Source: an uncultured Acidobacteriota bacterium (GTDB taxonomy: Bacteria > Acidobacteriota > Blastocatellia > RBC074). Taken from it: 64,000 nt of DNA. Each line of letters begins with the position of its first letter. Positions within the stretch are counted from its first letter, which is position 1. The position numbers and the translations under genes are program-made. The notes beneath the pieces were generated by a model. It was given only the letters and a program-made list of their open reading frames with translations. It was not told where the DNA came from and searched no databases. Positions 1 through 64,000 of the stretch are shown here, in pieces. Where the stretch lies: contig CAWCKY010000001.1 of assembly GCA_963796275.1 (NCBI GenBank), positions 320,001 through 384,000 on the forward strand. Direction: 5' to 3'.

Positions 1-1422
1 GTCGCGACGATTGGGCCCGCCTCAAGTTCTCCCGAGCAATTAAACGCATTAATTCGGGCGGGGATCGATGTTGTGCGCGTGAATATGTCCCACGGCGCGC
101 ACAACAGCCATGGAGAGACGATTAAAAACGCCCGGAAAATTGCCGCGGCCCTCAATCGACCGATCGCAATCCTCCTCGATCTTTGCGGCCCGAAAATCCG
201 CACCGGGCAACTGAAGGATCACAAACCCATCGCTCTCAATGCCGGAGAACGACTGATCATCACCACCCGTAATGTGGCTGGCGACGCGTCTATTATTTCG
301 ACAAATTATCTGAATTTGCCTAGAGACGTGGGCGAGGGTGACCGTCTGCTATTATCCGACGGCCATATAGAATTGCGGGTAGAGGGGATCGGAAAAGATG
401 AAGTAGTTTGCCGTGTAATCAATGGGGGCGAGCTGGGTGAGAATAAGGGAATCAATCTTCCGGGGATCAACATTTCCGCGCCTTCGCTCACCGAAAAAGA
501 TCGCGCGGACCTGCGCTTCGGACTGGAACAGGAAGTCGATTACATCGCACTATCATTTGTTCGCAGCGCGCGCGACTGTATAGACGCCAGGAACATCATC
601 TCATCGCACGGCTCCAACGCGTTGCTCATTGCAAAGATTGAAAAAGTCGAAGCCCTCAATGATCTGGATAACATCATCAACGCTTGTGATGGTGTTATGG
701 TGGCGCGCGGAGACCTCGGAGTGGAGACCGCGGTCGAGAGCGTTCCCTATTATCAAAAGCAGATCATCGCGAAGGCTAACGCGGCCGAGAAACTGGTGAT
801 CACCGCGACGCAGATGCTCGAATCGATGACCCACGAACCGCGCCCAACGCGTGCAGAAGCTTCGGATGTCGCCAATGCTGTCCTCGATGGCTCGGATGCG
901 TTGATGCTTTCGGCGGAAACAGCGGTGGGCGATTATCCCATGCAGGTTGTCGAAACGATGTCGCGCATAATCTGCTTCACCGAGACATCGTGCAACAGTG
1001 AGGCCCGTTATCGGGACCTGATCCATGACCACCAGACCGGGCAGGAGGGACGCGCCATCGCCGAAGCCGCGATCTTTGCCGCCCAGGAAATGCGCGCAAA
1101 ACTCATCGTAGTCTACAGCAAATCGGGGACCATGGCGCGTCACATCGCCGCGCTCCGGCCGGTCCAACGGATAATAGCCTTCACTCCGCATGAGAAGACC
1201 TATGCCAGCCTCGCCGCTGTATGGGGCATCGAACCGCTCCTGCTTGACTTCAGCGGACGGGCCGTCGAGTTATTAGAAAGAAGCGATGAGACACTGCTAA
1301 CAAGTGGCCTGGCGAGTTCCGGCGAGACGGTAGTCGTCATGGCGGGCCGCATACCGGAGCAGCCGAGCATCTCATCGATGATGAAGCTTCACCGTATCGG
1401 GGGGATAGAGGCGGCCGACTAG
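1..1422 (+). CDS. pyk: Pyruvate kinase (5' end outside window)
   Basis: Frame is open from base 1 (VATIGPAS...RVNMSHG). Motifs [37 protein letters not shown] and [25 protein letters not shown]. Confidence 0.97.
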
Positions 1423-1536
1423 CGCCATCAAAATCGTGGATCATTTCAGCGGATAGTGATATAAAGGAGCCCCGTTCATATCCAACTCGTTAATCCAAAT
1501 CAGAAAAACCCAAGTTTGAAAGGAGATATCCCTAAT

Positions 1537-1932
1537 ATGAAATCCGGTGTATCGCAGGTGCCTGTCCCAACCGATCTTCGAACCCTCCTCGGTGAAGGCA
1601 CATCGCTGACTGGTGAAGTGAAATTTACTGAAATAATGAAGGTAGACTGCCGGGTCTCCGGCAAAATTTCATCAGAAGACGGTAGCCTCATTGTGAGTGA
1701 GAATGGCGAAGTTCAGGCAGACATCGATGCGGGATTTGTCGAAGTAATTGGGTTGGTAGAGGGGAAAATTAACGCTAAGTACAAAATTGAGATCCGCCCC
1801 GGCGGGCGCGTTTATGGCGATATCATTACACCTACTCTGACCATCGAACAGGGCGCAATCTTCGACGGAAAGTGCCATATGATCGATGAAAGCCAGAAGG
1901 CAAGTAAACTTTCCCAGGTTGTTAATATCTAG
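1537..1932 (+). CDS. Bactofilin / polymer-forming cytoskeletal protein (CcmA/DUF583-like)
   Basis: TLLGEGTSLTGEV...GRVYGDIITPTLTIEQGAIFDGKCHM beta-helix pattern. AGGAG RBS at 1521 precedes ATG 1537. Confidence 0.9.
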   Translation: MKSGVSQVPVPTDLRTLLGEGTSLTGEVKFTEIMKVDCRVSGKISSEDGSLIVSENGEVQADIDAGFVEVIGLVEGKINAKYKIEIRPGGRVYGDIITPTLTIEQGAIFDGKCHMIDESQKASKLSQVVNI

Positions 1933-2068
1933 CATCCAATTTTCATTGGGACGTTCGTCTCACGCAACGGCGCAAAAATAAGGTGGGGAAAAGTGAAAGG
2001 GATGGACTTCCTTAAAATCTTTCGCTTCTCGCCCTTTTTGTGCCCTGCGTGAGCTTGCCGTCTTCTCT

Positions 2069-3622
2069 TCATTGCAATCTACTTTTGACGGATTTACCGA
2101 TTGCGACGTGAAAGATCGCGCTCTTGCCTGCTGCGTGCGGCGAGAAAAATTTGATTACGTCGTCGTCATAAAACGTAAGTCCGGTCGCTCCGAACCCCTG
2201 GCCATAGGCTGCCAGGTACATCTTCCCTCCGATAATTCCGGCCTCAAGCTGCACTGCCCGATATCCGCGATTGCCATAGCGTTCAAGCACCGATTTCAAA
2301 TCGGCGATTAAGAACGCGGTCGCGCTCGCGTCTTCAGGCAGTTTCTGTTCGAGGCCGAGATACCCTGCCTCCTCGCGAAACGAACCTGCTTTGAGTAACT
2401 CCAATGCCCGGGCATCGCGGTGGAATACATAAGCACCTGGCTGCAACCCTTCTATCGCATGCACAATCAAATAAATTTCATTGAGATGCGTATGCGAGGG
2501 ATCGAGGAAATCGGCTGGGATCGTTTGCAGGGAGCTGAGAAGCCAGGTTGAGAATTCCCCGAAACTGATCGCCTCGCCGCGTGCGAAACGCCGCGTCGAT
2601 CCGCGCTTTAAAATTACGTCCCCGAGCTGCGTGGGCGACGCATCTCCATCGCTCAAAGGCACGAGCGGGATCATATCTCCTACCGGATCAGGGAGGAGTT
2701 GCTGCGGTGTGTCTCCGCGCCATTCCCGGACTTCGGTCTCTGTAACGAGCGATGATGAGTTATGAATCTGGCGCATCACGGGATAGTCAATTTCATTTGG
2801 TGAAAGAGGCACGGTTTCGAAATTGAGCTGTTCGAGCTCCGCCGGCGGTTCCGGCGGCGGGGCTGAAGTACGCCCCAGCGCCACGAGCGAAAAGGCAACT
2901 TCGCGCGCAGAATCGATGCTGAGCAGCCGGTTCACCTGCTCATCCACAAAACCCATCACGACACGCGCCGGAAGGTCGAGCGCCGCAGCCGTTGCGAGCA
3001 AGTTAGCGAGGATAGTGCCATTGTCCCATCCGAAATGCCGATAAGTTCGCGCTTGATATTTCCAGGCATTGCGCCAGTAAGTGCCAGTGCAGATTATCGT
3101 TACAGGAGCAGCGGCAATGGCGGGCTCATTCCCCGTCGCCCTGGCGATCAAGCCGCGATAGTCGCCAGCCCGCAACCGCCGCAAAGACAAGTCCTGAGGG
3201 TTATAGTGATAAATGCCGGAGGACAGATCGGGCAGATCGCTGCAGACAAGATACAATTCTATTTCGTAGAGCGCACCTGTGCAGGAGGCCGCGCGAAAGA
3301 GCATCTCTCCGCCCGGATTTTTTTTGATCTTTGTGATTCCGGCCGAATAATAGAGCAATTGAACGAGCGTGCTCAGATCGGGGACTGTTCCGGCTGCGAG
3401 GTCGGGGTAGGTCGTTGAGATTGCCGCGAGCGCCGGCATCGCTAACGGCGGCGCTTCGCGAGGCAGTACTATAGGACTGAGCGTTGAATAGATTTTAAAT
3501 GGCAGGGGTTTGTTGGACCAATCGAGGAAATGAGCATTTCGGCGAATGCTCCAGAAGGAATGTTTCGTTCCGTCGTGATAGGTCCAGGCCGCTACCAGAT
3601 CGCGGTTATTCATACCGCTCAT
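2069..3622 (-). CDS. SagB/ThcOx-family two-domain nitroreductase-like dehydrogenase
   Basis: RAASCTGALYEIELY, WKYQARTYRH and RYGNRGYRAVQLEAG motifs in a duplicated nitroreductase fold. Confidence 0.85.
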   Translation of the reverse strand: MSGMNNRDLVAAWTYHDGTKHSFWSIRRNAHFLDWSNKPLPFKIYSTLSPIVLPREAPPLAMPALAAISTTYPDLAAGTVPDLSTLVQLLYYSAGITKIKKNPGGEMLFRAASCTGALYEIELYLVCSDLPDLSSGIYHYNPQDLSLRRLRAGDYRGLIARATGNEPAIAAAPVTIICTGTYWRNAWKYQARTYRHFGWDNGTILANLLATAAALDLPARVVMGFVDEQVNRLLSIDSAREVAFSLVALGRTSAPPPEPPAELEQLNFETVPLSPNEIDYPVMRQIHNSSSLVTETEVREWRGDTPQQLLPDPVGDMIPLVPLSDGDASPTQLGDVILKRGSTRRFARGEAISFGEFSTWLLSSLQTIPADFLDPSHTHLNEIYLIVHAIEGLQPGAYVFHRDARALELLKAGSFREEAGYLGLEQKLPEDASATAFLIADLKSVLERYGNRGYRAVQLEAGIIGGKMYLAAYGQGFGATGLTFYDDDVIKFFSPHAAGKSAIFHVAIGKSVKSRLQ

Positions 3623-4017
3623 CCCATCGTGCTGGTGCGTTCCGGTTTGATCTTGTAGAGAATCCGCACTTCGCCCTGATTTCGGTAAGGATATACATCC
3701 ACGCCGAGATATTTCTTGGCCATCTTGTTTATGTGGTCGTCAGCGCCTTCATGCGTACGTTCAACGACGCGGCCGCGAACCTCGAGATATCGATAAGGAT
3801 TGTCAGGATCCAGGATCGATAGTGAAACTCGCGGCTCTCGTTGCAGGTTCTGATCTTTCACTCTGCCGGCCGCGGTATTGATCAGTACGTTTTCTCCATC
3901 GTAATCGCACCAGACCGGTGTGACCTGCGGCGATCCGTCCGGCATCAGAGTGGCTAAATTGGCGAACGCTTTCTTTTTGAAAAGATCTAGATATTTGTCC
4001 GGAATTGTTTTTGCCAT
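3619..4017 (-). CDS. PPOX-class (split beta-barrel) probable F420-dependent oxidoreductase
   Basis: LATLMPDGSPQVTPVW...RVKDQNLQREPRVSLSI...NPYRYLEVRG. Confidence 0.9.
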   Translation of the reverse strand: MAKTIPDKYLDLFKKKAFANLATLMPDGSPQVTPVWCDYDGENVLINTAAGRVKDQNLQREPRVSLSILDPDNPYRYLEVRGRVVERTHEGADDHINKMAKKYLGVDVYPYRNQGEVRILYKIKPERTSTMG

Positions 4018-4166
4018 CGCTTATACTCCCTCAGAACTACTTGATAGTCTTTAATTGTTAGTTTTTAGTTGTTAATGGCAGTTTGTGAAAATTGCCGTCA
4101 CAACTTCTTGCTATCAACTATCAACTATCAACTATATATTATCAACTGTTTTTTCTTGTTTCATTT

Positions 4167-5192
4167 TCATAATACTAACTCTGCCATGGTACGCAGAGCA
4201 TTGATATCCGATAGACCACAAATCATGGTGGTCGTTCCGCTGTTCCGCCAGACCTGAAGCCGTTCCGCGATCCTTTGGCGTGGTCCACATAGGGCGACAT
4301 CGTCAACCAATTCGTCTGGGACGGCATGGGCCGCTTCCTTCTTCTTGCCTGCGAGGTAGAGGTCCTGAATCTTGTGCGCAGCTTCCTCGAAGCCGTATCG
4401 GCACGCGATGTTGAAGTAGAAGTTTTTATCGCGCGCACCCATACCACCGATGTAGAGCGCGAGGAAAGGTTTTACTGCGTCGCGACAGGCATTCACGTCA
4501 TCACCCATACTGACCGTCACGGTCGGAGCGATATCGAAGTCCTTTATCGATTTGCCGCCCCCCGCCTGCGCGAGACCTCGATCGAGCCACTCGCGGTAGA
4601 TGTCCATTCGCGCCGGCGAGAAAAAGACCGGCAGCCAGCCATCGGCGATCTCGGCAGCGAGCTCGACGTTCTTCGGGCCAACAGCGGCCAGATAGATCGG
4701 GATGTTGGGACGCAGCGGATGAAAGATAAGCTTGAGAGGCTTGCCGAGGCCGGAGCCATCCCTGGAGGGGATATCGTAATGTTCGCCGTGATGCTCCAGC
4801 GGCTGCTCGCGCTTCCAAACCTTGCGCATGATCTCGATATACTCCCGCGCGCGCGTGACCGGCTTGCCGTAAGGCAGGCCGTGCCAGCCTTCAACGACCT
4901 GGGGGCCCGAAGCTCCGATGCCGGCGAGCATGCGACCTCCGGTGAGCAGGTCGATCGTTGCCGCAGTCATGGCCGCCACCACTGGCGCTCTGGCGGTCAT
5001 CTGCATAATAGCCGTGCCGACATTGATCTTTTCTGTTTTTGCCGCCAGCCAGACGAGTGGAGAGATCGCATCTGAACCATAGGCCTCCGCAGTCCAGACC
5101 GAGTGATATCCGAGACGATCGGCTTCCTGGGCAAGAGCGATGTAATCAATCGGTGATGATCCCCAGTAACCGAGATTCAAGCCTAGTCGCAT
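4167..5192 (-). CDS. LLM-class probable F420-dependent oxidoreductase
   Basis: [26 protein letters not shown] and [15 protein letters not shown] motifs. Confidence 0.92.
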
Positions 5193-5507
5193 TGGTTCTC
5201 TCCTTTATAATTAGACTGGGTTGACGGGATTATCCAAGATCAACGGGATTTCCCGGCCCGGCCCATAAAATACAGGCGATCAATGAAATGTCATCAACCA
5301 TATTATCAGCAGTCTGAACCATATCTTCGATCAGACTGTTTCAATATGCGCAATCTTACTTGAAATGACAGGTTTCGACCGAGGTATCATTCGCCGAATC
5401 TATTTTGCCGCTCCGGAATCTAGCCTGCCGCTCTCAACTCTCATTCATTCTCCAGACCATCGATGCTGAAAGACAGGTTGAGTTGAGATATCGCCAACGA
5501 CGATGAC

Positions 5508-7251
5508 TCAGAGTGTCGCAGAAATCTCCGCGATCTCCTTCAAATAGTCCGATAATTCTTTAAACCCGCCGTTTTCAATCTTCATTTGCCACAGCCAGTC
5601 AACAGAAACGCGTTTCCCAGTCAGCCGGCCGTTCACCTCTTCCCATGCACATTCGCGAGCCAGACATGCCAAATAGAACAACCAAATCATTCGTTGCGCA
5701 AAAGTTTTGAACACTACGCCGGCTGCGGATTCGTCGAGGAGAAGGAGGGAATCGAGCTTTGCCCGCAAATCCTCGACGTGCTCCAAGCCCTTGCTCTTCA
5801 TATACCCGTCATCCAGGCCCTCGAACCATTCAGTCAGCACCGCGCAGAAAGCATCGTGTAGTCTGTAGCGGTGTAGATCACGCACAGACTGTGCCAGCAG
5901 CGTATTGTGCGCCCCTTCCCATGTCTCGAAGATCACGCTGTCGCGCAACAGACGCGGCAATACCGAAAAATTCTCCATAGCGCCATTCCCGCCCAAAATC
6001 TCGATCCCACGTCGAATCACATCGGTGCCCAAGCTCGAACTGCAATACTTATTCAGGTTGACGACAAGCCGGAAAAACTTCTGGCCCTTTTCATCCGCTT
6101 CGCCCGCTTCGATCTGGTCACGCAGATGCGCGAGATGAAGACTGCCCGAGGTCAGCGCCATTGTGATGGTGCGCATCTCGGCGAGAGTCTCCTGCACCAG
6201 TGGGAAATCCTTGATCGCCGTTCCAAAAGCCTGCCGATGCTGCGCGTAGGTCCATGCGATGAGGTAAGCCCGCCGCGCGGCTGCAGCCGACCCGGCCGAA
6301 TTGTATAGGCGCGAGGTATTGATCACATAATCCATCGCGTGCTGAAAGCCGCGCCCGGGCCCGCCAATCTGATAGGCGATCGCATCACGGAAATCCACCT
6401 CAGCGGTCGCAAGAGACTTTGTTCCGAGTTTGTCCTTCAAGCGGCGGATGAAAATCCCGTTCGTAGCCCCACCGTCGAGCAGACGCGGTACCAGGAAGAG
6501 AGCCAGACCTTTTGTTCCCGCGGGAGCATCTTGTGGGCGCGCAGTTACCAACGCCAGAATCTGCGGTTACATTTGAGCAAAACCACTTCTCGCCGTTTAT
6601 CGCCCATATATTTCTTTTTTCATCCAGCAAAGTAGCGCTAACGGCATTGGTCCCGACATCGGAGCCTCCCTGCACTTCGGTCAGAAATTGGGCTCCATGA
6701 AACTTCGTCGAGTAATTCGGATCGAGCAATTTCGGGAGATATTTCGCCTTCAACTCGTCGTCCCCGGCGTATTGCAGAGTTTTGATGACCCCTGCGGTAC
6801 AGGCGAGCGGGCAGTTATGACCTGCCTCGCCGTTATAGGAGGACAGATAAAAGAGCGTTAGTGCGAGCAGGTTGTTGCCGGGTTCCGCATAAACTGACAT
6901 CGCCCCCGACCCATAAATGTATTTACCGGCAAAATGATGATCGGTGCAGTGCATGACACCTTCATTGCGCTCGCCGATGGCCGAATAACGATCTAGCCGA
7001 GGCAGATTATCGGCCTCATTAGCGCTTCTCGCGGCCTGATCGACGATCGTCGCCGCTTCAAACCCGAACCTTGAAAGTCTTTCAGTATGCGAGCGCAAAC
7101 GATCGGGGCCCCAATAAAATTCGAGGACGTTTTGTAGATGGCGATCCGACTCATAGAAATTTTCCGGCTGGCCGCGGTCCCATTCCGCCAGCGCGCGCCG
7201 GCCTTTTTCGAAGGCCTGGGTTTGTTCGGGTTCTTTGATCGGTACGCTCAT
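5508..7251 (-). pseudogene. AidB-like acyl-CoA dehydrogenase split by a 1-nt frameshift near 6559 (pseudogene or sequencing indel)
   Basis: N-half (AQFLTEVQGGSDV...GEKWFCSNVTAD) and C-half (VTARP...RRLKDKLGT...WEGAHN) are in different frames. Deleting one T from GATTCTG (minus strand) gives continuous VTADLALVTARP. Confidence 0.85.
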
Positions 7252-7321
7252 TAAATGACTCCTCAGAAAATAGTTTTCAGTTTTCAGTTGGGAGGTCCCG
7301 ATCGTCAACTGAAACTGAAAA

Positions 7322-8167
7322 CTATTTCGCCTTTTCCAACAGTTTCTTGGCCGCCGTGAGATGCAATTGATCGACCATCTTTCCCTCCAGCAATACAACA
7401 CCGCGGCCTGCCGCGTGTGCGGCTTCGAGAGCGGCTACCACGCGCTGAGCTTCGGCAATTTGTTCCGCGGTCGGCGCGAAAACCTCGTTGACGATCTCAA
7501 TATGAGAGGGATGGATGATCGTCTTGCCGTCATAACCGAGATTGCGCGATGCATGGCACCTGCGGCGCAGACCCTGCAGATCAGCAATCGCGAAATGCGG
7601 TGAATCGTAAGCCGCTACTCCCGCTGCGCGCGCCGCCATCAGAACCTGCGAGCGGGCGACGAAAAGTTCAGCTTCGTCATCGCTCAACAAACACCCAATT
7701 TCGCGCGCCAGATCCGCTGCGCCGAAGAGAAGACCGACCACCAGTTCGTTAGCTTGCGCGATCTCACGACTCGCGCACACACCGCGGGGCGTTTCAATCT
7801 GACAAAGTATCTTGTTGCGGGGCTCGAACGCGCGCTGGTGGTAGCGGCTTTTGATGACGGGCGCGATCGTCGTGACGTCATCTACACTTTCGATCTTGGG
7901 GATGACGATGCCGGGCACACCGCTGGCAGCCACCGCTCGCGCATCTTCCAGTCCCCATTCCGTTTGAAGTGAGTTGATGCGTACGTAAACCTCCCGGCCG
8001 CTAAAGTCCATTTCGCGCAGCATCCCCGCGACCGTCGCCCGCGCTTCGATCTTCTGCTCGGGCGCGATCGCGTCCTCGAGGTCCAGGATCAATGCATCGG
8101 CTGCCGAATCGTGCGCCTTCAAAATCATGCGCTCCGAGATGCCCGGAACGTATAGCAAGCTACGCAT
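7322..8167 (-). CDS. CitE-like CoA-ester lyase (HpcH/HpaI aldolase/citrate lyase family)
   Basis: RSLLYVPG, DLEDAI, VRIN, IETPRG and GKTIIHPSHI motifs. Confidence 0.92.
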   Translation of the reverse strand: MRSLLYVPGISERMILKAHDSAADALILDLEDAIAPEQKIEARATVAGMLREMDFSGREVYVRINSLQTEWGLEDARAVAASGVPGIVIPKIESVDDVTTIAPVIKSRYHQRAFEPRNKILCQIETPRGVCASREIAQANELVVGLLFGAADLAREIGCLLSDDEAELFVARSQVLMAARAAGVAAYDSPHFAIADLQGLRRRCHASRNLGYDGKTIIHPSHIEIVNEVFAPTAEQIAEAQRVVAALEAAHAAGRGVVLLEGKMVDQLHLTAAKKLLEKAK

Positions 8168-8658
8168 TACCGTTCACCCCCATTAAAACCTGGGGGAGCG
8201 TAGCCCTCAGAGCCGCTTTTCGGCACGAGCACACGACGGCGGAAGGTCAGTACCACTTCATCGTTTTGATTGCGCGCCCGCGTTTCGACGTAGATGATGC
8301 CACGGTCAGACTTGCGATCGGATTCGCGTTTATCGAGTACCTCGGTCTCGGAATAGATAGTGTCTCCGTGAAAGGTAGGTCCGAGATGTTTGATGTATTC
8401 GTACTCAAGATTGGCAATGCAGCGACCGCTGACATCTGCGACGGACATTCCGACTGCGAGTGCGAAAACGAAAGTCCCATTGACCAACCGCCGCCCGTGT
8501 TGCGTGCTCTGCGCGTAATTTTCATCAATATGCAGCGGATTCTGGTTCATCGTCATGAGACTGAACCACGTGTCGTCGAACTCAGTAATTGTGCGTCCCG
8601 GCCAGTGCCGATAGACATCGCCCACCGTGAACTCCTCAAAGTATCTTCCGTAACCCAT
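8167..8658 (-). CDS. MaoC-family dehydratase
   Basis: GRYFEEFTVGDVYRHWPGRTITE...NQNPLHID hot-dog fold signature. Confidence 0.92.
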   Translation of the reverse strand: MGYGRYFEEFTVGDVYRHWPGRTITEFDDTWFSLMTMNQNPLHIDENYAQSTQHGRRLVNGTFVFALAVGMSVADVSGRCIANLEYEYIKHLGPTFHGDTIYSETEVLDKRESDRKSDRGIIYVETRARNQNDEVVLTFRRRVLVPKSGSEGYAPPGFNGGER

Positions 8659-8664
8659 ATTCCC

Positions 8665-9822
8665 TCATTTAATAGGATATTTTGCGATCAGCCCCCTGGC
8701 GATGATCAGCCGCTGCAGCTCATTCGTTCCGCCGCCGATGATAAGCAGCGGCGCATCGCGATAATAACGTTCGACGCGCAGGTCTTTCGAATAACCGGCA
8801 CCGCCGTGGATCCGCAAAGACTGAAGCGCTACGTCCTGAGCCGTCTCGGTTGCAAACAGTTTCGCCATTCCTACTTCTAGATCGCAGCGCTCGCCGCGGT
8901 CCTTCTTCTCTGCCGCCGAATAGACCAATAACCGGGCCGCCTCGATCTTCGTTCCCATCTCGGCCAACATATTCTGAATAGTCTGATACTCGCCGATCGG
9001 TTTGCCGAATGTGTAGCGCTGCTGCGCGTATGATATCGCGTCTTCGAAGGCGGCTCGCGCAAGCCCGACGCCCCGCGCGGCCACATTGATGCGCTCGCTC
9101 TCCAGGCCGGTCATAATCTGTTTGAAACCATCGCCTTCGCGCCCGCCGATCAGGTTCTTCGCGGGTACGAAGAAGTTATCGAAAAACAGCTCGCACGTCT
9201 CGACGCCGCGGTAACCCAACTTGTCGATATCCCGCCCGACTATGAACCCCTCGCCGCCCTTCTCAATGACAAATGCCGAGATGCCTTTATATGGCGGCTC
9301 GGCGTGAATATCGGTCTTTGCCGCAAGGACAAAGGTATCGCCATAACGGCCATTCGTGATCCACATCTTGGAGCCGTTTATCAGGTAACCGTCGCCTTTG
9401 CGCACCGCAGTCGTCCTGATACGTTGCACATCCGTGCCGGCATCTGCTTCGGATAAAGCCAGTCCACCGCGGCGTTGGCCACTTGCGAGTCCCGGCAGAA
9501 ATTCGCGCTTCTGCTCGGCGGTGCCGAAGCGAGTTATGATGTCGCAGATTACCGAATGCGTTCCGATAGGGCCGACGAGGCTCATCCATCCGCGCGACAG
9601 TTCCTCGACGATCAGCGCAAATGTCGTATAGCTCAATCCCAGCCCGCCATATTCCTCGGGGACGTTGCAGCTGAAAAGTCCCAGATCTTTCATCACTCCG
9701 ATGATTTCGTGAGGATATTCGTGATTGTTCTCGATTTGGCTGGCGAGCGGAATTACCTGGCGCTCGACAAACTCGCGGATGCTGTTGAGAATCTGCTGCT
9801 GCACTTCGTCGAGCGTAAACAT
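8665..9822 (-). CDS. Acyl-CoA dehydrogenase
   Basis: ALSEADAGTD, NGSKMWITNG, RYTFGKPIG and IHGGAGY...ERYYRDA motifs. Confidence 0.95.
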   Translation of the reverse strand: MFTLDEVQQQILNSIREFVERQVIPLASQIENNHEYPHEIIGVMKDLGLFSCNVPEEYGGLGLSYTTFALIVEELSRGWMSLVGPIGTHSVICDIITRFGTAEQKREFLPGLASGQRRGGLALSEADAGTDVQRIRTTAVRKGDGYLINGSKMWITNGRYGDTFVLAAKTDIHAEPPYKGISAFVIEKGGEGFIVGRDIDKLGYRGVETCELFFDNFFVPAKNLIGGREGDGFKQIMTGLESERINVAARGVGLARAAFEDAISYAQQRYTFGKPIGEYQTIQNMLAEMGTKIEAARLLVYSAAEKKDRGERCDLEVGMAKLFATETAQDVALQSLRIHGGAGYSKDLRVERYYRDAPLLIIGGGTNELQRLIIARGLIAKYPIK

Positions 9823-9849
9823 AGTTTAACCCTTTCCGGTAGTAGTTTA

Positions 9850-10599
9850 TTATGCCAACTTTGAGAGTCTATTCTCCCCCTGTGACGATTGTCTACGGCG
9901 CCCCAACCAACGGCGCAGAGTGATTACCCAGGAGAGCGCGAAGTAGTAGACGGGGAAAGCAAGCGAAGCCCATACTAGTGGTCTCGCATCTTCGAAGACC
10001 TGGGCTACTATCAAGATCAATGATAGACCCCACAGGAGACAAAGGACGATGGTCAGCTTATTCAACGGTCCGCCGCGCGAGGGATAGAGATAGAGCGATG
10101 GGACAAACGTCAGGAGCGCCAGGATGAGAATGATCCCCACAGAAATCCAGACCGGCAGCTGCATCCAATACAGGTAAGCCGCCACGACATTCCAGTACGA
10201 AGGAAAACCAAGAAAAAAGTTATCCGCGGTCTTGGCGTTCGTCTGAGAGAAGCCATAGATGCTGGCGAGGAGCGGCACCAGCAACAATAAATTCATACTC
10301 CCTGGCAAAATCTCCGCGCGCCAGATGAAGAGAAGAGGCAGTGATGTATATGTCTGGAAGTCTATGATGTCGTCGAGTCGCCGGCCATCCAATTGTGGGA
10401 CAAATTCTTTAACGCGCGCCTGTCGGGCCAACCAGCCGTCGGTCGTATCGATAAACGTGGCAAAGATCATGAGCGCGATCAACAGGCGGAAAGATTCCTC
10501 ATCGCCGCGCACAATGAGCACAGCCATACCTGCCGCTGCTATTAGTCCGAGCGTGGTGTAGCAATGAGCACACCATGCGAACAATTTCTCCTGGAACAT
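9850..10599 (-). CDS. CDP-alcohol phosphatidyltransferase, phosphatidylcholine-synthase-like
   Basis: DTTDGWLAR...DGRRLDDIIDF motif, FLGFPSYWN, multiple TM segments. Confidence 0.8.
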   Translation of the reverse strand: MFQEKLFAWCAHCYTTLGLIAAAGMAVLIVRGDEESFRLLIALMIFATFIDTTDGWLARQARVKEFVPQLDGRRLDDIIDFQTYTSLPLLFIWRAEILPGSMNLLLLVPLLASIYGFSQTNAKTADNFFLGFPSYWNVVAAYLYWMQLPVWISVGIILILALLTFVPSLYLYPSRGGPLNKLTIVLCLLWGLSLILIVAQVFEDARPLVWASLAFPVYYFALSWVITLRRWLGRRRQSSQGENRLSKLA

Positions 10600-10775
10600 T
10601 CTTTTTGTTAAATATTGATTTTAAGATAATGAATCTTCACCCCATGAAGATGAGAGAAAGCAGCCGGGATAATATCCTTTTCCTTACCCATTTTTCGCAC
10701 GTTATGCATATTTCTTCAACGCTTAGCGAAGGAAGAGATGCGTCTTCGGTGCAAAGATCTGGAGAATTGAAGGAG

Positions 10776-10929
10776 GGAGCGCAGCACTACCCCTCAAGAC
10801 CGATCCGAGAGTTAAACACATCCTGTCTGGATGTGAAAGACTGGGGCTCTCATATTCTTTCAAGGGTGGAAGGGTTCCGTGGGCTTAATGCCGCACTCCG
10901 ACCCCGGCCACCCCCTGGCCACGCGGGTC
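10776..10929 (-). ncRNA. Candidate structured RNA (leader or sRNA), family unassigned
   Basis: On the minus strand a 14-bp stem GGAGUGCGGCAUUA/UAGUGCUGCGCUCC with G-U pairs encloses nested stems GAGAG/CUCUC and CACAUCC/GGAUGUG. It is preceded by a GC-rich hairpin with a GGGGG loop. Confidence 0.5.
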
Positions 10930-10947
10930 AAGATGGAGCACGATTTC

Positions 10948-13179
10948 TTATTTTCGCCTCTTTCCCTTTCTCTCTTGCGTTTTCATCTCGCGCATCAACG
11001 ATTCGACGCGAGTAATTTCTTCAGCTGTCAAAGATTCCCTGCCGAACCTTATGCGCGTATAGAGGCGGGTGATCTCGGTAACACCCGGCATCGCCAGGCG
11101 AGCGGCAAATTCCTGTGGGGTCTGATACGGTTCGCGTTTAACCCCCCGGCGTTCGAGAGTTCGCAGCATCTCCTGATAGAACGCCACCGCCGAAACGGTT
11201 GCGTCTGTCCCGATCTTTCGCCGCCATGATGAGCGATGTTTATGCCAGGCGACAGCCATAGCTAACAGCGCAACCAGAGAGAGTACTAATAGAGCCAGCG
11301 GATGTACGAGGAAACGCCTGGATATATCGGATTCCGGTCCGGCCGCAGGCATTCCACCGTCGACAGTTTTGTTATCTACCCAATCGAAGTCTATCTTCCG
11401 GGCCAGGTCATAAGCCCAATCGAGCCAGCGCGACGAGGCGTTGCGCTGGTACGACCACAACCAGCGCTGCAGGGCGATGGCGATTGAGAGTTGTTTTCCG
11501 GTGTCGAAGCCGACGACGTGCTCGAGCCAGAACATTTCAAAACTCTCTCCGTAATTGCGAAACCATGCCATTACGCCATCATCGTACACGCTGCGCCCGG
11601 CCGGCGGCGTCGGGTCGAATGCGACCCAGCCATTTTTCGGAAAAAATACTTCAACCCATGAATGGGCATCGGATTGGCGTACCGTGTAAAAATCCGACGA
11701 ATCGTTATACTCGCCCATTTGAAAGCCGTTGACCAACCGCGCGGGCACGCGGCGCGAACGGAGCATCAAGACCATCGCCGAAGCAAAGTACTCACAATGG
11801 CCGGCTCGGTAATTGAACAGGAAATCAGCCACCGGATCGCCATCTTCGACACGCCGCAGGTCTAACGTATAACTGTATTCCGTGCGCAAATGCTCTTCAA
11901 TGCGGCGCGCGATTTCGAACTGAGTAGTAGCACCGCGGGTAATTTCCACGGCAAGATCGTCAATTCTTCGATCGAAATCCAGGGGTAGCTGCAGGTATCG
12001 CCGCCTGACATCGATCGGATAGACCCGCGTATTATCGGCAGCGAGGTCTTCGCTGGCAGGCGCTCTGGTGTCGGAGGCCACGTAATAGTCGATCTTGTTA
12101 AAAGGATGTGATTCGGTCCAGAGTCCATCGCCGCTATCGCGCGCGAGTTCCGGCAATCCCGTTAAATATAGCGGACGAGGCGCGACAAAAATCGTATTGA
12201 TGCTGAGCGGCTCGACATAGAAACGCTGATAGGTGTACCCGGCCGCTGCTGGTCTCTCGTCGACCCGGAAACTTTCGGCCACCTTTTTAAGCGGTTCCGG
12301 GCCAGCTCCCGATTCGCTCCACGTTCGCCCGTCATAGTAATCCAGCGTGACACCTCGCCACATGAGAGAAGTTTTTCTCTCATCCCTCGGGAATTTAACG
12401 CGAACCCTCATCACCACTTGAGGGTTGAGCTTGATCTCCCCCACCTCGCCTAAGCGAACTATGTCGGAGAATCCTGAAAGCTTCTCCGTCGCCAGCAGCC
12501 CGTTGCGCGAAAAGCCACGCGTCAACCTCGGCATGGCGAGAAAAACAGGGACCGACAGTAGCAAAATCAGAACGAGTACGCCCGCCGAAAAGTACGATAA
12601 TGTGCGCCAGCGCGGGGTGATCGGGTGCAACTGCGCTTTTTCGTCCTCACCGAAGAATTGAATTTCCGGGGATTGGGTCGACCCATTCCATGAAGCCAGA
12701 TTCGCTTCAAATACCTCCTTCGAACGGCGAATTTCATTAGTGACGAAAGTCGATATGGCTGCGAAAAGATAGAGGACCAACAGCAGGAGGAAGGTAGTAC
12801 TGATTATCATCCCGGCTGCCATCAGGACCTGGCAGAAAGATACGATATAGAGCCAGAGCCAGTCACGGTTTGTCTTTTTGCGCAACAGCTTGAGCGATGA
12901 AGCGAAGAATATGAATTGAATGATCAGAGTGACGGGAGATATACCCAAGATTTGCCACTCGATTATTGCGAAAGGCAGATAACCGGGCAACATCCAGTTG
13001 GCTATCTTCGACGAAATAGACCATTGCAATTTGTCCGTATCGATGAGCCACCCCGCGGCCAGCACCCCTAAAAACAGCAGGCTGATGAGGACGTGAATCT
13101 GTCCGGTCGCCGCGAGCATCACGAAACTCATCGTGAAGAGCGCGTAAGATGAAGCGGTAAAGTAACGATTGAAACTCAT
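10948..13179 (-). CDS. Membrane transglutaminase-domain protein (TgpA/DUF3488 + DUF4129)
   Basis: N-terminal TM region, GHCEYFASAM catalytic Cys, DAHSWVEV and FDPTP motifs. Confidence 0.93.
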   Translation of the reverse strand: MSFNRYFTASSYALFTMSFVMLAATGQIHVLISLLFLGVLAAGWLIDTDKLQWSISSKIANWMLPGYLPFAIIEWQILGISPVTLIIQFIFFASSLKLLRKKTNRDWLWLYIVSFCQVLMAAGMIISTTFLLLLVLYLFAAISTFVTNEIRRSKEVFEANLASWNGSTQSPEIQFFGEDEKAQLHPITPRWRTLSYFSAGVLVLILLLSVPVFLAMPRLTRGFSRNGLLATEKLSGFSDIVRLGEVGEIKLNPQVVMRVRVKFPRDERKTSLMWRGVTLDYYDGRTWSESGAGPEPLKKVAESFRVDERPAAAGYTYQRFYVEPLSINTIFVAPRPLYLTGLPELARDSGDGLWTESHPFNKIDYYVASDTRAPASEDLAADNTRVYPIDVRRRYLQLPLDFDRRIDDLAVEITRGATTQFEIARRIEEHLRTEYSYTLDLRRVEDGDPVADFLFNYRAGHCEYFASAMVLMLRSRRVPARLVNGFQMGEYNDSSDFYTVRQSDAHSWVEVFFPKNGWVAFDPTPPAGRSVYDDGVMAWFRNYGESFEMFWLEHVVGFDTGKQLSIAIALQRWLWSYQRNASSRWLDWAYDLARKIDFDWVDNKTVDGGMPAAGPESDISRRFLVHPLALLVLSLVALLAMAVAWHKHRSSWRRKIGTDATVSAVAFYQEMLRTLERRGVKREPYQTPQEFAARLAMPGVTEITRLYTRIRFGRESLTAEEITRVESLMREMKTQERKGKRRK

Positions 13180-14565
13180 CTACAGTTCTTCGAAGCTGAT
13201 AATATGCGCAGCCTGATGAAACTGAGCCATCTGCGTATTGGAGAGAGACGACCCGATCAGAACCCGCAACTGCTCCTCTGCCTGTGTAAACCGGAAAAGC
13301 ATATTATCCGGCATCTCTCTCAAACCGGTATCGATTAACTCGGGTGCAAGCGGCGCTAGTTGCCGCAGAAGCGTAAAACAATGGGTCCGCCCGATTCCGA
13401 ACCCCGAATCAAGATCGCCTGTCAGCAAACGCACTTCGGCGCCTTCATTAATAAAGTAATTGATCAAGCTGACGGCGAGCGTAATTCCCCGCTCGAACTT
13501 ATCGGTGAAATCCGGAAGCTCGGTGAATTCCTGGTCGACCTGGGAGTCGAAGGCGATCGTCACACGCCAATCGTCATCGCGCGTGAATTCACGCACCATC
13601 AGGCGAGCAGTCTTGGCAGTCGCCTTCCAATTGATGTGGTGATGATGATCGCTCGAAAAATATTGCCTGATGGCGTAAAGGTCGCTCCCGCTCCCTTTCA
13701 AACGGCTCTCGACGCGCCCTTGATTGACGGGTATATGCTGGAAGAAATCATCGAGCGGTTGCGGTTGCGGGTAGATCGCGATCTCCCTGGGCGCCTCGAT
13801 GAACCGGCGCTGCTCGATAAAACCGAAAGGGAACTTGGTGCCGATCAGGAATCCGCCTACCGGATAAACGCCGCGTTTAGCGAAGCCGCGTTCGATCCGC
13901 ATGCGGGCCTGCGATCCGGCTGGTACGATGGGGAAATAGGCGAGTTCCGTCAAATCACGTGCGGGACGCGAACGCTGTTCGGAAATCGCCACCGCCAGCG
14001 AGAAAGCCGGAAATAGCCGCCTGCGATTGATGACCGTCACGTCGAAGGGGACAGCGTCGTCGACGAAGTTATGGTCGGGAAATCTCAAGTACACATTGAG
14101 GCGTCCCAGGCAAAGGCGCGAGGCAAGCCAGGAGACGAACAAGGTCGCCAGCAGCACGGCAAGAACGAGGTAGAGCAGGTTATTCCCACTGCTGAAAGCC
14201 AGGATCGTCACGGTCAGGATGACTGCGCAAAAGACCAGACCGGCATTTGGTATATGTATCGAATAGTCTGAACGAAGATATTCGAGGCGTACGCCCCGGG
14301 CGAGACGCGGCACGACATAACCTACAATGATCAAGGCCAGCCCGAGCGCGGCTTTCGATCCGATCGAGGCCAGTTCGTGTTTGCCGATCTGCGTCGCCGC
14401 CGCTGATATCATGGCAGCCCCGATCGCCGCCACTGTGAGCAGAGCCGATATCAGAACAAATCGGAGCGACTTCTTTTGTTGGAGTAAGCGAAACATCTGA
14501 TTGCGGATTGCGTTTGCGGATTGCGATATATAAAAGGTATTTCCTCTTAAATCCGCCTTCCTCAA
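13180..14565 (-). CDS. DUF58 domain protein (true start possibly ATG 14496)
   Basis: SGNNLLYLV, FPFGF and IRQY...INWKATAK...VREF motifs; lies between MoxR and the transglutaminase. Confidence 0.9.
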   Translation of the reverse strand: MRKADLRGNTFYISQSANAIRNQMFRLLQQKKSLRFVLISALLTVAAIGAAMISAAATQIGKHELASIGSKAALGLALIIVGYVVPRLARGVRLEYLRSDYSIHIPNAGLVFCAVILTVTILAFSSGNNLLYLVLAVLLATLFVSWLASRLCLGRLNVYLRFPDHNFVDDAVPFDVTVINRRRLFPAFSLAVAISEQRSRPARDLTELAYFPIVPAGSQARMRIERGFAKRGVYPVGGFLIGTKFPFGFIEQRRFIEAPREIAIYPQPQPLDDFFQHIPVNQGRVESRLKGSGSDLYAIRQYFSSDHHHHINWKATAKTARLMVREFTRDDDWRVTIAFDSQVDQEFTELPDFTDKFERGITLAVSLINYFINEGAEVRLLTGDLDSGFGIGRTHCFTLLRQLAPLAPELIDTGLREMPDNMLFRFTQAEEQLRVLIGSSLSNTQMAQFHQAAHIISFEEL

Positions 14566-14572
14566 TCCGCAA

Positions 14573-15520
14573 TCAAAGAGGTACTTTCACACCTCTGATG
14601 ATCTCCGCGAGCACCGTATCGGCATCTTCGCCTCCTCGCAGACGATTGGAATAACGGGAATTGATAACAATGCGATGACCGAAAATCGGGATAATCAGGC
14701 GTTTGATGTCGTCCGCGATGCAATACGCGCGGTCTTCCGTAAAAGCCAAAGCCTGCGCCGCGCGATAGAGTGCGAGCGATGCGCGCGGACTGACGCCCAG
14801 ATCGAGCATTTCGGAATTGCGCGTCACCGTCACGATCTCCATCAGGTAATCGAGCAGGACATCATCCACCCGCACATTCTTCACCTCTTCCTGCAGATCC
14901 AATATGTCATCGCCGCTCATCAGCGGAGTGATCTGCTCCAACGGATGATGGCGCGCCTGTTGCCGCAATATCTCTTTCTCTTCTGCGGGGGACGGATACC
15001 CCATCCGGACGCGCATCAGGAACCGGTCCAGCTGCGATTCGGGCAGTGGATATGTTCCGTGATGTTCGATCGGGTTCTGCGTGGCGAGCACCAGGAACGG
15101 ACGCGGAAGCTCGTAAGTCTGGTTTTCAACCGTCACGTGGCCTTCTGCCATCGCCTCGAGCAGACTGCTCTGCGTCTTCGGCGTAGTACGGTTTATCTCA
15201 TCAGCCAGGATGACGTTTGCGAAGATCGGACCTGACTTGAATTCGAACTCCGTGCTGTGCTGGTTGAAAACCGATACGCCGACGATATCGGATGGTAAAA
15301 GATCGCTCGTGAATTGAATACGCTGAAAGCTGGAGTCGAGACAGCGCGCGATAGTATGCGCGAGAGTGGTTTTACCAACTCCCGGAACATCTTCGACCAG
15401 GAGATGCCCACCGGCCAGCAGCGTCACGATGGCCAGGTGAATGGCCTCCGTCTTACCGCGTATGACGGTTTCGATTGTCTGTTGAAGTTCGCGAAGGCGG
15501 TGAGTGGTGCTGGTTATCAA
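14573..15520 (-). CDS. moxR: MoxR-family AAA+ ATPase
   Basis: EDVPGVGKT, RIQFTSDLLPSD, LADEINR, ATQNPIE and LPESQLDRF motifs. Confidence 0.96.
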   Translation of the reverse strand: MITSTTHRLRELQQTIETVIRGKTEAIHLAIVTLLAGGHLLVEDVPGVGKTTLAHTIARCLDSSFQRIQFTSDLLPSDIVGVSVFNQHSTEFEFKSGPIFANVILADEINRTTPKTQSSLLEAMAEGHVTVENQTYELPRPFLVLATQNPIEHHGTYPLPESQLDRFLMRVRMGYPSPAEEKEILRQQARHHPLEQITPLMSGDDILDLQEEVKNVRVDDVLLDYLMEIVTVTRNSEMLDLGVSPRASLALYRAAQALAFTEDRAYCIADDIKRLIIPIFGHRIVINSRYSNRLRGGEDADTVLAEIIRGVKVPL

Positions 15521-15637
15521 GCTTCCCCTCTCTTCATCTCGAGATTCTTCGTCATTTGAAAGCTGGAGCTATCAAACAACCCCACGAATTTAGCATATGG
15601 CTGCGGTCGTGGACAAAAGGCAAGCACCGGTGAATAT

Positions 15638-17506
15638 CTACCACCCGATAGCATAGCGGCCGCGCCGCACATCGGCGCCCCCCTGAATCACTTTATTTCG
15701 GGGATCGTAAATGACGATCGTCGGTGCCGCGCTCGTACCGAAATCACCTCGGAGATCGATCTTATGGCCGCGCGATTTCAATTCCTCTATCACCGTCTGC
15801 TTTATGCGCATTTCCACCTGCAGCGCCCCTGGATTGAATTTGTGATCGTCAAAAGAACTGACGAGATGTGAGGTTTCAAAACGCGGCGCTTCGACCGCCT
15901 CCTGCGGATTCATTCCGAATTCAATGACGTTGAGCAATACCTGGAGCAGAGCCTGCTCCTGATTATCTCCTCCGGGACTCGAGAGCGCGGCGAATGGCTT
16001 CCCATCCTTCATCACCAGTGTCGGCGTGAGCGTTATGCGCGGACGCTTGCCCGGTTTGAGCTCGTTGGGATGACCGGGCGTCAATAGAAAGCTTTGCATA
16101 CGCGACGAGATCGGGATGCCGGTATCGCCGGCGATGAATGAAGGCAACCACGCTCCGCTCGGAGTAGCGGAAAAAAGGTTCCCCTGCGCATCGATGACAT
16201 TGACGCACGTCGTATCGTGGGCTCGCTCGGCCTCAGGTATCTCCGACGGTCCCGTTTCGGCCATACCGATCATCTTCGTCAATGATTTTTTATTGACCGG
16301 GTCACCGGGACGCTGCTCCAGAGAGGCAGCTTTGGGATCGATCAAACCGCGCCGCATCTCGGTATAGTCTTCTGATAACAACTCAGTCCCCGGCACTTTC
16401 ACGAAACGCGGATCGCCGTAGTACCGATCACGATCGGCAAACGCGAGCTTCATCGCTTCTGCTACCGTATGCAAATAGTCCGTCGTATTGTGTTGCATCG
16501 CTTTCAGGTCGTAACCTTCAAGCAGGTTGAGCATCTGGAGCAGCGCCGGCCCCTGGCTCCAAAAACCGACTTTATATATCTCGTAATTGCGATAGTTGAC
16601 CTTGAGCGGTTGCTCTATCTCCGCGCGAAAAGAAGCGAGGTCGCTCGCTCTCATCAATCCGCCGGCCTGTTCGATGGCAGCACAATATCTTTTTGCGATA
16701 GGCCCGCGATAGAAATAGTCGCGCACAGCCTCGAGCGATGCACGGCGCCCGCGGCTGAGATTCTTTTTTTCGACCCCGACCAGCTCGCGCAACGTTTTGG
16801 CCAGGTCTTTCTGCACGAAGATATCGCCGATCTTAGGCTCCTCGCCGTTGGGTAAAAAAACCGCGCGCGATGATGGCCATTGCTCATAGACTTTGCGCGT
16901 GTTGCGAATGTAATTCACACGCAACTCGTCAATGGGAAAAGCGTCGGCCAATTCGATGGCGGGCTGTAAAACATCGGCGAGCTTCATAGTGCCGAAATTT
17001 TCAAGTGCAACAATCATGGCATCCAGCACTCCCGGCACGGTAGCCGCAAGCGGGCCGGTCGAGGGAATCGCACCGGGCGCGTTGTTATTGCGCCCAGATC
17101 CATCTTCTCTGTTTACCAAGTTGGCCGCACGGTCTTCAAAGAACCCCCTCGTCGCCAGCGCGGGCGCCGTCCCCTGCCCGTTGATCGTGATGACAGGTTT
17201 ATTGACGGGCTTGATGATTACCGGCACCTCACCACCGAAACCGAAATGTGAGAATTCAATCACGGATCCCGCAAAGACCGCAGCCACCCCCGCATCAACC
17301 GCGTTGCCGCCGCGATGCAGCATCCGCAATCCCGCTTCGGCCACGAGGGGATGACCCCCGGCTACAACCCCTCTGGAACCGCGTACTACTGGCCTGAATG
17401 TATCAGTTCGCAAAGGAGCCTGACCGAACGCTGCGCAAACCAATGAAAATATCATAAGAAATATTACCCCCTGCGGGCTCCGGATATAACCGTATTTCTT
17501 AACCAT
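15638..17506 (-). CDS. ggt: Gamma-glutamyltransferase family protein
   Basis: Signal peptide, GGNAVDA, TVPG, AFADRDRY and the HDTT autoprocessing Thr site. Confidence 0.9.
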   Translation of the reverse strand: MVKKYGYIRSPQGVIFLMIFSLVCAAFGQAPLRTDTFRPVVRGSRGVVAGGHPLVAEAGLRMLHRGGNAVDAGVAAVFAGSVIEFSHFGFGGEVPVIIKPVNKPVITINGQGTAPALATRGFFEDRAANLVNREDGSGRNNNAPGAIPSTGPLAATVPGVLDAMIVALENFGTMKLADVLQPAIELADAFPIDELRVNYIRNTRKVYEQWPSSRAVFLPNGEEPKIGDIFVQKDLAKTLRELVGVEKKNLSRGRRASLEAVRDYFYRGPIAKRYCAAIEQAGGLMRASDLASFRAEIEQPLKVNYRNYEIYKVGFWSQGPALLQMLNLLEGYDLKAMQHNTTDYLHTVAEAMKLAFADRDRYYGDPRFVKVPGTELLSEDYTEMRRGLIDPKAASLEQRPGDPVNKKSLTKMIGMAETGPSEIPEAERAHDTTCVNVIDAQGNLFSATPSGAWLPSFIAGDTGIPISSRMQSFLLTPGHPNELKPGKRPRITLTPTLVMKDGKPFAALSSPGGDNQEQALLQVLLNVIEFGMNPQEAVEAPRFETSHLVSSFDDHKFNPGALQVEMRIKQTVIEELKSRGHKIDLRGDFGTSAAPTIVIYDPRNKVIQGGADVRRGRYAIGW

Positions 17507-17789
17507 ATTGTTTCCTCGTGTCCCTATGCTTTAGTTTCTGTGGCTGGCCTTTTTCTCATTAGCGCCTTGCCCAGTACACATTCCGGTAAAGGCCTCAATA
17601 TTAATTTAATTGCGTTTTTGAAATTTCGCTCCTTTACCTTCTATCAAATCTGTGGGTACGCGGCAATCTCAAATCACAAAAGTCAAATCTTAGATTTGAA
17701 ATTTGTCCGAACTTACAAATTTGTGATAAATTTTATGGGAATGATTTCTAAGTCCAAAATGAAATTTTGCAGGAGGTAGAGAAGAGGCT

Positions 17790-18077
17790 ATGCCTATTTA
17801 CGAGTATGTTTGTGAGAAGTGCAGTCACCATCTGGAAATTCTGCAGAAGATGAGCGACAAGCCTTTGACCAAATGCCCGGAGTGCAAGGGCAGACTCGAA
17901 AAGATATTTTCGCAGACCAGTTTTCAGCTCAAAGGTTCCGGCTGGTATGCAACCGACTATACGAGCAAGTCTAAAACCGAAAAAGGGGACAAAGTCGAAA
18001 AAGGGGAAAAGAAAGAAACCTCAACGACATGCGCTACGACCGGTGGCGCCTGCGCTACCGGCAATTGCGATAATTAG
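17790..18077 (+). CDS. FmdB-family zinc-ribbon protein
   Basis: MPIYEYVCEKC...CPEC...FQLKGSGWYATDY; AGGAGG upstream. Confidence 0.92.
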   Translation: MPIYEYVCEKCSHHLEILQKMSDKPLTKCPECKGRLEKIFSQTSFQLKGSGWYATDYTSKSKTEKGDKVEKGEKKETSTTCATTGGACATGNCDN

Positions 18078-18095
18078 ATTACTGGGAGCTGAACA

Positions 18096-19076
18096 ATGAA
18101 GCGGTCAAGTGATTCATCAGCGAACGGCGCAACCATGATGAGAACTATGGCATTCGCGCTTCTTCTCTGCGTCGTTACTGCAATTACGCTCGCTCAATCC
18201 GGACGCAAGTCGACTACGGGCCGGCGCACACTTGCTGTCCCGGTCATCGCACAACGCGTCGATGATCCGAACAAGCCGAAGCCGCTTCTTTCGCGCGCTA
18301 AACAGGGCGAAGAAGAAGAAAATGCCATTCCGAAGAGCGCGCTCGAGCTATTCGACGGCGGCGTTCTGCAAAAGATCGAAGCATTCGTGCAAGACCCTAC
18401 GCCCGCGCGCATCGTCGTCCTCTTAGACAATTCATCTACGCTACTGACCGAAGTTAAAAAACTGGCATCGGTGCCTGCCGCGTTTGCGCCGGAGATTTAC
18501 GAAGGCGACAAGGTGATGGTCATTGGATACGATCTGAAACCCGAAATCATCACCGATTTCACCGATGACCCCAAACTTTTACAGAACACGCTCGGCTTGC
18601 TTCGCAAAACCGATACGCCGCGGCTTTTCGACGCCTTAAACGTCGTCGTCGAGGATGTAATGAGACCCGAAGTGGGTTTTTCGAAGCGGGTGATCGTGAT
18701 AGCTGGGGACGGGGTCGACCGCGACAGCAAGATTAAATTCGACGAAATTCTCGCCAAGCTTCAGAACGAAAACATTACCGTATATGCCATCAAAGTGCGT
18801 GATCGCACGCGCGGCGCATTGCGCAGAGACTCGCCAAAACCTGCCGATGTCCTGGAAAAGTTGACCACCGGGACCGGCGGCAACATCTATTCTATCGATG
18901 GGGAAATCAAACAGTCTGTCAAAGAGATATGCGACGAACTACGCAAGGATCGCTATCAGCTTACCTACTTTCCAGAGGGCATAAATCCCGTCAATAAACG
19001 TCTTCTGCTGATCTCTTCCTCGTATCCGACTATCACTTTGCGCTATAAAGGCTGGCATCCCCCACAGCAGCAATAA
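18096..19076 (+). CDS. Exported VWA-domain protein (acidobacterial type)
   Basis: Signal peptide ending AQSGRK; VVLLDNSS, TPRLFDAL and KRVIVIAGDGVD. Confidence 0.8.
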   Translation: MKRSSDSSANGATMMRTMAFALLLCVVTAITLAQSGRKSTTGRRTLAVPVIAQRVDDPNKPKPLLSRAKQGEEEENAIPKSALELFDGGVLQKIEAFVQDPTPARIVVLLDNSSTLLTEVKKLASVPAAFAPEIYEGDKVMVIGYDLKPEIITDFTDDPKLLQNTLGLLRKTDTPRLFDALNVVVEDVMRPEVGFSKRVIVIAGDGVDRDSKIKFDEILAKLQNENITVYAIKVRDRTRGALRRDSPKPADVLEKLTTGTGGNIYSIDGEIKQSVKEICDELRKDRYQLTYFPEGINPVNKRLLLISSSYPTITLRYKGWHPPQQQ

Positions 19077-19256
19077 CCGCACAATTCGAACCAACCGAAG
19101 CAACTGAAACAAAAAATGTTCCCGTTATTTGATTCGTACTTATCCAGTTCGTCTCGCGTGCCGATTTTCTGCCTCACTATTCCTGATTATTCAATCAACA
19201 TAAGTGCGCGACGGCGTCTATCGGAAATCGTGAGAATGTTATCATCGGCGTAATAA

Positions 19257-19287
19257 GCATCGGGGCCCTCTGGAGCGGCTCCGATGC
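19257..19287. terminator. Hairpin between convergent genes, likely terminator
   Basis: GCATCGGGGCC-N9-GGCTCCGATGC inverted repeat just downstream of purS. Confidence 0.5.
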
Positions 19288-19306
19288 GATTGATAACAAT
19301 AATATT

Positions 19307-19564
19307 TTAATTCTCGCGCGATTCAATTAATTCAACTCGAAAATCCTCGATCACCGGGTTCGAGAGCACCTCATGGGCGAATTTTTCGATCTGTGCGCGG
19401 GCATGCGCCGCATCCAGAGAGCTATCGAGCTTGATCTCAAAATATTTACCTTGCCGGACGTCGGCTATGCCCTGATAACCTATGGTGGTGGCTGCATGAT
19501 GAATCGCTTTGCCCTGCGGATCGAGAACTCCGTTTTTCAGTGTCACATAAACTTTAGCTATCAT
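19307..19564 (-). CDS. purS: Phosphoribosylformylglycinamidine synthase subunit PurS
   Basis: VTLKNGVLDPQGKAI...VRQGKYFEI...LSNPVIEDF. Confidence 0.97.
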   Translation of the reverse strand: MIAKVYVTLKNGVLDPQGKAIHHAATTIGYQGIADVRQGKYFEIKLDSSLDAAHARAQIEKFAHEVLSNPVIEDFRVELIESREN

Positions 19565-19566
19565 CG

Positions 19567-20865
19567 TTATCTCTTCTTACCTCCAAAGACGCGCTCAAAA
19601 ATTCGATCGACATTCTTCAATCTTATTTCAAATCCCCTGGCAATTTGTTCCGGATTGAGCGTCCGTGAAATATCGGGGTCAGCGCTGACCAGCTCTTTAA
19701 AATCCAGCCCCTCGTCCCACGCCCTGATCGCGTTACGTTGCACCCAGCCGTATGCCTCTTCCCGCGCGACACCGGCTGCTGAGAGCTCGAGCAAAAGCTG
19801 CCCCGAAAAGACCAGCCCGCGCGTAGCGTTAAGGTTCTCCAGCATCCGCCAGGCATCGATGACGAGCGTATCGATTAGCGAAGCGGTCTTCGCCAGCATG
19901 TAATCGACGGCAATACAGGCGTCCGGCAGAATCACACGCTCCGCCGATGAGTGCGAGATATCCCGCTCGTGCCAGAGGGCATTATTTTCGAGCGCCGTCA
20001 CGGCATATCCGCGGACGATGCGCGCCATCCCGCAGATGCGCTCGGAGAGTATCGGATTGCGTTTGTGCGGCATCGCCGATGAGCCCTTCTGGCCAGGCTT
20101 GAAGTACTCCTGCGCTTCGCGAACTTCAGTACGCTGCCAGTGACGCACCTGGAGGGCGAATTTTTCCAGGGTCGAGGCGATGATCGCCAGCGTGCAGACA
20201 AATTCGGAGTAGCGATCGCGCTGGATGATCTGCGTCGAAATGCTGGCCGGACGTAAACCCAACAGGAAGCAAACGCGCTCCTCGATCTCGGGATCGAGAT
20301 TCGCGAAGGTGCCGACGGCGCCGGAAATTTTGCCATAGCTGATCCCGGCCCGCGCGCGCGTCATCCGGTCGATATTCCGGCGGTTCTCTTCGAACCAGAG
20401 GGCGAAGGTCAGTCCTAAAGTAGTGGGCTCCGCATGGACCCCGTGCGTGCGACCGATCATCGGCGTGTCTTTAAATGCGAGGGCGCGGCGTTTGAGCACA
20501 TCGCTCAAAGCCTGGAGCCTGGAAATAAGCAGATCTCCAGATTCGCGCATCAGGAGGGCATTAGCGGTGTCGACGACGTCTGATGAGGTCAGCCCATAAT
20601 GCACCCAGCGCGCGTCCGGTCCGATATTTTCGGCGAGGTTGGTGGTAAAAGCTATTACATCATGATCGAGAGTCTTTTCGAGCTCGTGGATGCGTGCGAC
20701 TGAAAAGGCGGCCTTCTGGCGAATAATCTCGACGGACTGCATCGGTATCGCCCCCGCCTCCGCATTGGCCTGGCAGGCGGCGATTTCTACATCGAGCCAT
20801 TTGCGGAACTTGTTCTCTTCCGTCCAGATCGCGCCCATCTCGGGCAAGGTATATCGATTTATCAT
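19567..20865 (-). CDS. purB: Adenylosuccinate lyase
   Basis: GRTHGVHAEPTT, GSSAMPHKRNP and WHERDISHSSAER motifs. Confidence 0.98.
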   Translation of the reverse strand: MINRYTLPEMGAIWTEENKFRKWLDVEIAACQANAEAGAIPMQSVEIIRQKAAFSVARIHELEKTLDHDVIAFTTNLAENIGPDARWVHYGLTSSDVVDTANALLMRESGDLLISRLQALSDVLKRRALAFKDTPMIGRTHGVHAEPTTLGLTFALWFEENRRNIDRMTRARAGISYGKISGAVGTFANLDPEIEERVCFLLGLRPASISTQIIQRDRYSEFVCTLAIIASTLEKFALQVRHWQRTEVREAQEYFKPGQKGSSAMPHKRNPILSERICGMARIVRGYAVTALENNALWHERDISHSSAERVILPDACIAVDYMLAKTASLIDTLVIDAWRMLENLNATRGLVFSGQLLLELSAAGVAREEAYGWVQRNAIRAWDEGLDFKELVSADPDISRTLNPEQIARGFEIRLKNVDRIFERVFGGKKR

Positions 20866-21080
20866 TTTTTAGCATAGAACGAAAAACAGATCACGCTCAA
20901 TGCAGCGGCGGCAATCGGGATCAACCATGGGACCGTATCCGTTTCTGAGATGTCCGAAAATAAAAGCACCGCCGTCCACGACGCTGCGGCGACTGCCAGC
21001 CCGATGGCGGCGCGTTTATATATGCGAGTCGGATTCTCTCGATCTTCACTCATCGGAAAAATTCGGTACTGCTGGGTCAA
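20862..21080 (-). CDS. Small hypothetical membrane protein (2 TM)
   Basis: 72 aa with two hydrophobic helices; overlaps both neighbours by 4 nt, suggesting translational coupling. Confidence 0.6.
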   Translation of the reverse strand: MTQQYRIFPMSEDRENPTRIYKRAAIGLAVAAASWTAVLLFSDISETDTVPWLIPIAAAALSVICFSFYAKK

Positions 21081-22279
21081 TCTCTTCCCTCGTTGCCAAC
21101 ATAATAAGTGGTGCGCGAGTGTACGCTCAAACCCTGGCGCGCCGGGATGACTTGAATCGTCCGGGTGTCATCTAAGGCCGATGATTTAGGGTCGATCAAG
21201 AACGACATGCTGTACTGCGCCCCGATCTCGCTCACGAGCATTTTCGGAGAAGACGTCAGTTCGTGATGGTTCGGAGGAAGCCACAATTCTCCACCGCTCG
21301 ACTGCGCGAGTTCCCGCAACTCGACCGATGCATTCGCTAGCAATTGCAGGTAAATCGAAAGCTCAGCGAGCCTCTTGCGCTGGGTGCCGACGATCTGGAT
21401 CCCCGGTTTAGCCTCACCCCTATATTTTGCGAGCTGTTGAGAGACCTGATCCTGCAGAGCCCGCGCCCAGCCGATAACAAAAACAGTCGCCTGCACCTTT
21501 TTAACAGCTGTCAAGGCTTCCGCGAGCGACGTTTCGCTCGCACTGTCTATTCCGTCGCTCACGAGCACTATGATCCGCCGGCCGGTGGATCGTTCGCGCA
21601 GTTTTTCGGCGGCCAGCAAAAGGGCATCGTGATAGTGCGAGCTCAATCCGATGCGATATTTCGAGCGGAGCGCGCCAAGCGCCTGTTCGCGGTTGTTGGT
21701 CCAGTTCTGAATCAACTGGACCCGATCGGAATATTGAATGATCGAGATGTGATCCTGAGCAGAAAGGCGCGAGACGAAGTTGTCGGCGAATTCGCGGGGC
21801 GCCGGCCGCGCAACAATATCGTGCGTGCCGACCCATACCGGCTTCTCTCTGTCCGGCTTATTTTCTCCCTCGGGCGGGCCGAAGTAATGGGAAGGTCCAT
21901 TTTTGAATGTACCGAATTCATTGCAGAGATCTAGAACGAGCACGATGCTCGCCGGCTCGCGCTTGATACTGGTAACAACCCGCGGTTCGTTCTCTTCCAG
22001 CACAAGCACGTCTCGCGGCTGTAGATCATCGACGAATTTTCCCTCGGCGTCGTATGCGCTCAGTGGGATCACGACTTCGCGTGTATCGAGCCTGATGACC
22101 GGTTTCTCGTCCGGCCTTTGCCCCGGTTGCCCCTTCTGCTCCGATTGCTTATCCGGCGAACCCTGACCTTGAGATTTACGGCCGGACTGAGCGAACGCAA
22201 CCAGGCTCAGCGAGATCGTGATCGCTATGACAAAAAACAATATCGGCTTTTTGTAATTTCCTTTCATAACTCGATCCAT
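21077..22279 (-). CDS. Exported VWA-domain protein (acidobacterial type)
   Basis: Signal peptide ending AQSGRK; [15 protein letters not shown] and [10 protein letters not shown]. Confidence 0.8.
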
Positions 22280-23061
22280 TCGCTTGGTCCATCATAACGG
22301 GCGATCTTAACGCGGCGGCCGGCGTCGGACGAGAAGAGCGGGAATCGCTCTTCCAGAGCCTGGATCGCCGCCAGCCGCACAATATCCGGATGATTCGTAT
22401 TGCGCGAGAGATGCGCGAGCACGATATGCCCAGCCCTCCCATCAAAATCTTCGCGAAGGAAGCGCGCCATCTCATCATTCGATGTATGGCCGTGCCGGCT
22501 TAGTATACGCTGCTTTAGCGCCCACGGGTAGAAAGTACAGGCTCGCAGCATTTCAATCTCATGATTCGCTTCGATGATGAGAACATCCGATCCGCGAAAC
22601 CGCTCAGCCGCCAGCCCATTGATATAGCCTAGATCGACGGCGATCCCCATTTTGACGCCTTTCGCTTCCACCGTGAAGGCCATGGGATCGACGGCGTCGT
22701 GCGGGATCATGAAGGGTCGGAAGCAAACCGACCCGATCTCGAATTCCTGCGATGGTCTGATCGCTTCTCCGCGGCGTACATCTCTGGTCTTATCGCCCAG
22801 ACCGCACGCATCGAGCGCCGCGGTGGAGACGAAAACCGGAACCTTAAGCAATCTTGAGAGCGCGGGGAATCCTCGCGCGTGATCTGAATGCTCGTGGGTG
22901 ACGACGATGGCGTCGAGTCGCGCCGGGTCCTCCCCGACCGCCTGAATACGCTTGATGGTCTCGCGCGCGCTCAGACCACAATCGATCAAGACGCGCGTCT
23001 CACCAGCGACGACCAGCGTCGCATTTCCGGAACTGCCGCTGCCGAGTATGCATATGCGCAT
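22264..23061 (-). CDS. MBL-fold metallo-hydrolase (YycJ/WalJ-like)
   Basis: [24 protein letters not shown] and LAHLS motifs. Confidence 0.92.
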
Positions 23062-23331
23062 TTACCAGATGCCCGATATAAATTTTTACCCGGGGTGTGA
23101 AAGGAACGCGAATCTTACCACATCCGCTGAGATTTGAATTTGTGATTTGAGAGCAAAAAATCAGGCCGCATCTTCCTGGCGGCACTATACTGACATCTGT
23201 TCCACGCGAGCGGCAGTATTACATACCTACAATCGGGCGGGCACATATGTGGGCAATAGATCGCCGTATTCTCCATGATCGATTTGCGGAAACAAATCTT
23301 GATGTAAACATGGAAGATTCAAGAAGATGAT

Positions 23332-24156
<825 letters not shown>

Positions 24157-24165
24157 CTGGTTACT

Positions 24166-25782
24166 TCATCTATCGCTGGCTCCCGCAATCAGATTGATCA
24201 ATCGTTCGCGGCGTGATCTTACCGGGGCTTCCATAACCACAAACGAAAGGATATAGAAGCCCAGACAAAAGATCAAAATCAGACACGAGACCCACCAGTA
24301 ACGCATATGCATGGTCTGATCCAACCGATCGCTGAAAAAGACCGCCACCCAGAGCGGGACGCTGATCCCGATGATGACCACCAGATTTGCGCAGAATGAG
24401 AGGCGGCTGTTCCACATCGCGTCGAAATTCAATCTTTTCGGCGAGAAGACCGAAGTCCACAATCCGATCGCGTTGAAGAGAAAGAGGCTCGCCACCGCTA
24501 TGCTCAGTATCATGACGATCATTCGCCAGGTGATCGTTTCACCGGCATAAAATATCAGCCACAAGCCAAACGCGACCATGACGGTGATCGTGCGTAACAA
24601 CAGCGAAGCCAGGCTGCCAGCCCGCAGAGCTTCCGCCAATGAGATCGGCAGAATGGCATAACGGCGTATGCCGGCATCATCGTACCCGAAGAGGTTGAAC
24701 ATGAGCGCCGCTCCGGTCGCGCTGCTCAAAATGAAAAAGATTGAGAGCGATAACAGAAAAACTCTATCCTGCCAATTCCACGGTAAAATATATTTTCCCA
24801 TCAGCACGATGATCGGCGAAGTTATCAGGCTGAAGCGGATGATATTTGAACGCAGATGATAACGAAGGGATTTACTAACTATCGGCCCATATCTGCCGCT
24901 CATTAAATTCCCGAGTTGATCGATCAAATCGCTACGGATGACAGTACCCGGAGCGGCGGACCGCGTGCTCGGGGAGCGCCGCTCGAGTCTCGTCAGACTA
25001 TAAGCCAACGCCGCGCACCAGATGAACAGCAGGCCAGTGCCCCCCAATTTGAGGGAGCCATCGCCCGACATCATTGCCGCCGCTGCACCGGGAGGAGTCA
25101 ATTGCAAAAATTGATCGAGCATAAGCCATATATCGAATCGGTGGGCGGCGACCAGCGACGCAATCGCCAGCGGACCGAACGAGACCAGGAGAATCACCAG
25201 AGCGCTGAATAGAGCGGTTCCGCTGCGCGTCTCTACTATAACGCCGGCGAGCGATAGCAAGACCGAGGTCGCCAGGTAACTCACGATGATGAAGAAAATG
25301 GCGGCGGGGAATACCGTCACAATCGATCCATGTCCGGTCCACGCCAAGCCGATCGCCAAACCGAATGCGCCCGCAACAACGATCAACCATACCGGATCGA
25401 GCAACCCGATCGCGTGCCGCACCAAAAATCGCTCCTGAGAATTCAATGGATAATGGCGGAGGGCTTCTTCCGAGAAAGCCGAGCGCGCGCCCAGGCCGAA
25501 GAGAATGCTCAGCCCGACCCCGTTAAAGAACAGCATCGTCAGACCCCATCTCGCGATCGATTCTCCTTCTCCCAACTCAATCGCGCCTTGCGCCATGCCC
25601 CAACCGACGAGCGAAAAAAACAACAGGCTGATTCCGCCGAGCAGGTAAAGAGCGAAGAAGAGTGCCATCCGCCCATTACTGGTGCGGGCTTGCGCCCAGA
25701 TAAGACGATAGCGAAGCCGGATCAGTACCCCGAATTTACGCGGGAATCCTGCCCAATTGATATGTTGCGAATCTACGTGCAC
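24166..25782 (-). CDS. Putative ABC transporter permease (multi-TM)
   Basis: Many hydrophobic segments; directly upstream of the ABC ATPase. Confidence 0.75.
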   Translation of the reverse strand: MHVDSQHINWAGFPRKFGVLIRLRYRLIWAQARTSNGRMALFFALYLLGGISLLFFSLVGWGMAQGAIELGEGESIARWGLTMLFFNGVGLSILFGLGARSAFSEEALRHYPLNSQERFLVRHAIGLLDPVWLIVVAGAFGLAIGLAWTGHGSIVTVFPAAIFFIIVSYLATSVLLSLAGVIVETRSGTALFSALVILLVSFGPLAIASLVAAHRFDIWLMLDQFLQLTPPGAAAAMMSGDGSLKLGGTGLLFIWCAALAYSLTRLERRSPSTRSAAPGTVIRSDLIDQLGNLMSGRYGPIVSKSLRYHLRSNIIRFSLITSPIIVLMGKYILPWNWQDRVFLLSLSIFFILSSATGAALMFNLFGYDDAGIRRYAILPISLAEALRAGSLASLLLRTITVMVAFGLWLIFYAGETITWRMIVMILSIAVASLFLFNAIGLWTSVFSPKRLNFDAMWNSRLSFCANLVVIIGISVPLWVAVFFSDRLDQTMHMRYWWVSCLILIFCLGFYILSFVVMEAPVRSRRERLINLIAGASDR

Positions 25783-25858
25783 AGTAACTTACGATAGTTG
25801 ATAGTTGATATAAATAATTACCGCGGTGAATACGAGCTATCAACTATCAACTAATTAA

Positions 25859-27181
25859 TCAACATTGCAAATGCGAACGATCGATTGTGAAGCCGTCCAG
25901 ATCGCCCAAAACCGTAACCGCCATTTCAGCCGGTTGGAATATCTGGTTTGCCACCCGGCGCACATCCTGCGCCGTGACCGCGTCAACGTTTACGATGATC
26001 TCATCGGGTGAGATGAAGCGGCCCAATGTCATCTCCTGCTGCGCCAGCGAACTCATGCGTGAGGACGTCGATTCGAGATTGAGCATCAAGGATGCTTTCA
26101 ATTGATCCTTGTTGCGCTCTAATTCTTCTTCCTCAATCAATTCTGATTTGATCCGGACTAGTTCTTCCATCGTAGCTGCAACCGTTTCGTCAAGCTGTTC
26201 GGTCGAAGCGGCGGCATAAATGCTCATGTAACCGCAATCACTGAATGGGTTCGCGGAGGCGAAAATGGTATATACGAGCCCTCTCTCCTCACGTATCGCC
26301 TGAAACAGCCGCGAGCTCATTCCACCGCCTAGAATGACGGACAGGATAGTGGTTGTATATCGGTCTTCGCTAACCGACGAGGGGCATGGCGAACCTATCA
26401 CAAGATGCGATTGCTCGAGCTCGCTTTTGTGCCTGAGGGTTATCGGAGCGGCCGCGACTGGGGGCGTATAGCTCAAGGGAAAGTTGCGCGATCTCATATC
26501 TCCCAAATAGGTCTGCGCCAGATCGATCAACTGGTCATGTTCCAGATTACCCCCAGCCGCAATCACCAGATTGTCCGGCGCGTATAGTTCTTCGTAATAG
26601 GATCGCACGACATCGGGTTTAAATGTCAAAAGTGATTCCGGAGTGCCCAGGATCGGACGTCCGAGCGGGTGGTCCGGATAGAAGTTCTCGCAAAAAATGT
26701 CGAAGATGTAATCATCAGGCGTATCCTCAACCATTTTGATCTCTTCGAGGATGACATTGCGCTCTTTTTCCAGTTCGGATGGATTGAATGCCGGATCGGT
26801 AACCAGATCCGCCATAAGTTCAAAAGCCCGCGGAAGATGTTGATCGAGAACTTTGTTGTAGTAGCCGACGATTTCGCGGCCGGTGAATGCATCCAGATGC
26901 CCGCCAAGCGTGTCGGATTCGGCCGCTATTTGCGCCGCTGAGCGCCTGCGCGTCCCTTTGAAGAGAGCGTGTTCGATGAAATGCGTGAGTCCATGCCGGC
27001 GGTTATCCTCATTGCGCGAGCCTCCTCGTAAAAAAACGCCGAAACTCACCGAACGAACATGCGCCACTTTCTCAGAGACAATCACGAGACCATTATCAAG
27101 CCTCGTTTTGCGTACATCAAAATTGAGATTCGTTGATCTCTCCTGAGTCGATCTTCCATCAGTGCCTGATTTTGATTCCAT
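25859..27181 (-). CDS. M16 (pitrilysin-family) zinc peptidase
   Basis: Inverted zinc motif HFIEH and [23 protein letters not shown] at 27181 preferred over TTG 27202. Confidence 0.95.
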
Positions 27182-27433
27182 TCGCCCATCATACGACAGC
27201 AACTCTTATCGCCCCAAACCTTTATTAACGGGACATAAAATCCCGATGCTTTTAAGTAGTTATACCTAGGAGGAATATGATTGGTGTCGTCAATTGTTGA
27301 CAGGGACATGCCTTCCATGTCCACAATATTAGACATCGATGCTGGTGATTAGAAATCCAAAAAAATGAATTGGGGATGATAAATCACTCTGTTTTATTTA
27401 TTTATACATATTGGAGCTTTGCGGGGATGCTTA

Positions 27434-27449
27434 TGGCACGGTCATTGCT
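27434..27449 (+). promoter_or_regulatory. Sigma-54 (RpoN) -24/-12 promoter
   Basis: TGGCACG-GTCA-TTGCT matches the consensus TGGCACG-N4-TTGCW exactly; predicted +1 near 27460. Confidence 0.85.
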
Positions 27450-27648
27450 AAGAGTATATATCGTAAAACAAAAAGAACCGGGTAATCTTCAAGGTTCGAG
27501 AATTCATTTTGCAAAAATTAAACCAGACGGAAGGATCGTTACGGGCAGCTCGAGTTTACGGGTTTGACCTCACAATCGACACGGCTTCGACGCGCCGCGC
27601 GGTTCTTCCGAAACAGGTAGATGGTTTGGAGCGCTGCTCCCAAGGGAA

Positions 27649-28391
27649 TGTAGTGATCGGTTAAAGAAAAGGACACGGGGGTCGGATTTAGCCGGTAACT
27701 ACAGCTTCGATTCGCAGGTTACGCCACGCAGGGAACGGGGCACACTGTTTGGCGTAACTTGCGAATCGGCCGAAAGGCTGGGCTACGAATAAATTCCCTG
27801 AGGTAGAGCCCAAGATTTTTGAGTTATTGTTCTTGCGGTTTTGAAAGATCTTTGATTCTCAGTCGGAAATACGGGATAGATGCTCTATTGGATTTTGAGA
27901 ATCACAAGTTTCGATTCTCAGGTTGCTCTGCCTGGAGAACGGGGCACGCCAGGTGGTGCGACCTGAGGATCGATACCTAGAATTGAAAATTCTGTAATTG
28001 ATAATTCTTTGAAAGATAATCGTCGAGCGCATCGCTCCGATTTGAGATTGTAATTGTCAGTTGGAAAAGACACGGGGGTCGGATTTTAGCTGTCAATTAC
28101 AATAGCGATTCGCAGGTTACGTCATTCGGAGAACGGGGCACACCGTGTGGCGTAGCTTGCGGATCGAACAAAAGAGTTGAGAACACAGCAGTCTTTAGTC
28201 CGTAGTCTTTATACACAGCATATACACAGATATAGAATTTGACGATTTGGGAGCAGGGCTCTCAAAGGTAATGTAGTGATCGGTTAAAGAAAAGGACACG
28301 GGGGTCGGATTTAGCCGGTGACTACAGCTTCGATTCGCAGGTTACAGCATACAGGGAACGGGGCACACTGTTTGGTGTAGCTTGCGAATCG
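27649..28391 (+). repeat. Four tandem ~200-nt units, each hairpin A + hairpin B
   Basis: Units start at 27649, 27853, 28047 and 28272. Units 1 and 4 match at 75 of 76 nt (27647-27722 vs 28270-28345). GAACGGGGCAC is present in all four B loops. Confidence 0.92.
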
Positions 28392-28611
28392 GTTGCATTT
28401 TGAGCAAAGATTTTGGTAGAGCGCGGTCCCCACACTGCGCTTGTCACTCTTAAGGCTGAAACCCACTCAGCCCGAATGTGGCATCGAGCCCTCACAATCA
28501 TGTCCACAAATAATGTCTTCTCCCGCTACTAAGGGCTTCTCCTACTTGAGGCCCAAGGGCTCATGTGGTTTTTTCCGTAAGGCACTGATGTGCAGTGAGG
28601 GTCCTCACCCC

Positions 28612-28667
28612 AGCAATAATGGGCTGCTAGCAGTCTGAAAAGGCTACTGGCAGCCCAATGTTGCTTT
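28612..28667 (+). terminator. Long terminal hairpin, probable 3' end of the ncRNA
   Basis: AGCAATA-A-TGGGCTGCTAG-C-AGTCT[GAAA]AGGCT-A-CTGGCAGCCCA-A-TGTTGCT followed by only a short T run. Confidence 0.6.
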
Positions 28668-28742
28668 ACGGGCGCTATGTTATACTGCCTTGCGCAATTT
28701 CAGCATAATGACTAAGTATAACGATTAAGCATTAATCACTCG

Positions 28743-30011
28743 ATGACTAGGTTTCTTCACATCGCTGACATTCATCTGGGCATCCGGCGTTACCGTTCCG
28801 AAGATCGAGCACGCGACTTCTTTCTCGCATGGCGGGACTGCATCGAACGCTATGCCCTCGCCGAAAAAGTATCGTTCGTGCTGATCGCCGGCGATCTCTT
28901 CGATGCCCGCAAGGTCGAGCCCCAGGCGATGAATCAGGCGATGTTCTGCCTCTCGAAATTGCGCGACGCCGGGATACCCGTCGTAGTCATTGAGGGTAAC
29001 CATGACTGTCACGAGGCCGAGAAGCGATTCAGTTGGTTGCGCAGCCTATCGCAATGGGGATTCATCCATCTGCTCGAACCGATATATGGTGAAAGCGGCT
29101 TGAGACTGCTCCCGTGGGATGCCGATTCCAGGACAGGATCATTCATCGACATAGACGGCGCGCGCATCTTCGGCTCGATCTGGTATGGATCGACTGTCAG
29201 TCAGGCGCTCCCAGGGTTGATCGATGAATTGCGCAACCACCACAGCGACCGCCATTTTAACATAATGATGCTCCATACCGATGTCGAGGGCCAGCTCAAC
29301 CGCCCGATTCCCGCGCTGACGGTGTCGAAGATCAATGAACTTCGGTCATATATCGACTACCTGGCTCTCGGTCATACTCACAAAAACTTCGAGATCGACG
29401 GCTGGGTGTACAACCCGGGTTCGCTCGAGGCTTGCAATGTTGACGAATATGCGAATGTGCGCGGGGCGTATCTGGTGGAAATCAAAGATGGCCGGCATAA
29501 CGCTCAACTCGTCCGCGATTATCATCAGCGGCCGGTAGTGCGGCTGAGTATCGATGTGAGGGGGCGCGCTACGCCTGAAGAACTGCACGAAGCCTTGTTC
29601 GATCAGCTTCGCTGCCAATTAACTCCTCATAATCCGGCTGAAAACGGTTCTCCCGCTCCGGTCATCGAGCTTTCATTACGGGGTCATCTCGGATTTAAAA
29701 ATTCGCTTCTCGAAATAAATCGCATTCGGGATGAGATCAAAGTAGAATTCAAACCGCTCCTCACGATCGTAAGAAATCAGACTATCCCCATCGAATACGC
29801 GGTCGCCGCGGGAATCAGCGAGCATATTTCGCGTGCCGAACGTGAACGCATGGTGATTGAAGATTTGATCGCACGAGACACGCGGTTCCGCGAGCAAACA
29901 ACCGTCATGGCCGGACTGGTACTTGAAGCCAAGCGCCTGGCGCTTACTGATGAGCTGCCTTCAAAAATTGTCGAACTGATCGAAGAACGTCTCGCTCAGT
30001 CTGGAAATTAG
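28743..30011 (+). CDS. Mre11/SbcD-family DNA repair exonuclease
   Basis: Phosphoesterase motifs [27 protein letters not shown] and YNPGSLE. Confidence 0.92.
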
Positions 30012-30049
30012 TCCCAACTTCGAGCACAATTGCCTGCCGCTTTCGTTTT

Positions 30050-31417
30050 ATGGATAGAGTATTATTGTTTTTAAGCATAGTGATTCTTTTGCAGAGCCTG
30101 TTCGCGCTGGGGGGCGTCGTCCGCTTCGCGCTTTACGCTTTGCGCCGTCAGCCCATACGTCCGAATCGCTATCAGCCGAAAGCCGCTCTCATAGTTCCCT
30201 GCCGGGGTCTCGAACACGATTTCGAGGATAATATCCGCGCCTATATGATTCAGGATTACCGAGATTACGAGATAATCCTCGTCACCGAGAGCGAATCCGA
30301 TCCGGCTTATCCGATTCTGATGAAATTGATCAAGTCTTCACGCCGGCCTGTCTGGATGGTGGTGGCTGGGGAGGCGAAAGCGCAGGGACAAAAGGTTCAT
30401 AATCTCTGTGCGGCAATCGATATGCTCAATTCGATCGACCGTCGCACTGAAGTCCTGGTCTTCGCCGATTCCGATGCGCACGTAGGGCGCAAATGGCTCA
30501 GCGAACTGGTCAACCCGCTAGGCGATAAGAAGACGGGCGCCACCACCGGATTTCGCTGGTTTTTGCCGGCGCATGAGCAGAGATGGATCGGAAACAGGTT
30601 CGCGTCGATTCTCCTCTCGATCTGGAACGCCGGCGCTCTGTCATTACTGGGCGAACGTTCCGGCTTCGCGTGGGGCGGTTCGATGGCGATCCGGCGCGAA
30701 ACTTTTGATAAACTGGGGATAAAAGACGGTTGGCACGGATCGGTCAGCGACGATTATGTTCTTACAGCCGCAATACACCGAGCCGGAAAATCCATAAAAT
30801 TTGTTCCCAGGTGCCTAGTTCCCTCCTACGCCGAATCAACCCTCAAGCAATTGCTAGAATTCACTACCCGGCAGATGCGCATCACCCGCGTCTATTCACC
30901 GAGGATTTGGAAACTGGCTTGCCTGACGCATTGTCTCTACAACCTCACCTTGTGGATCGGACTGTTCCGCCTCTTTTCGCAAGGTTTTGCAGGTGTAGGT
31001 AATCATCTGCTGGCCTGGTTACTTATCGTCATCTTCGCCCTCGGATCGATGAGCGGATGGATCAGAGTGGGAGTGGCGGCCGATTTACTACCGGGGGACC
31101 GCGAGCGAGCTCAGCGGATATGGTGGGCATTCGCGCTGCTGGGGCCTGTTATATCGGCCCTCTACCTCTACAATATCGTCGCTTCGGCCGGAACGAGGCG
31201 CATCATCTGGCGCGGCATCGAATATGACATGATCTCGCCGAGCGAAACGGTCATCCGGCATCGCCCGTCGGAATTGACTGAAGTCATAAACCAGGAATCT
31301 GAAGTCAGAACTCAAAAATCTAGAATCAAAAAACAGAAGTCAAGGATTAAAAAGCTGCAATTAGAAGACGGCAGCCAAGAGACGGGGATGGGTAGCAAAA
31401 AAAGACAAAACAGTTGA
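30050..31417 (+). CDS. Glycosyltransferase family 2/21 (ceramide glucosyltransferase / HpnI-like)
   Basis: QKVHNL, FADSD, WGGSMAI, SDDY and TTRQMR motifs; N- and C-terminal TM segments. Confidence 0.85.
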
Positions 31418-31584
31418 CACTTTTCCCTTAATAATCGACAATTTGGTGCGAAGCTCTAAAAATGGACACACCAAGCAAGCGCTGGGATTCGAGTTTAGTG
31501 ATTTCCTTCAGGAAGCCTTTTCTGTTCACTGCTGAAAAATGAGCGACCGGCAGTGGGCAATGGTCATTGAAAGGCAGAAGACTT

Positions 31585-33354
31585 ATGAAGAAAGCAGTAA
31601 ATCTTTTGATCGTGAGCTGCATGCTGGGCGCACTTTCGATCGCTCCCGCCTCAACTATCGGATTATCTCCCGGTCTGGTCGAGGCATCACCATCGCTGGC
31701 GCTCGTTACTGGCACAGTGAAGGATGAACACGGTTCGCCGCTGTTGGGAGCGGTTGTGGCCTTGCTCCAACCGCAGCCTCGTGGCAAAGAGCTGATGAGC
31801 GTCAAGACAGACGCTCACGGAAAATTCTCGGCCAATATCGCGCCGGGCATCTATCGCCTGCGCGCTACTGCCGAAGGGTTCGTTGCCAGACTGCTTCCGC
31901 GCATCAATATCGACCGACCGGTAAGAGTCATCTATGACTTTCAACTCAAACGCACCAATACCCTGGTGCAAAAGCGGGGCGACAGTGACGATTACCGGTG
32001 GATCGCCCGCAGCGCTCCGCGTCAGGTCCTGAATTTACGAGAAGAGAGCGAAGAAACGGAAGAAATGATTGCCGCCGCTGAGAGCGATGAGCCCGCGGTT
32101 CAGAGCGATCAAAGCCCGCGCCCGCCATTTCATGGGATGACACAACTTGTCGCGGTCGGATCGGCCTATCGCGGCGGCGATCCGGGTTCCAACTTTTTCG
32201 GCACCAATTTCGCATTTTCCGGGCCCATCACTGAAAGTCTGGAGATGGCTCTGATCGGCCAGAAGGGCATGGGGCAATCCGCGCCCAACCGGCTTTCCGC
32301 CATCGCGTCAATGAGGACGAGCGACAGGCACCAGTTAACCGCATCGATCGGCTATGGCCAGATGACAAACGAACTGGCGAATACGATCGTCGACAATTCG
32401 CTCGAGCAGTTTTCGGTCTCGGCCATCGGATCCTGGCAGGTCTTCCGTCCGCTTATATTGATCTATGGCTTTGATTATTCGAGTTTCATCGGTTCGGCAA
32501 CCAGCCAGAGCGAGAGCGTGCTACCGCGTTTTGCCGTGCAATATGCACCATCATCGCGCATGCATTTCAATGCGGGAGTCACTCCTGGATCAGGCCAGTA
32601 TCCGTCATCACCCGATAGCTACAATACCGAAAACATCCAGGCCTCGTTTGAGGATGCGTCCCCGGAGATCGCTTACAATGAAGCACCCATTGCCGATCGC
32701 AGCCAGCGATTTGAAGCGGGCATAGAACGAATATTCGGCGACGGAGATACGGCGCTAGAGGCCTCGGCATTTTACGATTTGATCTCAGGCCACGGCGTCG
32801 GCATCCTCGCCCTGCCTCTCGAAGCATCGCCGGAAACTCAGATCACCTTGCAACAGGTGGCACATCGCGTCACAGCTATGAATGGAGCCGCGCGCGGCAT
32901 ACGCATCATCTTGAGGCGAAATCTGGATGAGCGGGTGACAGCTTCGGTCGGCTACAGTTATGGGCGCGGCACGCACTTCAACAGTTTGATGACAGACCCA
33001 ACGACGCCCGCGGACATTTTCAAGGGAGGATTCTTCCAGGTCGCTACGGCCAAACTGGATATAGATCTTAAACAGGAGACCGGCACCAACATTTCGACAG
33101 TGCTCAGGCTTTCGCCATCTGCCGTAGTCTTCGCCATCGATCCATTTGCCGGACGGATGAGCGTTTATGATCCGAACATCAACGTCTATGTAACCCAGGA
33201 ACTCCCTAGCTTCGGCCTTCCGGTTCGTTGGCAGGCGCTGGTCGATCTCCGCAATCTGCTCGACCGCGCTACCGGCGTTGAAGAGGGGAACGTGAATATC
33301 GTTGCATCTCGCGCCCGGCGTACGGTTCGTGGCGGACTGGCGTTCAGGTGGTGA
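31585..33354 (+). CDS. Exported carboxypeptidase-regulatory-like domain + probable outer-membrane beta-barrel protein
   Basis: Signal peptide, [18 protein letters not shown] domain, alternating beta-strand pattern, C-terminal aromatic (LAFRW). Confidence 0.7.
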
Positions 33355-33640
33355 GCTGGCAGTGACGGTTATAAATTGGTTAGACTTGATATCCAAAATT
33401 CGGAATCGAAAATTCAAATTTCTGAACACATCCTCCCAAACATTCTGATGTACTAGTCTGGTAAGTTCCCCCAGACATCGGAAATCATTGAAACTGATAG
33501 CGTTAATATATATCCGGTGAGTGAATAGACTTGTTCTATTCGGTTGGAATAACAGTTGCACTCATCTTCAAGAGAATACCGAGTCTTTTGGGCAGTTTCT
33601 TATCCGGGCCTGAACACATACGGGAGAATAAAATTCGATC

Positions 33641-36616
33641 GTGAACCCACGAGCAGGCACAACTAAGGTCACAACGCGTACGATGCTGATGCTATTCGTC
33701 GCGTTCCTCGCGCTGGGGGCCGGCGCGTTCAATTTTCGTGACCGAATGATTCAAAAGACTGTTTACACCGATGGTGTTACATGGCGGGAAGATGCGGATT
33801 TTGGCGTGGTGGCCGATAAGGTCGAACCCGGAAGTCCCGCATCCCGGGCGGACGTCAGACGGGGAGATACGCTGATCGCAATCAGTCCCACCGGTTCGGA
33901 GAATGATTTTGAAGTAATTTCCCAGGCACAGGAAGTTCAGATATACCTGGATCCGGTGCGAGAACAGGTTCAACGGGGCGATACGCCGACGCTCAGCTAC
34001 CTGATAGAGCGCCGGAATGATGCAGGTGATACGGTGATCAGCCAGGGGATAGCCGATCTGGATGGGCTGCATGCGCGCGAGCCTCACCTTATGCGTGAGC
34101 TCTATCTGGCGATAATCGGGCTCATCTATCTCGGTCTGGGCATCTACTTCTTGTTGAGGCAAGATCGCGCTCCCTATATCAGGCATTTCTTCATCATCTG
34201 CCTGTTGGCATTCATCTGCCACTTCTACTCTCCGACCGAGGAGATGCGCACCCAATTCGACAAGGGAGTAGACTTCACCGACTTCGTTGCTCTGATCCTG
34301 CTTGCGCCGTTATTCATCCATTTCGCTGCGATCTATCCGGCGCGTTATCACCTCTTCACGCGCCGCCGCTGGTTGGCCGCCCTGCTCTACATGCCGGCGA
34401 TACTGCTGATCGGCGCCGAGATCTGGCTGCGCATCGCGCGGCTGCGTGAATTGGTTCCCATCTCTGCGGTCAATCTGAGAAACCTGCTCACGCAAGTCGA
34501 GTACATCGCCTTCGCAACCTCGATCATCGTCAGCGCAATACTGCTTCTTAGCACATTCATCCGGACGCGGTCGACAGTAGTGCGGCAGCAGTTGAAGTGG
34601 GTAATCTGGGGGATGGGAGTTGCCGGAGTCGCATTCGGCATCTTCTATGTGCCCTCGCTCTTCACCGTCTCCTCGTTGGTCGCCAGGCAAATGCTCGCCC
34701 CGGAGATACTGGTGTTGATAGCGATTGCGCCCCTGGTGCTGATCCCGCTGACCCTGGGATACTCGATTGTGCGCTACCGGCTGACGGATGTGGACGTAGT
34801 GATGAGACGATCATTCACATACATCTTTGCCACATTGTCGGTAGCGACTACCTTCGGCTCGGTGATGGCCGTCAGTTACGAGTTCCTCGGATCCATGCTT
34901 TCACAGGAAGCGACGATGCTGATCGCCGCGACCATCATGACGTTCATCGCTATGCTCTTCGCGCCGGTAAAGAACTGGATCCAGGAGCGGATCGACCGGA
35001 TATTCTATGGCGAAAAATATGATATTCGCGTAACGATGCAGGATTTCGGCCGAACACTATCATCGGCGACCGAACTGGAACCGCTGCTCGAGAGCCTCAT
35101 CAGACGATTGAAGGCGGTCTTCTCGGTGGAACAGCTCGCGATATTTATCGAAGACCGGAATGACCCTTCGGGGTTCAGGCTTGCGCGCGCCGAAGGGATT
35201 GCCCACGAGATCGCGCTTCCAGCTGATTTCCGGCAATTACTGCGCGAAAAGAGCAGCACTACAGGGATCGTCCGCGTAGCCAATCTCGATTCACCCGACG
35301 ATGAAAGTTTGTTTTTCCAATCAACGCCGGACCATATCTTCAGCTATTACGTGCCTTGCGCGGTTCGTTCGCGCATCGCGGCGGTGATAGCGCTCGGACG
35401 AACGGTTGATGGCACTCTGCTTTCTTCGGAAGACACGGACCAGCTGCGAGCGATCTCCGGTTATGTCGCGGTCGCCATCGAAAATGCGCTCTTGCTCGAA
35501 GATCAAGCTCAGCGCGCGGAAGAGATGGCGCGGCTGAAAGAGTTTAACGAAAACATAATCGAATCGATCAACGTCGGCGTCCTGGTGATCAACCTGCAGG
35601 GCCGTATCACGAACTGGAACAGCGCGCTCGAAGCAATTTATGGGCTTAAACGGGTAGAAGCGATAGGCCGGCGTATCACACAGGTCTTCCAACCCGAAAT
35701 GTTGAAGGCCTTACGCGCCTTGATGCAGCGGGCGGAATGGCAGAAGGGTGAGCCGGTAAACGTTTACAAATTCCGCGTGTCATCGGTCGATGGCCGCGAT
35801 CTGACGCTGAACGTATCTCTCGCCGCCTTGCAGAGCAAGACGGAAGAGGTTGAAGGAACGCTGGTCGCCATCGAAGACGTGACCGAGCGGATGAAACTCG
35901 AGGAACAGGTTCAACAATCCGACAAGCTTTCCTCGATCGGTCTTCTGGCAGCCGGAGTGGCGCACGAAGTCAACACTCCGCTGACCGGAATTTCATCCTA
36001 TTCGCAGATGCTGATGCAGCAGGTTCCCGAAACTGATCCGCGCCATCAATTGCTCGAAAAAATCTATCGCCAGACTTCGCGAGCTTCATCGATAGTCAAT
36101 AACCTGCTCAACTTTTCGCGCGTTAGCGACGCGCGGTTCGTAATGATCGATCTGAACCGCGTGCTCGACGATACGATACAGCTTCTCGAATCACAGCTCC
36201 GCAATACTCAGATCGAGGTAGTGCGCAGCTATGACGCTGAACTGCCCCTCGCCCCGGGCAATGCGCCCAAGCTGCAACAGGTCTTTATGAACCTGATCCT
36301 CAATGCGCGCGATGCTATGCCGGAGGGAGGCCGTCTTGAAATATCGACCGAGGCGAATGCGGATTCAGTCTTAATCAGGTTCCGCGACTCGGGTATGGGC
36401 ATCGATCCGGAGCACCTCTCGAAAATTTACGACCCATTCTTCACGACCAAGCAGATCGGTAAAGGCACGGGGCTCGGACTCGCGGTGAGCTACGGAATCA
36501 TCAAAGATCACAGCGGCCATATTGACGTTGAGAGTAAGCTGGGTGAAGGGGCGCTCTTTATTATCACGCTTCCACAGGCTACGGCGAGACAACAACTAGC
36601 TACCGCGAGCGATTAA
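33641..36616 (+). CDS. Membrane sensor histidine kinase (PDZ-like, multi-TM, GAF, PAS, HisKA/HATPase; NtrB-like core)
   Basis: H-box [14 protein letters not shown]-box [20 protein letters not shown] and [17 protein letters not shown]. Confidence 0.93.
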
Positions 36617-36617
36617 T

Positions 36618-37157
36618 TCATTTGGTATTTCCACCAGGCAATCCCATCAAAAACTCTTTAATTCCTTTTAGCTGCTTCTCACTAACCCGGCCGTCAAGTT
36701 TTCCGATCTGAACCTCTAGATATGGCGCCTTTGCAAGTTTTTCAAGGTCGGCGATTCTGATCTCGTAGATCAGCGTCTCCTCAAGGAACTTCTTTCCTAT
36801 CACACTGGTATATGCTGGATTTGGTGAGAGATTGAACCGCCCGCTTTCGATTAATAAAACTCCCTGGCGATTTTCCTCTTCCAGAAACCTCCAACGATGT
36901 GATTGGGCTCGAATTATCAAATTGGCTGTCTCCGGCCGTTGGCCCGCACGCCCACCCAGAGCGGAGCATTCGACTTTTAATTCTAAAACTTTCGTGACGT
37001 AATCACGTTTCAACTTGATCTCTATCGGGGTTGTTGTGGCTATCGTCTGGTTATTTAGTTTATTAGAGCTTAATGGTGAACCATTACCATCCAAGAAAGA
37101 GGTAATATAAAGCATCAAGATCATCAATCTCATGAGTCTGATCCTTTCTACAGGCAA
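36618..37157 (-). CDS. Hypothetical exported protein
   Basis: 179-aa ORF in a lower-GC stretch with a hydrophobic N-terminus; no recognised motif. Confidence 0.55.
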   Translation of the reverse strand: MPVERIRLMRLMILMLYITSFLDGNGSPLSSNKLNNQTIATTTPIEIKLKRDYVTKVLELKVECSALGGRAGQRPETANLIIRAQSHRWRFLEEENRQGVLLIESGRFNLSPNPAYTSVIGKKFLEETLIYEIRIADLEKLAKAPYLEVQIGKLDGRVSEKQLKGIKEFLMGLPGGNTK

Positions 37158-37955
37158 TTAGTAAAAAGCATCCAAAGCCACATGGGGGTTATCATCAAAT
37201 TGTGAGGTTTGGAATCAACCAAGAAACGCACCGACAAAATTATATATAAGCAAGCAATTAGATATATCAAGCAATCAATTAGGAGGGTGCGTTCGGTTTA
37301 ATCGATTTGTTCAGACGTGAAAAATAGTACTCTCATTTGCATCATCAAGCAAGGAACCGAAAGGCGGTGCAACTGATGGCATGAGGCCGAAATCAATGAT
37401 TAAAGATAGTATTTTACGTTAGAATAGTAATGACGGCAGATTCTCATGGCTCCTGACTACAACTGCTGATTCGAAATTAAATTCTGGCGGGAGAGGGCTG
37501 AGGGAGATTACTTTGGAAGATGCTCTCGTAATCAGACGCTATGGAGTATGTATTGAAATCCCTACCGCCAGAATCTAAACCCCTGTTTTACAACAAGCCA
37601 AGGAAGCTACCAGTAAGCATCAGAACAGCCGCCTCGGGCAGGTGATTGGGAGCTTGACAAACCGGAGGCATCCAGCCACCCCTAGCTCATCTACATCCGG
37701 ATAGTCAATCTTCATCGCCCGCCCTCGGCTAACTGTTTGGCTGACTGACGCAACCTATTCGATTTTTGACCGTCCGTTAAAGACGATAGCCAAAATCGAA
37801 AGTCATTAGCATGATTGCTTCTCGGTTATATAAGACGTGGAAAAATGCTTCTGGTACCACTCCCCTGAAAATATTTTTACAGCTCGATACCTAGGGGTTT
37901 TGAAAAATGGCCTGCTGTTCTAAATTTTGATGAGAGGCAGGTGAAGCTTTTGTGA

Positions 37956-38786
37956 TTATTGGCTTTTATGCCGGCGAGTGGTGACTGGATGCAGCATATG
38001 CTGAACTGCTGGCAGAGGGCTCTGCTGAAACTCATTTGGGGTGCCGAAAAAAGCGATCTTCCCTTCTTCCAGCAACAATACTTTCATATCCTGCAAATTT
38101 TGATGTCCGTCTACGCTGACCATTATTGCTTTACCGTCAGCATCCTGCTGTGCCTGACGTGAAGCGAGATAGGGGATTTCGTGCATCCCTTTGGTCACAT
38201 AAATAGAGGAGATTCCATGCAGATCGCGCGCGCGAATTATCAGGTCGAGGACCTGCCGCGCATTTATCGGATCGAGACCTGAGGTGGGTTCATCGAAGAG
38301 CATGATCGGCGGCCATCCAATCAGAGCACGCGCGAATTCCAGGCGCCGTTTCATCCCTCCTGAAAGCGCTTCCGCCTGCTTATCGAGTTCATTTTGCAAT
38401 CCGACGAAGGTGAGGACCTCCACTACCGCGCGCTCCGTCTCATCCTCCGGCCATTTACGATCTGTCAGACGATAAGCTGCATTTTCGTATACCGATTGTC
38501 CAGTGAAGAGCGCATTCTCCTGAAAAACCATTCCCATCGTTTCGCGCCGCATAGAAAGGAGCTGGGTTTCATCAAGATCGTTGATCTTCAGGCCATTGAT
38601 CCTTATCTCACCTTCATCCGGCTGCAGAAAACCAATCGCGAGACGTAGAACCGTCGATTTTCCCGATTGCGAATCGCCGGTGATACATATGATGCCCCCC
38701 TGATAAAGGGCGAAACTTACATCCTGCAGCACAGGGCGATTGTCGAAACTTATTGAAACGTTACGAAACTCGATAGCAGGTGTCAT
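37956..38786 (-). CDS. ABC transporter ATP-binding protein (MlaF/Mkl-like)
   Basis: GDSQSGKST, MVFQENALF, LSGGMKRR and FDEPTSGLDP. Start is likely 38786 or 38810 rather than 38870. Confidence 0.88.
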   Translation of the reverse strand: MTPAIEFRNVSISFDNRPVLQDVSFALYQGGIICITGDSQSGKSTVLRLAIGFLQPDEGEIRINGLKINDLDETQLLSMRRETMGMVFQENALFTGQSVYENAAYRLTDRKWPEDETERAVVEVLTFVGLQNELDKQAEALSGGMKRRLEFARALIGWPPIMLFDEPTSGLDPINARQVLDLIIRARDLHGISSIYVTKGMHEIPYLASRQAQQDADGKAIMVSVDGHQNLQDMKVLLLEEGKIAFFGTPNEFQQSPLPAVQHMLHPVTTRRHKSQ

Positions 38787-39095
38787 CTCATTGTCATAAG
38801 CTGAAGTCATTTGATCCTGCGCTAAATCCTGCCGCCTGAAACAGAGAAGCCTCGATAAGCGCAAACTCATCGAGGCTTCTTCGGTTAGCTGTTGGAATTG
38901 GCTTTCAGGGCAAACCCTGCGCGAATTACTTCAGCTTGCAGGGCTGACCTTCAGCGCTCAGCCACCTCACTGTGTTCTAATATCATATTCTCTAGACCAC
39001 CTCCTTTCTCAGTGTTACGTTGCATCGTACAATTCAATACTGGATGCGTCAAGTAAGCACGCAGAATTTCATAGGAGAAGGATTAGAAAGGAATA

Positions 39096-39365
39096 TTACT
39101 TTGCGCTTAATTCGTTGATATGCAAGGTTAGACGCGATTTATGACGAGCGGCCGCATTCTGATGCAGAACGCCATCTTGGACTGCCTTGTCGAGCAGAGA
39201 AATGGTCTTGGGCAGCAATGCATTCGCTTTCTGAGCATCACCCGCATCGATCATGGTACGCAATCTTTTGATCTGAGTACGGAGACGGGTGCGATTAGCG
39301 GTATTGATAGCATTACGACGTGTGTTCTGGCGATCTCTCTTCTCGGCGGACTTATGTTTTGGCAT
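39096..39365 (-). CDS. rpsT: 30S ribosomal protein S20
   Basis: MPKHKSAEKRDRQ...LDKAVQDGVLHQNAAARHKSRL. Confidence 0.96.
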   Translation of the reverse strand: MPKHKSAEKRDRQNTRRNAINTANRTRLRTQIKRLRTMIDAGDAQKANALLPKTISLLDKAVQDGVLHQNAAARHKSRLTLHINELSAK

Positions 39366-39501
39366 AAAATGTAAATTCTCCTGAACTTCTACCAGATAAG
39401 AACCCTTTGCATTCGCAAAACACAAAGTATATTGATTTAAGCCGGGATGTGTCAAGACTTGAAATGGCTTTGTATCGCTGGCGCGTTTTTCTCTACAGGT
39501 C

Positions 39502-40014
39502 TCAAACCCACTTTCCGGCGTATCGAGTCTGATACGGGGCGACCTCTGAATTCAGGTATTCCCAATGCAACCGGGTTAACTGTTTTATGTGAAGAAGGTC
39601 ATGCGCTACCCAGGATACCAATAAATCTCCTGCGCTGATCACTCCCTTCGGGTGAACAAATCTGTTCCCAAACTGGGGACTCTTAAGCGACGATAGCCAT
39701 TCGATTGAGATGCGACGCTCTTGTAGGAAATTCTCGAGCGACTGTCCCAGCTCTCTTTGATTGTATTCACGGTCTACTGCCCACTTCGGCGGATCTATCG
39801 GCGTCCAACGCTCATCCGGCTTGTGTAGTAAACTATCCAGCCGGGCGCGAAAGTCATCTCTCTCTTCATCATAAAGGTGATTGATCACTTCCAGAATGGA
39901 CCATTTTTCAGGCTGCGGCTTCCACCTCGCTTGCTCTGCCGATACCTTGTGCGCGAGACCATCAATGACATTTATAGTGACTGACAATCGCTCGATGCAA
40001 TAATTCAAGTTCAT
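39502..40014 (-). CDS. DinB-family protein
   Basis: KWSILEVINHLYDEE...WVAHDLLHIKQL His motifs. Confidence 0.88.
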   Translation of the reverse strand: MNLNYCIERLSVTINVIDGLAHKVSAEQARWKPQPEKWSILEVINHLYDEERDDFRARLDSLLHKPDERWTPIDPPKWAVDREYNQRELGQSLENFLQERRISIEWLSSLKSPQFGNRFVHPKGVISAGDLLVSWVAHDLLHIKQLTRLHWEYLNSEVAPYQTRYAGKWV

Positions 40015-40033
40015 AGTCGATCAAAAATCCACT

Positions 40034-40792
40034 TCAAGTTTGTACAGTGAAAAGATCCTCTTCCTTGTGCCATTCGTGCTCAACATCACGCATTATCAGC
40101 GTGTGATCATAGACTACTGAGCCCGGAGGAAAATGCCGTTGATCGGAATAAAAACTCGAATAGACATACTCCAATTCAAGGCCGCTTACATGCCATTCCA
40201 GCGTCTTAAGTTTCAGACCATCCAGGCGCGCTTCTTCTTGGGTTATTGAGTAGCCAACGCTTCCATCCTGAAAGAAGTCAGAGGCATCGGATAAGGACGA
40301 AAAGCAGGATGATGACGGCAACCCGCACTTCTGAGTACCGGCCAACCGCACCGAGACCGATTTATCTTGAGACTCCATCGAAAAGTTTATTCGATTTCCA
40401 TCGTCCTGCACGTCGAATCGCGCCGAGTGATGCTCACCGGGAAAGACGCGCCCACCGGCCAGGTGATTGATCAACGAACCAGTATCGCGCCGCGGAATGT
40501 ATACCCCCTGCCGATATCGCCCGCTGCCATCAGTCCTTTCCACCGCAATTCTATGTGCGGCATTTTCGCTCGATACCCCAATAAAGCCCGGCAAGCCAAC
40601 CGGCCGAATATTCTCGAGTCTTATGAGACAGACACCAACGATCGAGTTATCTCGGTGTAGTTTAGGGCGAAACGGACGAGGGATGACCCTCTGTATAATT
40701 TCAGGATCGGCTTTAAAGTTGACCAGCAGTCTGCGTTTAATCGTGCCTTTGAGGGTCGGTAGTTTCATAGTGTTATATCTGTCGGCAGACAA
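40034..40792 (-). CDS. DUF2071-like protein
   Basis: RRLLVNF...SSENAAHRIAV...GVYIPRRDT...GGRVFPGEH. Confidence 0.7.
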   Translation of the reverse strand: MSADRYNTMKLPTLKGTIKRRLLVNFKADPEIIQRVIPRPFRPKLHRDNSIVGVCLIRLENIRPVGLPGFIGVSSENAAHRIAVERTDGSGRYRQGVYIPRRDTGSLINHLAGGRVFPGEHHSARFDVQDDGNRINFSMESQDKSVSVRLAGTQKCGLPSSSCFSSLSDASDFFQDGSVGYSITQEEARLDGLKLKTLEWHVSGLELEYVYSSFYSDQRHFPPGSVVYDHTLIMRDVEHEWHKEEDLFTVQT

Positions 40793-41233
40793 CCCATTTC
40801 TTTATTTCCGAATTTTTCAACGATCGGATGTAACGGCTTGGTTACAAGCCGAGTATAAACGGATACAGGTTTATCTGCGAGAAAAAATTAGATCGCATTA
40901 AAGAGATGCAACCGCGATTTGATTCGTGAATAAATTTGATGAGGAATGACAAGTTTGAAACGCTCGAGCTAAGATCAGAATCGCATAGACAGGCCAAAGC
41001 GGCTAACGCGACATCGTGATCAGGTATGCGAGATTCCAATCGCTTAAAGACCGCCCTGAAGCAAGACTGAAGTCAGGCCGGCGTTTTTAACTTTGAGGGC
41101 TTGGGATCATGAAACGCAGGCAACTTTAGAGCTGAGGTGCCCTCTTCTTGTCCTATCTGCTTCTGTTCGTCTAATATTCACCTCGCTGGGATTGGTCCAT
41201 TTAATTCGAAGAAGAAATGTCGATAGGTTAACC

Positions 41234-44200
41234 TTGAGTTTTCAGCGTTTCGAAGTTGATGAAAATTTTCAGCGTCTGGTCGCGGAAGTTCGCGCAGGCC
41301 GGCGGCTGGTGCAGGTTGCCGGGCTTGGTAGCGGCGCCAAAGCTCTTATGCTCGCTGCCCTGCAGCGCGCGACAGCCAGGCGTCTGGCGGTCGTCAGTCT
41401 TAAAGGCAATGAGCTTGAAGCGCTAGAACGCGATTTGAAGTTTTTCTATTGCGCCTTCAATAACCGCGCCGAATGCGATAACCAGCTCTTCACGCTGCCT
41501 TCTTCGGAAACCGATCCATATGGCGGCACTTCGCCACATGCCGATGTCCTGGAACGGCGCGCGCTTGCTCTGTGGCGTTTGACCGCGGGCGCCGGGGATA
41601 TCGTGCTGATGACCGCTCGCTCATTAATGCGGCGGTACGTGGCAATCGGTCAGATTAAGCAGGCGATTGTCACCTTGCGCGCCGGCGAAGAGCTCCCTCT
41701 CGATTACTTGATAGAACATCTCGCAGCGGTGGGTTACGTGCGTTCCGATCCGGTGGGAAATATTGGCGAGTTCTCCTGGCGCGGCGGCATTCTGGATTTC
41801 TATTCTCCCAGCGGAAGCCTGGGAAGAGATGCGGGCGCACCTATGCCTGTCCGCGTGGAATTTTTTGGCGATGAGATCGATTCTATCCGCGAATTCGACC
41901 CCGAAACGCAACGATCGATTGGCGAGATCGAAGAGACGCTGATCGTCCCCATGCGCGATGAGCGCGCTGGGGCGGAAGATTTCCGGCGCTGGGCGCAACT
42001 CGCGCGCGCTCATTGGAACGACGAGCGCTACGATCGCGCCTTGCGCGACAGGCTCACTTTCGCAGACGAGGGTGAAGAGTTTCAGGGCTGGGAATATCTC
42101 CTACCGCTGGCACAGCCGCTCGAAGCCTCGGTCTTCGATTACCTCAAGGGGATGCTCATTGTTATCGACGAGCCTGCGGAAATCGAAAAGACCGTCCGCT
42201 CGATCTTCGAAGAATCAGCCCGCGGTTATGAACGAACGGAGGCGGCGGATGAGCTCTCCCTGACGCCGGAAAAGCTCTTCCTGACTCCCGATGAGCTACG
42301 CGAACAACTGGGGAATATCGATCGTATCGATCTACGCTTGCTCGGAAACTCCGCGCTCGCATTCGAAGAAGAATTGGCAACCGAAGAGATCAGCGCAGGC
42401 GCGCTGGTCAGAGCCTCCGCCGGTGCGCGCTTCGATGCCTTCATCAGTCGCGATCCATCTGCACCGCTCTTCCTCTTTCCGCCCCATCCCGGAGCCACCG
42501 AGTTTGAAATATCATCTCGAGCAGTGCGCCGCTGGCATGGGCGCTTTGCCGACCTATCAGCAGAACTCAAACGAGAAGCCGCAGAGGCCCAGACAGTTTT
42601 CGTCCTACCGAGTAGCGGCGTGGCCGAGCGTATCGGCAAGGTGCTGAGCGAATACGAAGTGATGGGCCTTGCGCTTTGCGGAACCCGGGCCGCGGATTAA
42701 GGATTCTTCGCCCGCCGAGAACCAGTCGCACGAAAAGTCGCGCAATCAAAATCAAAATAAGATTGCGATCCCCCATCCCCAACCCGCGATTCTTATAACG
42801 GTCGGCGATTTATCAGTCGGCTTCGCCTTACCGCAGTGCCGTCTCACTGTCTATACAGAAGCTGATCTATTCGATGAAGCGATACACGCCGAACGCGAGC
42901 GGCCGGACAAATCCAAACGCTCGCAAGCATCGGCATTTCTCTCGGATTTCCGCGACCTCAAGATAGGCGATTACGTCGTACACATCGACCACGGGATCGG
43001 CCAGTTTCAGGGCCTGGTACAACTCGCAACGGGTGGCTATGAAACCTCGGCGGATGTCTACGCGCGAATGATCGGCGCTGAAACGAGAAATGAAACCAAC
43101 GGCAAGCGCGAATTCATGCTGCTCACCTATGCCGATGGCGCCAAGCTCTACGTTCCGGTGGAACGGCTAGATCTGGTGCAAAAATATTCGAGTTCCGAGG
43201 GACACACTCCCTCGCTCGACCGGCTCGGGGGCATCGCATGGCAGAAGACGAAGGCTCGGGCCCGGCGGGCGATGCGCGATATGGCCGAAGAGCTTCTGAA
43301 ATTGTACGCCGAACGGAAGCTGGTCAAAGGATATACCTTCAGCGGCGATACCCCGTGGCAACAGGAATTTGAAGACGCCTTCCCTTTCGAACTGACGCCG
43401 GATCAGGCTACTGCCATTATCGACACAAAACGCGATATGGAACAGGAGATGCCGATGGACAGGCTTTTATGCGGCGATGTCGGTTATGGGAAGACCGAAG
43501 TCGCGATGCGCGCTGCATTCAAAGCGGTCATGGACGGCAAGCAGGTAGCAGTCCTTGCGCCCACAACAGTATTGAGCTTTCAGCATTACCAGACGTTCCG
43601 TTCGCGCTACGCCGTCTTCCCGGTCCGGGTCGATCTCCTCTCCCGCTTTCGATCGCCCAAGGAACAGCGTGAGGTCGTCGCAGCGGTAGAGGCCGGCTCA
43701 GTCGACATATTGATCGGGACCCACCGCATCCTCTCGCGCGATATCAATTTTAAAGACCTCGGGCTCGTGATCGTCGACGAGGAACAGCGCTTCGGCGTCG
43801 CGCACAAGGAACGATTGAAGCAGATGAAGAAGCGGGTGGACGTTTTGACGATGAGCGCCACGCCGATCCCGCGCACACTAAACATGTCCTGCATGGGCTT
43901 ACGCGATATGTCGATTATCGAGACGCCCCCCAGGGATCGCCTTTCCATTCAGACAAACGTCGTTTTGTTTTCCGACAACATCGTTCGCAGCGCGATCGAA
44001 CAGGAACTGCAGAGGCAGGGCCAGGTATTCTTTGTCCACAACCGCGTCGAATCGATCGCAACGGTTGCCGAGCTGATCCATCGCATAGTTCCGTCAGCCC
44101 GGTTGGTCGTCGCACACGGGCAGATGGGCGAAAAGGAGATGGAGCAGGCCGTGCTCGATTTCGTCGATTACCAATACGATGTGCTGGTGGCGACGACTAT

Positions 44201-45017
44201 TATCGAGAACGGCATCGATATTCCCCGCGCCAACACGATTATCATCAACCGCGCCGACAACTATGGGCTGGCTCAGCTCTATCAGCTTCGCGGGCGCGTC
44301 GGACGTTCAAATCGCCGGGCCTATGCGTATCTTCTGATCCCCTCGGAACAAGAGCTGACGCCGATCGCGAAGCGGCGGCTGGCGGCTATCCGTGAGTTCT
44401 CGGACCTGGGTGCGGGCTTTCGCATCGCAGCGCTCGATCTGGAGCTGCGCGGCGCCGGCAACCTGCTCGGAGGCCAACAATCTGGGCACATCGAGGCGAT
44501 CGGCTTCGACCTCTACACGAGGATGCTTGAACGGACTACGCAAGAGCTGCGGGGCGAAGTCGCTGAAGAAGAGGTCAACACCCAACTCAACCTGGGCGTG
44601 GATACGCGTATTCCGGACGACTATGTCTCGGATATGAGCCAGCGTTTGCGCACCTATAAACGCATTGCCTCGACCGTTTCGGATGAAGAGCTGCACCGTA
44701 TTCGCGATGAAGTCGCCGATCGATATGGAAGATTGCCGGCCGCTGTCGAAAACCTCTTTCGCTACGCGCGCACTCGACGAGAGGCCGAACGCGCAGGCAT
44801 TGTATCGATCGATCGCGCCGGAGATAGTCTGACCATCAAACTTGGCGAAAAGGCCAGGGTCGCACCCGAAAGTCTCGTCAAGTTTCTGGCCGAGAACAGG
44901 GTCGCAACTTTCTCGCCGACGGGGGTGCTTAAAGTGAAGATGGGATTGGAGAACCGCGAAGATAGCGCCCTGCAAATCTTTGCTATATTGAACGATATTT
45001 TAAATCAATTACGATGA
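41234..45017 (+). CDS. mfd: Transcription-repair coupling factor, split by a frameshift near 42660-42700
   Basis: UvrB-like N-part ([34 protein letters not shown]) in one frame. RID/helicase/TRCF part ([36 protein letters not shown]) in the next frame. Confidence 0.93.
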
Positions 45018-45245
45018 CGACTACGATGACGACGAATTTCTGTGCCGTCTCGTCAACGCGGACGCAGTGGGCGGAGAGAAAGATTAAAGACCACGCACAA
45101 TTTCGGTCGCGGCGCCGGACGTCATTAGGCTTCAATAATTCCCGACCCCTATAAAGCGCCTAAAGTCTTGCGGGCGCTAGTCTACACATCGTACAATTCA
45201 CTTTTCAATGGGTTTCCATCACTGACCCCAGCGAATGGCTGCAAT

Positions 45246-46244
45246 ATGCGAATCAAATTAATAGCTCTTGCTATTCTCCTTATGAGCTGGATGCTAGCCG
45301 GTTGCCGATCATCGGGAGCAACGCCGTTCGGATCGACCGCCGAAGATAATTCTCCGGTAATTCTATTGATCAACGGTACTCCGGAGCGCCAATCCGCCTT
45401 CGATCGATTCATCAAGGCGCGGCTCGCTGATTTCTCTTCGCAGGAGGTACAAACTCCATCGGATTATGATCAGACCCGCAGTCAACTCCTCGACCGGTTT
45501 ATTTTGCGGCAGGTGATTGTGCGTGAGGCGCAGGAGAAAAAAATAGAACCGACGGATGATGAGATCCTCCAGGCTATGGAAGCTCAACACAAGCAGACGA
45601 GCGCCTCCAATAGCGCCGTCAATTCCGAGAGTCCGGACCAGTCTCTGTCTACTCTCGAGGGCGGCGATCGAAGGGTCGAGATCTACTACGATCTGGTTAT
45701 GCTCAAATTCTATGAGCAGGAAGTGAATGAAGCCGTCAAGGTAACACCAGAGGAGATTGAAAGTTATTACAACTCAAATCCGGAGCGATTTCAGGGTAAG
45801 AACGGCTTTTATGTGCGCGAGATTCGCGTGCGGCAGCAGTCAGAAGCTGTTCGGCTGCTCCGGCAGGCGCTGGCAAAACCGCGGGATTTCGCTGTGCTAG
45901 CCAAGGAGCACTCCGAAGCGCCCACAGCGGAGAACGGCGGTTTAATTTATTATGAAACACAGCAGCTGCCGCAGGTGATGGAGCAAGCGATTGTGTCGCT
46001 TAAAGTCGGTTCGATCAGCAACGTAGTGCAGTCGAGTTATGGCTTTCATATCTTCAAACTGGAACAGCGGACAGAGCCGCTGCCGCTGGAGAAGGTAAGA
46101 AAAGAGATAGCTGAAAAAATATTGACCGAGAAGAATCAGGCGCTGATTGACGAATTCAACAGACGAGCCGTTGCCGGCGCACGGATCGAGATTTATCGAA
46201 ACCGGCTGGGGTTCAATTATAACGGGAGTCTAGCTGGGTCATGA
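45246..46244 (+). CDS. SurA/PpiC-type peptidylprolyl isomerase, probable lipoprotein
   Basis: Lipobox LAGC; FAVLAKEHSE...GG and SSYGFHIFKL parvulin motifs. Confidence 0.85.
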   Translation: MRIKLIALAILLMSWMLAGCRSSGATPFGSTAEDNSPVILLINGTPERQSAFDRFIKARLADFSSQEVQTPSDYDQTRSQLLDRFILRQVIVREAQEKKIEPTDDEILQAMEAQHKQTSASNSAVNSESPDQSLSTLEGGDRRVEIYYDLVMLKFYEQEVNEAVKVTPEEIESYYNSNPERFQGKNGFYVREIRVRQQSEAVRLLRQALAKPRDFAVLAKEHSEAPTAENGGLIYYETQQLPQVMEQAIVSLKVGSISNVVQSSYGFHIFKLEQRTEPLPLEKVRKEIAEKILTEKNQALIDEFNRRAVAGARIEIYRNRLGFNYNGSLAGS

Positions 46245-47512
46245 ATTACGCCGGGTTGTTGCGCAAGCCGGACGGGGTGTGTGCGTTCTTATGTATGGGG
46301 GGCGTAATAAAAGAGGAGATAACTTATGAAATATCAATGAAATATTCAATGAAATATTCAATGATAGCTATTTTGCTGGGACTCGCGCTCATAAGCGCAC
46401 AAAAGGCTTATGCTCAGGAAGGCGAAGCGAAATTGGTCGATGAAGTGATCGCTCGCGTCGATGCAAGTGTGATCATGCGCTCAGCTTTTGAAGCCGAGCA
46501 GAAACGATTGCTCGAAGCGCTCAAACAGGAAGGGCTAAAAGGAGAGGAGCTGGAGAAAAAATTCAAGGAATATCAGCCGCAAATCCTTGATACTTTGATC
46601 AACACGCAGCTGTTGGCTAAGCGCGCCAAAGATCTTTCGATCAATGTCGAGCCGCAGGTCAACCAACAGCTATTACGATTGATGAAAGATCAAAATTGCG
46701 ACACGATCGAATGTCTGGGCCAGAAAATGCGCGATGTCGGATACGATATAGATGAAGTCCGCCGCAACATGACAGACGAGATATCCAGGCAGATGGTGAT
46801 TAATAATGAGGTGATTTACCGCATTGCAAGGGAAGCCACCGAGAAAGAGCAGCGCGAGCTCTATGACAAGTATAAATCGTCACCGGAATTCACCGAACCC
46901 GCCGAGATAACGCTTAGCCGCATCTATATCTCGTTCGGCAAGGATGCAGAACAGGCGCTTCAGCGGGCCAAAGAGATAGCCGCACAGTGCAAAGGAGGCA
47001 CCACCGACTTTGCAGCCACCGCAAAACAGTATTCGGAAGAACCCATCGGTAAAGAGGGCGGGAAACTTGGTCCGGCCATCAAAGTCGACCAGCTTACCCC
47101 AGAAATAAAGACGCTCGTCGAAAAAGCTCCGGTGGGAACCATTACCGATCCGGTGAAACTCGAGAACGGTTATTACATATTCCGGGTCGATGATCGAAAA
47201 GAAGAGAAGGTGTTGCCATTCGAAGACCCAGCGGTAAAGGAGCGTCTCACAAGCGCCATCATCCGCCAGCAAGGCGATAAAGAGGTCGAGGAGTATCTGA
47301 TTAAATTGCGCGACCAGGCCTTTATCGAAATCGATCCACGCTATCAGTTCGAGAACTCCAAGGTGAAGTCAGCTCAGATCAAACGGGTTCCTTACATGGA
47401 GGAAAAAGAGAGGAAGAGAGAGAAAGAGCGAGAGAAAAAGGAGAAGGAAAAGGAAGCCAAGGATAAGAAGTCTGAAACACCGGCAAAAACCACAGCCAAC
47501 AATAAGCCGTAG
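46241..47512 (+). CDS. SurA/PpiC-type peptidylprolyl isomerase (true start probably ~46337-46361)
   Basis: LVDEVIARV SurA N-domain; FAATAKQYSE...GGKLG and GYYIFRV. Confidence 0.85.
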   Translation: MNYAGLLRKPDGVCAFLCMGGVIKEEITYEISMKYSMKYSMIAILLGLALISAQKAYAQEGEAKLVDEVIARVDASVIMRSAFEAEQKRLLEALKQEGLKGEELEKKFKEYQPQILDTLINTQLLAKRAKDLSINVEPQVNQQLLRLMKDQNCDTIECLGQKMRDVGYDIDEVRRNMTDEISRQMVINNEVIYRIAREATEKEQRELYDKYKSSPEFTEPAEITLSRIYISFGKDAEQALQRAKEIAAQCKGGTTDFAATAKQYSEEPIGKEGGKLGPAIKVDQLTPEIKTLVEKAPVGTITDPVKLENGYYIFRVDDRKEEKVLPFEDPAVKERLTSAIIRQQGDKEVEEYLIKLRDQAFIEIDPRYQFENSKVKSAQIKRVPYMEEKERKREKEREKKEKEKEAKDKKSETPAKTTANNKP

Positions 47513-47593
47513 TAGCTTGTTCGTGGCGGACAGGAGAGCGAGACCTGCCTCACTCGCAATCGATTAAGGAAGCTATTGTGATGAGGTAGTTTT

Positions 47594-48694
47594 ATGGACA
47601 AAATCTTCATCAGTGATCTCGTGACGAATCAGACTGTGAGCACCACCTTCCTCGTCAAATCAAAGGAACTGAGAGGCAAGAAGACCGGGGGCCAGTTCGC
47701 GTTGATCACGCTCGGGGATAAGAGTGGCGATATCATAGGTCAGTGGTGGGATAATTTCGAGGATGCTATCGATACATTTGACCGGGACGATATCGTGTTC
47801 GTGAGAGGCCTGGTCAACTGCTATCGCAATCATCTTCAGATATCCATCCATCGGATGAGGCTCTGCCAGGAACACGAGATCGATCTGGCGCATTACTTCC
47901 CGACGACCAAATTCGACGTCGAAGCTATGTTTGCCGAACTGATGAGTATCATCCGCGAGTTCCAAAACCCTTTTCTGCGGAACTTGCTCGAGAAGATATT
48001 CTCTGATGAGGCCACGGCCAGGAAATTCAAGAAAGCGCCGGCAGCGAAGACGATGCATCATCCATACCTCGGCGGTCTGCTGGAGCACACTCTATCGCTC
48101 GTCAAACTCTGCCGCAAAGTTGGCGAACATTACGAGGGGATCGATATTGATCTCCTGCAAACGGGCGCAGTATTGCACGATTTCGGCAAGATCGATGAAT
48201 TGAGCTATGAGCGCGGGTTCGGTTATACGAACGATGGGCAGATGATCGGCCATCTGGTGATGGAGACGATTATGGTCTCCGATCATATCCGCGAGATTCC
48301 GGGTTTTCCCGAGGAGTTGAGACGCCACTTGCTACACCTGCTGTTGGCGCATCACGGCAAACTCGAATACGGCTCGCCCAAGTTGCCGGTGACGCCGGAA
48401 GCGCTGATGCTCGCGTATCTCGATGATCTGGATTCAAAAATCGAGGCAATGCAAAGATTGATCTCGGAGCCGCACGCGGCGGGAGACTGGTCGCGCATCT
48501 CGCCGATGTTCGAACGGCCCATCTATCGCCGTCGCACCGTAGCGGGCGATTCTGCACTGGAACAGGCGGCTGTCGCGGCTGTCGGCTCAACACAAAATGA
48601 GAAGGCGAACGCTCATATCCTTAGATCGACCGCGCGTCCGGATAGTTTCAATACACCATTTGAGCAGTTGTCTGATTTGTTGAAGGATCAATGA
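47594..48694 (+). CDS. OB-fold + HD-domain 3'-5' exoribonuclease (YhaM/Cbf1 family)
   Basis: PAAKTMHHPYLGGLLEHT, LHDFGK, HHGKLEYGSP and DDLDSK motifs. Confidence 0.92.
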   Translation: MDKIFISDLVTNQTVSTTFLVKSKELRGKKTGGQFALITLGDKSGDIIGQWWDNFEDAIDTFDRDDIVFVRGLVNCYRNHLQISIHRMRLCQEHEIDLAHYFPTTKFDVEAMFAELMSIIREFQNPFLRNLLEKIFSDEATARKFKKAPAAKTMHHPYLGGLLEHTLSLVKLCRKVGEHYEGIDIDLLQTGAVLHDFGKIDELSYERGFGYTNDGQMIGHLVMETIMVSDHIREIPGFPEELRRHLLHLLLAHHGKLEYGSPKLPVTPEALMLAYLDDLDSKIEAMQRLISEPHAAGDWSRISPMFERPIYRRRTVAGDSALEQAAVAAVGSTQNEKANAHILRSTARPDSFNTPFEQLSDLLKDQ

Positions 48695-49320
48695 TGATTT
48701 CAGGTATTCTATTGGCCGCTGGGGAATCGAAGCGGATGCAGGGAGCGTTCAAGCCTCTACTAAAATGGGGTAAGCGCACGATTATCGGTGAATGCATTCA
48801 TCAGATGCGTAATTCACGGTTAGCCGAAATATTCGTCGTTCTCGGGCATCGCGAGCTCGACGTTCGCCAGAGCCTAGCGGGATCGGGCGTGCAGTATGCC
48901 ATCAACAAGAACTACAAAAAGGGAATGCTGAGCTCGGTCAAAACCGGACTGTCGATAATCGGCCCAAACGAGGATGCGGTTCTCATTGGGCTGGTCGATC
49001 AACCGATGATCAAATCGAGCCTGATCGATAAACTGATCCTCGCCTTCGAAGAGGGTGAAAAAGGAATTGTGTTGCCGAACTATCAAGACAAGCATGGCCA
49101 TCCGATCATAATCAGCACCGGTTATGTGGATGAAATCATGCAGATCGAAGACAACACGGAAAGCGGTTTGCGCAAACTGATCGACGCCAACCGCGGAGAC
49201 TGGCTGGAGGTGCCTGTCGATACATCCGATGTGATCGAGGACATCGACTCCCCCGAAGATTATCAGCGCCTGAGCCGACAAGTTGCGCCACTTTATGCAT
49301 ATAACAAGTGGCATCCTTAA
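48691..49320 (+). CDS. MocA-like nucleotidyltransferase
   Basis: LLAAGESKRM, GMLSS, LVDQP, GHP and DIDSPEDY motifs. Confidence 0.88.
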   Translation: MMISGILLAAGESKRMQGAFKPLLKWGKRTIIGECIHQMRNSRLAEIFVVLGHRELDVRQSLAGSGVQYAINKNYKKGMLSSVKTGLSIIGPNEDAVLIGLVDQPMIKSSLIDKLILAFEEGEKGIVLPNYQDKHGHPIIISTGYVDEIMQIEDNTESGLRKLIDANRGDWLEVPVDTSDVIEDIDSPEDYQRLSRQVAPLYAYNKWHP

Positions 49321-49445
49321 AATGTAAGGGCAAAGGGAAACAATAAGGGCGAAGAAAGGCAAAAGAGGCAAAAATTTTTGTCTTTTTTGCCTCTTTTTGC
49401 CCTTTTTTCTTTTCGTGATATGAGTACCGCGATCCGCAAATTAAT

Positions 49446-50903
49446 ATGGCTTACGCAGACCTGCGAGAATTCATCAAGATTTTAGATAAGAACGGGGAGC
49501 TCAAAAGAATCGGTCTCCCGGTGTCGAGCGATCAGGAGATCACTGAGATCACTGATCGTGTGTCCAAGTCGACCGGCCACAACAAAGCGCTGCTCTTCGA
49601 GAACGTCGATGGCGGTGATATCCCGGTTTTGATCAATGCGTTGGGAAGCCGCCGGCGAATGGAATTGGCGCTCGAAGTAGATAATGTCGAAGACGTCGCC
49701 GCACGATTGACCGAATGGCTCGATTTCAAGTCCCCCGAAGGGCTGCTCGAGAAAGTGAAGATGCTGCCCAAGCTTGCTGAGCTCGGAAAATACTTCCCGC
49801 GGACCGTGAAGTCCGGACCGTGTCAGGAAGTGATAAGAGATCATGGTGAATTTTCTCTCTTCGATTTTCCGATCCTGAAATGCTGGGAAGCTGATGGCGG
49901 TCGTTTCATCACTTTCCCCATGGTCATCACCAGAAATCCGCGGACGGGGAAACGCAACTGCGGAATGTACCGCATGCAAGTCTACGATGGAGAGACGACG
50001 GGGATGCATTGGCAGATTCACAAGCACGGCGCGGCGCATCACCGCGACGAAGAGAAGCGCGGTGCCGAAAGAATGGAGGTTGCGGTGGCGATCGGCGCTG
50101 AACCGATCACGAACTTCGCCGCGACGCTTCCGCTCCCGGACGATCTCGACGAACTGATCTTCGCCAGCTTTCTCCGCGAAAAACCGATCGAGATGGTCAA
50201 GTGCCTTTCGATCGACCTCGAAGTACCTGCCACAGCGGAGATAATTCTGGAAGGATATGTAGATCCTTCAGAGAGACGGCTCGAAGGGCCTTTCGGCGAT
50301 CACACGGGTTTTTACACGCTAGAAGAACCATACCCGGTCTTTCATGTGACGACGGTCACGCATCGCAAAAAACCGATCTACCAGACGACAATCGTCGGGC
50401 GTCCTCCGATGGAAGATTATTGGATGGGTTGGGCGATAACGCGCATAACACTGCCGGTACTCAAACGCCAGCTACCCGAAATCGTCGACATGAACCTGCC
50501 TCCCGAAGGCATATTTCATAACCTCATGGTCATCTCGATTCGCAAGCAGTATCCGGGCCACGCTCGCAAGATAATGAACGCGATCTGGGGTTTGGGGCAG
50601 GCCATGTTCACCAAATGCATCGTGGTCGTCGATGAAGACGTAAATGTGCAGGACCCCGGGGAAGTCGCCTGGAAGGTTCTCAACAATATCGATCCGGAAC
50701 GCGACATTCAGTTTATGCTCGGCCCGGTCGATGTGCTGGATCACAGCTCGCGACAGACCGGATTCGGTTCGAAGATGGGAATCGACGGGACGCGTAAATG
50801 GAAGGCAGAAGGATTCGATCGCCGCTGGCCCAAAGAGAACAGCACGAGTGCGGAAGTGAAGCGGATGGTGGATGAAAAGTGGAAGAAATTAGGCCTGGGT
50901 TGA
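49446..50903 (+). CDS. UbiD-family (menaquinone biosynthesis, MqnL-type) decarboxylase
   Basis: DLREFI, NCGMYRMQ, EGPFGDHTGFY, GRPPMED and GSKMGIDGT motifs. Confidence 0.93.
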   Translation: MAYADLREFIKILDKNGELKRIGLPVSSDQEITEITDRVSKSTGHNKALLFENVDGGDIPVLINALGSRRRMELALEVDNVEDVAARLTEWLDFKSPEGLLEKVKMLPKLAELGKYFPRTVKSGPCQEVIRDHGEFSLFDFPILKCWEADGGRFITFPMVITRNPRTGKRNCGMYRMQVYDGETTGMHWQIHKHGAAHHRDEEKRGAERMEVAVAIGAEPITNFAATLPLPDDLDELIFASFLREKPIEMVKCLSIDLEVPATAEIILEGYVDPSERRLEGPFGDHTGFYTLEEPYPVFHVTTVTHRKKPIYQTTIVGRPPMEDYWMGWAITRITLPVLKRQLPEIVDMNLPPEGIFHNLMVISIRKQYPGHARKIMNAIWGLGQAMFTKCIVVVDEDVNVQDPGEVAWKVLNNIDPERDIQFMLGPVDVLDHSSRQTGFGSKMGIDGTRKWKAEGFDRRWPKENSTSAEVKRMVDEKWKKLGLG

Positions 50904-51111
50904 GCAGTAAATGACAAACTGAATGCCACCTGGTAATCAGATCCAGTCAAATACATCATCGCTTCTCGCATCGCTCCACCGATTGATAACTACGGGTGGG
51001 AGGTTTTTGAAGAAGAATTTGACCCTGACCCGATGATTCATAAACGCGAGAGATCCATTAAATAGCTGCGTTAATCTCATCCGCGGCGCATGACAGAATC
51101 AGGACACCACT

Positions 51112-51480
51112 CTATTTTTGCCTTAGATAATCATCACTTCCATCTCGCCAATCCATTCTGATCGGGCTGAAGATATCGATTCCGTGGAAATCCTCGGGCG
51201 CCACAGCTTCGTGCGGGACGTTTGATGGAATCTCTACGATTTCGCCGGCCTTGAGCGTCAACTCTTGATCTCCGATTCGAAACTGCAGCGAACCGCTGAT
51301 GCAATAGCTGAACTGTTCGCTATCGTGATGGTGGCGGGGCACGACACAGCCTTTTTTCATCGTGATGAAGGCGAACGTGATATTGTCTCCGGTGAAGAAA
51401 CGGCGAGAGAAGAGATCAGTAACATTCTCTTCCGGAATTTCGCTGAGTTTGTGGTGTTTCATACTTATCCCCTTCTTCAA
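51112..51480 (-). CDS. Cupin-domain protein
   Basis: VPRHHHDSEQ...IPSNVPHE...DIFSP. Confidence 0.9.
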   Translation of the reverse strand: MKKGISMKHHKLSEIPEENVTDLFSRRFFTGDNITFAFITMKKGCVVPRHHHDSEQFSYCISGSLQFRIGDQELTLKAGEIVEIPSNVPHEAVAPEDFHGIDIFSPIRMDWRDGSDDYLRQK

Positions 51481-51557
51481 AGATTCACGACAACAGACAC
51501 ATAAGAGAACACGAAAAGCATGCTAGGTGTTTTTGTGTTCTCTCATGGTGAATTTAT

Positions 51558-54302
51558 TCATTTACCGCTGCTCACGCTCTCAGTGGCAAGCACGTCGTGA
51601 TGGTAATTGATCAAAACCCGCTTCGGGCGCTTCGGCAATTTGACCTGAAACTCATCGGTTGTATTGCTACCTACCACCGCCACGTCACCAAGACGGACCG
51701 GCTTGCCATCGAAGTCGAGGTAGATCGGCACTATCATCTTGAAATTGGGCGAAACCTCGCTCTGTGTGACTTTGCCCTTCAGAATCACGGTGCCCTCGCT
51801 ATCCGGCGTCAAGGTATAGTCGAATTTGTAGCGCGGTACTTCCGTCCCGTAGACATACTGAGCGAAGAACCAGTTCATCTTTTTGTCCCCGTCAAGGTCC
51901 ATGTTCGGTTTCATATGCTTCTCGACAATTGCTTTGAAGCTCTCTGTCGTGGCGTTTTGATTGTAATGGCTCTTGACGAAATCGCGCATCATTTCAATGA
52001 ACTTTTGATCGCCGTTCTGCCGATCATACATCATCCAACGAAGCATGTGCAGGATATATGAGCCCTTCGGATAAACTAATCTGCTATAGGCGCCCGCTGT
52101 CTTATACGTTAGCAGCCGGGTACCCATCCAGATCGGTCCCGCGTCGTTGGGGCGATAGCCGAACGAATTCTTATCAAGGATGGTCTTGCGCTGGGTCTCC
52201 CAGAATTTCAAGTATTTATCGAGCTTCCCGCCTTCGGTGTATTGCAAATATAGGCTGGCGGAGAAATCGGAGAAGCCCTCCGATATCCACTGGTCGTGAT
52301 AGGAGGCCCAGCCGACGATGTGGCCCCACCACTGATGAGCAACCTCGTGCGGCGTCACTTCCTGCACAAAATCATTGATGCCCTTTTTTATACCACCGAA
52401 AAGCTGGAATCGCTGTGTCGAATCGAAGAAGGCAATGATTGGGAGATAGACGAGCGTCGGCCAGGATTGACCGAAATTGAGCTCCGGTTGTTGTGTGATC
52501 GCGATCCGCCCATATGGCGTTTCACCAAACCAATGATTGAAAATCCGGATCGAGTTTTGGGCTTCGACTATCGCATTATCGGTCAGCCGCGTCGGCGACA
52601 TTCCGCCGATCTCTTCTGCGCCTCGCAAATAATCGGGAAGGTCAGATGTGGCATAACCTTCGATCTGAAATTTCGCCTGGTCATCCGTGACCTCTTTCTT
52701 CTTGAATCGGCCGTAATTAAATCCGGCGACTGCCAGCGGCACATTCGATACCCACTGAGACACTGCGAAATTGGCCTCTCTCCCTTCCTTCACTTTTTTA
52801 CCGACGCCTACGAGTACGAATTTCTCCGGGACCTTGAAGGTCAAGTCGAAAGTCGCCCGGTCGTTGAAAGCGTTGACGCTCGGATACCAGCTTGTGCGAG
52901 CCCCCACGGCGAAATTGCCGCCGCCGGCATCATCGAGCACTTTATCGCCCTGATAATCGATGTTGATCTTGTATTTTTGATTTTTGACCACCGCCTCGGG
53001 CAGGATCGCATAGAATGCACTGTCCTCATTCTTCTTCTCCTGAATAAACCCGATCTCCTTATCACCGGATGTTACCTTGGTGACCCGGAGCGTCGGAAGC
53101 AGGCCGAATCGGAGGACGCGCTCGCCGTCGACGAGCGCGGTGAATGTCAATTCGCAGGTAGCCGTCAACTTCTCTCCGTTGATGACCGTTTCAATGCGGT
53201 AATGCTCCGCATCGATCAGCCGCTTATCCTCGCTCGAACTTGCCGTACCAGCTTTCCACTCATCCTGAGTGTGAGTAAGGTACCAGATGCCTTCCTCCTT
53301 TCCCTGCGGATCGTTGTTGACCAAGGCGACCTCTTCAGGAGAGAGGAGTTGCGGTAATCCGCCGTAGGGACGGAGTTGGAATCGCAGGTCATTGTGTTTG
53401 CGCCCGAAGATGAAAGCGTTGAATGTCGGGAGGCGTTTGGGGTTGTGGAGATAGGCTAGCAACATCGCCTCCAGATTTTCGACGTCCTCTCCTGAGAATA
53501 GAGCCTCGATTACACTACGCGGTTGTTCAGTATTTCGCCGCATCCGCTTGCGGAACTCGAGTAGCACCTCCAGTGCGCGAGGGTCGGCGCCTCCGACCTG
53601 CCTGCCCTTCTTGATCTCTTCGTGAGTGTGATCGGTGAAGGCGAACACCAGTCGGTCGAATTGCTCGCTCACCGTCTCCTTCTCAGTGACCAGCTTGAGA
53701 TAGCTTTTTTCGAAGTCGACTATCGGCGTGAGCGTAAACTCGCCCTCGCCCCTGAAAACTCCAACGGTGACGTGGCCGAGGACCGGTGGTAGAAAACTGA
53801 TGCGGCCGCTGCGAAGGGTGATCGTGCCCACGTCGCGTTTCAGAGTCAGATCGCTGACCTCATAAGTCTCACCCGGCTCACCGTCACGAAGCGCGCGATA
53901 GTTCGGGTCGGAATTCGGTGCAATCGATCCTTTTGTGTCCACAGTTGTCTGGGCTCGCACATCGGCGATTTCGAGCTTAAATTCAACCGTTGCAGGCTTC
54001 CCGCTCTCAATCACTATGCTTAGTTCACCGGGTTTGAAACCGTCACGCGAAACGCTGACTACATAACTCCCAGGCTCAAGTCGATCAACTCTGAAACGGC
54101 CCTCTCTGTCGGTCGTTACATTGCGTATTTGGCCGGACAATTCACTGCGGATAGAGATCGCTGCGTTCGGCACAACCGCCCCATTCGGGTCTTTCACTGT
54201 GCCGGAGAGAATGCCAACCTGGGTTTGCGTGAATACAATAGTCAGTGGAATCAAAGTGGATGCGATGGATAGAGACAGAGCTACCAATAAATATCGGCGC
54301 AT
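51558..54302 (-). CDS. Exported M1-family aminopeptidase with N-terminal carboxypeptidase-regulatory-like domain
   Basis: Signal peptide, SGTVKDPNGAVVP, zinc motif HEVAHQWW...WISEG, VYPKG. Confidence 0.9.
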   Translation of the reverse strand: MRRYLLVALSLSIASTLIPLTIVFTQTQVGILSGTVKDPNGAVVPNAAISIRSELSGQIRNVTTDREGRFRVDRLEPGSYVVSVSRDGFKPGELSIVIESGKPATVEFKLEIADVRAQTTVDTKGSIAPNSDPNYRALRDGEPGETYEVSDLTLKRDVGTITLRSGRISFLPPVLGHVTVGVFRGEGEFTLTPIVDFEKSYLKLVTEKETVSEQFDRLVFAFTDHTHEEIKKGRQVGGADPRALEVLLEFRKRMRRNTEQPRSVIEALFSGEDVENLEAMLLAYLHNPKRLPTFNAFIFGRKHNDLRFQLRPYGGLPQLLSPEEVALVNNDPQGKEEGIWYLTHTQDEWKAGTASSSEDKRLIDAEHYRIETVINGEKLTATCELTFTALVDGERVLRFGLLPTLRVTKVTSGDKEIGFIQEKKNEDSAFYAILPEAVVKNQKYKINIDYQGDKVLDDAGGGNFAVGARTSWYPSVNAFNDRATFDLTFKVPEKFVLVGVGKKVKEGREANFAVSQWVSNVPLAVAGFNYGRFKKKEVTDDQAKFQIEGYATSDLPDYLRGAEEIGGMSPTRLTDNAIVEAQNSIRIFNHWFGETPYGRIAITQQPELNFGQSWPTLVYLPIIAFFDSTQRFQLFGGIKKGINDFVQEVTPHEVAHQWWGHIVGWASYHDQWISEGFSDFSASLYLQYTEGGKLDKYLKFWETQRKTILDKNSFGYRPNDAGPIWMGTRLLTYKTAGAYSRLVYPKGSYILHMLRWMMYDRQNGDQKFIEMMRDFVKSHYNQNATTESFKAIVEKHMKPNMDLDGDKKMNWFFAQYVYGTEVPRYKFDYTLTPDSEGTVILKGKVTQSEVSPNFKMIVPIYLDFDGKPVRLGDVAVVGSNTTDEFQVKLPKRPKRVLINYHHDVLATESVSSGK

Positions 54303-54623
54303 ATATACCTCCGGGTTAAACAGTATCTACTGGATTTCCGGTTCGTTGCTTGAATCTGAAGATCCAGTCGGAATTGCTTTAATCGGTTCAGCTCCTCATC
54401 GCAGATGTTTTGGGTGGCGCCTTGGGGACTACTCTCGGAACATTCGCTCTCTAGCAGTAGTCGTCATAGGTTCTGAGCGTTGCACCGGCGATAGTAACGA
54501 AATTTCTAAAGACTGAGCTGAGGCACTATTTGAGTATTAAGCGTTACTCAGTTAGTGACGATGGAGAATAGCAAGGCTGTCAAAAACAGTAAAGAAGAAT
54601 TGGAAAAATACAATGATAAATAG

Positions 54624-54648
54624 AAAAGGGCGATGGATGCCATCGCCC
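54624..54648 (-). terminator. Intrinsic terminator
   Basis: Minus strand GGGCGATGG-CAT-CCATCGCCC-TTTT downstream of the 54680-55030 gene. Confidence 0.75.
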
Positions 54649-54679
54649 CTGGGGCCTGAGAAAATTTTGTTAAGTTATA

Positions 54680-55030
54680 TTAGCGTCGACCAAAAACCTC
54701 GCGTCTGCGGTCGCGCCGATCGTCGATCTTTTTGCGGTGATAGATGTAGCCACCCGCGGCACCTGCGGCGCCACCGATAATCGCTCCGGTCTTTCCGCCA
54801 ATCAATGCGCCACCCAGCAACCCAATGCCGGCGCCAACACCCGTTCTCTTGATCAGATTGCCGTTCGTGGCCTCGCGCGGTCCAATGTAGCTGCCGCGAC
54901 TATAGCCACGAGAATAGCTACGAGAACGATATGATCTGCTTTGTGCCATTGCATCCGATGTTCCCCAAACGAAGAGAAGGCCCAACATTAAAGCCATCAT
55001 TATCGCGCTCGCTTTTATCTTCTTGATCAT
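54680..55030 (-). CDS. Small exported glycine-zipper protein
   Basis: AGGAGG RBS, signal peptide, GAGIGLLGGALIGG...GAIIGGAAGAAGG. Confidence 0.8.
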   Translation of the reverse strand: MIKKIKASAIMMALMLGLLFVWGTSDAMAQSRSYRSRSYSRGYSRGSYIGPREATNGNLIKRTGVGAGIGLLGGALIGGKTGAIIGGAAGAAGGYIYHRKKIDDRRDRRREVFGRR

Positions 55031-55078
55031 CTTTCCTCCTTTTGTTTGAACCCGTAATATCAATTCAGCTACTGATAA

Positions 55079-55094
55079 TACAAATCTTGTGCCA
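55079..55094 (-). promoter_or_regulatory. Probable sigma-54 promoter of the glycine-zipper gene
   Basis: Minus strand TGGCACA-AGAT-TTGTA (GG-N10-GT variant) about 50 nt upstream of the ATG. Confidence 0.5.
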
Positions 55095-55251
55095 CTTGAT
55101 AGTAATACCTCGATTAGAGTGCAAGCAGAATAATATCAATCGTTTAGATACGTTAGAGGCTAATTGCATTAAGAAATATCCAACGTATTAGACACGTTTC
55201 GGTGTAAGAGGTATCACGAAATAGCGCAAGTAGGGTATTAGACGAATGATG

Positions 55252-55590
55252 TCAGGAGGTACGGGAAGTTCGTGCGACCTCCGCAGCCATCCGTCCGGTG
55301 ATAATTAAAAACCACATCTTCCAATCTGCGATCAAAGACCAGAGCGGATATTTGAAAGTCGCGGGTTTGTTATGTTCAATCAAGAAATGGCCCATCCATG
55401 CAAAGGCATAGCCGATGATGAAGCCTACCGGGATGAAGAGGAGAATGCCGGTGAGAAAGGTTACGACCAGGCAGATAATTCCTGCTGAGCTGCCAATGAA
55501 GTGAAGCAAGCGACAACCAGGTCTTGAATGCTCCCTGACATAAAAAGGCCAGAACTCGCGAAAGTTATTGATACGGTCACTTTGCTTCAT
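55252..55590 (-). CDS. DUF962/Mpo1-like membrane protein
   Basis: FWPFYVREH...LHFIG...GYAFAWMGHFLIEHNKPATFKYP. Confidence 0.88.
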   Translation of the reverse strand: MKQSDRINNFREFWPFYVREHSRPGCRLLHFIGSSAGIICLVVTFLTGILLFIPVGFIIGYAFAWMGHFLIEHNKPATFKYPLWSLIADWKMWFLIITGRMAAEVARTSRTS

Positions 55591-55666
55591 TGTCGCCTCC
55601 TAAGGTGTATGATAACTTTGTTCTGCGGTTGTTTCACATATTTTATTACGGAAAAATGGCTGTGCC

Positions 55667-57505
55667 ATGCAGCTGAGAAGTAAATTGACAGTCGTTTTGT
55701 TTATCACCGTCGGCCTTACCCTTTCGGTTTTTGCGCTTGAAACCCAAATGGGCTGGTGGCGATGGCAGAATCCACGTCCGCAGGGTAATCCGCTCTATGC
55801 GATAAATTTCAGCGATGAGCGGCGAGGGGTAGCTGTTGGCCGGGACGGCGCGATTTTACGAACCGAAGATGGCGGTAAGAAATGGCTATCAGTCAGCAGC
55901 CCCGTAATGACTCCGCTCTACGGGTTAGCGGTGCGAGATAGGAAGGCATGGGCGGTCGGGGCACGCGGAACGATCATCAGCTCCAGCGACCTCGGGGAGA
56001 GCTGGCGCGAGCAAAAGAGCGGGACCAAAAAACATCTCTACGGCGTCTGGTTTCTCGATGAAAAGCGTGGTTGGGTGGTCGGAGTCGAAGGACTGATTCT
56101 CATTACCCGGGATGGAGGTGGAAATTGGAACGATCAATCCAGCCGGACGGGCAAGCATCTAAGCGCCGTCGCTTTTACCGATCCGGAGCATGGCGTCGTC
56201 GTTGGCTCGGAAGGGGTTTTGCTGGTGACAAAAGATGGAGGAGTAAATTGGCGATCGTCCAATCATATGAACCCTGGCCATTTTAGTGGCGTCTTCGCTT
56301 TGCCCCCCCATAATTTCTGGCTGGTCGGAAGGAATGGAACGATCCTGCGCAGCCAAAATTCCGGTGAAACGTGGGAGGCGCAGGCGAGCAATTCATCCTC
56401 GAACTTTTATTCAATATGGATGATTGATAACAAAACCGGTTGGGTAGCCGGGACGGATGGGGCCATTCTGCATACGATCGATGGGGGTGAAAGCTGGAGC
56501 GCACAGATCTCGAATAGCCCACAACTGCTGAGAACTATCTGCTTCGTCGATTACAAACGTGGCTGGGCTGCAGGTGAAGGGGGTGTGATCTACGCGACGG
56601 TTGACGGCGGCGAAAAATGGTGGCCGCAGACTGAGGGCACCAAGGAGATGCTCAACGCCATGCACTTCATCGATGGCGACCGCGGGTGGGCTGTTGGCAT
56701 GAATGGCACAATACTCTCCACGGAGGACAGCGGCAAATCCTGGCGTCCGCAAAAATCGAATGTCGCAGCCAACTTAAGAGCGATCTGTCTCGTCGACCCG
56801 CTTCGTGGATGGATCGTGGGCGAGCGCGGAACATTATTGCAAACGGACGATGGGGGCGTGAACTGGCGAATAAAAGCGGGCGGCTCGGAGACGAATTATA
56901 GCGGATTGACATTTGTGAGCGCGAGGAATGGCTGGATCGTGGGCGAAAATGGCCTTATCCGCCATACTACAGATGGAGGGGAATCCTGGATTTCACAAGA
57001 ATCGAATACGCGCTCGTGGCTCGAAGTGGTGGCCTTCGTCGACCAGAAGAATGGGTGGGCAGCAGGTGAGGCGGGCACGATCATTGTTACGAAAGACGGC
57101 GGATCGACGTGGAAAGTTCAGGAAAGTGGAACACGCAAATGGCTGTATGGGGTTTCATTTGCGAATAAGAATCAGGGGTGGGCGGTCGGCGAAGATGGCC
57201 TTGTACTACATACCGGTAACGGTGGAAAAGATTGGGCAGTCCAGATCAGCAGCGTGCCCAGCAATCTGCTGGCTGTTAGAGCGATCAATACGAAACGCGT
57301 GTGGGCCGTGGGCTTGAACGGTATCATCATTCATACGGAAGACGGAGGCGGCCTCTGGCAGCGAGATTTGAGCAATACGACGACCCCTCTACGCGCCATC
57401 GCATTTTTTGGGGATGAAGGATGGGCCGCCGGTCGTGATGGCGTGATTTTACGTTACGGCGGTAAGAGGGGCGGAGAGATGAGAACCGTCTTCAATCGAA
57501 AATGA
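55667..57505 (+). CDS. Exported YCF48/BNR-repeat beta-propeller protein
   Basis: Many GWxVGxxGxIxxTxDGGxxW repeats; signal peptide. Confidence 0.9.
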   Translation: MQLRSKLTVVLFITVGLTLSVFALETQMGWWRWQNPRPQGNPLYAINFSDERRGVAVGRDGAILRTEDGGKKWLSVSSPVMTPLYGLAVRDRKAWAVGARGTIISSSDLGESWREQKSGTKKHLYGVWFLDEKRGWVVGVEGLILITRDGGGNWNDQSSRTGKHLSAVAFTDPEHGVVVGSEGVLLVTKDGGVNWRSSNHMNPGHFSGVFALPPHNFWLVGRNGTILRSQNSGETWEAQASNSSSNFYSIWMIDNKTGWVAGTDGAILHTIDGGESWSAQISNSPQLLRTICFVDYKRGWAAGEGGVIYATVDGGEKWWPQTEGTKEMLNAMHFIDGDRGWAVGMNGTILSTEDSGKSWRPQKSNVAANLRAICLVDPLRGWIVGERGTLLQTDDGGVNWRIKAGGSETNYSGLTFVSARNGWIVGENGLIRHTTDGGESWISQESNTRSWLEVVAFVDQKNGWAAGEAGTIIVTKDGGSTWKVQESGTRKWLYGVSFANKNQGWAVGEDGLVLHTGNGGKDWAVQISSVPSNLLAVRAINTKRVWAVGLNGIIIHTEDGGGLWQRDLSNTTTPLRAIAFFGDEGWAAGRDGVILRYGGKRGGEMRTVFNRK

Positions 57506-57520
57506 ACAGAAGGACGCGCT

Positions 57521-58333
57521 TCAATTCCTGCTTTCACCGCTCAATATCACAGCCGGTTTGGGTGACACACCTTTATGCACTATAACGCTCATACCCATCG
57601 GGATGTCCCGATAGAACTTCTTGGCGGCGAACATCGGAATGCGAATGCATCCGTGGCTCGCAGGTTTTGTGGGCACTGATTGATAACCGTGTATTGCGGT
57701 TCCATACATGAAGTAATTCGGGTAGTACATCATACCCAGCGGGCTTTTCTTCCAACCGGCCAGTTTAATATAAATTTTGTATCGTCCCGGATGAGTGATA
57801 GCGTCGCGGACCCATCCTTCGGATTTGAATGGTTTTCCGCTTCCAGTCGAAACCGGCAGAATCCTCGTGACAGTGCCCGTATCATCAACCTCGAAGAGCA
57901 CCTGACGGATTAAGTCTACCTCTATATGAGCAGGACCCGTTTCGAGTGGTGTTGGTCGATCCGCGGCAATCAGAGCATCGAAAACCGCGCGCGTCATCAG
58001 GCCATTAGGCTTAAGTTCCTCGACCTTTTGAAATGCAATGAGCGCGTGGCGTGAAGCTCCATCCCATCTGCCGTCTGCCGGGCCTGTCCAGTATCCCAGA
58101 TCCGCCAGGCGTTGTTCGGCCTCACGGTGTTCTCCAGCAGTCAAGGGTTTGGACTTTGTCGTCCGCTTTCGGCTTCCTGAGTCTTGCCGGCTGACTCTCT
58201 CAGTTCTCGGCTCCAGGTCCTCCGTATGGTCGCTCAAAGCTGCGATCGGATGAAATACGATAATGATCGCCAGATAGAAAATGAGCGAAAGGTTGAATAT
58301 CTTCGCCAATGAGTTAAAGGTTTTGCTACGCAT
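57521..58333 (-). CDS. L,D-transpeptidase with peptidoglycan-binding domain
   Basis: QRLADLGY...ADG...FQK PG-binding motif; catalytic AIHG...ASHGCIR. Confidence 0.9.
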   Translation of the reverse strand: MRSKTFNSLAKIFNLSLIFYLAIIIVFHPIAALSDHTEDLEPRTERVSRQDSGSRKRTTKSKPLTAGEHREAEQRLADLGYWTGPADGRWDGASRHALIAFQKVEELKPNGLMTRAVFDALIAADRPTPLETGPAHIEVDLIRQVLFEVDDTGTVTRILPVSTGSGKPFKSEGWVRDAITHPGRYKIYIKLAGWKKSPLGMMYYPNYFMYGTAIHGYQSVPTKPASHGCIRIPMFAAKKFYRDIPMGMSVIVHKGVSPKPAVILSGESRN

Positions 58334-58492
58334 AAAGAATCTGAAAATTTATTCGATGACACTGCCATCACAATCGCATTCGGTTGCCTTTTCAATTAAA
58401 AAGTATGTATTGTTTCGCCAACTTGTCAAACTGTTTAATATGCTGCAAGTTTCCGGCTACATAATGTCAGAAATGAAACGGCGACTGAAACT

Positions 58493-59392
58493 ATGAGGAG
58501 AACGTCAATGAAACACTCAATGCACAACTGGATGAGGCCCGAACCAGTTGAAACGACTCTCGAGCGTCTGCATAGATTTGGCTACGACAGCATAGAGATA
58601 AGCGGTGAGCCTGCTCGCCACGATACTGACGAAGTGCGCCGATTGATGGATAAGTACGAGATCGAATGTTGGGGAACCGTAACATTGATGACTGAGGGAC
58701 GCGACCTGGTGCATCCCGATAAGTATGTCCGAGCTGGCACAATCGCTTATATGAAGGATTGCATCAAGATGGCTAGAGCTCTCGGCGGCCATATGTTCTG
58801 TATCGTGCCATCGACCGTCGGGAAGGTGAAACCCATCGCATCGGCTGACGAAGAATGGAGATGGGCTGTCGAGAGTTTGAAAGAAGTCGCCTCATATTCC
58901 TCGGACCACGGCATAATACCTGGCGTCGAACCGCTCAACCGATTTGAAACCTATCTGATCAATCGCCATGACCAGGCATTACGTTTAGCCGACGAAGTCG
59001 GCAACGGGCTGCAAGTCGTGCTCGATTGTTTTCACATCAACATCGAAGAGTCCGATCCAATGCAGGCTATCCGCAACGTGGGGAGCAGGCTGCTCGATTT
59101 CCACATCGCCGACAACAACCGCAAACCTGCTGGTCAGGGGAAATATAACTGGACGGAGGTGATCGAGACTCTCAGAGAAATAAATTATCAGGGCCATTTG
59201 ACGGCTGAGTTCGTATTGCCAATCGATAGCACCCCGCTTGCTTTGCAGAGTGAAAAGCGTGAGAGCGATATGGAGTTCGCTGAGGCCGATCTGAAATTCA
59301 TCCGCAACCTGCGCTCGGGTTTGATCAGCGCTGCCGATTACGATCGGGCAGTCGAATCAAATATTAAGCATTTGAAATCGGTTGGAGCATGA
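58493..59392 (+). CDS. Sugar phosphate isomerase/epimerase (ketose 3-epimerase-like TIM barrel)
   Basis: EPLNRFETY, LDCFHINIEE and FHIADNNR motifs. Confidence 0.88.
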   Translation: MRRTSMKHSMHNWMRPEPVETTLERLHRFGYDSIEISGEPARHDTDEVRRLMDKYEIECWGTVTLMTEGRDLVHPDKYVRAGTIAYMKDCIKMARALGGHMFCIVPSTVGKVKPIASADEEWRWAVESLKEVASYSSDHGIIPGVEPLNRFETYLINRHDQALRLADEVGNGLQVVLDCFHINIEESDPMQAIRNVGSRLLDFHIADNNRKPAGQGKYNWTEVIETLREINYQGHLTAEFVLPIDSTPLALQSEKRESDMEFAEADLKFIRNLRSGLISAADYDRAVESNIKHLKSVGA

Positions 59393-59645
59393 TGAACGGC
59401 ATTCCGTTGGGGGAATTCGAACTTAATTTTTTATGCGCCCTAAACCCTTTAATGGGGCGTTAGCCAGCAGTATAACGCAGGGGGCAGACCCAATTTCACG
59501 TGCGCCGATGTTGACCAGAAACCTGGTTATCAAAAGAGTAAAGCGAGAAGCCTGAAGCTTGCTGTCTATTATTGACAATGGCGAACCAATTATCGGTTTC
59601 CATCTCTTCCTTTACTACTTGCGAAATCGGGAATGGTATGGTTTT

Positions 59646-60359
59646 TCAAATCGACCGCCGGTTCGCCGCCGCCAGCTCACGGCGAACGCCGGAGATCGTT
59701 TGTTGAACAACGAAACCATTACCGGTAATTTCCGGTGAAATTAGCCAGTAAGAGCACTCGATGATTGCAAGCAGGTCTTTACTCGAGTCCAGTTTCAGCC
59801 GGCCGAGTCGCCATTGTTTGAGCGCCGTATCGACCGCTTTGAGAAATGTTGGTTCGTCATCGCTCAAGGCTGAAAGACATAACATATAATGGAGTGAGCG
59901 CCGATCTAATGTATCGCCCCATAACTCGATAATCACGCGCGAGAAACCCACACTCGAACGCAGACCTTTGCCGTCGACGACATATTCAGCCAGCGAACGT
60001 AACCGCTCGGCGTTTCCTCCGGTTTGAGCGACCAGCCTATTTAACACCTCACGATAAAGATCGACATCGGCTTTTGCGTGAGAAACATCGAGGGTGAACA
60101 TATCCCCTTCGGACGCTCGTTTTAAAAGCTTGTCTCGATCTTCCTCATCACTCAACTGAGACTGGGGTTGCGCGAATAGCCTCAGCTCTACTTCATTCTG
60201 TTCTGCGAACAGTCCTGCGAAGTGGCGCGGCAAGTTTTTTTGCGATTCATATAATATATGCGACCGTTGGCGATTCATTTTGATCAAGCAAGCAACTGCC
60301 AGAATCGCGAACGAAAGTATAGAAATAAATGTTATGAGGTTCATTCTTATACGCTTCAC
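59646..60359 (-). CDS. Hypothetical protein with N-terminal membrane anchor
   Basis: 237-aa ORF with one N-terminal TM; no recognised motif. Confidence 0.6.
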   Translation of the reverse strand: MKRIRMNLITFISILSFAILAVACLIKMNRQRSHILYESQKNLPRHFAGLFAEQNEVELRLFAQPQSQLSDEEDRDKLLKRASEGDMFTLDVSHAKADVDLYREVLNRLVAQTGGNAERLRSLAEYVVDGKGLRSSVGFSRVIIELWGDTLDRRSLHYMLCLSALSDDEPTFLKAVDTALKQWRLGRLKLDSSKDLLAIIECSYWLISPEITGNGFVVQQTISGVRRELAAANRRSI

Positions 60360-60461
60360 AACAGCCGATAGGTGACAGGCTGGGCTGTCTATGTAAGCGT
60401 CATCCTTTATAGATGTACGTGTGGCGTTTTTATGAGGTTCGAAAATCCTTCGATCGTTCTT

Positions 60462-61094
60462 TTATCCTCGGCGGTATTGATTTCCTGCTCTCGCAGGTAT
60501 TCTCTGGGTCGAAGAAGGGAAAAATCTATTTAAGATCCGATAGCTCAACAGTAATATCAAGCAAAGGCCGAAGGTTAGCGGAATTCTCGTATCGGCTTTG
60601 ACAAGTAAGTAGTAATGCAGCACTCCCGCGGCGGCAGCCAGATAGACGAGCTTATGCAGGCGATTCCAGCGCCGGCCGCCCAGGCGCTTGACCATCTTAT
60701 TGGTTGATGTAATGGCTAATGGAAACATGACGAAAAAGCTCAGCATCCCCAGAAAGATAAATGGCCGCTGGAGCGTGTCTTCCCCGATCGCTCCTAATTG
60801 GAATGCTTTGTCGAACCAGATATAGCAGAGTAAATGCAGGGCTCCATAGAAAAACGCGTACAGACCGATTGTTCGCCTCAATTGAATAAGCCAGGGAAGG
60901 CCGAGCACCTTACGCAGAGGTGTAACTGCCAGTGTGAGGGTCAGAAAAACCAACGTCAGGGTACCGGTGGTGTGCGTGGCAAATTCCAGGGGATTGGCGC
61001 CAAGGCGATGGTGATAAGCATCCCACGCGAGCAATGTAAGCGGCACCGCGCTATTGATAAAAACTACCAGTTTTGCAAACTTTATATCGGGCAT
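60462..61094 (-). CDS. msrQ: Protein-methionine-sulfoxide reductase heme-binding subunit
   Basis: LAVTPLR, RRTIGLYAFFY..LH, PLAITS and WNRLHKLVY motifs; follows msrP. Confidence 0.93.
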   Translation of the reverse strand: MPDIKFAKLVVFINSAVPLTLLAWDAYHHRLGANPLEFATHTTGTLTLVFLTLTLAVTPLRKVLGLPWLIQLRRTIGLYAFFYGALHLLCYIWFDKAFQLGAIGEDTLQRPFIFLGMLSFFVMFPLAITSTNKMVKRLGGRRWNRLHKLVYLAAAAGVLHYYLLVKADTRIPLTFGLCLILLLSYRILNRFFPSSTQRIPARAGNQYRRG

Positions 61095-61163
61095 AAAACA
61101 GTTTTAAGTTTTAAATTTTAGATCGTTTGCTGGAACTACGAACTAAAAACTGAAAACTAATAA

Positions 61164-62130
61164 CTAAAAATTGGCCTTCATATCCAATCCTGCATAGAGG
61201 TGCGCGACCTGATCCTGGTAGCCATTGAACATCAGGGTATCTCGCCTTCCGAATTCACCGATACGACGTTCGGTCGCCTGGCTCCAACGCGGATGCGAAA
61301 CGTTGGGATTGACGTTGGAGTAAAATCCGTATTCCTCCGGCGCGTAATCGCTCCACGTGCACGCCGGTTGTCTGTCAGTCAGTTCGATTCGGACGATCGA
61401 CTTGATGCTTTTGAACCCGTATTTCCAGGGCACAACCAGTCGCAGCGGCGCGCCGTTCTGCGGGGGCAGCGTCTTACCGTACAACCCGGCGGCTAGAATC
61501 GTCAGCGGGTGCATCGCTTCGTCGAGGCGGAGGCCTTCTATATATGGCCATGGGAGAACATCGCCCGTTTGATTGGGCATTCGCTTGGGGTCGAACAGGG
61601 TGACGAATTTGACGAATTTCGCCCCTGACATCGGCTGGACCTGATCCAGTAGTTTCGCAAGCGGGAACCCCAGCCACGGGATAACCATCGACCACGCCTC
61701 GACACAACGAAGACGATAAATGCGATCTTCAAGCGGAGCGAGTTTCAGAAGATCGTCCAGATCGAACGTTTTCGGTTTATGTGCAAGTCCGTCGACTACG
61801 ACTGTCCAAGGCCTCGTGATGAAACCTTTCGCCTCTGGTGCGACATCTTCTTTGCTTGTCGAGAATTCGTAAAAGTTGTTATAGTTGGTAATGTCTTCGA
61901 ATCCGGTCGCGGATTCGCCCTCCGTAGTGAAATAACCGCCTGTGCCTTTCGATTTGACAGTATCGCTGGGGTTTCTCCCTGCTCGGCGTGGCCAATCTAC
62001 GATAAAGATAGGCGGTGGATGTCGCTGTCACAGCCAGCACCCCGCCACGGATGAAGTTGCGGCGATTAAGGATAAGATTCTCGTCGGTTATATCGCTGCT
62101 TGGGATATCATCCGGCTTCTTGATCAGCAT
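61164..62130 (-). CDS. msrP: Protein-methionine-sulfoxide reductase catalytic subunit, frameshifted near 61965-61985
   Basis: Tat motif NRRNFI in ORF 61879-62130. The other frame is open through [23 protein letters not shown] and [12 protein letters not shown] to the stop at 61164. Confidence 0.92.
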
Positions 62131-62314
62131 CTATTGCTCCTCGCATTGTATGGCGGGCACATCGAACATATTATCTCACAATATCCCGACAAACCTTCCT
62201 TGTACGGTAGCTGAAATTTAATTTCCGCGAGACTTTTCATTCACACCTTTCACGTTATAATCACGCGGTTTCGCTTTACATAGATAAATTAATCCTCGAT
62301 AAAATCAAATTTGC

Positions 62315-63160
62315 ATGCCATCGATCGAAGATTATCAACAGCTGCCGGTATCAGAATTGAAAGTCTTATTTCTGGACGGCCGGGAACCGATACCAAAGGG
62401 GTTGCTCGAAGCGTTTGAAGCGGACGCGCGGCGCGGGGTGCGCGATCTGGCCGCGAAGATACGTTTGAGGCGCCAGAGCAATCGGACGGAGGGGCAACGG
62501 CTGCGTCGACTCTTGACATATGAAAAAGAGCTATGGGAGCAGGGCTTTGAATTTATTGCGGGAGTCGACGAAGCCGGAATCGGCCCGTTGGCCGGGCCAG
62601 TGGTCTCCGGCGCTGTGATCCTTCCCCGAAATTGTAAACTTCGCGAGCTCGATGATTCGAAATTACTTGATCAGGAGACGCGCGAAAGTCTCGCTCGCCA
62701 GATCAAAGAAAACGCGATCGCATGGGCAACCGGGATTGCCGAGGTGGAAGAAATCGATCGTTTGAACATCTATCATGCGGGTTTGCTCTCGATGCGGCGC
62801 GCGGTCGAGTCGCTGAATTTACCGCCGCACTTCATCCTGGTCGACGCCCGGACAATTCCCGGGTGTTCGGTCGAGCAACGCGGAATCATCTGCGGAGATC
62901 GGCTATCAGCGAGCATCGCCGCGGCTTCGATCATCGCAAAAACGACGCGTGACGCTATGATGGCTGAGTTCGATAAAAAATACCCCGGCTATGGATTTGC
63001 CTCGCACAAAGGCTACTCGACGCCCGGACATTTCAAGATGTTGCAGCAGCTGGGCGCATCACCGATTCATCGGCGCAGTTATCGTCCGGTACGCGAAGCG
63101 CTGGGTCTTGATCCGATTCAGGCGGCGCTTTTTGAAACGGATGGCGATCTGAAAGACTAA
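62315..63160 (+). CDS. rnhB: Ribonuclease HII
   Basis: IAGVDEAGIGPLAGPV, DDSK, SIAAASIIAK and HKGY motifs. Confidence 0.96.
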   Translation: MPSIEDYQQLPVSELKVLFLDGREPIPKGLLEAFEADARRGVRDLAAKIRLRRQSNRTEGQRLRRLLTYEKELWEQGFEFIAGVDEAGIGPLAGPVVSGAVILPRNCKLRELDDSKLLDQETRESLARQIKENAIAWATGIAEVEEIDRLNIYHAGLLSMRRAVESLNLPPHFILVDARTIPGCSVEQRGIICGDRLSASIAAASIIAKTTRDAMMAEFDKKYPGYGFASHKGYSTPGHFKMLQQLGASPIHRRSYRPVREALGLDPIQAALFETDGDLKD

Positions 63161-63243
63161 CACTCAACAACGAAGAGATAGAGCGAAAATTTCCGCAATT
63201 CATATCCTCATCTCTTTGTCATTTCTTTTTTGAGGTCAGCACG

Positions 63244-64000
63244 ATGGCAACGAAGATCAATCATCAGTGGCGTCTGGCAGCCCGCCCGGTCGGAATGATA
63301 AAAGAATCCGATTTCAAGTGGAGTGAAGAGGCTATTCCTGCGCCCGCAGAGAACCAGGTGCTGGTTCGTAATCTCTATCTCTCACTCGATCCAGCCAATC
63401 GCGGATGGATACAGGAAGAAGGGTCGTACATGGCGCCTATCCCTCTCGGCGCCGTGATGGCGGGCAGCACGGTTGGAGTCGTCGAAGAATCGCACCACCC
63501 GAACTTTCAACCTGGTGAGAACGTCCAGGGGTTTCTCGGTTGGCAGGAATATGCCGCCACCGACGGCGCGACGCTGAACAAACTGCCCAGCAATCCAGCC
63601 ATTCCGTTAACCGCATATTTGGGTCTGTTCGGTCATATCGGTCTGACGGCATATTTCGGCCTGCTCGACATTACGCATCCTAAGGAAGGAGATACGCTGG
63701 TTGTCTCGGCTGCCGCAGGCGCCGTCGGCTCGATCGTCGGGCAGATCGGAAAAATAAAGGGATGCCGCGTCGTAGGCATCGCCGGCAACGATGAGAAATG
63801 CCGATGGATCACCGAAGAACTGGGCTTCGATCAGGCGATCAACTATAAAAAGGATAAGCTACGCGAGGCGCTCAAGAGGGCGTGCCCTAATGGCATTGAC
63901 ATCTATTTCGATAATGTCGGTGGCGAAATCCTCGGTGCCGTACTGAGCCTTATCAATATGCATGCGCGAATCAGCGTCTGCGGTATGATATCGCAGTACA
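63244..64000 (+). CDS. NADP-dependent oxidoreductase (MDR, prostaglandin reductase/YncB-like), runs off window
   Basis: MATKINHQWRLAARPVG, YLSLDP, TAYFGL, VSAAAGAVGS and YFDNVGG; not in the ORF track because it has no stop in the window. Confidence 0.92.
   Translation, partial: MATKINHQWRLAARPVGMIKESDFKWSEEAIPAPAENQVLVRNLYLSLDPANRGWIQEEGSYMAPIPLGAVMAGSTVGVVEESHHPNFQPGENVQGFLGWQEYAATDGATLNKLPSNPAIPLTAYLGLFGHIGLTAYFGLLDITHPKEGDTLVVSAAAGAVGSIVGQIGKIKGCRVVGIAGNDEKCRWITEELGFDQAINYKKDKLREALKRACPNGIDIYFDNVGGEILGAVLSLINMHARISVCGMISQY

What the first reader, a model, noticed from the sequence alone, without database searches (positions are those of the whole stretch)
27434..28667. Candidate novel ~1.2-kb sigma-54-driven non-coding RNA with a tandem array of ACGGGG-loop hairpins
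SEEN: the largest gap in the window (between the M16 peptidase and the Mre11/SbcD gene) has no credible protein ORF. It carries a perfect sigma-54 promoter (27434-27449) and then four ~200-nt units, each with two long hairpins: A at 27649-27703, 27853-27904, 28047-28103 and 28272-28326; B at 27708-27768, 27911-27973, 28106-28166 and 28331-28391. Seven of the eight apical regions contain ACGGGG (27675, 27735, 27939, 28072, 28133, 28298, 28358) and the eighth has ACGGGA (27871). A C-rich-loop domain and a long terminal stem follow. KNOWN: multi-site protein-sponge RNAs (CsrB/RsmZ with ANGGA loops; sigma-54-dependent CrcZ) use the same logic of one repeated motif displayed on many hairpins. INFERENCE: this is a regulated long sponge or scaffold RNA that titrates a protein recognising ACGGGG loops. 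I recognise no described family with this architecture.
Basis: partly seen in the sequence, partly recalled or inferred. Interest (0 to 1): 0.93.

Follow-up and report, generated by a model that had tools for sequence, protein, structure and literature searches.

The report
New sigma-54 modular hairpin-array RNA
A previously undescribed structured non-coding RNA of about 1.2 kb, made of repeated double hairpins that all show the same G-rich loop, is conserved across one uncultured family of soil Acidobacteria and probably soaks up a still unknown regulator.

Summary
Window 27434-28667 has an exact sigma-54 promoter, four two-hairpin units with ACGGGG loops, a C-rich 3' domain and a terminal stem.

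It is a real RNA gene.
- One copy lies in the own genome. The unit model hits 76 of 87 genomes of the same family, with 1-8 units each.
- Outside the family it hits 1 of 110 other genomes of the class (weakly) and 0 of 149 of the phylum.
- Across 146 distinct units, 35 of 40 base pairs show compensatory changes and 97% of cells pair. The loops ACGGGGGUC and ACGGGGCAC are nearly invariant.
- All 64 distinct loci with enough upstream DNA keep the -24/-12 element. 62 of them also keep two TGTC-N10-GACA sites at -120 to -200, the design of the glmY/glmZ promoters.
- No Rfam, plasmid or viral match was found, and no conserved ORF.
- Contigs of one soil metatranscriptome cover the conserved parts at high depth.

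Function is inferred. I read it as a multivalent decoy for a loop-specific binder. CsrA is not found in the genome and ANTAR was not found in 41 genomes. Hfq and RapZ are present. Rivals are an NrsZ-like base-pairing array, a G-loop/C-motif RNA-RNA system, and an architectural RNA. The partner is unknown.

The parts
27285..27302 (+). Upstream activator site 1, a TGTC-N10-GACA palindrome, 149 nt upstream of the promoter
   Evidence: 62 of 64 distinct loci have at least 2 such sites (up to 1 mismatch) at -120 to -200. The same consensus is the GlrR/QseF site of glmY/glmZ (passages of PMC3045617).
27318..27335 (+). Upstream activator site 2, TGTC-N10-GACA, 116 nt upstream of the promoter
27379..27408 (+). 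AT-rich conserved block between the activator sites and the promoter; possible IHF-type bending site (inferred)
   Evidence: Conserved columns in the alignment of 58 distinct upstream regions. IHF binding was not tested.
27434..27449 (+). Sigma-54 type -24/-12 promoter, TGGCAC-N5-TTGCT. The start is inferred near 27460 from the usual spacing; it was not mapped.
   Evidence: only exact match in the window; 55 of 64 distinct loci match strictly and the other 9 match with 1-2 mismatches at the same place.
27460..27641 (+). Structured 5' domain: an outer helix (GGAAGGAUCG with its partner near 27606-27612), an inner helix, one CCUCAC motif at 27568, and the small hairpin GGAGC-loop-GCUCC at 27629-27641
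   Evidence: The small hairpin is invariant in 15 of 15 sequences. The outer helix covaries by eye in the alignment, but RNAalifold did not call it.
27649..27768 (+). Unit 1: hairpin A (27649-27703, apical ACGGGG closed by GAC/GUC) and hairpin B (27708-27768, 13-nt loop holding ACGGGGCAC)
   Evidence: z -4.8 and -9.6; model R1 128.5 bits; covariation.
27853..27973 (+). Unit 2: degenerate hairpin A (ACGGGA, weak fold) and intact hairpin B
   Evidence: z -2.4 and -7.1; R1 64.7 bits. The close relatives L002, L004 and L009 also show 3 A motifs against 4 B motifs.
28047..28166 (+). Unit 3: hairpins A and B
   Evidence: z -6.8 and -7.1; R1 125.5 bits.
28272..28391 (+). Unit 4: hairpins A and B, 94% identical to unit 1
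   Evidence: z -5.8 and -7.8; R1 124.6 bits.
28420..28611 (+). C-rich 3' domain. It holds a hairpin with a UCCCCACA loop (28420-28441), a two-tier hairpin with a CCCA loop (about 28442-28484), and a helix GAGCCCUC/AGGGCUC (28486-28562). That helix encloses single-stranded GUCUUCUCCCGCUA and a hairpin with a CUUCUCCU loop. A small hairpin (28581-28593) and GGGUCCUCACCCC (28599-28611) follow.
   Evidence: 66 distinct tails; 50 predicted pairs, 28 with compensatory changes, in 20 sequences; the CCUCAC motif is strand-specific.
28611..28667 (+). Long terminal stem-loop, probably an intrinsic terminator. The U tail is weak here (UUU) and is GCUGUUUU in many relatives.
   Evidence: -42.6 kcal/mol, z -5.5. 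The simple terminator scan did not call it.

Best explanation
Window 27460 to about 28667 (+) is an independent, trans-acting, structured regulatory RNA gene that is specific to one uncultured family of Blastocatellia (Acidobacteriota).

An enhancer-binding protein bound at two TGTC-N10-GACA sites activates a sigma-54 promoter. The transcript has a structured 5' domain, a variable number of two-hairpin modules (1-8, four here) and a C-rich 3' domain that ends in a long stem.

Each module places two long stems of similar length side by side. Both stems present the nearly invariant ACGGGG loop motif. I infer that the modules are repeated binding sites, so the RNA acts as a multivalent decoy (sponge) for a loop-specific factor. 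That factor is most likely a dimeric or tetrameric RNA-binding protein, and induction of the RNA would lower its free concentration.

Shown: the structure, its conservation, the promoter architecture, the restricted distribution and the lack of coding potential.
Hinted: abundant expression.
Inferred: titration, and the nature of the partner.
For: Single copy in a 9.46-Mb genome.

Distribution.
- Model R1 hits 76 of 87 genomes of the family, and 51 of 55 high-quality ones, with 1-8 hits each.
- Within the class it hits 37 of 40 family genomes against 1 weak hit in 110 genomes of other families.
- It hits 0 of 149 genomes of the phylum outside the family.
- An exact two-loop pattern over 185,579 species genomes gave 73 stretches. 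By my count from the titles, 61 are titled Acidobacteriota, Acidobacteria, Blastocatellia or Blastocatellales, and 12 are labelled Heliomicrobium or Heliobacteriaceae.

Structure.
- RNAalifold on 55 units gives 40 pairs, 37 with compensatory changes.
- On the 146 distinct units among the best 150 hits, 97.1% of cells pair and 35 of 40 pairs change on both sides. 0 of 500 shuffles reach this, and slid controls pair at 22-41%.
- 145 of 146 units hold ACGGGGGUC and 145 of 146 hold ACGGGGCAC.
- The + strand folds 109 kcal/mol better than the - strand.

Promoter. 64 of 64 distinct loci keep the -24/-12 element (55 strict) and 62 of 64 keep at least 2 activator sites.

No coding signal. In 54 distinct loci the longest ORF is 46-184 aa, on varying strands.

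Not a leader of one gene. The downstream gene is Mre11/SbcD-like in 37 of 54 distinct loci and something else in 17, for example a NUDIX hydrolase.

Not mobile. 0 viral and 0 plasmid matches.

Expression hint. In a soil metatranscriptome (contigs, 85-99% alike) depth is 135-455 over unit 1 and 224-1222 over 28320-28574. DNA runs X1 and X2 are roughly even, at 2-24, across the whole stretch.

Variable unit number with fixed 5' and 3' domains fits valency.
Against: No binding partner was found.
- CsrA is not found in the own genome and occurs in only 5 of 24 family genomes.
- ANTAR was found in 0 of 41 genomes, although the control genomes were also silent. ProQ was not found.
- ACGGGG in hairpin loops is no commoner genome-wide (6.7%) than four G-rich control hexamers (4.7-6.9%). 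So no set of cellular target sites for a loop-binding protein is visible.
- The 9-mers are not enriched elsewhere: 35 and 46 copies in the genome.

Other features point to extra or different functions. The RNA carries conserved C-rich motifs (CCUCAC, CUUCUCCC) that could pair with G-rich sequence. The many invariant positions and the structured end domains resemble large architectural RNAs more than simple sponges.

Expression rests on contigs from relatives in a single RNA run. Strand and ends are unknown.
Confidence: 0.5

Rival explanations
1. RNA-RNA mechanism. The hairpin loops are seeds or G-tracks that pair with C-rich RNA. Either the array is processed into many copies of a loop-kissing small RNA (as NrsZ is), or it sponges C-rich small RNAs. 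Candidates for the C-rich partner are its own 3' domain and the co-regulated C-rich RNA at the second sigma-54 locus.
For: NrsZ is sigma-54/NtrC-dependent. It has three similar stem-loops with an identical loop, is processed into modules, and kisses the rhlA leader (passages of PMC4253122).

The same RNA carries several conserved single-stranded C-rich motifs.

A second locus has the same activator site and a sigma-54 promoter, and encodes a conserved C-rich structured element.

GGGGGU can pair with ACCUCC using one G-U pair (read from the sequences).

G-track/C-rich pairing between small RNAs is in print for RsaI and RosA/RoxS (listing and abstract starts only).
Against: Complementarity found by eye is only 4-6 bp. 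Both sides are invariant, so covariation cannot test it. The number of C-rich motifs does not scale with the number of G loops. The complements of the loop 9-mers are not enriched in the genome. No processing data exist.
Confidence: 0.2
2. Large architectural RNA. The molecule folds, or multimerises through G-loop/C-loop contacts, into a defined particle or ribonucleoprotein scaffold. It would then resemble other large ornate bacterial RNAs rather than a titrating decoy.
For: Length is about 560-1710 nt. The 5' and 3' domains are structured and conserved. Many loop positions are invariant. Hairpins A and B keep similar lengths, with few indels in the stems.
Against: Unit number varies from 1 to 8 between genera, with the same end domains. 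That is hard to square with one fixed architecture. Sigma-54 control implies conditional rather than housekeeping expression. No tertiary contact could be tested.
Confidence: 0.13
3. Cis-acting leader. The 1.2-kb RNA is a long 5' untranslated leader, and its terminal stem is an attenuator that controls the downstream Mre11/SbcD-like gene.
For: The Mre11/SbcD-like gene is co-directional and 155-676 nt downstream of the last loop in 37 of 54 distinct loci. In this genome the U tail after the terminal stem is weak.
Against: 17 of 54 distinct loci have another downstream gene, for example a NUDIX hydrolase. Genera without the RNA keep the gene with a short upstream region that holds the same TATACT box. 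That box lies downstream of the terminal stem here. In the RNA run, depth is 224-1222 on the 3' domain and 0-6 from 28575 onward (contigs of relatives, weak).
Confidence: 0.04
4. A repeat of no RNA function, a mobile-element remnant, or a type III toxin-antitoxin-like repeat array.
For: The layout is tandem repeats followed by a stem-loop and then a gene, which superficially resembles ToxI-ToxN loci (recalled).
Against: The locus is single-copy and syntenic across the family. Covariation keeps the stems. There are no viral or plasmid matches. The neighbours gave no convincing PADLOC match; the only one is E 6e-4 at 16.8 bits. The downstream genes vary.
Confidence: 0.02

Closest known systems
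GlmY/GlmZ with RapZ (Enterobacteriaceae)
   Same: The promoter design is the same: sigma-54 -24/-12 element, TGTC-N10-GACA activator sites upstream and an AT-rich block between (consensus from PMC3045617). GlmY is a decoy whose two adjacent stem-loops are each held by one C-terminal-domain dimer of the RapZ tetramer (PMC9841335 passages). Here too the module is two adjacent stem-loops. The genome encodes RapZ, with both domains, in an rpoN-hpf-rapZ-EIIA-HPr cluster. A second RNA locus shares the promoter design.
   Different: No Rfam hit to GlmY or GlmZ, even at E up to 10. The RNA has 1-8 modules and is 0.56-1.7 kb long, instead of about 150-200 nt (sizes of GlmY and GlmZ recalled). The loops are invariant here, whereas RapZ reads shape and backbone. 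The 45-nt glmU-glmS spacer shows only generic anti-Shine-Dalgarno complementarity. RapZ binding was not tested.
CsrB/RsmY/RsmZ sponges of CsrA
   Same: Many hairpins display one short G-rich motif, and the copy number varies between species. The logic is decoy.
   Different: CsrA was not found in this genome and occurs in only 5 of 24 family genomes. The motif is ACGGGG, not A(N)GGA. A GGA is conserved only in the 3' internal loop of hairpin A (140 of 146 units hold ACGGGGGUCGGA). No Rfam hit.
NrsZ (Pseudomonas aeruginosa)
   Same: Sigma-54 promoter with an NtrC-family activator, and tandem similar stem-loops with an identical loop motif separated by spacers.
   Different: NrsZ is about 226 nt long, with three single hairpins, and acts by loop-kissing with one mRNA after processing. 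Here the modules are double hairpins of about 120 nt flanked by large conserved domains. Processing and targets are unknown.
CrcZ/CrcY sponges of Hfq/Crc (Pseudomonas; recalled)
   Same: A sigma-54-dependent decoy RNA with repeated motifs. Hfq is present in this genome. Hairpin A has a purine-rich, A-rich 5' internal loop.
   Different: The CrcZ motifs are unstructured A-rich tracts. Here the invariant elements are G-rich apical loops. No Rfam hit.

Membership tests
CsrB/RsmZ-type CsrA sponge | The partner protein CsrA is encoded by the organism | tested here: not met
   PF02599: no match in G000 (94.7% complete); 5 of 24 family genomes match. The control rang in E. coli, B. subtilis and T. 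maritima.
CsrB/RsmZ-type CsrA sponge | Repeated GGA motifs in apical loops, and a match to the Rfam models | tested here: not met
   The apical motif is ACGGGG. The GGA in the loop of hairpin B varies. No Rfam match at gathering score or at E up to 10.
GlmY/GlmZ | Sequence and structure homology (Rfam models) | tested here: not met
   cmscan of the window at gathering score gave 0 hits. The region at E up to 10 gave only 5 chance-level hits to unrelated families.
GlmY/GlmZ | Sigma-54 promoter with TGTC-N10-GACA activator sites and an IHF-type site | tested here: met
   consensus quoted from PMC3045617. The IHF site is only an AT-rich conserved block.
GlmY/GlmZ | Binding by RapZ and control of glmS | not testable with these tools
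   RapZ is present. The glmU-glmS spacer gives no specific conserved complementarity.
NrsZ-like processed tandem small RNA | Sigma-54 promoter and tandem hairpins with an identical loop motif | tested here: met
   definition from PMC4253122 passages.
NrsZ-like processed tandem small RNA | Processing into single modules that pair with an mRNA | not testable with these tools
   Only contigs of one RNA run were available.
ANTAR dual-hairpin target or sponge (recalled definition: two short hairpins with hexaloops, A at position 1 and G at position 4) | Both hairpins carry hexaloops, and an ANTAR protein is encoded | tested here: not met
   Hairpin A can form an ACGGGG hexaloop, but hairpin B has a loop of about 13 nt. 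PF03861 matched in 0 of 41 genomes, but the 14 control genomes were also silent, so this part is weak.
CrcZ-type Hfq sponge | Repeated single-stranded A-rich Hfq sites, and Hfq present | tested here: inconclusive
   Hfq is present. A purine-rich internal loop in hairpin A is only partly conserved. No Rfam match.
Type III toxin-antitoxin repeat RNA | A ToxN/AbiQ-type toxin gene directly downstream of the repeats | tested here: not met
   Downstream is an Mre11/SbcD-like phosphoesterase, or a NUDIX hydrolase in other genera. PADLOC gives only an E 6e-4, 16.8-bit match.

The most novel reading that the evidence does not exclude
This is the founding member of a new class of large modular bacterial regulatory RNAs. 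It would be the hub of a sigma-54 regulon unique to one Blastocatellia family. The activator (GlrR/PilR-like, binding TGTC-N10-GACA) would also drive a Flp-pilin-like gene and a second, C-rich structured RNA. The ACGGGG double-hairpin modules would sequester either an as yet unrecognised loop-specific RNA-binding protein or the RapZ tetramer. In the RapZ case it would be an independently evolved, multimerised GlmY-like decoy.
Probability: 0.3. Interest if true: 0.9.

Novelty: new variant of a known kind. Interest (0 to 1): 0.8.

Why it matters
Regulatory RNAs of Acidobacteria, a dominant soil phylum, appear little described, and this family has no cultured member among the named records seen here.

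The RNA is a well-supported, family-wide, conditionally expressed RNA of 0.56-1.7 kb. Its repeat number changes between genera, which is a natural experiment in valency.

It offers an invariant loop motif to fish for a new RNA-binding factor. It also offers a clean promoter and activator-site pair to identify the signalling pathway. It is a possible case of convergent evolution with the GlmY/RapZ and CsrB/CsrA decoy systems.

The high depth in a soil metatranscriptome suggests it is among the more abundant transcripts of these bacteria in that sample.

Tried and rejected
- Rfam. The whole window at gathering score gave 0 hits. The region at E up to 10 gave only snoRNA, miRNA and sRNA noise at 13-20 bits.
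Nothing from it was used.
- CsrA, ANTAR and ProQ gave no support as partners.
- Genome-wide scan for ACGGGG in hairpin loops: no enrichment over four G-rich control hexamers. ACCCCG, the loop motif with its Gs swapped for Cs, scored higher at 16%.
- Unrestricted duplex folding of leader against tail gave meaningless whole-length duplexes and was dropped.
- glmS link. The glmU-glmS spacer is 45 nt. A 7+6 bp match to the second RNA of G000 is not conserved in relatives, so I treat it as chance.
- An nhmmer profile of the 3' domain finds only the RNA itself in G000. The second C-rich RNA is therefore not detectably homologous.
- The sigma-70 and terminator scan did not call the terminal stem and found nothing useful.
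- Literature. Searches for Acidobacteria or Blastocatellia with small or structured RNA terms and for the loop 9-mers found no description of this RNA. Only PMC open-access papers and bioRxiv were searched.
- Sequencing runs. All 19 runs that hold the stretch hold only small shares of its words, 0.05-0.18. In the RNA run X14, 27300-27605 and 28575-28800 had little or no cover. These parts are poorly conserved between relatives, so this says nothing about transcript ends.
- Supplementary Figures S3 and S4 of PMC3045617 (promoter alignments) could not be seen.
- No structure, complex or protein-database job was run.
Full report
WHAT IS THERE

The 1.54-kb gap lies between an M16 peptidase gene (25859..27202, minus) and an Mre11/SbcD-like phosphoesterase gene (28743..30011, plus).
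- TGGCAC-N5-TTGCT at 27434-27449 is the only exact sigma-54 consensus in the window.
- Seven ACGGGG and one ACGGGA lie on the + strand and none on the - strand. The genome-wide frequency (2959 in 18.9 Mb) predicts about 0.19 in this stretch.
- All eight hairpins fold as described. Seven have z-scores of -4.8 to -9.6. The A hairpin of unit 2 is degenerate, at z -2.4.
- The whole region folds to -479 kcal/mol on the + strand and -370 on the - strand, so G-U pairs favour the + strand.
- No Rfam family matches at gathering score, and none matches convincingly at E up to 10.

IT IS A CONSERVED GENE, NOT A CHANCE REPEAT

The own genome (9.46 Mb, 7 contigs) has one copy. A blastn search of 40 relatives found it in 18 of 24 genomes of the same family, with most of the matching pieces in one locus per genome.

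I aligned 55 two-hairpin units from 19 loci. RNAalifold gave 40 pairs, 37 with compensatory double changes. A covariance model built on this alignment (R1) gave the following.
- It hits 76 of 87 genomes of the family, and 51 of 55 that are at least 90% complete and at most 5% contaminated, with 1 to 8 units per genome.
- In an even sample of the class it hits 37 of 40 family genomes. Among 110 genomes of eight other families it gives one weak hit (28 bits).
- In a sample of the phylum it hits 0 of 149 genomes outside the family.

An exact two-loop pattern scanned over one genome for each of 185,579 species returned 73 stretches. By my count from their titles, 61 are titled as Acidobacteriota, Acidobacteria, Blastocatellia or Blastocatellales MAGs. 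The other 12 carry Heliomicrobium or Heliobacteriaceae labels, and 8 of those 12 show the same upstream genes, so I take the labels to be wrong. Viral contigs and plasmids gave nothing.

Searching 67 distinct loci with R1 gave 234 units at E up to 1e-5, of which 3 are weak hits on the opposite strand. The following figures come from the best 150 of these (146 distinct).
- 97.1% of cells form standard pairs, and 35 of 40 pairs show changes on both sides.
- No shuffle out of 500 reaches any of the five measures. Sliding the partners by 1-3 columns drops pairing to 22-41%.
- 145 of 146 units hold ACGGGGGUC and 145 of 146 hold ACGGGGCAC.
These units were picked by score, which favours intact loops. 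Degenerate units such as unit 2 here do exist.

ARCHITECTURE

The RNA has three parts.
- 5' domain, about 180 nt here. It has a short conserved start, a stem-loop, and an outer helix whose two sides change together between genera by eye. Inside are an inner helix and a CCUCAC motif. It ends in an invariant small hairpin, GGAGC-loop-GCUCC, just before the first unit.
- Array of 1-8 units. Hairpin A has a 16-bp covarying stem, a purine-rich internal loop, and an apical ACGGGG closed by GAC/GUC and followed by GGAU. Hairpin B follows four bases later. It has a stem of about 22 bp and a 13-nt loop holding ACGGGGCAC.
- 3' domain. 50 pairs are predicted, 28 with compensatory changes, in 20 sequences. 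It displays several C-rich single-stranded motifs (UCCCCA, CCCA, GUCUUCUCCCGCUA, CUUCUCC, CCUCACCCC). It ends in a long stem followed by GCUGUUUU in many relatives and by a weaker UUU here.

The CCUCAC motif occurs 2-3.4 times per RNA on the + strand and almost never on the other strand. Its count does not scale with unit number. From promoter to terminal stem the RNA measures about 562-1710 nt in 54 distinct loci. The longest ORF in it is 46-184 aa, on either strand, with no consistency.

TRANSCRIPTION SIGNALS

Of 121 oriented loci, 40 were duplicates and 17 had under 700 nt upstream of the array. That left 64 distinct loci.
- All 64 have the -24/-12 element 118-556 nt (median 244) upstream of the first loop. 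55 match strictly and 9 match with 1-2 mismatches at the same place.
- 62 of 64 have at least two TGTC-N10-GACA palindromes (up to 1 mismatch) at -120 to -200. 50 of 64 have two exact ones.
- An AT-rich conserved block lies between the palindromes and the promoter.

Here the palindromes are at 27285-27302 and 27318-27335. The whole genome holds only 71 such palindromes. Only 4 of 243 sigma-54-like sites have one within 260 nt upstream.

TGTCN10GACA is the published consensus for GlrR/QseF at the sigma-54 promoters of glmY and glmZ, which also need IHF (passages of PMC3045617; supplementary alignments not seen). The genome has about 47 strong enhancer-binding-protein genes, none in the window. 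The activator is therefore unidentified.

INDEPENDENT GENE OR LEADER?

The Mre11/SbcD-like gene follows co-directionally in 37 of 54 distinct loci that have at least 1 kb downstream. The other 17 have other genes there, for example a NUDIX hydrolase. The M16 gene is upstream in 15 of 31 loci; elsewhere a phosphoribosyltransferase or a ketoacyl synthase lies there.

Two genera without the RNA keep the Mre11/SbcD-like gene behind a 120-nt spacer next to a ketoacyl synthase, with the same TATACT box that here lies after the terminal stem. This favours a separate RNA gene.

EXPRESSION

No run holds the exact locus well; shares of sampled words are 0.05-0.18. Four runs were laid at 85% likeness.
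- A soil metatranscriptome (X14, Logan contigs) gave contigs 85-99% alike, at depth 135-455 over unit 1 and 224-1222 over 28320-28574.
- Two DNA runs (X1, X2) were roughly even across the stretch, at 2-24.

These are relatives' sequences and contigs only, so strand, ends and level are not shown. Depths of hundreds to a thousand in an RNA library do fit an abundant transcript.

HOW IT MAY WORK

The facts to be explained are these:
- one nearly invariant 9-nt motif on two differently built hairpins;
- the two hairpins always adjacent and of similar length;
- 1-8 such pairs between constant end domains;
- conditional, activator-dependent transcription.

The simplest reading is a multivalent decoy for a factor that reads the loop, with a dimer or tetramer spanning A and B.

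Candidate partners:
- CsrA is not found in the own genome.
- ANTAR was not found in 41 genomes, although the control was silent.
- ProQ was not found.
- Hfq is present.
- RapZ, with both domains, sits in an rpoN-hpf-rapZ-EIIA-HPr cluster.

RapZ is attractive for two reasons. GlmY, made from the same kind of promoter, sequesters it. The RapZ tetramer holds two adjacent stem-loops, one per C-terminal-domain dimer (passages of PMC9841335). But RapZ reads backbone shape, which would not explain invariant loops, and I found no conserved link to glmS.

A scan for other ACGGGG-loop hairpins in the genome found no excess. If a protein is titrated, its cellular targets are therefore not obvious copies of these hairpins.

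Rival readings:
- an NrsZ-like array of loop-kissing modules;
- a G-track sponge for C-rich RNAs (listing only);
- a G-loop/C-motif architecture.

The conserved C-rich motifs keep these rivals alive, and invariance on both sides prevents a covariation test.

A SECOND LOCUS

The only other strong site in G000 that combines the activator palindrome with a good sigma-54 promoter is at C3:1391669/1391826. It lies in a 610-nt gap with no + strand ORF.

Downstream is a conserved long-stem element full of C-rich motifs and GACCGCAACCUCC. Blastn found it in 8 of 15 family relatives (one of these, G004, is flagged unpublished). All 8 loci examined, G000's own and 7 relatives', have a sigma-54 promoter, and 7 of the 8 have the palindrome about 150-160 nt upstream.

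In relatives, but not in G000, a 64-aa Flp-pilin-like ORF lies between the promoter and the element. Its Pfam Flp_Fap match is E 2e-5 at 24.6 bits, below the cut-off. An nhmmer profile of the 3' domain does not detect this element. The likeness is therefore one of style and short motifs, not shown homology. It suggests a small regulon that links the RNA to surface pili.

VERDICT

The element is a genuine, previously undescribed, family-restricted, sigma-54-type structured RNA gene. The sponge idea is the best-fitting but untested mechanism, and the partner is unknown. Searches of open-access papers and preprints found no description.

Noticed in passing
L131:2170-2690 (G000:C3:1391669-1392189, + strand): A second sigma-54 promoter has the same TGTC-N10-GACA site 157 nt upstream. 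It is followed by a conserved C-rich long-stem RNA element. In relatives, but not in G000, a 64-aa Flp-pilin-like ORF lies before the element. This may be a co-regulated second RNA.
   Followed up: partly
L143 (G000:C3:1419567-1423031): An rpoN (C-terminal part seen)-hpf-rapZ-EIIA(man)-HPr gene cluster, in the same order as the enterobacterial rpoN operon as I recall it. RapZ has both the N- and C-terminal domains.
   Followed up: partly
window 24166-25782 (-): A 538-aa ORF next to the M16 peptidase has no Pfam, NCBIfam or PADLOC match. It is conserved at 44-63% identity beside the locus in 30 fetched loci. It may be a divergent inactive M16 partner.
   Followed up: no
L052, L053, L057, L060, L067, L072, L080, L090, L092, L096, L106, L113: Twelve public MAG records labelled Heliomicrobium or Heliobacteriaceae carry this Blastocatellia-type RNA. 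Eight of them also show the same upstream genes, so the labels look like taxonomic mis-assignments.
   Followed up: partly
G000:C2 about 528726-528800: A tandem array of the octamer GGCAACGG, at least 8 copies, turned up in the ACGGGG scan.
   Followed up: no
G000:C3:1188330-1190191 (-): glmS matches in two pieces in different frames (profile positions 1-243 and 235-607). This suggests a frameshift or an assembly error. It directly follows glmU, with a 45-nt spacer.
   Followed up: no
window 3005-3020 (-), 35410-35425 (+), 55079-55094 (-), 59227-59242 (+): Four more sigma-54-like sites with one mismatch each were found. They were not examined for activator sites or downstream genes.
   Followed up: no
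window 28211 joined to 27628 in run X14: An RNA-run contig (depth 453) joins the spacer before unit 4 to the start of unit 1, with 29 other letters between. This fits relatives with a different order or number of units (table 5c).
   Followed up: no

Follow-up and report, generated by a model that had tools for sequence, protein, structure and literature searches.

The window (the whole stretch of DNA analysed, 64,000 nt from an uncultured Acidobacteriota bacterium of the class Blastocatellia) almost certainly contains a real RNA gene that is under selection. As judged from the sequence, the gene would span positions 27285–28672, with four hairpin-pair units (27649–28391) forming its middle. 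Two TGTC-N10-GACA palindromes and a sigma-54-type promoter come first, then a leader and four modules of two hairpins each, and the C-rich 3' domain that follows is closed by a hairpin resembling a terminator (Table 1); the promoter, the start and the end of the RNA are predictions. A first-pass annotation of this DNA covered the repeat core only; neither the promoter and 3' domain nor the phylogenetic distribution was part of it. Promoter, palindromes and 3' domain emerged from an alignment of the entire intergenic region with two relatives of the same genus.

Table 1. Features of the RNA gene and its neighbours, with positions in the window
Feature	Position	Strand	Remarks
Upstream palindrome 1, TGTCGTCAATTGTTGACA (TGTC-N10-GACA)	27285–27302	+	Candidate site for a sigma-54 activator (bEBP)
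Upstream palindrome 2, TGTCCACAATATTAGACA	27318–27335	+	Pair with palindrome 1
Sigma-54-type promoter, TGGCACGGTCATTGC (-24 GG / -12 GC)	27434–27448	+	Predicted start near 27460
Leader, ~190 nt, weak conservation	27460–27648	+	Last element a small hairpin, GGAGC-GCU-GCUCC (27628–27640)
Unit 1	27649–27768	+	Hairpin A 27649–27703, apex ACGGGGGUCGGA; hairpin B 27708–27768, loop GGGAACGGGGCACA
Unit 2	27853–27972	+	Hairpin A 27853–27904, degenerate apex; hairpin B 27912–27972
Unit 3	28047–28166	+	Hairpin A 28047–28103; hairpin B 28106–28166
Unit 4	28272–28391	+	Hairpin A 28272–28326; hairpin B 28331–28391; 91–94% identity to unit 1
Conserved 3' domain, C-rich single strands and loops	28412–28672	+	GUCUUCUCCCGCUA, CUUCUCC in a loop, GGGUCCUCACCCCAGCA
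M16 peptidase gene, divergent upstream neighbour	25859–27202	-	Outside the RNA gene
Mre11/SbcD-like metallophosphoesterase gene, downstream neighbour	28743–30011	+	Outside the RNA gene

Locus organization

The Mre11-like gene lies immediately downstream, on the same strand, in 23 of the 28 loci that were found via the RNA. Nevertheless, the RNA locus is regarded, on sequence grounds, as a gene in its own right and independent of its neighbours, because the Mre11-like gene occurs without array, promoter or 3' domain in 14 loci, the M16 gene is upstream in only 17 of 34 array loci, a full RNA gene (palindromes, promoter, five units, 3' domain and terminator) is followed by a NUDIX gene in locus L031, and a TATACT box is located just 5' of the Mre11-like gene. 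Further upstream in the window, a 538-aa ORF (24166–25782, - strand) has no Pfam or NCBIfam match; a homologue of it lies upstream of the RNA gene in locus L014.

Structure of the hairpin pairs

All sequence statements of the first-pass annotation hold when checked on the window. It had described stems that diverge while their pairing is kept, and the outer stem of hairpin A reads TGTAGT/ACTACA in units 1 and 4 (27649–27654 / 27698–27703, and 623 nt further on in unit 4), TGATTCTCA/TGAGAATCA in unit 2 (27853–27861 / 27896–27904) and ATTGTAATTG/CAATTACAAT in unit 3 (28047–28056 / 28094–28103). The apex GACACGGGGGTC is present exactly at 27672, 28069 and 28295, i.e. in units 1, 3 and 4, and absent from unit 2. 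As for the proposed hexaloop closed by GAC/GTC, the apex sequence stands, while the register is one of two possible readings. The invariant closing pairs at this apex are an A-U and a C-G pair around GGGG, each found in 98 of 98 homologous units.

The hairpin B loop GAACGGGGCAC occurs exactly at 27733, 27937, 28131 and 28356; at up to one mismatch, five matches are found versus 0.95 expected. Hairpin B is 61 nt long in all four units with a stem of 20+4 pairs, in which the G-C pair 27723/27753 is replaced by A-T at 28346/28376, as had been noticed. The linkers are AU-rich and carry small spacer hairpins, and a GGCC-GAAA-GGCU mini-hairpin follows unit 1.

Folding was compared between both strands and shuffled sequences, as the annotation had proposed. 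On the + strand, the folding energy of single units is -58.4 to -60.6 kcal/mol (z -6.5 to -9.7, with 0 of 200 shuffles as good); on the - strand it is -30.8 to -44.7 kcal/mol (z -3.3 to -5.6). For the region 27640–28400, the values are -307.1 kcal/mol (z -16.3) on the + strand versus -204.9 kcal/mol (z -5.7) on the - strand, based on 20 shuffles each, and a hairpin B covariance model scores 84–91 bits versus 33–42 bits. The + strand is clearly the better folder, and the equal or better folding of the - strand that would have spoken against the annotation was not observed. This large strand asymmetry rests on G-U pairs. In the fold of the whole predicted transcript, every module is kept and the ACGGGG loops are unpaired. 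A structural alignment of the four units, the other comparison suggested, gave 41 pairs in RNAalifold, 11 of them with compensatory double changes.

Strand asymmetry, covariation among the homologues and fixed loops support the earlier claim that selection acts on the structure of the + strand RNA and on its loop sequence. The two explanations that the annotation had set aside fare no better here: coding of a peptide is excluded because one-base indels separate close relatives, and a dispersed DNA palindrome is excluded by the single locus per genome.

Covariation and loop conservation

In a MAFFT alignment of 98 whole units, RNAalifold finds 37 pairs, 34 of which have compensatory double changes, while ACGGGGGUCGG and ACGGGGCAC are invariant or nearly so. 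Hairpin A displays ACGGGGGUCGGA and hairpin B ACGGGGCAC, with ACGGGG being the only sequence common to both loop contexts. The flanks and the internal-loop shape of both hairpins are conserved as well, and the invariance of the loops extends over 9–12 nt.

When 58 copies of hairpin B were aligned independently and their structure was supplied, double compensatory changes were seen in 24 of 24 pairs. Of the cells, 87.7% can pair, versus 31–39% when the partners are slid by 1–3 columns; none of 500 shuffles reaches the observed values, a count that is not a probability since the 58 sequences are kin. As the slid controls fall far lower and many pair types are seen per position, the predicted helix of hairpin B is considered secure. 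Among 113 distinct stretches bearing ACGGGGCA, 98 have ACGGGGG 58–64 nt upstream. Of the other 15, two are chance matches to coding sequence, and 13 are copies of hairpin B in which no hairpin A can be recognised, as in unit 2 of the window.

Promoter and upstream palindromes

The RNA gene is very likely sigma-54 dependent, as predicted from its promoter. The strict pattern TGGCAY-N5-TTGC is found on the same strand, at most 700 nt upstream, in 31 of the 35 array loci with enough sequence. Only two other strict sigma-54 matches occur in 887 kb (all loci, both strands), leaving one promoter per locus. Two of the four loci lacking it were inspected and contain near-variants (TCGC at -12, or TGGAAC at -24). 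In 30 of 30 loci, the promoter is preceded by at least one palindrome at a distance of 112–201 nt, and two palindromes 31–34 bp apart are present in 23 of these 30 and in none of 30 control regions. Together, palindromes and putative promoter have the classical layout of a promoter with a dedicated sigma-54 activator. rpoN is present in the genome of the window. Scans for sigma-70 promoters and intrinsic terminators gave matches no commoner than in shuffled sequences.

In the own genome, the pair at this locus is the only closely spaced one among 71 single palindromes, so that the search for the regulon of the activator offers no hint at the physiology involved. No match to Sigma54_activat was found in the window, with 60 in the genome; across the loci, an AAA+ activator-like match is seen only in L074 and L075, at least 2.3 kb upstream of the RNA gene.

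As a separate observation, with 60 matches to their AAA+ domain in 9.46 Mb, ~45 of which are strong, the sigma-54 activators of this genome seem to form a very large repertoire. A second sigma-54-type promoter, TGGCACAGCTATTGC, is present at G000:C3:1391639–1391900 (L119:340–600; C3:1391826), and a single TGTC-N10-GACA palindrome precedes it by 157 nt. Downstream of the promoter are a ~50-nt hairpin with a UUUCCCC loop and a U run, and there is no ORF of at least 80 aa on the same strand for 2 kb. A small RNA served by the same activator may be encoded here; a BLAST search of 40 relatives gave no match to the locus.

The 3' domain

The 3' domain is ~260 nt long and single copy in the own genome, and its nhmmer matches are confined to array-bearing loci (23 loci and the window). 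RNAalifold predicts 56 pairs from 15 sequences, 31 with compensatory changes, and the fold exposes C-rich sequences. At its end, a long covarying hairpin (28621–28656), enclosed by CAGCA/UGUUG, precedes a U-rich tail; in the relatives, the terminal hairpin is followed by GCUGUUUU-like tails. The hairpin and U tail look like a terminator. Pairing of the loops with the C-rich 3' domain of the RNA itself was considered and rejected, with duplex energies no better than chance (96–195 of 200 shuffles as good or better).

Distribution and evolution of the array

All matches to the element in the own 9.46-Mb genome fall at this one locus. With the hairpin B covariance model, arrays were detected in 28 of 36 other genomes of the same Blastocatellia family and in 0 of 24 genomes from other families of the class. 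The carriers within the family, at E up to 1e-6, amount to 72 of 87 genomes and 12 of 17 genera, with a single locus each. A broader model, built from 58 diverse copies, matches 35 of 38 family genomes, 0 of 112 genomes in nine other families of the class and 0 of 149 genomes across the phylum outside the family. Some of the metagenome-assembled genomes concerned (those of L038, L052, L055, L057 and others) have records titled Heliobacteriaceae or Heliomicrobium, labels that look wrong: they carry the same RNA gene, their Mre11-like protein shows 70–79% identity, and they clearly belong to this Blastocatellia family.

The arrays contain 1–7 units on one strand, mostly spaced by 150–230 nt, and both the synteny and the order of the units are kept across 12 genera. 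Where an array has at least four units, its first unit usually resembles its last more closely than any other two units resemble each other (16 of 18 arrays). The terminal units appear to evolve in concert, since in 15 of 17 four-unit arrays the identity of first and last unit within a genome (0.79–0.99) exceeds nearly all comparisons between genomes. Unit 3 is orthologous across genomes, position 3 best matching position 3 in 201 of 272 comparisons. In loci L061–L064, a U run follows each hairpin B, and these arrays may give nested or separate transcripts.

G-rich tandem repeats

A nonamer repeat of the genome, (ACGGGGCAA)n, shares ACGGGGCA with the hairpin B loop. A link between the two is not supported because the repeat is species-specific: three tandem copies occur 48 times in the own genome (G000), twice in G001, once in G009 and not at all in 58 other relatives, most of which bear the RNA. 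In the own genome, the repeat (n = 2–8) is found at 82 places, e.g. C1:1145036–1145071 (+), C4:364691–364762 (+) and C2:411668–411694 (-), and nowhere in the region of the window described here. At 72 of the 82 places, the longest covering frame of at least 100 aa is on the repeat's own strand. Where a same-strand frame of at least 150 aa exists (n = 74), the repeat is read as TGQ (44), GAN (23) or RGK/RGN (7), and since all three reading frames are used, this points to a cause at the nucleotide level rather than to a peptide motif. Among microsatellites of period 9, this repeat is the dominant one (25 of 45 exact arrays), with (AGGGGC)n as the commonest period-6 repeat (7 of 35). One relative (locus L108, G011:C245, ~2950–3010) has another G-rich tandem repeat, (GACGGGGC)n with a unit of 8 nt, near a BlaR1-like gene. 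The family thus shows recurrent G-rich microsatellites whose period varies.

Representation in soil metatranscriptomes

The RNA shows signs of very high abundance in soil metatranscriptomes. Two RNA runs (X14 and X20, soil metatranscriptomes of one study and the only RNA among 24 runs) and two DNA runs were compared to positions 26000–30500 at 85% likeness. Over 27510–27811, the depth is 99–189 in X14 and 29–161 in X20, and over 28265–28566 it is 142–972 and 39–277, respectively, versus 0–7 over both flanking genes in the two RNA runs; the DNA runs remain at ~5–16 in all these regions. RNA-library depth is highest over the 3' part (28265–28566, reaching into the 3' domain) and lower over units 2 and 3 than over units 1 and 4. 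The contigs of the RNA runs measure 86–386 nt and stem from relatives (85–99% alike), and they indicate the abundance of conserved parts, not ends, strand or processing. They skip 27208–27509 and 28567–28717, where the relatives differ, and are uninformative on the ends of the RNA.

Comparison with known RNAs

A search of the 64-kb window against Rfam 15 at gathering thresholds gave no match. Within 27200–28800, at E up to 10, five chance-level matches (snoRNA, miRNA, JA03 and rliB; E 2.2 or worse) were obtained, and none to NrsZ, CrcZ, Acido-1, nadA or mini-ykkC. Acido-1 and Acido-Lenti-1, the two Acidobacteria motifs in a survey of 104 motifs, were both submitted to Rfam and gave no match here in the Rfam search. 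In the literature searched, structured RNA motifs in Acidobacteria came up in papers on the nadA/NAD+ riboswitch and in this survey. A full-text search of the published literature, with the supplements of motif surveys outside its scope, returned nothing on noncoding RNA of Blastocatellia or on an Acidobacteria sRNA with RpoN. The RNA is probably a new, previously undescribed family, with an unnamed equivalent possibly present in survey supplements.

According to PMC4253122, NrsZ of Pseudomonas has an RpoN promoter, one to six stem-loops depending on the species, one loop motif, spacer hairpins and processing into modules. The RNA described here is similar in its RpoN-type promoter TGGCAC-N5-TTGC (31 of 35 loci; consensus per PMC4253122) with upstream activator sites, and in its repeated stem-loops with an identical loop motif and spacer hairpins, the modules numbering 1–7 here and 1–6 in NrsZ. 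The loop motif of NrsZ is ACAGGCAG, and its modules are single hairpins of ~60 nt with no conserved 3' domain described, whereas ACGGGG (within ACGGGGCAC and ACGGGGGUCGGA), hairpin pairs of ~120 nt and such a domain are found here. The two also differ in their hosts, Pseudomonas versus Blastocatellia. NrsZ is further marked by NtrC control, while the candidate activator sites here are the TGTC-N10-GACA palindromes.

CrcZ is transcribed from a sigma-54 promoter under a dedicated two-component activator (CbrB) and carries A-rich motifs (AAnAAnAA) that bind Hfq. As described in PMC4063720 and PMC5113210, CrcZ and CrcY of Pseudomonas are several hundred nt long, with several motif copies, and sequester Hfq (with Crc). 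By analogy, the present RNA would resemble them as a multi-copy motif RNA for which sequestration of an RNA-binding protein is proposed. Their motifs are A-rich and single-stranded, whereas the invariant motif here is G-rich and placed in hairpin loops; an A-rich stretch (e.g. AAAGAAAAGG) is found on the 5' side of the hairpin A internal loop only, and its sequence varies.

The decoys CsrB, RsmY and RsmZ consist of many hairpins with a GGA loop motif, titrate dimeric CsrA/RsmA and are not known to be sigma-54 dependent. Many hairpins with one short loop motif are also seen here, but the motif is ACGGGG, and CsrA (PF02599) was not found in the own genome (G000, 94.7% complete), the control search being positive in three genomes. 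ANTAR dual-hairpin sites and the EutX/Rli55 decoy combine two adjacent short hairpins, each with a hexaloop that has A as its first and G as its fourth base, and one protein reads both. The neighbouring hairpins with related loops are reminiscent of such sites, and ACGGGG read as a hexaloop in hairpin A has A1 and G4; the hairpin B loop of 11–13 nt, the ~60 nt between the loops and the long stems differ from them. ANTAR (PF03861) had no match in the own genome, in a search that is uninformative as its control matched nowhere either. Hfq is present in the genome and is not implicated, the invariant motif not being a known Hfq motif. None of these three proteins is supported as a named partner.

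Proposed function

The RNA probably acts in trans, through multivalent binding by its loops, and its partner may be a protein. The best overall model, adopted tentatively, is a trans-acting modular regulatory RNA of ~1.2 kb (about 27460–28670, + strand) that is controlled by a sigma-54 activator and titrates its partner. In this model, a dedicated activator would bind the palindromes and switch the gene on upon some signal. The RNA, either whole or cut into modules at the AU-rich linkers, would then present 2 x n copies of ACGGGG, with the rigid, exposed ACGGGGGUCGGA on hairpin A and ACGGGGCAC on hairpin B binding one kind of partner in many copies. An RNA-binding protein would be the likeliest candidate, titrated as Hfq is by CrcZ or RsmA by RsmZ. 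The C-rich 3' domain beside the terminator may also serve as a base-pairing arm.

Protein titration is favoured because the hairpins share only ACGGGG yet keep their own flanks and internal-loop shape, because up to 14 sites are displayed, because loop-complementary sites are not enriched at gene starts, and because the sole good candidate target site is not conserved. Several points count against the model: CsrA was not found and the invariant motif is no known Hfq motif, the promoter and both ends of the RNA are predictions, the RNA-library evidence comes from contigs of relatives in a single study, invariant loops of 9–12 nt are equally typical of base-pairing seeds, as in NrsZ, and the Mre11-like gene lies just downstream in 23 of the 28 loci found via the RNA, making read-through possible.

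If the loops are seeds, the RNA would be a base-pairing regulator of the NrsZ type: a sigma-54 transcript cut into modules, with the loops kissing C-rich sites (GUGCCCCGU, GACCCCCGU) in one or a few mRNAs. The design matches that of NrsZ in PMC4253122 (RpoN promoter, repeated stem-loops, spacers and processing), with 1–7 modules, AU-rich linkers, spacer hairpins and loop invariance over 9–12 nt seen here. Yet the search for mRNA targets complementary to the loops makes this explanation doubtful. There is no enrichment at gene starts, as 1 of 49 GTGCCCCGT and 2 of 35 GACCCCCGT sites in the own genome are near a start codon with a Shine-Dalgarno sequence. The best candidate, a stretch of 11 complementary nt in front of a BlaR1-like M56 gene, was rejected since the site is absent from 14 of 14 orthologous loci. 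Moreover, two loop types would demand two different target sites. Alternatively, the Mre11/SbcD-like gene could have the RNA as a long 5' leader that acts in cis (riboswitch or attenuator array). Such leaders keep to a single gene class and have an expression platform that overlaps the gene's start or a terminator. The RNA has the orientation of the gene, the gene follows immediately in those 23 of 28 loci, and the arrangement is identical in all array loci found via the gene. Such a leader is nonetheless very improbable: a conserved terminator-like hairpin with U tail lies in between, the TATACT box is just upstream of the gene, RNA-library depth falls from hundreds to 0–7 at the gene, 14 loci have the gene without the RNA, L031 has the RNA before a NUDIX gene, and up to seven repeats plus a gap of 130–520 nt fit no known expression platform.

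It is likewise improbable that the array represents separate small RNA genes, each module having its own promoter and hairpin B acting as terminator. Hairpin B lacks a U tail in the window and in most relatives, even though a U run follows each copy in L061–L064. The one sigma-70-like match before unit 4 (28210–28238) is not conserved in relatives of the same genus, and promoter-like matches number 1 versus 2.8 expected from shuffles, with only one sigma-54 promoter per locus. The RNA-library depth, lower over units 2–3 than over units 1 and 4, would agree with separate genes but can reflect the lesser similarity of these units to the relatives in those runs. That the array is a selfish element or a repeat at the DNA level, be it a palindrome of the REP or MITE kind, a CRISPR-like array or a type III antitoxin repeat, is scarcely conceivable. 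What recalls such elements are the direct repeats of ~200 bp with inverted repeats inside each, and terminal units that are nearly identical within a genome. Against this stand one locus per genome, synteny and unit order conserved in 12 genera, strand-specific G-U pairing, stems that diverge around fixed loops, and units that greatly exceed CRISPR or ToxI repeats in length and divergence. REP/MITE repeats, which are dispersed in many copies over a genome, were rejected with every match in the 9.46-Mb genome at this locus. Type III toxin-antitoxin RNAs have near-identical repeats of 34–45 nt directly upstream of an endoribonuclease toxin gene. A ToxI-like array was discarded as well, the units here being ~120 nt long, spaced by 150–230 nt and, when not terminal, 55–81% alike, next to a gene for an Mre11-like phosphoesterase.

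Significance

Acidobacteria are among the most abundant soil bacteria. The locus is a well-defined RNA gene with strong covariation, a predicted sigma-54 switch and a clear binding motif, and offers an entry point to post-transcriptional control in this group of Acidobacteria and to the signal of the sigma-54 activator. It is also an example of a modular RNA that appears to keep its terminal modules alike by concerted evolution. In a wider, rather unlikely reading, the RNA is the decoy arm of an undescribed global post-transcriptional system with a sensor and a sigma-54 activator, in which 2–14 ACGGGG loops would sequester an RNA-binding protein while the C-rich 3' domain pairs with Shine-Dalgarno-like sequences. 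If true, this decoy system would do in these soil Acidobacteria what Csr/Rsm or Crc/Hfq-CrcZ do elsewhere; the only genome of the family checked for CsrA is without it.
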